From NCBI GenBank assembly GCA_903858555.1, contig CAIOJG010000013.1, positions 1 through 24,711 on the forward strand: a stretch of 24,711 bases of DNA, written 5' to 3'. This document shows, one piece after another, positions 1 to 24,711 of the stretch; the first letter of the stretch is position 1; each line of letters starts with the position of its first letter. The position numbers and the translations under genes were made by a program. This DNA is from Candidatus Magasanikiibacteriota bacterium. Lineage in GTDB: Bacteria; Patescibacteriota; Patescibacteriia; Magasanikbacterales; GWA2-37-8. The notes below the pieces were generated by a model. The model did not search any database. It was not told where the DNA came from and saw only the letters and a list, made by a program, of their open reading frames with translations.

Positions 1-5
1 AATTT

Positions 6-764
6 ATGCCTAACTTTAGCGACTTACTACAAAATCTCAACTTAAACGTAAAACAAATAGCTATTTTCCTATGTTTGGTAAAACTGGGTAAAACTACCGC
101 CTCCAATATATCTGGTGACTCTGGCGTTACTCGCACCCATGTGTACGACTTAATATCTGAATTAATAGTAAAAGGATTAGTGAGCGAGATTGAAGAACGA
201 GGAGTTAAAATTTATGAGGCTGTAGACCATGCCGGACTGTTGGCATATATATCTAGACAACAAAAAGAGCTACAGCAAATTAATAAAAAAATAGAACAGA
301 TGGCGACAGAGTTCAACCAACTACAGCTTGGACAACAACAAAAAACTAAAGTGAGATTTTTTGAGGGGATTGAGGGAGTGAAAAATTTGTACGAAGAAAT
401 TCGCCGTGATTTGGCCAAACAATCTGAACCGTCAGAAGTGATAACAATTTTTTCACCGGAGAAATTAAATAATTTAATCCCCGGATTTACTTATCTAGAT
501 TTTCCGACAGTTTCGATTCGAGCAATTATTTGCAAAGATGAAATGGCGCAATCATACGTTGATCAAATGGATAAAACAAAAAACAAGGTCAATTATAAAT
601 TTTGGCCAAAAGAAAAAGGATTATTTCCTACAGATAATATTGCTTGGTTAAATAAAATTGTATATATTGATTTGTCTGGTTATCCTTCAGGGATTATTAT
701 TGAGAATGAATCTATCGTACAAACATTTACTTTGTCTTTTGACGTGATTTGGAAAGAATTATAA
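6..764 (+). CDS. TrmB-family transcriptional regulator (N-terminal wHTH + single C-terminal effector domain)
   Basis: N-terminal HTH pattern (IAIFLCLVKLG...ISGDSGVTRTHVYDLISELIVKGLV), coiled linker, FFEGIEGVK start of the effector domain and an F-x-x-x-F-x-x-x-W end. Confidence 0.85.
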   Translation: MPNFSDLLQNLNLNVKQIAIFLCLVKLGKTTASNISGDSGVTRTHVYDLISELIVKGLVSEIEERGVKIYEAVDHAGLLAYISRQQKELQQINKKIEQMATEFNQLQLGQQQKTKVRFFEGIEGVKNLYEEIRRDLAKQSEPSEVITIFSPEKLNNLIPGFTYLDFPTVSIRAIICKDEMAQSYVDQMDKTKNKVNYKFWPKEKGLFPTDNIAWLNKIVYIDLSGYPSGIIIENESIVQTFTLSFDVIWKEL

Positions 765-769
765 AAACA

Positions 770-801
770 AAAAAACACTCAATTAATCTTAAGTGTTTTT
801 T
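770..801. terminator. Probable bidirectional intrinsic terminator between the TrmB gene and the tRNA cluster
   Basis: Inverted repeat aaaaaacact (770-779) / agtgtttttt (792-801) between convergent transcripts. Confidence 0.6.
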
Positions 802-829
802 ATTGTTGGTTTACTACAACCACCTATTG

Positions 830-902
830 TCGGGGTGACAGGACTTGAACCTGCAGTCTTCTGGTCCCAAACCAGACGCCTTACCAATTAGGCCACACCC
901 CG
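830..902 (-). tRNA. tRNA-Pro(UGG)
   Basis: Minus strand folds to a cloverleaf: CGGGGTG/CACCCCG acceptor, anticodon loop TT-TGG-GA, T-loop TTCAAGT; CCA not encoded. Confidence 0.96.
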
Positions 903-918
903 TATAAATTTTTACCTG

Positions 919-990
919 TGCCTGGAGTGAGGATCGGACTCACGACGCAAGGCTCTTCAGGCCTTCGCTCTACCACTGAGCTACCCAGGC
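919..990 (-). tRNA. tRNA-Phe(GAA)
   Basis: Cloverleaf GCCTGGG/TCCAGGC, anticodon loop CT-GAA-GA, T-arm GTGAG-TCCGATC-CTCAC (C at 55); CCA not encoded. Confidence 0.94.
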
Positions 991-1014
991 ATTTCCCTCG
1001 CTTAAAAAACCTTG

Positions 1015-1087
1015 TGGACCAATAGGGATTCGAACCCTAGACCCCCGCGTTGCAAACGCGGTGCTCTACCAGCTGAGCTATTGGCCC
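1015..1087 (-). tRNA. tRNA-Ala(UGC)
   Basis: Cloverleaf GGGCCAA/TTGGTCC with the G3:U70 Ala identity pair, anticodon TGC, T-loop TTCGAAT. Confidence 0.97.
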
Positions 1088-1105
1088 TTAGTTTTGAACA
1101 GAAAT

Positions 1106-1134
1106 AATATACCACTAATTAACAAAATAGTCAA
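1106..1134 (-). promoter_or_regulatory. Sigma70-type promoter of the tRNA-Ala/Phe/Pro cluster
   Basis: Minus strand TTGACT (1134-1129), N17, TATATT (1111-1106) with a TGn extended -10, about 19 nt upstream of tRNA-Ala. Confidence 0.65.
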
Positions 1135-1168
1135 TGCGTGATATAATTAACAGCGTATAACTATTTTT

Positions 1169-1597
1169 ATGTACTATTCAATTTTTCCACCTCAACAAAT
1201 GACCTTTATCGGACAGATTTTATTAGCCGTTATTTTAGGTGCGGTTTTAGGGGTTCAGCGCGAACGCTGGGGTAAATCGGCTGGTCCACGCACCTATGCT
1301 TTGGTTTGCGCGGGAGCAGCTTTATTTACTATTTTATCCTTCAATTTCTTTGCTAATACCGCCATCGTAGCCGGTGCGGTAGTTAGTGGTATTGGTTTCC
1401 TTGGTGCCGGAACAATCCTGCACAAAGAAAATCGTATCGAAGGGCTCACCACTGCGGCCGGCCTTTGGATTGTATCCGCCGTCGGCATGGCTGTTGGACT
1501 ACAACAATATTTTCTCTCCATTGTTACTACTTTTATAATTTTAATTGTTTTGGTAGCCAATGATAAGTCTATTAAAAAAAATACTCCGGACAAATAA
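1169..1597 (+). CDS. MgtC/SapB family membrane protein (short form, no C-terminal domain)
   Basis: Family motifs G-x-Q-R-E...AG-x-RT, VSGIGFLGAG-x-I and GLTTAA-x-LW; hydrophobic helices. Confidence 0.92.
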   Translation: MYYSIFPPQQMTFIGQILLAVILGAVLGVQRERWGKSAGPRTYALVCAGAALFTILSFNFFANTAIVAGAVVSGIGFLGAGTILHKENRIEGLTTAAGLWIVSAVGMAVGLQQYFLSIVTTFIILIVLVANDKSIKKNTPDK

Positions 1598-1600
1598 GAA

Positions 1601-1721
1601 TAAAATAAAAAATAATCACATATAATTCCTTTAAGCGGATTTTGAGCCCGCTGGCGATACCCTGAGGCCTCGCGGCCGAGGAGAGCGAAAAGGTGATTAT
1701 GTGTGATTATTTTTTATTTTA
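1601..1721 (+). repeat. Dispersed structured repeat, copy 1 (long stem enclosing a conserved 56-nt GC-rich core)
   Basis: Arms 1601-1632 and 1689-1721 pair (two U-G pairs, one bulged U). Core 1633-1688 matches 12551-12606 at 51/56 positions. Confidence 0.9.
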
Positions 1722-1736
1722 TGAAAACTTATATAT

Positions 1737-2240
1737 TTATTTTTTTAAATAAATATTCCCTAACCAAAACAAAACAAATACTAGCAGCCAATCAATATGT
1801 AACTTCTTTAAAATAAATCCAATGTACAAAATTAAAATAAATGGATAACCTAAAATCACCAGTGGATTTTTAAACACACGACGATTAGCTAAAGCTAACA
1901 AGGCCTTATCATCTCCATCCGATGGAATCGCATGCAGACCGACCGCCACTCCAAAATACAACCATACCCAAGGACGCCAATCGTCTACAGTAAAATGAAA
2001 TTTTGCAAACGCAAACAATGTAAACAAAGTATTTACAATCAACGGCCCAATACTGATTAAAAAACCTTGAAAAAAATTATCTGGCTCCTCGTGTTCCACA
2101 TAGCCGGCCGTTTTTCCAAATTGAAATAGTTTTACTTTATAAACTCTCACCCCTGCGGTCAGACAAAAAAATGCGTGCCCAAGCTCGTGCATTGCCACTC
2201 CTGGAGCCGTCAATAAATCATAAATATAATATAGCCACAT
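1737..2240 (-). CDS. Membrane-associated HExxH zinc metalloprotease-like protein (M50-like/DUF3267-type)
   Basis: APG-x-x-x-HELGH motif, G-Y-V-x-H, ISIGPL, PS-x-x-D; several hydrophobic segments. Confidence 0.7.
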   Translation of the reverse strand: MWLYYIYDLLTAPGVAMHELGHAFFCLTAGVRVYKVKLFQFGKTAGYVEHEEPDNFFQGFLISIGPLIVNTLFTLFAFAKFHFTVDDWRPWVWLYFGVAVGLHAIPSDGDDKALLALANRRVFKNPLVILGYPFILILYIGFILKKLHIDWLLVFVLFWLGNIYLKK

Positions 2241-2241
2241 A

Positions 2242-3468
2242 CTAAATATAAATTACTGCTAGAATTATCCACCACAAAAAGCTTAGGTCATTTTTAAAAT
2301 ATGGCACATCTACCAAACCGTGCACCAGAAATACCACGAGCATCGAAAGCAATAAAGTGCCAAGAAGTTTTTCTTTTTTATAACTTAAATACGCCATCTT
2401 CACCGCCCACACATAACAACCCACAAACGCCAACATTGCGAGCAGCCCCGCTTCTGACCAAAAATTTAAAAAGATATTGTGTGGATAAATCAGCGGCTCA
2501 ATTTTTTTAAAGTCATTCACCGGTTTTTGGACCTTATCAAACCATTGTCTAAACCCGGCACCAGCAATAAAATTTTTAGGACTTTGAGTCAAATAATTCC
2601 AAGTGTACCCCCACAAAACCAAACGATTATTCCCAGAACGATTTTGCAAAGTCAGATTGTGACGCAATGGATATATGGCCAAGATTGCTATGATAAAAAC
2701 AGCGACTAAACCACCAACTACTTTTCTATATCCCAATAAAAATAAACCGACCAAACCAGCCACCGCCAAAGCCACCCAAGCACCTTCAGAAAAAGATAAT
2801 AATATTGCTATTAATGCTAATGCTAAAATCGCCGCGTAATATTTTTTTAAATTTTTATCTTTCAACCCATAAATCATCATCGGTACAATCGGCGCCAGAT
2901 ACAAACCAACTGCATTTGGACTAGTGAAAAATGAAGTAACCCGTCCATGCAAATCAATAATATCCTGTGGACGCAAAGTTGGCGAATAAAGATGTCCGGT
3001 TATTTTTTGGACAATGGCCAAGACAGAAATACTAACCGTCGACAAAGACAAAAACCAGATCAAATCATTTTTAGAAATATTTTTTCTTTGGCCAATCAGC
3101 ATCACAAAAAATAAAAACGGCTCCAAAAAGTAAGCCCGCCAAATTCCTAGAGATTTAACAATCTCACCAGACACCAAAATACCAACCGTAGAAAAAACCA
3201 AAAATGCCAATGCTAAATAACAAAAAGATCTCTGTTCTACAAAGAATTTTTTGATTTCCTCAAAATCTTTTTTTGAATATTTAAATACCCAAACCGCAAA
3301 GATGACACCAAAAGTCACTTCCAACAAACTACTTGGCAACGGACCTAAATTAAAACGAATAAAATAAGACGGCAGAAACAAAATTAAAATTTGTACTGCC
3401 GCCTTAAAATTCTTTTGAGCCAAAAATGCCAGAAGTGCCAAATAGATAACTATTTGTGCAAATAACAT
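2242..3468 (-). CDS. O-antigen ligase (Wzy_C/WaaL-like) family membrane glycosyltransferase
   Basis: Multi-pass membrane protein with R-V-x-S-x-F-x-S-PN, S-x-S-x-GAW, NRL-x-LW and YPHNIFL-x-x-W-x-E-x-G motifs. Confidence 0.85.
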   Translation of the reverse strand: MLFAQIVIYLALLAFLAQKNFKAAVQILILFLPSYFIRFNLGPLPSSLLEVTFGVIFAVWVFKYSKKDFEEIKKFFVEQRSFCYLALAFLVFSTVGILVSGEIVKSLGIWRAYFLEPFLFFVMLIGQRKNISKNDLIWFLSLSTVSISVLAIVQKITGHLYSPTLRPQDIIDLHGRVTSFFTSPNAVGLYLAPIVPMMIYGLKDKNLKKYYAAILALALIAILLSFSEGAWVALAVAGLVGLFLLGYRKVVGGLVAVFIIAILAIYPLRHNLTLQNRSGNNRLVLWGYTWNYLTQSPKNFIAGAGFRQWFDKVQKPVNDFKKIEPLIYPHNIFLNFWSEAGLLAMLAFVGCYVWAVKMAYLSYKKEKLLGTLLLSMLVVFLVHGLVDVPYFKNDLSFLWWIILAVIYI

Positions 3469-3476
3469 AATAAGAT

Positions 3477-4883
3477 TTAGTAGCGATAATGATCGGCTTT
3501 ATAAGGACCGTTTTCAGCAATGCCCAAATACGAAGCCTGCTCTTTAGTAAGTTTAGTAAGTTTTACGCCAATTTTTTCCAAGTGTAAGCGAGCCACTTCT
3601 TCATCCAATTCTTTTGGCAAGCGATATACACCCAAAGCAAATTTTTTGCTCCAGAGTTCCAATTGAGCCAAGGCTTGGTTAGTAAAGCTACTACTCATCA
3701 CAAAACTTGGATGACCGGTGGCACAACCCAAGTTCATGAGACGGCCTTCAGCCAACATGTAAATTTCTTTTTTATTACTCAATACATATTTATCCACTTG
3801 TGGTTTGATGTTGATTTTCTTTACACCCTTGGCATGGTTCAATTTTTCTACCTGAATTTCATTATCAAAGTGACCAATGTTACAAACAATCGCTTGGTCT
3901 TTCATTTTAAGCATGTGTTCTAGACGCACGATATCTTTGTTGCCAGTCGCGGTCACATAGATATCCGCTGTTCCCAAAGTTTCTTCAATAGTCTTTACTT
4001 CATAACCTTCCATCGCTGCCTGCAAGGCACAGATTGGATCAACTTCAGTCACTACCACACGGCAACCCTGTCCACGTAGCGCTTGAGCACAACCCTTGCC
4101 CACATCGCCATAGCCACAAACCACCGCAAGCTTTCCGCCAAGCATTACATCCATGGCGCGATTCAAACCATCTACGATGGAATGACGGCAACCGTAGACG
4201 TTATCAAATTTACTCTTGGTTACGGAGTCATTTACATTGATAGCTGGAAATAATAATTTTCCTTCTTTAAACAATTGATACAAACGATGTACACCGGTAG
4301 TAGTTTCTTCAGAAACACCTTTAATTTTTTTCGCCACGTTGGTCCAACGTTCTTTATTTTTTGGATATTCCAATTTCAAAAGTTTCATCATCTCGCGATA
4401 ATCTTCACCTTCTTTAGAATAATCTTTAGTCAAAAGTTTTGGATTTTTTTCTACTTCTGCTCCTTTGTGGATTAACATCGTAGCGTCACTACCATCATCC
4501 ACAATCAAATCCGGACCACTGCCATTTCCAAAATCCAAGGCGCGTTCAGTACACCACCAGTACTCTTCCAAAGTTTCACCCTTCCATGCAAACACCGGCA
4601 CACCAGCTTTGGCGATAGCGGCGGCGGCATGATCTTGAGTAGAAAAAATATTACATGATACCCAGCGCACTTTTGCACCAAGCTCTACCAAGGTCTCAAT
4701 CAAAACGGCGGTCTGAATAGTCATGTGTAAAGAACCCATGATTTTCGCACCTTTCAAAGGTTTTTTAGCGCCATATTTTTTACGAATAGACATCAAACCC
4801 GGCATTTCTTTTTCCGCGATTTCAATTTCCTTTCTACCCCATTCTGCCAAACTAATATCTTTTACTTTATAATCTTGTGTCAT
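3477..4883 (-). CDS. ahcY: Adenosylhomocysteinase (SAH hydrolase)
   Basis: [53 protein letters not shown]-binding [20 protein letters not shown]-terminus. Confidence 0.98.
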
Positions 4884-4889
4884 AAAATA

Positions 4890-5840
4890 TTATTTAATTT
4901 CTAATTTTTCTTTAAAAGTTTTTTCATAACGTTCGCCAAACTCGGCCATTGTAAATTTGTGTTCCTGTGTGCCATAACTTTCAATCGCATAACTTGCGGC
5001 TACCGCACCAATCTGACCACAAACTTTTAAGCTCATGCCCTTTTCATAACCCACAAAAAAACCAGCACGATAAGCATCGCCGGCTCCAGTTGGATCATCA
5101 ATAGACAGAGGCGGACAAACTCCCACTTCCACCACTTCCCCATCGGCTGTTTTAATTACCGATCCTTTTTCACCCAAAGTGGTAATTAAAAATTTAGTGT
5201 TTTTCAAAATCTCTTCTTCACTCCAACCGGTTCGATTTTCCATTAATTTTATTTCGTAATCATTACCAATAACAAAATCCGACATACTAATCATTTGCTT
5301 CATTTCCACATCGGAAAAAGCCGTCATTTGTTGACCAGGATCAAAAATAGTTTTAATTCCCATTTCATGACATTCTTTGACGTGAGCCATCATTACTTCT
5401 TTATCAGTTGGTGAAACAATTGCCAAATCATATTTTTCTTTTACTACTTCTGCTAATTTTTTATTTTTTGCTAAACCAAGTGGACCACCAAAAAAAGCCG
5501 TGATCTGATTGTCATCCGCATCGGTAGTGATATGTGCAGCCGCTGTATTTTGTTTTTCATCCACCAAAATATAATCGGTTTTTACACCAACACTTTTAAA
5601 ATATTCTAAATAATCTCGTCCATCTTTACCAAGCACCGAAACCAACAAAGGTTCTCCAGTGAGCAACTTCATGTTGTACGCAATATTGCCCGCCGTACCA
5701 CCCCAACTACGTTCTAGTTTGTCTACCATAAAGCAGACATTGAGAATATGTAGTTGATCGGGCATAATATGATTTTTAAAACTGTCAGGAAAGTTCATGA
5801 TTTGATCATAAACCAATGACCCAGATACCAAAATTGCCAT
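4890..5840 (-). CDS. PfkB-family kinase, adenosine-kinase-like
   Basis: SGSLVYD start, GG-T-AGNIAY, DPGQQ, GNDYE, TLGEKGS, DPTGAGDAYRAG anion-hole motif; 6 nt upstream of ahcY. Confidence 0.85.
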   Translation of the reverse strand: MAILVSGSLVYDQIMNFPDSFKNHIMPDQLHILNVCFMVDKLERSWGGTAGNIAYNMKLLTGEPLLVSVLGKDGRDYLEYFKSVGVKTDYILVDEKQNTAAAHITTDADDNQITAFFGGPLGLAKNKKLAEVVKEKYDLAIVSPTDKEVMMAHVKECHEMGIKTIFDPGQQMTAFSDVEMKQMISMSDFVIGNDYEIKLMENRTGWSEEEILKNTKFLITTLGEKGSVIKTADGEVVEVGVCPPLSIDDPTGAGDAYRAGFFVGYEKGMSLKVCGQIGAVAASYAIESYGTQEHKFTMAEFGERYEKTFKEKLEIK

Positions 5841-5865
5841 ATTAAATAGTTAATATAATATGGCA

Positions 5866-5894
5866 ATACTACCAAATAAATTTAGTTTTGTCTA
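5866..5894 (-). promoter_or_regulatory. Candidate sigma70 promoter of the kinase-ahcY operon
   Basis: Minus strand TAGACA (5894-5889), N17, TAGTAT (5871-5866) with TGn. Confidence 0.5.
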
Positions 5895-5903
5895 CTCGCC
5901 AGC

Positions 5904-5932
5904 TTGTTAAAAATACTTAAAGAATATATACT
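5904..5932 (+). promoter_or_regulatory. Candidate promoter of the riboflavin kinase gene
   Basis: TTGTTA (5904-5909), N17, TATACT (5927-5932); the ATG follows 9 nt later. Confidence 0.45.
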
Positions 5933-5941
5933 TAATGACAT

Positions 5942-6301
5942 ATGAAAATTGACATAACCTACACTATTATTGGCACCGTTCTACCGGGGATGAAAAAAGG
6001 CACGGGACTCGGAGCTAGCACGGCCAATCTAGATATTGCTCTCGCCAAAGATCTACCTCCGGGTTTATACACCGCCGACGTCAAAATAGGACAAAAAGAA
6101 TTTGCCGGATTGCTATATTATGGGTATAATTCCCTTAGCAAAACCGACTGTCTAGAAGCCCACATCTTCAATTTTTCCGAAAATATCTACGGCCAAGAAA
6201 TAGAAATCATCACCAAACGTTTCTTGAGAGAACCGATAAAATTTAAAAACAGAGAAGAAATGATGGAGCAAATTAAAAAAGATGTTGAATTATCAAAATA
6301 A
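5942..6301 (+). CDS. Stand-alone riboflavin kinase (RibF C-terminal domain only)
   Basis: GTV-x-x-G-x-x-x-G-x-x-LG-x-STANL, PGLY, LEAHIFNF-x-x-x-IYG, FLRE-x-x-KF, QIKKD; no FAD synthetase domain. Confidence 0.85.
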   Translation: MKIDITYTIIGTVLPGMKKGTGLGASTANLDIALAKDLPPGLYTADVKIGQKEFAGLLYYGYNSLSKTDCLEAHIFNFSENIYGQEIEIITKRFLREPIKFKNREEMMEQIKKDVELSK

Positions 6302-6302
6302 T

Positions 6303-6722
6303 ATGCCTGAAACATTAGGATCAGAAGTAGAAGGAGCGGCAGATTTTAAAATGCCAGATGATGAGAGTGAAGAAGTTTTAGAAACTTCTGGGAAAATTAC
6401 AGATCTTTTGCCAAAATTGGCTGAGAAATTAAAATTGTTTGGGGCCACTGAAGACAGCCTCAAAAAAACACTAATTGGAAGAATAAGAAATAGCTACGAC
6501 GGAGGTGCTCCTAAAGTCGGAGACCCATTTTTAGACAGCGCTATCTTTAGAGATCTAAACATTGATGCCGAGTCTGGCAGAGTGACTTTTCATCTAGTAT
6601 ATCAATTTAGATACAAAGACAACAATCGAACTTGTGAATTAAATTTCATGAAAATTAACCATAATGGCCAAGAAGTAAGAACTCCTTTTTGGAGTGTACA
6701 TACTCCAATGAAAAAAACCTAA
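6303..6722 (+). CDS. Hypothetical protein
   Basis: Open frame directly after the riboflavin kinase stop; ATG at 6303 (MPETLG) preferred over the overlapping TTG at 6282. No family recognised. Confidence 0.65.
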   Translation: MPETLGSEVEGAADFKMPDDESEEVLETSGKITDLLPKLAEKLKLFGATEDSLKKTLIGRIRNSYDGGAPKVGDPFLDSAIFRDLNIDAESGRVTFHLVYQFRYKDNNRTCELNFMKINHNGQEVRTPFWSVHTPMKKT

Positions 6723-6743
6723 AGGTATCAGCGGCTTAAATAG

Positions 6744-6772
6744 TTGACAAAACCCCAAATAAATGGTAATAT
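6744..6772 (+). promoter_or_regulatory. Sigma70 promoter of rpsT
   Basis: TTGACA (6744-6749), N17, TAATAT (6767-6772) with TGn. Confidence 0.75.
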
Positions 6773-6811
6773 AGTCTCGCTCTCAATTTAATAATCAACT
6801 TTTAAAATACT

Positions 6812-7069
6812 ATGCCTAATAAGCAAAATGCTAAAAAAGCTTTGCGCCAAGCCATCAAACGCGCCGCTTTAAACAAAACCCGCAAAGAAGCTTACAAGAA
6901 AGCTACTAAAGCCACTTTGAAAACTACTGTTGCTGCCGAAGCTAAAAAATTGGCTACAGTCGCTCAACAAGCTTTGGACAAAGCAGTAAAGCACGGCACT
7001 ATCAAAAAGAACACTGCCGCTCGCAAATTGTCCCGCTTGATGAAAAAAGTAAACAAACTTGGCAAATAA
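6812..7069 (+). CDS. rpsT: 30S ribosomal protein S20
   Basis: MPNKQNAKKALRQ...LDKAVKHGTIKKNTAARKLSRL, typical bS20. Confidence 0.96.
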   Translation: MPNKQNAKKALRQAIKRAALNKTRKEAYKKATKATLKTTVAAEAKKLATVAQQALDKAVKHGTIKKNTAARKLSRLMKKVNKLGK

Positions 7070-7085
7070 TAACAAATTGATATAT

Positions 7086-7113
7086 AATAACCTCGTAATT
7101 ACGAGGTTATTTT
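7086..7113 (+). terminator. rpsT terminator
   Basis: aataacctcgt-aatt-acgaggttatt perfect 11-bp stem followed by T residues. Confidence 0.75.
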
Positions 7114-7126
7114 AATAATAAAATAT

Positions 7127-8176
7127 ATGGTATTTGATAGCATGGGTAGAGGTAGAGGAAATTTTCCACCAAATGGAGACCTTGGCGAAACTCAAAAAGT
7201 CGGACGAGAAGTATCTATTGAAACTATGTCCGGCGTATTATTACACCATCAAATTGACCGTGCTTTAAAGAGCTACGTTTTTGATCAGGGGTTGGTCAAC
7301 CACGATTCTCAACCAACCGAAATTGATCATGCGGTCGCCTCTTTAGATGAGGCAACAAGAAAAGAGATTGAGGCAAAGACTAAAGCGGATTATGAAAACA
7401 TTTTTGCTCAAATGTCTGCTTGCCAGTATGATTTACGATCCGGTCAAGAAACTCACCCACTCACAAAATTGGCTAATAAAAAAATGACTGCCAGAATTTT
7501 TGATATTTTAAAAACTCATCCTGATTTTATAAAAGGCAATGTCGGTGCTGCAATGGTGCGTATGGACCTAGATGGTTTTAAAGCCACCAATGATAAACTT
7601 GGTCACGACGCTGGTGACCAAGCCCTAAAAACTGTCGCTCAAAAATTGAATGACGCTTTAAAACACTTAAGACCGGCTGATTTAGCCGCCCACTATCATG
7701 GTGATGAATTTGCTATTATTCTTACCAGCATTAAACCAAATGAAGGCGAAACAATCGAACAAACTGTAGAGCATATCGTCCAAAGAATTATTCAAGAGAT
7801 TGAAATGATTGATATTCCAAATGGAAAAAAACTTTCTGCTAGTGCTGGCTATAAAATAATTAGACCAGGAATATCCGATGATTTTCCAAGTGCGGATAAT
7901 GATACCGACCTCGCATCCGGTATTTCAAAAAATTTCAAATATGTTTCTGGAATTGAAAAAGGTAGTCAACGTGTGGTAAACTGTGAAAAAACTGAAGAAG
8001 AATTTTTGAAAGAAAAAGGCATTACACCGGAACAATTGCTGGAAAGTAAAATTCGCTCTCAATTAACTCGTCCTTTTGACGAACTTTTCCCAAACGGCAT
8101 TCCGACCGAAGTTCAGACATCCATCGATCAAACTGTGACGACAGCTCTAGCCGCCAAAAAATCTGAAGCTAAATAA
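7127..8176 (+). CDS. GGDEF-domain protein with a variant HGDEF signature
   Basis: MDLDGFK-x-x-ND-x-x-GH-x-x-GD, RPAD-x5-HGDEF and a later SASAG segment. Confidence 0.88.
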   Translation: MVFDSMGRGRGNFPPNGDLGETQKVGREVSIETMSGVLLHHQIDRALKSYVFDQGLVNHDSQPTEIDHAVASLDEATRKEIEAKTKADYENIFAQMSACQYDLRSGQETHPLTKLANKKMTARIFDILKTHPDFIKGNVGAAMVRMDLDGFKATNDKLGHDAGDQALKTVAQKLNDALKHLRPADLAAHYHGDEFAIILTSIKPNEGETIEQTVEHIVQRIIQEIEMIDIPNGKKLSASAGYKIIRPGISDDFPSADNDTDLASGISKNFKYVSGIEKGSQRVVNCEKTEEEFLKEKGITPEQLLESKIRSQLTRPFDELFPNGIPTEVQTSIDQTVTTALAAKKSEAK

Positions 8177-8177
8177 A

Positions 8178-9140
8178 TTAAATTTTATAAATCAACAAAT
8201 CCAAACTCAACCCTAAGTCTGCCTGTCCGGTCTTCGCCTTAAAATCCATATCGAGCAGCTGATCATAAATATTGGTCAGCTGTTTTTTTGTGTATTTTTT
8301 CATGATGGTCAAATTTTTCTTCAAAACAAACGGATGCACACCAAGTTCTTTGGCCATTATATCGCTACTCATATTTTCAGCGGTTTCAAATAAACTACGA
8401 GCCGCCAATAAAATTCGAAATTGCCACACCACCAAACCAAAAATTTTAAAATCATCTTCACCTAGGCGACGCTGTTCTTCCAAAAGTTTATAGGCCTGTT
8501 TTTTATTTCCGGAAACAATCGCATCCACCATATTAAAGACGTTGTCATCCACTTTTTCATCCAAAAATAAATTTACTTGAATCATGCCAATCTCTTCGCT
8601 GCCAATATATGCCACCAACTGATCCATCAAAGAATTTAAAAACCAAACATCTTTACCGGCATTTTGTGCCAAATAATTCGCGGCGACCATAGAAATTTTA
8701 CCACCGCGTTTTTTTATCTCGGTAACAATCCAAGCCGACAAAGCCGAACCTTCGAGCGCATTAAATTCTTGATTGTATTTTTCTTTTTTCAAGATTGCGT
8801 CCAACTCTTTTACTTCTTTTACCTTGCCAAGTTTTTCTCCTTGCCAAAAAATTATGATGTTACTTTCCGGGATTTTTTTATCGCTTATTTTTTCACAAAT
8901 ATCACTCAAAAAATCTTTATCCGAAATAGACAAAATATTTTCCACCACAATCATACGTTTTTCCGCCAAAAAAGGCATGGAAAAAATCTCGGTCAAAATC
9001 TTCCCTGGTTCAGATTTTTGAGCGTCCAAAAATACCACGTTGTACCCCTGTGGATCACGTGCTTGTTTAAATTTCTCCACCTGCTCATTTAAATATTGTC
9101 GGCTACGAAACGTATCTTCGCCGTAGATGTATATCACCAT
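8178..9140 (-). CDS. holA: DNA polymerase III subunit delta
   Basis: IYIYGED-x-F, MPFLAEKRMIVV, VFNMVDAI, ELGVHPFV, D-x-x-x-KTG. Confidence 0.92.
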   Translation of the reverse strand: MVIYIYGEDTFRSRQYLNEQVEKFKQARDPQGYNVVFLDAQKSEPGKILTEIFSMPFLAEKRMIVVENILSISDKDFLSDICEKISDKKIPESNIIIFWQGEKLGKVKEVKELDAILKKEKYNQEFNALEGSALSAWIVTEIKKRGGKISMVAANYLAQNAGKDVWFLNSLMDQLVAYIGSEEIGMIQVNLFLDEKVDDNVFNMVDAIVSGNKKQAYKLLEEQRRLGEDDFKIFGLVVWQFRILLAARSLFETAENMSSDIMAKELGVHPFVLKKNLTIMKKYTKKQLTNIYDQLLDMDFKAKTGQADLGLSLDLLIYKI

Positions 9141-9182
9141 AGTAGCCCCATTGTAATACTTTTAACACTTTCAATCAACTGG

Positions 9183-10718
9183 CTATTTTCTCTCCCACAA
9201 TTCGTCAAAATAATCACTATAACTTTGCACTAAAGTTTTGTTGGTTGAACAAAAAATAATTGGCTCTTTTTCAGCCCAATTAACAATTAAAACCTTGCTG
9301 CCAAACAACCAAATTACTATAGGATTTTTAGTTTTAGGTAAATTGTATTTTGTTTGAGCCCAAGGAAATTTAGTTATCGGATGTCCTTTTACATTTTCTT
9401 CTACCACATTTTTCCAGACTACTCCCTTGGTTTTTCTGGCTTTTATCTCTATCTCTTTAAACAATTCTGGAAAAGCATCCATAAAATATCCACGTGCGCC
9501 AATCCAGCGCATCTCTTTACAATCCACACCCTCCAACCACAAATCTTTCAACGCCTCCCTACCTTTTAAAATCTGAGTCTCTTGATTCCATTGTGAATCA
9601 AAATAGTTCTTAAACACCTGAGCAATTTCCGGTCTTTTAAAACTAATAACAGCCGGATCGTCTCCATAAACTATAAAGAAAGTTTTATCTTTATAAATAT
9701 TTATCTGCATCGGAATCGGCGGTGCGGAAATAAATTCTTTAGCGTGGCTAACTTTTAAATCCGGATCACCGCTATAAGCAAATCTGTCCATTATTTTTTT
9801 AAAACCATCTTTGTACGCCAACATATTTACCACCACTCCTTTTTTTATTCTATCGCCGTGATAACGATCATAAATTTTTTGTACTCGTTCATCACCTTGG
9901 CCAACCGAAGCGCCCAGTACAAAATATTCTTCGCCAGATTTTAATTCCGATAACATTGCATAAATATTCTTCTCTAAAGCCCCAAAGCCATTCTCCACCG
10001 TTACTTCCTGATTCCAAAAATAATTAAAAAACTGTTTAAAAGCCGCGACCGCTTCTTTGCTGCGCAAACCAAAAGTGAGTGGGTCGTCACCGGGAATTCC
10101 AATCTCTAAATAATCCTTGATAAAAGCAAACCATACTGGAAAATCAATTTGTACTGGTAAATATTTTGCTTCACTTAATTTTAATGTATTGCGCCATTCC
10201 AGATCGGCCTGGTTTACACCACTCTCATACATCATCTTAAAATTAATCCCTTGCTTTTCTCTCTTGAGATGAAACTGACGCCAATATCTTTCCATTTCCG
10301 GAGTAGAACTTGCTTGCGAACCAAGCACATACAAAGTTTCACCTGCATCATATTGCAGCGCACGATTGCGACTGCGCTTAATTCCTTCTTCTCCTTCATA
10401 TACCACAATATCACGCACCACTTCGTTTTTCTTTTTTAATGTATCTACAATTTCTTGGGCAATATTTTTTTGTTCTTCCACCATGCTTAAAATTAATTCT
10501 GGACTATTTACAAAAAAAGTTGCTATGCCATTTTTTAAAACTTTGGCCACCAAACCTTTATTCACTAACTCTTCCAAAGCAGTATAAACCAAATTACGAT
10601 GCAGGCCGGTATTTTCAATAATCTGACCGGCCTTACATTTACCAATATCAAACAAGGCCAAATACACTTTGATCTCATTTTTACTAAATCCAAGCTGTTT
10701 TAGTTGAATTTCTAACAT
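9183..10718 (-). CDS. TrmB-family regulator with three tandem C-terminal effector-like domains
   Basis: LGFS-x-NE-x-KVYLAL HTH, then three ~135-142 aa internal repeats each ending F/Y-x-x-F/Y-F-x-x-x-W. Confidence 0.85.
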   Translation of the reverse strand: MLEIQLKQLGFSKNEIKVYLALFDIGKCKAGQIIENTGLHRNLVYTALEELVNKGLVAKVLKNGIATFFVNSPELILSMVEEQKNIAQEIVDTLKKKNEVVRDIVVYEGEEGIKRSRNRALQYDAGETLYVLGSQASSTPEMERYWRQFHLKREKQGINFKMMYESGVNQADLEWRNTLKLSEAKYLPVQIDFPVWFAFIKDYLEIGIPGDDPLTFGLRSKEAVAAFKQFFNYFWNQEVTVENGFGALEKNIYAMLSELKSGEEYFVLGASVGQGDERVQKIYDRYHGDRIKKGVVVNMLAYKDGFKKIMDRFAYSGDPDLKVSHAKEFISAPPIPMQINIYKDKTFFIVYGDDPAVISFKRPEIAQVFKNYFDSQWNQETQILKGREALKDLWLEGVDCKEMRWIGARGYFMDAFPELFKEIEIKARKTKGVVWKNVVEENVKGHPITKFPWAQTKYNLPKTKNPIVIWLFGSKVLIVNWAEKEPIIFCSTNKTLVQSYSDYFDELWERK

Positions 10719-10744
10719 ATTGTCATAATTTTAGTGACAATATT

Positions 10745-10773
10745 AGTATACTAAGATTAGCCAAATTTGTCAA
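10745..10773 (-). promoter_or_regulatory. Sigma70 promoter of the long TrmB gene
   Basis: Minus strand TTGACA (10773-10768), N17, TATACT (10750-10745). Confidence 0.75.
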
Positions 10774-10835
10774 GATTTTTTAGATATATCAGGTTGTTTA
10801 TGACTCTATTTTAGCTAATATTAGCCAAGATATGC

Positions 10836-10864
10836 TTGACAAGTATATAAATATATGATAATCT
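10836..10864 (+). promoter_or_regulatory. Sigma70 promoter of the XRE/beta-barrel cassette
   Basis: TTGACA (10836-10841), N17, TAATCT (10859-10864) with TGn. Confidence 0.6.
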
Positions 10865-10918
10865 GATTAATCAGGGCAATTCGCCTTGGTGAAGTTCTTT
10901 AACAAACTAGGAGGTCAC

Positions 10919-11269
10919 ATGCTCACAAGCCACAAATTGACAGGGAAAAGCAAAGTTGAAATGACCCAAGCTAGGGAAAAGCTCGGATTGTCACAAAAAG
11001 AGCTGGGCAAAAAAGTTGGTGTTGCCCAAGCAACAATCCATGCTTATGAAAGTGGAAGACAAGTCCCAAGATTGTGTTACAGACACAAAGTTGAAGAGAT
11101 TCTCGGCATCAACCTGGAAGTTCAAGAGTTTCGTGGCGAAGAAATTGAATCAAAGACATTTAACACCCAAACCAACAAACTCCGCCTACTCATTGATTAC
11201 GTGTCCGAACATGGCCCAGAAAAGGCCAGAGAGCATCTGGAACTTGCAATCCAGATCCTCAGTGTCTAA
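10919..11269 (+). CDS. XRE/Cro-C1-type HTH regulator
   Basis: AREKLGLSQKELGKKVGVAQATIHAYESGRQVP is a classic HTH_3 pattern. ATG 10919 is preferred because GGAGGT lies at 10910-10915. Confidence 0.88.
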   Translation: MLTSHKLTGKSKVEMTQAREKLGLSQKELGKKVGVAQATIHAYESGRQVPRLCYRHKVEEILGINLEVQEFRGEEIESKTFNTQTNKLRLLIDYVSEHGPEKAREHLELAIQILSV

Positions 11270-11302
11270 AACATTCAACTGCAAACAACAATGGAGTCAA
11301 CC

Positions 11303-11800
11303 ATGTGTAAGTTCATCACTCTTTTCATCTCCACGGTTCTCACGCTGGCATCCATCCAGGCCTTCGCCGACACTCCGAGTGTGAGTATGGGCGTGGCCGA
11401 AGGCTACAGCGTGATTTTCAAAAATGGCATCAACTCGGGCACGGTCAACACGCGACTGTATGGCATCGTGAGCCAAAAAGTCGCCAACCGTCTGTCGCTG
11501 GGCGTGCTCTTTGGCGTGTTGACGGATAACACCGCCTTCAAACCGATGCCGCGTGTGGCGTTGTTGGCTACCGTATCCATCACCGACAAAAGCGGAATCG
11601 TGGTGGCTGGTATGTATCAGTTCAACTACGACTACGGTCACGGTGGATTGGCCAACACGCATTCATTGTCGCTGGGTGTTGGCCCCACTTACAAACTGTC
11701 CGACCAATTCTCGGCGGCACTGTTTGTGGTAGTGGCCAAAACTCTCGACGATGGCCCGTGGAGCGGCACCTTGCAACCGGCTGTGACCTACCGGTTCTGA
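11303..11800 (+). CDS. Secreted protein resembling an 8-stranded outer-membrane beta-barrel
   Basis: Sec signal ending A-F-A, about eight amphipathic strand-like segments, C-terminal Y-x-F. GGAG lies 6 nt before ATG 11303 (the track starts at 11291). GC-rich. Confidence 0.65.
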   Translation: MCKFITLFISTVLTLASIQAFADTPSVSMGVAEGYSVIFKNGINSGTVNTRLYGIVSQKVANRLSLGVLFGVLTDNTAFKPMPRVALLATVSITDKSGIVVAGMYQFNYDYGHGGLANTHSLSLGVGPTYKLSDQFSAALFVVVAKTLDDGPWSGTLQPAVTYRF

Positions 11801-11897
11801 CCCTCATTCCAGTTTGTGACCACTGGATAAACAAAAAGTCACGCGGCTGGTGGTGACCGCTTTTTCACCCCACCATTCTTGTTGAGCTCAAGAAGAC

Positions 11898-11935
11898 AAC
11901 AAAAAATCCACGGCACTTACCGCGGATTTTTTGTT
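11898..11935. terminator. Bidirectional terminator between the barrel gene and the toxin-antitoxin module
   Basis: aacaaaaaatccacgg-cactta-ccgcggattttttgtt, a 16-bp stem with one mismatch (G-U on the minus strand). Confidence 0.75.
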
Positions 11936-11941
11936 TAAAAT

Positions 11942-12097
11942 TTATTTATACAATTGACTATGTGTTCCAAGCATTATAAAAAATACAATGTCGCCGTTTT
12001 CAATAAATATAACCAGTCTGTCTCTAAAAGCAATTTGAATCTTTCGTGGCGCCTTCCTTAGTTCTTTTACAAACCGACGCGAATATTCAATCTGCAT
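11942..12097 (-). pseudogene. YafQ/RelE-type toxin, apparently internally deleted in frame (51 aa)
   Basis: Translated by hand: MQIEYSRRFVKELRKAPRKIQIAFRDRLVIFIENGDIVFFIMLGTHSQLYK. It has the RelE-like N-terminus and YafQ-like GTHS-x-LY end, but lacks the central segment of ~90-aa family members. Starts 1 nt after the antitoxin stop. Confidence 0.75.
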
Positions 12098-12098
12098 A

Positions 12099-12392
12099 TT
12101 ATTTTTTATTTTTCTCAACAATCATTTTATCCACAAAATCCACAGCATCTTTTGGTTGTTTAAAAGAATAAACATTACCTTTTTTCCTTTCGTCTTGCGC
12201 CTCTTTCAGAGCAGACAATAATAACTCTGACGGTTCACTAAATTTTGTACTTACAAAAATAGTTTGACTACGAACAAACTGACGGAGATAACTATTGATA
12301 ACTCCACTCAAACTTAACCCTAAATCTTCAGCAGTTTTTTGAGCTGCTTTTTTTATTTTAGAGTCGGTTTTAATATTTATTACTGTATTCAT
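12099..12392 (-). CDS. RelB/DinJ-family antitoxin (ribbon-helix-helix)
   Basis: INIKTD-x-x-IK-x-x-A-x-x-x-AEDLGLSLS-x-x-IN-x-YLRQF; upstream of a toxin-like ORF; palindromic operator. Confidence 0.85.
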   Translation of the reverse strand: MNTVINIKTDSKIKKAAQKTAEDLGLSLSGVINSYLRQFVRSQTIFVSTKFSEPSELLLSALKEAQDERKKGNVYSFKQPKDAVDFVDKMIVEKNKK

Positions 12393-12406
12393 AATAATGT
12401 ATAATT

Positions 12407-12447
12407 AAGTATGTACTTAGTATATATTAAGTACATACTTTTGTCAA
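12407..12447 (-). promoter_or_regulatory. Toxin-antitoxin promoter with overlapping 13-bp inverted-repeat operator
   Basis: Minus strand TTGACA (12447-12442), N17, TATACT (12424-12419); perfect IR aagtatgtactta (12407-12419) / taagtacatactt (12428-12440). Confidence 0.8.
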
Positions 12448-12519
12448 CGTTTAGTTGTCATCTAGTTTACAACTTTTTTGAGAGTGTCAATTTTAAAAGT
12501 TGACAACCGAATGACAACC

Positions 12520-12637
12520 AAATTTAAAAAAGACAACAATAATTACCTTTGAGCGGGTTTTGAGCCCGCAGGCGATATCCTGAGGCCTCGCGGCCGAGGA
12601 GAGCAAAAAGGTGATTATTGTTGTCTTTTTTAAATTT
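12520..12637 (+). repeat. Dispersed structured repeat, copy 2
   Basis: Arms 12520-12550 and 12607-12637 form 31 bp with a single U-G pair; 56-nt core 91% identical to copy 1. Confidence 0.9.
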
Positions 12638-12638
12638 T

Positions 12639-15308
12639 TTATTTCATCTCCCCCCAACTATGTCCAAAATTCACATCCACTCGAATTGGTACTTTTAATT
12701 TTACCACACCCTCCATCACTTCCTTTACCATCTCACCAAATTTCTTTTCTTTCCCTTTTGGCAACTCAAACACCAACTCATCATGCACCTGCAAAAGCAT
12801 TTTAGCATCAAAACTTTTTAATTCAGGCAATACTTCAATCATCGCCATCTTTATCAAATCCGCGGCCGTACCTTGAATCGGGTGGTTTATCGCCATACGT
12901 TCAGCCGCATTACGCAGTTGAAAATTTTGTGAGTTCAATTCTGGAATATAACGACGACGTCCAAATAAAGTTTCACAATAGCCTTCTTTTTTAGTAAAAG
13001 CAATAGTATCATCCAGATATTTTTTAACTCCACTAAATTGTTCAAAATATTTTTTAATAAAATCTTTGGCCTGCCAATGAGGAATCTCCGCGCGCCAACT
13101 CAAACCATAAGTCCCCATGCCGTAGAGCACCCCAAAATTTACTTCCTTAGCAGCCCGACGCATTTCCTTGGTCACTTCTTCGAGCGGCACACCATTGATG
13201 GCTGCCGCGGTGGCTTTATGAATATCCAAATCATTTTCAAAAATTTCCATCATGTTTTTATCTTGAGCCATGGAAGCCACAATGCGCAATTCAATCTGAG
13301 AATAATCCACACTCACCAAAGTATTACCTTCCTCTGCAATAAAAACTTTGCGCACCTCACGACCAAGCTCGGTACGAATCGGAATATTTTGCATGTTTGG
13401 ATCAGACGAAGATAAACGACCGGTCGCAGCCACCGCTTGATTAAAAGTAGTATGAATGCGCCCAGTTTTTTTATTGATCAAAGTTGGTAAAACATCCACG
13501 TAAGTATTTTGCAATTTGCTCAACTCACGGAAAGTTTCAATCTCGGCAATAATCGGATGCAAACCGTGCATTTTTTCGAGCTGTTCCGCTGAAGTGGACA
13601 AGCCGGTTTTACCTTTTTTAATTCCCTCAACAGGTATGTCTAATTTTTCAAATAATACTTCTCGCAGCTGTAGTGGTGAAGCAATATTAAATTCCATCCC
13701 TGCCAACTCATAAATCTTTTTAGAAACCTGAGCAATACTTTCGGCCACTTCTTTGGAAAGTTTTTGGAGCATTTCCAAATCCACCGCAATCCCGTTTAAC
13801 TCCATTTGCGCCAATACAATCAAAAGTGGCATTTCCAGTTTTTGCATCAAACCCAAATTATCTGTTTTGACCAATTCCGCTTTTATTTTTTCTACAGTTT
13901 GAGAAACCAAAAATAATTCTTGCGTTACCGCTTTCGTATCCACTCCAAATAAACTTTCTTGACCACTTCCCACAGCTAATTCTCTACCTAAAATTTTTAA
14001 AACTACACTGGCCGCATCATGAGCGCGTGTGCCAGGGTTAAGCAAATAAGACCCAATCATTACATCAAACAGTGGATTTTTAATTTTCAAATCTTTAGCA
14101 TTACAATAAATTGCTTTCACCAATTGTTTTAAATCATGCCCAATTAACTCAATTTTTTCCTCAGAAAAAATCGGCCAAAAATCGGCCACCAAACTATCTT
14201 TAATATAAAAACCAGCTTCGCCCACCACCACACTCAATCCGAGCAACTGGCTGGTAATAATATCCTTACCATTTAAAATTGCCCGACAGGAAAACTTTCC
14301 TTGATCTTTTATTTTTTGAAAAATTTCTTTTACTTCTTTTTTATCTTGAACTTCAGTAAAAATAAAATCCGATATTTTTTTATGTTTTACCGGCTTAGCC
14401 ACTTCCGCCGCTTCGACTTCGGCCCCAGGAATTCTTTTCAACAAAGAAACAAACTCAAACTTCTGAAATATTTTGACCACTTTTTCGCGATCATAATTTT
14501 CCAACACCGCATCCTCCAATTTAAAATTTAAATCTGCCACCGCGCAATCTATCGTTGCCAATTCGTAACTCATCGTTGCGCTTTCATGCCCCTCTACCAT
14601 TTTTTTCAAAACACTCGCGCTAAACAATTCACTTTTTTCTTTTTTACTTTCTTTTTCTACCACTTTATAAATCTCATCCAAATTTCCAAATTTCACTATC
14701 AGATCCGTCGCAGTCTTTTCACCAATCCCTGGCACGCCCGGAATATTATCTGAAGTATCACCACGCAAAGCTTTATAATCCACTACCAACTCCGGTCCAA
14801 AACCAAAACGTTTTTTCACTTCATCAATATCGTATATCACAATATCGTTCATACCTTTACGCAAAGTATAAACTTTTATTTTTTTATCCACGAGTTGCAA
14901 GGTATCCATATCGCCCGTCACAATATACACCTCGTCCACATCAGACTCAACCGTTTTCACCACCGTTCCAATCACATCATCAGCCTCAAAACCTTTTTTC
15001 TCAAAAATTGGAATATTAAAAGCCTCCACCAATTCATGCACCAAAGGAATTTGATCATAAAGTTCCTGATCCGCCTTCACGCGCGTTGCTTTATATTTAT
15101 CGTATTTTACATTGCGAAAAGTTCCACCGGCCACATCAAAACTAACACACATGTGCGTCGGCTTTAAATCTTTCCAAACTTTTAGCAACATCGAAGTAAA
15201 ACCATACACCGCATTCACCATTTTTCCGTCTTTGGTATGCATCGGTGGAATAGCGTGGTATCCGCGGTGAATGATAGCGTTACCGTCAATAATTACAAAT
15301 TTTTTCAT
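12639..15308 (-). CDS. polA: DNA polymerase I (3'-5' exonuclease motifs look degenerate)
   Basis: IDGNAIIHRGYHA and GD-x-SDNIPGVPGIGEKTA (5' nuclease); DYSQIELR, K-x-x-NFG-x-x-YG and QVHDEL polymerase motifs. Confidence 0.98.
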   Translation of the reverse strand: MKKFVIIDGNAIIHRGYHAIPPMHTKDGKMVNAVYGFTSMLLKVWKDLKPTHMCVSFDVAGGTFRNVKYDKYKATRVKADQELYDQIPLVHELVEAFNIPIFEKKGFEADDVIGTVVKTVESDVDEVYIVTGDMDTLQLVDKKIKVYTLRKGMNDIVIYDIDEVKKRFGFGPELVVDYKALRGDTSDNIPGVPGIGEKTATDLIVKFGNLDEIYKVVEKESKKEKSELFSASVLKKMVEGHESATMSYELATIDCAVADLNFKLEDAVLENYDREKVVKIFQKFEFVSLLKRIPGAEVEAAEVAKPVKHKKISDFIFTEVQDKKEVKEIFQKIKDQGKFSCRAILNGKDIITSQLLGLSVVVGEAGFYIKDSLVADFWPIFSEEKIELIGHDLKQLVKAIYCNAKDLKIKNPLFDVMIGSYLLNPGTRAHDAASVVLKILGRELAVGSGQESLFGVDTKAVTQELFLVSQTVEKIKAELVKTDNLGLMQKLEMPLLIVLAQMELNGIAVDLEMLQKLSKEVAESIAQVSKKIYELAGMEFNIASPLQLREVLFEKLDIPVEGIKKGKTGLSTSAEQLEKMHGLHPIIAEIETFRELSKLQNTYVDVLPTLINKKTGRIHTTFNQAVAATGRLSSSDPNMQNIPIRTELGREVRKVFIAEEGNTLVSVDYSQIELRIVASMAQDKNMMEIFENDLDIHKATAAAINGVPLEEVTKEMRRAAKEVNFGVLYGMGTYGLSWRAEIPHWQAKDFIKKYFEQFSGVKKYLDDTIAFTKKEGYCETLFGRRRYIPELNSQNFQLRNAAERMAINHPIQGTAADLIKMAMIEVLPELKSFDAKMLLQVHDELVFELPKGKEKKFGEMVKEVMEGVVKLKVPIRVDVNFGHSWGEMK

Positions 15309-15325
15309 AAAAAATATTTGTTCTT

Positions 15326-15354
15326 ATTTTACCCTTAAACTTATTTTTAAGCAA
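15326..15354 (-). promoter_or_regulatory. Candidate polA promoter
   Basis: Minus strand TTGCTT (15354-15349), N17, TAAAAT (15331-15326). Confidence 0.55.
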
Positions 15355-15389
15355 TAAAAAAACACTGAACAACAGTGCTGGGGCGGAGC

Positions 15390-15424
15390 GACACAAGGGC
15401 GGATTCTAGCTCCGCCCTTGTGTC
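15390..15424. other. Perfect 14-bp GC-rich hairpin downstream of the 49-aa ORF
   Basis: gacacaagggcgga-ttctagc-tccgcccttgtgtc. A second small hairpin cactg/cagtg plus a minus-strand U-tract lies at 15356-15377. Confidence 0.7.
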
Positions 15425-15442
15425 AATCAATCTTTCTGTGGA

Positions 15443-15592
15443 TCAACGGCGTTGATGCGTCGGCGAACACCGCTTGCGCTTGCGCCGACCACGCTCAATG
15501 TTCTTGTGCAACTCTTTGCGTTTTTCTTGCTGACGCCTCCGCGCATGTTCACGTGGACTAAAATCAACCTCTTTCGTCGACTGTTCGGCCAT
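15443..15592 (-). CDS. Small Arg/Lys-rich hypothetical protein (49 aa; not in ORF track)
   Basis: MAEQSTKEVDFSPREHARRRQQEKRKELHKNIERGRRKRKRCSPTHQRR. GGAGGT lies 5 nt before the ATG; promoter upstream, hairpins downstream. Confidence 0.6.
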   Translation of the reverse strand: MAEQSTKEVDFSPREHARRRQQEKRKELHKNIERGRRKRKRCSPTHQRR

Positions 15593-15662
15593 GAGACACC
15601 TCCAGAATGATCAAGACGACCGATCACGACAGCCTTGTTGCTGTCGAGATAAATACCCAAAA

Positions 15663-15691
15663 ATAGTACATCCAAAATTAATAATAGTCAA
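15663..15691 (-). promoter_or_regulatory. Sigma70 promoter of the 49-aa ORF
   Basis: Minus strand TTGACT (15691-15686), N17, TACTAT (15668-15663). Confidence 0.65.
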
Positions 15692-15692
15692 C

Positions 15693-15718
15693 AAAAAACC
15701 CACTAAAAAGTGGGTTTT
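15693..15718 (-). terminator. tRNA-Cys terminator
   Basis: aaaacccact-aaaa-agtgggtttt; U-tract on the minus strand immediately after the tRNA. Confidence 0.7.
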
Positions 15719-15719
15719 G

Positions 15720-15791
15720 AGGTACCGGTGGGAATTGCACCCACGCATAAAGGTTTTGCAGACCTTGGTCTTACTGCTTGACGACGGTACC
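15720..15791 (-). tRNA. tRNA-Cys(GCA)
   Basis: GGTACCG/CGGTACC acceptor, U73 discriminator, AAGGT-CTGCAAA-ACCTT anticodon arm; atypical D-loop AAGCAGTAA and T-loop TGCAATT. Confidence 0.92.
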
Positions 15792-15840
15792 AATTGTTTT
15801 TACAGCTTACCAAAAAATAATGAAAAAATCAAGGCTTTGA

Positions 15841-17232
15841 CTATCTCACATACCCCAACGGATTCACACGTGCGCCATTTACTATAACTTCAAAATGCAA
15901 GTGGATACCGGTGATACCACGCACGTTTCCAGTGTTACCCATCAAAGCGATTGTTTGACCAGCTTCAACCTCATCTCCGACAGATACCAACAAACGCGAA
16001 GAGTGACCATACAAAGTTTTAATACCATTACCGTGATCAATAATAATTTCACAACCATAACCACTATTCCAACCACACTGCGCTTTTTCTACTGTACCGG
16101 CTTTGGAAGCATATGTCGGAGTTTCAAACGGTCCAGCGATATCGATAGCGTGATGAGTCCAACCAAAATATTGAGTGATCATGTGAGCTCCAGATGGCCA
16201 AATAAAACCAGACGCACTTGGTGCTCGTTCAGAAGATGGCGGCGTGATTACTTCACCATAGGTTTCTTGTTCTACAATATATGCTTTTCCATTCTTATAG
16301 AATTTTCCATTTTTTACTACTACACCTGCTGGCAATTTCACTGCCATTTTTACCGGCGCAGCCGCTTGTGGTTGCGCCCCACCCGGTACCATTATGGTTT
16401 CACCAACACGCAAATCTTTTCCATTTTGATCTAAATTATTAAAGCGAACGATATCTTCTGCTTTAGCACTATACATTTTAGCAATCTTCAAAAGACTGTC
16501 TCCGCTTTTTACAATATGCATCACCCCAACCGCTGGTGGAATAATTAATTTCTGTCCTAATTTTAATTTAGATTTTGCCGTCAAACCATTTTGCCATAAA
16601 ATCGTAGCCACATCTACCCCAAATTTATTGGCAATGCCATTGAGTGAATCCCCGGTATCAATCACATATTCAGTCGCGCTCTTTCGACCCGAGCCACCGC
16701 TACTGACACTACCGGTCATAATATTTGGATTGTTAATCGTCATACCGCCGGCATAAGTCCCAACCAAATCTTGATCATAAACAATTTGATCAGTCGCCAA
16801 ATTATCCGCCCCAATCACACCTGAACGCCAGTCATAACCATTATCATTATTTTGTGCGGTCGGAGTTTGTTCTACTTGGACATCTTCAAAACTATAATCC
16901 GAATTATCTGAAAATAAACCAAAGGCCAAAGTATTTTGGCCTGGTAAAAAAGTACTGGTTTGGGTATAGGCTTTCGTTTGTGGCGCAGCGATTATCAATA
17001 GTAAAACAAAAATCACCGGTTGAATTATGTCGCGCGCCAATGATCCACCGCCGGTGCGAATACCGGTCTTTTTTAAAAACTGATTGATTTTATGACCAAT
17101 TATCCCAAAAAAACCTAGAAATCGGTTAAAAAAACTGTAAAATACAAAAAGGGTCTTTTGGCCTATCCACCAAAAAAACCGCTTAACATAGACAAAAAAA
17201 CGTAAAATTTTATATAAAATGTTATATTTCAT
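15841..17232 (-). CDS. LysM + M23 family peptidoglycan endopeptidase
   Basis: N-terminal membrane segment, two LysM repeats (YVIDTGDSL-x-x-IA; HIVKSGDSL-x-x-IA), M23 motifs H-x-x-x-D (HHAID), YGH and HLH. Confidence 0.93.
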   Translation of the reverse strand: MKYNILYKILRFFVYVKRFFWWIGQKTLFVFYSFFNRFLGFFGIIGHKINQFLKKTGIRTGGGSLARDIIQPVIFVLLLIIAAPQTKAYTQTSTFLPGQNTLAFGLFSDNSDYSFEDVQVEQTPTAQNNDNGYDWRSGVIGADNLATDQIVYDQDLVGTYAGGMTINNPNIMTGSVSSGGSGRKSATEYVIDTGDSLNGIANKFGVDVATILWQNGLTAKSKLKLGQKLIIPPAVGVMHIVKSGDSLLKIAKMYSAKAEDIVRFNNLDQNGKDLRVGETIMVPGGAQPQAAAPVKMAVKLPAGVVVKNGKFYKNGKAYIVEQETYGEVITPPSSERAPSASGFIWPSGAHMITQYFGWTHHAIDIAGPFETPTYASKAGTVEKAQCGWNSGYGCEIIIDHGNGIKTLYGHSSRLLVSVGDEVEAGQTIALMGNTGNVRGITGIHLHFEVIVNGARVNPLGYVR

Positions 17233-17235
17233 ACC

Positions 17236-17278
17236 TTGACGGTTTGCCTATTTTAGCATAATATAGGCTCCAAGGCAA
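17236..17278. promoter_or_regulatory. Overlapping divergent promoters for the M23 peptidase (-) and hppA (+)
   Basis: Minus: TTGCCT (17278-17273), N17, TAAAAT (17255-17250) with TGn. Plus: TTGACG (17236-17241), N17, TAATAT (17259-17264). Confidence 0.55.
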
Positions 17279-17326
17279 CCTCAAAAAGCCTTATTTAATT
17301 TAATTATTAATTAACTTCTAGCACTT

Positions 17327-19312
17327 ATGATTATAGTGTTATGTGGTATTTTACCGGCGCTATTGTCCGTAATTTACGGAGGCGTCCTGATTCGTTGGGT
17401 ACTCAAGCAGCCAGCTGGTGATGATCGTATGCAGGCCATCGCTCGCGCTATCGAAGATGGCGCAAAAGCTTTCTTGTCTCGTCAGTATAAAACCATCGCC
17501 TATGTAGCTGTCGTGGTTTTTATCTTACTCGGTATTGGTATTGATTGGATGACCGCTTTTGGTTTCTTGGTTGGTGCGGTACTTTCCGGATTAGCTGGAA
17601 CAATCGGCATGTTGATTTCTGTGAAAGCCAACGTACGCACAGCTGAGGCCGCTAAAAAAGGATTTTCCGCTGCTTTAGACGTTGCTGTAAAAGGCGGATC
17701 AGTTACTGGTTTGCTAGTTTCTGGTTTAGGCTTGTTGGGCGTTTCTGGTTTTTATTATTTGACTCACGATATTTCCGCTCTTATTGGTTTAGGTTTTGGT
17801 GGTAGTTTGATTTCTGTCTTTGCTCGTATCGGTGGTGGTATTTTTACCAAAGCTGCCGATGTTGGTGCTGACTTGGTAGGTAAAGTAGAAAAAGGAATTC
17901 CAGAAGATGATCCACGCAACCCAGCGGTTATTGCTGACAACGTTGGTGATAATGTTGGTGACTGTGCTGGTATGGCTGCCGATCTTTTTGAAACTTACGC
18001 TATTACTACTATTGCCGCGATGGTTTTGGGATCACTTCTTTTCCCAGGCAACTCTAATGTAATTGTTTATCCTTTAATGCTTGGTGGTATTTCTATTATT
18101 GCTTCAATTGTTGGTACCTTCTTTATCCGCTTGGGTGAAGATAAAAATGTGATGGTTGCTTTATACAAAGGCTTAATCGCTGCCGGTGTTTTTGCTTTAA
18201 TTGGTTTTTATCCAGCCACAAAATATTTAATGAGTGGTCTAGATGGATACAGCGTTGTAAATCTTTTCTTGTCATCTGTTATCGGTTTAATTTTAACTGC
18301 CGCCATGGTAGCTTTGACCGACTATTATACTTCTACAAAATTTGCTCCAGTGCAACACATTGCTAAAGCTTCTACTACTGGTCATGGTACCAATGTGATT
18401 GCTGGTTTAGCCGTCTCTATGAAATCTACTGCGTTACCTGTTCTTTTGATCATGGCCGCAATGATGGGTGCAAATTCATTGGCTGGTTTGTACGGCGTGG
18501 CTATTGCTGCTGTTAGTATGTTATCTTTGACCGGTATCATCGTTACTATTGATGCTTTTGGTCCTATCACCGACAATGCTGGTGGTATTGCTGAAATGGC
18601 AGAACTTTCCGAAGATGTACGCAATGTTACTGATCCTTTGGATGCGGTTGGAAACACTACTAAAGCAGTGACTAAAGGTTACGCTATTGCTTCCGCTGGT
18701 TTGGCTTCATTAGTTTTGTTTGCAGACTTCACCCACAAACTTCCAGACACTGTTAAATTCATGATTAACGATCCAAAAGTTTTAGTTGGTTTATTTATCG
18801 GTGGTTTGTTGCCTTACTTATTTGGTGCCATGTTGATGGAATCAGTAGGTAAAGTAGCCGGACAAGTAGTAGAAGAAGTTCGTCGCCAATTCCGCGAGAT
18901 TGCTGGTATCATGGAAGGTACAGGAAAGCCAGACTATGCTAAAGCCGTAGATATCGTTACCAAAGGTGCTATCGGACAAATGTTAGTGCCGTCTTTGATT
19001 CCAGTTGTCACTCCAATTTTGGTTGGTTACTTCTTGGGTGTTGAAGCTTTAGGCGGTTTACTCGTTGGCACAATCATCACTGGTATCTTCGTAGCTATTT
19101 CTATGACTACTGGTGGGGCTGCTTGGGACAACGCTAAAAAATATATCGAACTTGGTAACTATGGTGGCAAAGGCTCCTTTGCTCATCAAGCCGCTGTCAC
19201 TGGTGACACCGTTGGTGATCCATACAAAGACACTGCTGGTCCAAGTATCAACCCAATGATTAAAGTTGCTAATATCGTAGCTCTATTGATTGTAGGTTTG
19301 TTGGTAAAATAA
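17327..19312 (+). CDS. hppA: Membrane-bound ion-translocating pyrophosphatase, K+-independent type
   Basis: [20 protein letters not shown][24 protein letters not shown], [39 protein letters not shown]. Confidence 0.97.
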
Positions 19313-19320
19313 TATAAAAT

Positions 19321-19383
19321 AAAAACCACCCGCAACCCATAACTACAAACTTTGTAGGCATGGGTTGGTAACGGGTGGTTTTT
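19321..19383 (+). terminator. Long interrupted hairpin/terminator after hppA
   Basis: Nested pairs aaaaaccacccg/cgggtggttttt, caacccat/atgggttg and ctacaa/ttgtag, followed by T residues. Confidence 0.7.
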
Positions 19384-19400
19384 TATTTCCCAATCCCCAG

Positions 19401-19436
19401 CGCCCCGACTTCCTCATCACTGATTCAGTCGGGGCG
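19401..19436 (-). terminator. GC-rich hairpin 3' of the 58-aa ORF
   Basis: cgccccgact (19401-19410) / agtcggggcg (19427-19436), a perfect 10-bp stem. Confidence 0.55.
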
Positions 19437-19444
19437 AGCACGGC

Positions 19445-19621
19445 TCAAGCCTCCATCTCGAAGAAATTTCCAAACTGCTTTTTCCGGTTTTTGAAACGGA
19501 CTTTGCCGAACTCGACCGCTTCGCGAGTCAGGAACTTCACCGCAAAACACCCCACCGCCGCGAGCATGAACAACGCTTCGACCGTGTTGATATTTTGCGA
19601 ATTCAGGCGCTTGCTCACCAT
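19445..19621 (-). CDS. Small hypothetical protein with one hydrophobic segment (58 aa; not in ORF track)
   Basis: MVSKRLNSQNINTVEALFMLAAVGCFAVKFLTREAVEFGKVRFKNRKKQFGNFFEMEA. GGAGGG lies 4 nt before the ATG; hairpin after the TGA. Confidence 0.6.
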   Translation of the reverse strand: MVSKRLNSQNINTVEALFMLAAVGCFAVKFLTREAVEFGKVRFKNRKKQFGNFFEMEA

Positions 19622-19714
19622 CTGCCCCTCCGATTCTAACGGTTGAACACTATTTAGTACACACTAGGAAACGATTATAATATAAATCATTCAGTTTATA
19701 AGTCAATCCCACGG

Positions 19715-19743
19715 TTGACTTTTCCTTTAATTTAAGTTAGAAT
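19715..19743 (+). promoter_or_regulatory. Sigma70 promoter of tig
   Basis: TTGACT (19715-19720), N17, TAGAAT (19738-19743). Confidence 0.75.
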
Positions 19744-19768
19744 CCACTCGTAATTTTAACTTGAATTT

Positions 19769-21049
19769 ATGCAACAAACTCTAAAAAAACTCGACAAATC
19801 TCAGGTAGAACTCAGTGTCACCGTCGCTCCAGCCGACTATGAAAAAGACATGTTAGCTGCAGCCACTCGCCTTTCTGAACGTGCTGCCATCCACGGTTTC
19901 CGTGCCGGCAAAGCTCCTTATGAAATCGTAAAACAGAATCTTGGAGAGATTAAAATTCTCGAAGAAGCAATGCAATCTATCGTAGAAAAAAATTATCACG
20001 CCGCTGTGCTTGCTGAAAATATCGATACTATCGGCATGCCGGAAATTACCATTGAAAAAATGGCTCCAGGCAATGATTTTGTTTTTAAAGCCGTAGCTGC
20101 CCTTTTACCAAAAGTAAAATTGGCCGATCTTTCTAAAATCAGTGTTGCTAAAAAAGATGTCACTGTAGACGAAAAACAGATGAATGAAGTTTTGGAAAAC
20201 TTGCGCAAAATGCAAGGTAAAGAAGTCGTCAAAGAAGGTGCAGCTACTAAAGAAGACAAAGTAGAGGTCGCGATGAATATGACTCAAGACAAAGTACCGG
20301 TCGAAGGCGGTCAAGCTCCAAAGCACCAAGTTTATCTTTCTGAACCACACTACATTCCAGGTTTTGCCGAACAATTGATTGGTGTGAAAAAAGGTGAATT
20401 CAAAGAATTTTCTCTCAAATTTCCAGAAGAACATTATCAAAAACATTTGGCTGGAAAAACCATGGATTTCCATATCAATGTCAACGAAGTTTATTCTATT
20501 GAATATCCAGAAATCAATGATGAATTCGCGGCCAAACTCGGCCAACCAAGTTTGATCGCTCTCAAAGAAATTTTGCAGACCAACCTCACCAAAGAAGCAG
20601 AAAACAAAGAAGCTCAAAGATTGGAAATTGAAATTTTGGAAAAAACTGTGGCTGGATCTGAATTTGATGAAATTCCAAGTGTTTTACTGACCGCTGAAAA
20701 ACAAAAAATGTTCCACGAACTAAAAGGTAGTTTGGAACAACAGGGCATCACTATGGAAAAATACATGTCCGATATCAAGAAGACTGAAGAAGAAATTGGT
20801 CAAGACTTTACTGAGCGCGCTATGATGCGTGTCAAAGCCGCTTTGGTTTCTCGCCAAGTCGCTAAAGAAAATGATATCAAGGTAGAAAAAGATGAAATGG
20901 ACAAAGAAATCGAGGTTATCAAAGTGACTTACGAAAATGATCCAAAAGTTTTGGAAGCATTGGAACGTCGCGATGTATTGGATACACTAGCTGCCACTAT
21001 TCAAAACCGAAAAGTTGTTGCCTTCTTGACTGAAAAAATTGTAAAATAA
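19769..21049 (+). CDS. tig: Trigger factor
   Basis: GFR-x-GKAP ribosome-binding signature, FKBP-like YIPGFAEQLIG-x-KKGE...FPEEY...LAGK, C-terminal chaperone domain. Confidence 0.96.
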   Translation: MQQTLKKLDKSQVELSVTVAPADYEKDMLAAATRLSERAAIHGFRAGKAPYEIVKQNLGEIKILEEAMQSIVEKNYHAAVLAENIDTIGMPEITIEKMAPGNDFVFKAVAALLPKVKLADLSKISVAKKDVTVDEKQMNEVLENLRKMQGKEVVKEGAATKEDKVEVAMNMTQDKVPVEGGQAPKHQVYLSEPHYIPGFAEQLIGVKKGEFKEFSLKFPEEHYQKHLAGKTMDFHINVNEVYSIEYPEINDEFAAKLGQPSLIALKEILQTNLTKEAENKEAQRLEIEILEKTVAGSEFDEIPSVLLTAEKQKMFHELKGSLEQQGITMEKYMSDIKKTEEEIGQDFTERAMMRVKAALVSRQVAKENDIKVEKDEMDKEIEVIKVTYENDPKVLEALERRDVLDTLAATIQNRKVVAFLTEKIVK

Positions 21050-21058
21050 TTTAAAACT

Positions 21059-21088
21059 AAAAAAGCACCGTTTAAATGGTGCTTTTTT
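21059..21088 (+). terminator. tig terminator (overlaps the stop of the convergent methyltransferase)
   Basis: aaaaaagcaccg-tttaaa-tggtgctttttt inverted repeat. Confidence 0.7.
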
Positions 21089-21806
21089 GTTCTTCCAAAT
21101 CTTCAATCTTTTCTAATACGAAGAATCCATTTCTTACTTTATCAGGTTGTACTTCATTATAATCTTTTACTCTAAAGCCATACCGTTCAAAAAATTCTTT
21201 CCATTCATTTTGACTTCTATAATTATGAGGATTATCGCTGGAAACTTCCGCATTTAACAGACGATCTTGTTTTACGGTCAGACCTCTTTCCTGTTGATTT
21301 TCCACAATGTCTTCAGAAATAAATGCTAGACCACCTTTTCTCAAAACCCGATTCATTTCTTGCATGGTCTTTCCATGTTTATTTTCATCCATGTGGTGTA
21401 ATACAAAAAACATTACAATTGCGTCCATCGACTCATCACCAATTCCAGTTAGATCTTCGGCTCTAACTTCTGGAGGTAAATACTCCGCCGTATTGCCACC
21501 AAATTTACCTGACGTTTCCAATCTTTTTTGCACCGGCTTAGTCCAAAAATCATTTGGGTCTAAACCGGTGATATCTGCCCCTTCTAAGACAGAATCTAAC
21601 CAATCAATTTCATGACCTTTGCCAGAACCAATACTTAAAATTTTAATTTTTTGTTTTTTCTCCTGAATCATCGGTCTCAAATATTCTCGTATCTTAGAAT
21701 TATCCATCAGCCAATCACCGCGTCTATCCAACCAGCTATCTACGAGCGGCATCTCATTTGTTTTTCGTAAAAAGCTATTAAATAAACTATTTCTGCCTTC
21801 TGACAT
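21072..21806 (-). CDS. Class I SAM-dependent methyltransferase
   Basis: Motif I ILSIGSGKG, motif II GLDP, MD-x-x-x-x-x-FVLHH, RVLRKGG. Start uncertain (ATG 21806 vs TTG 21827). Confidence 0.85.
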   Translation of the reverse strand: MSEGRNSLFNSFLRKTNEMPLVDSWLDRRGDWLMDNSKIREYLRPMIQEKKQKIKILSIGSGKGHEIDWLDSVLEGADITGLDPNDFWTKPVQKRLETSGKFGGNTAEYLPPEVRAEDLTGIGDESMDAIVMFFVLHHMDENKHGKTMQEMNRVLRKGGLAFISEDIVENQQERGLTVKQDRLLNAEVSSDNPHNYRSQNEWKEFFERYGFRVKDYNEVQPDKVRNGFFVLEKIEDLEEQKSTI

Positions 21807-21918
21807 ATTTTGTTGTTTATTGGTCAATATTAATGTATAATTTTATTATACTAATATTTTATCTTCAATTAAACAATTTGTCTATATATGCTTTGATACT
21901 GGGCACTAACCAATAAAT

Positions 21919-23136
21919 ATGCAAAACGAAAATAATGAACTAAATTTCCCACCCAACTTTCTCTGGGGCTGTTCCACCTCCGCTCACCAGATTGAGGGTG
22001 GTCTTACCAACGATTGGAGCGAATGGGAAAAATCTCACCATCGTCTAGAGGAACTAAAAAATCAAAATAAAAATCCATTAGATTATATTTCCGGTCAAGC
22101 GGCCAATTCTTTTTTAGACAACAATGCCGATATTGTCTGCATGAAAGAGCTCGGCTTAAATGCTTATCGTTTTTCCGTAGATTGGTCACGCATTGAACCA
22201 CAACCAGGGATCTTCGATGAAACGGCTTTGAATTATTATTTAAATTTTATAAAAAGTCTTAGAGCGCACGGCATTGAGCCATTTGTCACTTTGTGGCACT
22301 GGCCAGTACCACTGTGGATTCGTGATATCGGCGGTTGGGAATCACCAAAAATCGTTGAGTATTTTAATCGCTTTGTTAAAAAAACTGCCGGCCATTTAAA
22401 TACTGAGGTAAATTTTTGGATCACCCTCAATGAACCAATGGTATACAGTGGCAACAGTTATATGGTAGGGATATGGCCGCCACAAAAGAAAAATTTTATT
22501 TCTTATTACAAAGTCATAAAAAAATTAATAAAAGCGCATCGCCTTGCTTTTGATACTTTAAAAGAAATAGATTCAGACAATAAAGTCGGCATCGCCAAAC
22601 ATAATATCTATTTTGAAGCTTTTGGAAATAAACTAATTAATCGCATTTTAAAATTTTTTGCCGACTGGTGGATCAATGAAAGATTTTTAAAAGCTATCGA
22701 TGACAAACAAGATTTTATTGGTTTAAACTATTATTTTCACAATAAAATAAACTACGGTTTTAGCAGACAACACGAATACGAAAAAAAATCTGATTTAAAT
22801 TGGGGTTTGCATCCAGAAGGAATTTATTATTTGCTAAAAGATTTAAAAAAATACAACAAACCAATTTACATCACTGAAAATGGTTTGGCCGATCGTGGCG
22901 ACCAACATCGTTCCTGGTATATAAACGAAATTCTAAAAAATGTTCACCACGCTATTAAAGAAGGTACAGATGTAAAAGGATACTTTCACTGGTCACTAAT
23001 AGACAATTTTGAATGGGCTGAAGGTTTTCATCCGAAGTTTGGATTATATGAAGTGGACTATAAAAATTTTGACCGCATCGCCAGACCATCGGCTCAATTT
23101 TATCAGGATGTTTGTAAAAATAACCGAATAATTTAA
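21919..23136 (+). CDS. Glycoside hydrolase family 1 (beta-glucosidase-like)
   Basis: WG-x-STSAHQIEG, YRFS-x-DWSRIEP, acid/base TLNEP, nucleophile ITENG, WSLIDNFEW. Confidence 0.95.
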   Translation: MQNENNELNFPPNFLWGCSTSAHQIEGGLTNDWSEWEKSHHRLEELKNQNKNPLDYISGQAANSFLDNNADIVCMKELGLNAYRFSVDWSRIEPQPGIFDETALNYYLNFIKSLRAHGIEPFVTLWHWPVPLWIRDIGGWESPKIVEYFNRFVKKTAGHLNTEVNFWITLNEPMVYSGNSYMVGIWPPQKKNFISYYKVIKKLIKAHRLAFDTLKEIDSDNKVGIAKHNIYFEAFGNKLINRILKFFADWWINERFLKAIDDKQDFIGLNYYFHNKINYGFSRQHEYEKKSDLNWGLHPEGIYYLLKDLKKYNKPIYITENGLADRGDQHRSWYINEILKNVHHAIKEGTDVKGYFHWSLIDNFEWAEGFHPKFGLYEVDYKNFDRIARPSAQFYQDVCKNNRII

Positions 23137-23149
23137 ATAACAAAAAAAT

Positions 23150-23983
23150 ATGTACTTTGGTGCCCATGTCTCTATTGCGGGCGGCCTCGTAAACGCCCCA
23201 AAAAATTCTGCCGACCTCGGTGGCGAAGTTTTTCAGATTTTTACCCGCTCTCCTCGCGGCGGCCATGTCAATCCAATTACTAAACCAATTGCTGACGAAT
23301 TTAAATTTCTCTGCAAAGAATACAATCAAAAAGAATGGGTCGTTCATACCCCTTATTTTATAAACTTCGCCAGTGCCAATCCAAAGATTAAACACGGTTC
23401 ATCAGCCGTAGTGCGTGAAGAGCTCGAACGTGCCTCACAGATTGGCGCCAGCTATGTAATGACCCATCTGGGCAGTTACAAAGACCTAGGCGAATCTATC
23501 GGGTTTGTACAGCTCATCGATGGTCTAGAACAAACCCTTAAAGGTTACAAAGGCTCGGCCCAATTTTTAATCGAAATATCCGCTGGTGCTGTTGGAAATA
23601 TTGGCAGTACTTTTGATGAGTTAGCAAAAATGGTTCACCATCCAAAATTAAAAAAATATAATATTGGCATTTGTTACGACACTCAACATGCATTTTCTGC
23701 AGGTTATGACATTCGCAATCCAAAAGTTTTAGAACAAACTCTAAAGAAATTTGATGACACTGTCGGACTAGACAAATTAAAAATGTTCCATTGCAACGAT
23801 AGCAAAATCGAACTTGGTGGCCACAAAGATCGCCATGACCACATTGGCGAGGGGTTAATTGGCAAAGCCGGGTTTGAGGCGATGATAAATAATAAAAAAT
23901 TGAAAGATATAAATTATTATCTGGAAACCGAGCATGACAAAGTGGTTGAAGATTTAAATATACTAAAAGAATTGCGAGGATAG
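23150..23983 (+). CDS. nfo: Endonuclease IV (AP endonuclease)
   Basis: FGAHVSIAGG, H-x-PY-x-IN, TH-x-GS, D-x-x-H, H-x-NDS, DRH-x-x-IG-x-G-x-IG and LET metal-ligand motifs. Confidence 0.95.
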   Translation: MYFGAHVSIAGGLVNAPKNSADLGGEVFQIFTRSPRGGHVNPITKPIADEFKFLCKEYNQKEWVVHTPYFINFASANPKIKHGSSAVVREELERASQIGASYVMTHLGSYKDLGESIGFVQLIDGLEQTLKGYKGSAQFLIEISAGAVGNIGSTFDELAKMVHHPKLKKYNIGICYDTQHAFSAGYDIRNPKVLEQTLKKFDDTVGLDKLKMFHCNDSKIELGGHKDRHDHIGEGLIGKAGFEAMINNKKLKDINYYLETEHDKVVEDLNILKELRG

Positions 23984-23984
23984 T

Positions 23985-24209
23985 ATGAAAATAAAAATTC
24001 GCGTCCTACCACGCTCATCCAAAAATGAAGTAGTTGGCGAAATGGCCGATGGTACTTTAAAAGTAAAACTCACCGCCCCACCAGTTGATGGCAAAGCCAA
24101 TGACTCTCTAATAAAACTTCTCGCCGAACATTTCGACATCTCAAAAAGCAAAATAAAAATCGCCGCGGGTGCGACGAGCAAAAATAAAACTATAGAAATT
24201 TTAGATTAA
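23985..24209 (+). CDS. DUF167 (YggU-like) protein
   Basis: V-x-PRS, LKVKLTAPPVDGKAN, G-x-TSKNK. Confidence 0.92.
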   Translation: MKIKIRVLPRSSKNEVVGEMADGTLKVKLTAPPVDGKANDSLIKLLAEHFDISKSKIKIAAGATSKNKTIEILD

Positions 24210-24469
24210 GGCAGATCAACTCCACCATCATTCCAAGGATTACACCTGATTACCCTCCACACGGCTTTGGGCAAACCAATCACCAAGCCGTGTTTTTTTA
24301 TACTTTGTTTTCCATATTCACTACAACTCGGATAAAACCGACAGTAACCATGTGGAAAAAAATATTTTAGTGGACCATGATCCGGAGAAATTGTTTTTTG
24401 ATATATCCAAATAAAAAAAATAATTGGCAAACGTGGTAAAGCAATTATTTTTTTTAAGATTTTTTTCAT
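24206..24469 (-). CDS. yidD: Membrane protein insertion efficiency factor YidD
   Basis: YQ-x-x-ISP, CRFYPSCSEY, RCNPW-x-x-GG-x-D. Confidence 0.94.
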   Translation of the reverse strand: MKKILKKIIALPRLPIIFFIWIYQKTISPDHGPLKYFFPHGYCRFYPSCSEYGKQSIKKHGLVIGLPKAVWRVIRCNPWNDGGVDLP

Positions 24470-24711
24470 ACCAAAACCTTCGCCCGCTGCAATAATAATT
24501 TTACTTCTTCGCTAATTTCAGCAAATTTTTTATCTTTTATATCTGGTTTGGCCACAAAAAATAGGTAATACCCAATTTTGATTCCATCCTTTTTCATCAC
24601 CTCACGCAACACCTCCGTCACCTGCCTTTTTGCTCGATTCCTTTCAACAGCCTTTTTAGACACCTTCAACCCGATGTTTATCGCTAACTTCAGCTGTTTT
24701 TTAAACTTATC
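24466..24711 (-). CDS. rnpA: Ribonuclease P protein component (5' partial; runs off the window)
   Basis: Frame is open to 24711 (...LAINIGLKVSKKAVERNRAKR...); RNR motif; ATGA overlap with yidD. Confidence 0.9.
   Translation of the reverse strand, partial: DKFKKQLKLAINIGLKVSKKAVERNRAKRQVTEVLREVMKKDGIKIGYYLFFVAKPDIKDKKFAEISEEVKLLLQRAKVLV

What the first reader, a model, noticed from the sequence alone, without database searches (positions are those of the whole stretch)
1601..1721. Conserved-core, covarying-stem repeat element (copy 1 of 2): candidate new structured RNA or small mobile palindrome
A 56-nt GC-rich core (agcgg[a/g]ttttgagcccgc[t/a]ggcgata[c/t]cctgaggcctcgcggccgaggagagc) recurs 11 kb away with only 5 differences. 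Each copy is closed by a 31-32 bp stem. The inner ~12 bp are shared, but the outer part differs (…taatcacat/gtgtgatta… here vs …gacaacaat/attgttgtc… in copy 2) and still pairs, which is compensatory change. Every internal stem mismatch in both copies is U-G on the + strand (C-A on minus), implying the + strand is the folded one. The core has its own hairpins (gcgg(g)/cccgc; cctcg-cggc-cgagg) and a gaggcctc palindrome. A plain terminator does not need a conserved core; a protein-bound ncRNA, ribozyme-like element or REP/MITE-like nuclease substrate does (inference). This copy fills almost the whole gap between convergent genes.
Basis: partly seen in the sequence, partly recalled or inferred. 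Interest (0 to 1): 0.82.

Follow-up and report, generated by a model that had tools for sequence, protein, structure and literature searches.

The report
Y-capped terminator-like hairpin repeat family
The flagged sequence is one of about 23 copies in this 1-Mb Candidatus Magasanikbacteria (CPR) genome of an uncatalogued ~125-base repeat, a long terminator-like hairpin capped by a conserved Y-shaped fold; it sits just after genes, replaces ordinary terminators, and shows no sign of a transposase of its own.

Summary
Window 1600-1722 and 12520-12637 are two of about 23 copies in this genome. The family occurs in all 11 congeners searched, in 7 of 25 other genera of the family, and in 0 of 148 genomes from other families of the class.

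Each copy has a 25-45 bp closing stem (P1) and a 56-58 nt core. The core folds as a three-way junction: tandem G.A plus G-C/C-G, hairpin P2, hairpin P3 with a UCGC loop, and an A-rich linker. Covariation on a structure-blind alignment of 80 copies is strong. G.U-type stem mismatches outnumber A.C-type about 8:1 on the core-sense strand, whatever the direction of neighbouring genes.

Copies lie 2-15 nt after stop codons, mostly between convergent genes. At syntenic sites congeners carry plain terminators with unrelated stems, so the whole hairpin replaced them. Cores flip and swap subtype in place and evolve in concert within a genome.

I found no Rfam match, no target-site duplication, no in-frame copies and no autonomous parent. 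The element does not co-occur with Y1/RAYT, TnpB, IS110, DDE_3 or RT genes.

Best reading: a mobile, terminator-like palindromic repeat (closest: SPRITE, REP/REPIN, Correia, RPE) with a strand-specifically constrained cap. No expression data could be found. The scan had already noted this family in other Magasanikbacteria genomes.

The parts
1600..1632 (+). Copy 1, 5' arm of closing stem P1 (A-tract, variable block AATCACATAT, inner stem AATT-CCTTT)
1633..1689 (+). Copy 1, conserved core (A-type): junction AA/GC 1633-1636; P2 1637-1662 (GCC-CGCU-GGC hairpin closed by tandem G.A and U.U); P3 1663-1681 (GGCC-UCGC-GGCC closed by tandem G.A); linker and closing GC-GA 1682-1689
1690..1722 (+). Copy 1, 3' arm of P1 ending in a T-tract
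12520..12550 (+). Copy 2, 5' arm of P1
12551..12606 (+). Copy 2, conserved core (A-type, 5 differences from copy 1)
12607..12637 (+). Copy 2, 3' arm of P1; ends 1 nt before the polA stop codon on the opposite strand
1169..1597 (+). MgtC-family gene whose stop lies 3 nt before copy 1
1737..2240 (-). Convergent Peptidase_M50B-like gene ending 15 nt after copy 1
12639..15308 (-). polA (DNA polymerase I); copy 2 lies directly downstream of it and antisense to it

Best explanation
The element is a non-coding, non-autonomous palindromic repeat family specific to one family of Candidatus Magasanikbacteria. The unit is a whole terminator-like hairpin: an A-tract, a 7-9 bp GC-rich stem block, a conserved ~12-bp inner stem, a 56-58 nt Y-shaped (three-way-junction) cap, and the mirror arm ending in a T-tract. 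Shown: new copies appear at gene 3' ends, where they take the place of ordinary bidirectional intrinsic terminators, or more rarely sit in short spacers inside operons. Once in place a copy persists across species. Its stems change only by compensated substitutions. Its cap can flip or be exchanged for another subtype, and caps stay alike within a genome (concerted evolution). The cap's fold is under purifying selection, and the selection is strand-specific. Inferred: at convergent sites the hairpin plus U-tract works as the bidirectional transcription terminator and 3'-end stabiliser of the flanking genes. Spread and homogenisation run on host recombination or template switching between hairpins, using the A/T tracts, inner stems and cap as homology, rather than on a dedicated transposase. 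The cap is probably a recognition or folding module on a single strand, RNA more likely than DNA.
For: Copy number and distribution: 23 copies in G000; 11 of 11 congeners, 7 of 25 other genera of the family and 2 weak cases elsewhere in the order; 0 of 148 genomes of other families of the class; organism labels are Candidatus Magasanikbacteria. Fold: RNAalifold finds 34 of 41 pairs with double changes. On a MAFFT alignment of 80 distinct copies, 89.6% of cells pair against 74.8% shuffled, the covariation score is 0.423 against 0.160 (0 of 500 shuffles reach it) and slid controls give <=0.127; P2 has double changes in 6 of 6 pairs and P3 in 6 of 7. Strand: 59 G.U-type against 7 A.C-type stem mismatches under strand-symmetric scoring, and the excess persists in copies antisense to the upstream gene (19 against 3). 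Location: of 104 classifiable copies, 36 are convergent, 60 tandem and 8 apparently divergent, with median 8-12 nt from the upstream stop. A- and T-tracts flank about 70% of convergent copies. Plain terminators of G000 share the same grammar (126 hairpins). Replacement: at the syntenic sites of window copy 1 and of the C118 copy, congeners have plain terminators with stems conserved among themselves (ATCCAGA; CTCCTG), while the G000 stems resemble G000 paralogs. In-situ evolution, flips and subtype swaps at orthologous sites. Concerted evolution: cores are 88-95% identical to the best G000 paralog against 64-83% to the copy at the orthologous site in another species. No mobilising enzyme: Y1, TnpB, IS110 and DDE_3 absent, RT not co-occurring, no split halves around a gene, no TSD.
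Against: There is no expression or 3'-end data: no RNA run is listed, and only assembled contigs of one lake metagenome hold the genome. Termination and any RNA role are therefore inferred. Only about 30% of tandem-context copies have U-tracts, and some sit inside operons (rpmH-rnpA), where termination would be harmful. The strand-specific G.U excess in copies antisense to the local genes is not explained by read-through mRNA. The sharp contrast between a very variable 7-9 bp stem block and nearly invariant cap, inner stem and tracts among paralogs is not accounted for by simple recombination. Filled and empty alleles come from species that are 15-30% diverged, so the exact borders of the transferred unit are not fixed. 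A trans-acting enzyme of an unknown family cannot be excluded.
Confidence: 0.5

Rival explanations
1. A multi-copy structured non-coding RNA in its own right. The sense strand would be transcribed, from read-through or from its own promoter, and the Y-shaped cap would bind a protein or act in RNA processing, with P1 as an RNase III-type processing stem. Terminator-like placement would be secondary.
For: Strong covariation in P2 and P3 and conserved unpaired nucleotides (GA/GA junction, UU bulge, A-rich linker, UCGC loop). G.U and tandem G.A only make sense on one strand. The sense strand folds 8-9 kcal/mol better than the antisense strand. The strand signal is independent of host gene direction, which would fit independent transcription.
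Against: No conserved promoter-like element lies at a fixed distance: the inner-stem TATAAT-like hexamer of G000 is not conserved in relatives. In 42 of 60 tandem contexts the sense strand is antisense to both neighbours, with a median of only 41 nt to the next gene. There are 20-30 copies per 1-Mb genome, with presence/absence between congeners at syntenic sites. No Rfam family matches. No RNA data exist.
Confidence: 0.2
2. A single-stranded-DNA mobile element, like PATEs of IS200/IS605 or integron attC sites. The sense strand would fold as DNA and be cut and pasted by a trans-acting HUH or other structure-specific enzyme not yet recognised.
For: Strand-specific folding independent of transcription direction. 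Orientation bias relative to local GC skew (71 of 107 negative) and to gene direction (42:18). No TSD, as for IS200/IS605. The related family X has the very stable GCGAAGC mini-hairpin motif at its tip (its stability as DNA is my recollection of the literature, not tested here).
Against: Y1_Tnp is missing from all 11 element-bearing congeners and from complete element-bearing genomes. The one G000 copy carries different flanking hairpins. No TnpB, IS110 or DDE_3 gene. No autonomous copy. The sense strand tends to lie on the C-rich strand, which is not the side expected for a lagging-strand-template mechanism if the leading strand is G-rich; this is an inference confounded with gene direction.
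Confidence: 0.15
3. A small cassette (inner stem plus cap) that inserts into the loops of pre-existing terminator hairpins. The variable outer stem would then be host terminator sequence.
For: The outer and middle parts of P1 have exactly the grammar of plain G000 terminators. At the tRNA-adjacent site G000 C9 versus L086, the empty allele is a plain terminator sharing the outermost 8 bp. Same stem with a different or inverted cap at orthologous sites. Other terminator hairpins of G000 carry unrelated nested modules.
Against: At two well-sampled syntenic sites the resident terminator stem conserved in 4-5 congeners (ATCCAGA; CTCCTG) is unrelated to the G000 stem, which instead matches G000 paralogs. 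Two filled/empty pairs show the whole hairpin missing, with no hairpin in the empty allele. Arms are closer to paralogs than to the copy at the orthologous site.
Confidence: 0.12

Closest known systems
[quoted passage not shown]
   Same: A dispersed, non-coding, ~100-130 bp repeat that looks like an intrinsic terminator and sits after genes, with no transposase of its own.
   Different: Unrelated host phylum. Here the hairpin tip is a conserved, covarying three-way junction with strand-specific constraints, and the stems differ between copies. No sequence comparison with SPRITE was made.
REP / BIME / REPIN elements with RAYT (Y1 HUH) transposases
   Same: Extragenic palindromic repeats at gene 3' ends, in many copies, with possible effects on termination and mRNA stability.
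   Different: REPs are 20-40 nt imperfect palindromes with conserved sequence and a RAYT partner. Here the stem varies and the cap is conserved, and no RAYT co-occurs.
Bacterial MITEs such as Correia/CREE, ERIC and RUP (PMC3184786)
   Same: Size of 100-160 bp, fold into long hairpins, intergenic, non-autonomous.
   Different: MITEs have conserved terminal inverted repeats matching an IS and direct target-site duplications (often TA). Here there is no TSD, the outer arms are copy-specific, and no parent IS was found.
Rickettsia palindromic elements (RPE), named as closest by earlier scan notes on similar Patescibacteria repeats
   Same: A palindromic repeat family in a reduced genome with no known transposase.
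   Different: RPEs are known for in-frame insertion into genes. None of 114 copies of this family lies in frame inside a gene.
Integron attC sites
   Same: Structure rather than stem sequence is conserved, folding is strand-specific, and the length is ~60-140 nt.
   Different: attC sites have conserved ends and a variable centre, form cassette arrays and need IntI. Here the centre is conserved and the copies are dispersed singly among housekeeping genes.

Membership tests
REP/REPIN (RAYT-associated) | Co-occurrence with a RAYT / Y1_Tnp gene, usually flanked by the repeats | tested here: not met
   One Y1_Tnp gene in G000, flanked by unrelated CCCGCCGCAAGCGGCGGGG hairpins. 0 of 11 element-bearing congeners have the family.
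REP/REPIN (RAYT-associated) | Short (20-40 nt) imperfect palindrome of conserved sequence | tested here: not met
   The unit is ~125 nt with a 56-58 nt branched cap and copy-specific stems.
MITE | Direct target-site duplication flanking the element | tested here: not met
   The longest flanking direct repeat averages 2.59 nt against 2.63 nt in permuted flanks.
MITE | Terminal inverted repeats shared with a parent IS or transposase in the genome | tested here: not met
   No DDE_3, IS110 or TnpB gene in G000. No split halves around a gene. The outer arms differ between copies. Other transposase families were not searched.
RPE-like palindromic elements | Copies inserted in frame inside protein-coding genes | tested here: not met
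   0 of 114 copies. The single candidate (L122) is intergenic between rpmH and rnpA.
Intrinsic (Rho-independent) bidirectional terminator / SPRITE-like repeat | Stable hairpin directly followed by a U-tract (and preceded by an A-tract), placed after stop codons | tested here: met
   Median 8-12 nt after the stop. Tracts flank about 70% of convergent copies but only about 30% of tandem copies. Same grammar as 126 plain terminator hairpins.
Intrinsic (Rho-independent) bidirectional terminator / SPRITE-like repeat | Actual termination of transcription | not testable with these tools
   No RNA run is listed for this organism.
Any Rfam family, including known self-cleaving ribozymes and riboswitches | Covariance-model match | tested here: not met
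   Only tRNAs at gathering score. Nothing meaningful at E<=10 around the element. Nothing in L122.
Integron attC | Tandem cassette arrays | tested here: not met
   Copies are dispersed singly among housekeeping genes.
Integron attC | An IntI integrase in the genome | not tested
   No search for IntI was made.
Retroelement-linked RNA (DGR, retron, group II) | Co-occurrence with a reverse transcriptase | tested here: not met
   G000 has five RVT_1 genes, but complete element-bearing genomes G004, G023 and G029 and several others have none.

The most novel reading that the evidence does not exclude
The Y-shaped cap would be the recognition module of a propagation system that has not been described. 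A folded single strand, RNA or DNA, would direct copying of a whole terminator hairpin into other terminators ('terminator homing'). This could work through an unknown structure-specific protein, or through break-induced or template-switch gene conversion at hairpin tips. Several cap families (R1, X, Y and the larger element in G004/G007) would share the same GA-GC...GC-GA junction as a common handle.
Probability: 0.15. Interest if true: 0.8.

Novelty: new variant of a known kind. Interest (0 to 1): 0.55.

Why it matters
CPR/Patescibacteria genomes are extremely streamlined, yet this lineage keeps 20-30 copies (about 0.3% of the genome) of an elaborate structured repeat at the ends of housekeeping genes such as polA, mgtC and rpmH-rnpA. 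If the repeats serve as terminators, a large share of 3'-end formation in these organisms runs through a mobile, self-homogenising module. If they are purely selfish, they are a transposase-free element that persists in 1-Mb genomes. The strand-specific, covarying cap implies a recognition event on a single strand that nobody has characterised. Practically, 7 of the 23 copies in this MAG lie within about 550 nt of a contig end. The family may therefore break assemblies and could be used to improve CPR binning and scaffolding.

Tried and rejected
- Rfam at gathering and at E<=10: only tRNAs and noise.
- Hammerhead-type reading of the core, by eye: the CUGANGA / GAAA / UH arrangement is not present, and the B-type core lacks CUGA altogether.
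- K-turn reading of the GA-GC junction, by eye: there is no 3-nt bulge.
- RAYT/Y1, TnpB, IS110, DDE_3 and RT as partners: rejected.
- Autonomous parent with split halves: none.
- TSD: none.
- In-frame intragenic copies: none. The one candidate ORF was antisense junk across rpmH/rnpA.
- Read-level empty sites: impossible. Only Logan contigs of one lake metagenome hold the genome, other assemblies of the same strain are identical at the site, and an exact-protein look-up of the M50B-like gene found nothing.
- RNA evidence: no run listed.
- Dense sampling of the polA 3' site in metagenomes: the neighbourhood is too rearranged to give clean empty alleles. Relatives show plain terminators, one R1 copy (L233), or the next gene directly.
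- Mirror-image gene ends (C118, L050, L113) as evidence that one arm is an inverted copy of the flank: suggestive, but compatible with chance in AT-rich gene ends, so not claimed.
- Five pattern hits in non-CPR MAGs (L052, L062, L073, L094, L110) gave no covariance-model match at E<=1e-8. About 6 chance matches were expected by my estimate from the pattern's 21 specified bases.
- Literature searches for CPR/Magasanikbacteria repeats found nothing relevant.

Full report
**Observation.**
Copy 1 spans 1600-1722 and copy 2 spans 12520-12637. The 56-57 nt cores differ at five positions. Each core is closed by a 31-33 bp stem whose inner ~12 bp are shared and whose middle differs but pairs. The + strand folds better than the minus strand: -52.5 and -61.3 kcal/mol against -44 and -52. 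Copy 1 fills the spacer between the MgtC stop and the stop of a convergent M50B-like gene. Copy 2 lies 1 nt from the polA stop, on the opposite strand.

**A large, lineage-specific family.**
BLAST and a covariance model (R1, built from 16 own-genome copies) find 23 copies in the 1.04-Mb, 190-contig genome. Seven of them lie within about 550 nt of a contig end. The copies fall into two core subtypes, A and B. The model finds 3-31 matches per genome, counting some antisense doubles. It matches all 11 genomes of the same genus, 7 of 25 other genera of the family, and two genomes of other families of the order weakly. It finds nothing in 148 genomes from about 90 other families of the class. An exact-pattern scan of species-level genomes returned more than 120 stretches. 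Those that the model confirmed come from MAGs labelled Candidatus Magasanikbacteria or Patescibacteria, plus TPA records labelled 'uncultured Gammaproteobacteria'. The flanking genes of those TPA records are 90-97% identical to Magasanikbacteria genes. Rfam has no match.

**Anatomy.**
P1 is 25-45 bp long. The core reads: UUU, then G.A/A.G tandem mismatches, then a 2-bp G-C/C-G helix. P2 follows (GGG, a UU bulge, 6-7 bp, a variable loop), then P3 (7 bp, loop UCGC or UCAC), an A-rich linker, GC, GA and AAA. In A-type cores the Watson-Crick pairs at the base of P2 and P3 are replaced by U.U/G.A/A.G motifs.

I tested this fold on a MAFFT alignment of 80 distinct copies that was not fitted to any structure. 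89.6% of cells pair, against 74.8% in shuffles. The covariation score is 0.423 against 0.160, and 0 of 500 shuffles reach it. Slid-partner controls give at most 0.127. P2 has double changes in 6 of 6 pairs and P3 in 6 of 7. A non-Watson-Crick position with U on the 5' side (U.G, U.C or U.U) recurs 5-7 bp from the junction in P1.

**Strand.**
Under strand-symmetric scoring, the stems of 114 unique copies hold 59 G.U-type and 7 A.C-type mismatches on the core-sense strand. Beyond 8 bp from the junction the counts are 31 and 5. The excess holds in copies that are antisense to both neighbouring genes: 19 against 3. It is therefore tied to the element's own orientation and not to the host mRNA.

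**Context.**
Of 104 classifiable copies, 36 lie between convergent genes. A further 42 are downstream of and antisense to a gene in a tandem pair, 18 are downstream and sense, and 8 are apparently divergent. The median distance from the upstream stop is 8-12 nt. A- and T-tracts flank about 70% of convergent copies but only about 30% of tandem copies. No copy is in frame inside a gene. The one candidate lies between rpmH and rnpA, and a second copy in that locus lies between rpmH and dnaA. Flanks read on the sense strand have negative GC skew in 71 of 107 copies. This is a modest bias and is confounded with gene direction.

**What is the unit, and how does it evolve?**
- **Arms in G000.** They read outer AAAAA[T/C]AAAAA, then a 7-9 bp variable GC-rich block, then inner (A)TAATTACCTTT. 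Arm relatedness cuts across core subtype.
- **Terminator grammar.** The 126 plain terminator hairpins of G000 have the same grammar: A-tract, 6-9 bp stem, AT-rich loop, then T5-8[A/G]T.... This first suggested insertion of the cap into existing terminator loops.
- **Two syntenic sites argue otherwise.** Downstream of MgtC, five congeners share a plain terminator with stem ATCCAGA/TCTGGA. At the site of the C118 copy, four congeners share CTCCTG/CAGGAG. In both places the G000 stem is unrelated to the resident stem and nearly identical to G000 paralogs. The whole hairpin has therefore replaced the resident terminator.
- **Non-terminator sites.** Two other filled/empty pairs show the whole hairpin present or absent with no hairpin in the empty allele. 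One tRNA-adjacent site keeps the same outermost 8 bp in the plain-terminator allele.
- **Site turnover.** Of 41 element sites in relatives whose two flanks are adjacent in G000, only 6 are filled there. The rest hold plain terminators, or hairpins with other nested modules.
- **Orthologous filled sites (13 groups).** Stems change by compensated pairs, for example TTAC/GTAA to TCAC/GTGA. P3 shows CAACC/GGUUG, UGCCC/GGGCA and GACCC/GGGUC. The cap can be of another subtype (L051 versus L083) or inverted (L117 versus L119; L109 versus L119 and L117).
- **Concerted evolution.** G000 cores are 88-95% identical to the best G000 paralog, but only 64-83% identical to the copy at the orthologous site in another species.

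**No dedicated machinery found.**
There is no TSD. The one Y1_Tnp gene of G000 has its own hairpins and is not found in any of the 11 congeners. No TnpB, IS110 or DDE_3 gene is present. G000 has five RT genes, but complete element-bearing genomes lack RT. No split halves surround a gene.

**Related modules.**
Among the 36 long hairpins of G000 (stem at least 16 bp, loop at least 25 nt), 19 belong to this family. Four belong to a family X, whose tip is GAGCGAAGCGAG, a minimal GA-GC...GC-GA junction. Four belong to a family Y, which shares the UGAGCCCRCAGGCGA hairpin. G004 and G007 carry a larger nested element with the same junction at the MgtC site.

**Interpretation.**
The best-supported reading is a mobile, terminator-like palindromic repeat with a strand-specifically constrained Y-shaped cap. 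It takes over terminator positions and is kept uniform by recombination between copies. Termination itself, any RNA role and the transfer mechanism are inferred. No RNA run is listed, and only assembled contigs hold this genome.

Three things remain unexplained:
- the very variable 7-9 bp stem block next to nearly invariant neighbours;
- the G.U excess that is independent of gene direction;
- the 42:18 orientation bias in tandem contexts.

**Prior knowledge.**
I found no paper on such repeats in CPR. The review PMC3184786 lists the nearest known classes: SPRITE, Correia, ERIC, REP and RPE. Earlier notes of this scan had already described this same family in three other Magasanikbacteria genomes, and similar Y-capped repeats elsewhere in Patescibacteria. 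I re-tested their main points here: capping of terminator-like hairpins, flipping in place, gain as a whole hairpin, and the proposed Y1 link. The first three hold and the Y1 link does not.

Noticed in passing
G000 contigs C105:7895-8488, C81:18775-19386, C65:114-722, C64:11-574, C63:3689-4309: Five RVT_1 reverse-transcriptase genes in a 1.04-Mb CPR genome (245-388 aa open frames). Congeners have 0-3. The type (DGR, retron or other) was not determined.
   Followed up: partly
G000 C50:48-491 (locus L208): A single IS200/RAYT-type Y1 transposase gene flanked by its own GC-rich hairpins (CCCCGCCGCAAGCAGCGGGG and CACGCCGCAAGCGGCGGGG), unrelated to the element studied.
   Followed up: partly
window about 19317-19390: The terminator after the H+-pyrophosphatase gene is an A-tract/CCACCCG...CGGGTGG/T-tract hairpin. 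Its loop holds a different nested hairpin (CAACCCAT...ATGGGTTG). Relatives carry an R1 copy at this site.
   Followed up: partly
G000 C40:6038-6237, C49:1206-1340, C83:349-538, C84:259-449 (family X); C130:6629-6815, C137:1436-1606, C163:10423-10600, C188:11437-11613 (family Y): Two further families of long hairpins with 95-137 nt structured loops. X has GAGCGAAGCGAG at its tip. Y shares the UGAGCCCRCAGGCGA hairpin with R1 A-type cores, which suggests modular, nested hairpin-in-hairpin elements.
   Followed up: partly
L198 (G007:C5) and L202 (G004:C2), downstream of the MgtC ortholog: A ~150-nt nested palindromic element whose inner part has the same UUU-GA-G[CU]...-GA-AAA junction with two hairpins. 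It may be a larger relative of the family.
   Followed up: no
L122:3610-3696 and 3919-4052: In one relative, two copies sit in the origin region: one between rpmH and rnpA (inside the operon) and one between rpmH and dnaA.
   Followed up: partly
window 15330-15700 and 19400-19760: GC-rich islands in an AT-rich genome. On my reading of the minus strand each carries a small ORF of roughly 50-60 aa.
   Followed up: no
window 12400-12520: Between relB and copy 2 lie repeated TTGACAAC / GTTGTCA motifs and a palindrome (AAGTATGTACTTAGTATATATTAAGTACATACTT). They look like the operator/promoter of the relB antitoxin operon.
   Followed up: no
L049, L054, L056, L066, L067, L071, L074 and others: Several TPA MAGs labelled 'uncultured Gammaproteobacteria' carry this element. 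For those that entered the flank comparison (for example L109), the flanking genes are 90-97% identical to Magasanikbacteria genes. The labels are probably wrong.
   Followed up: partly
G000 C118:1690-1850; L050:2276-2434; L113:1901-2029: In a few copies the paired stem extends into the last 2-5 codons and stop of both convergent genes, so that the two gene ends mirror each other. This may be a chance effect of AT-rich ends, or a trace of how the arms arise.
   Followed up: partly
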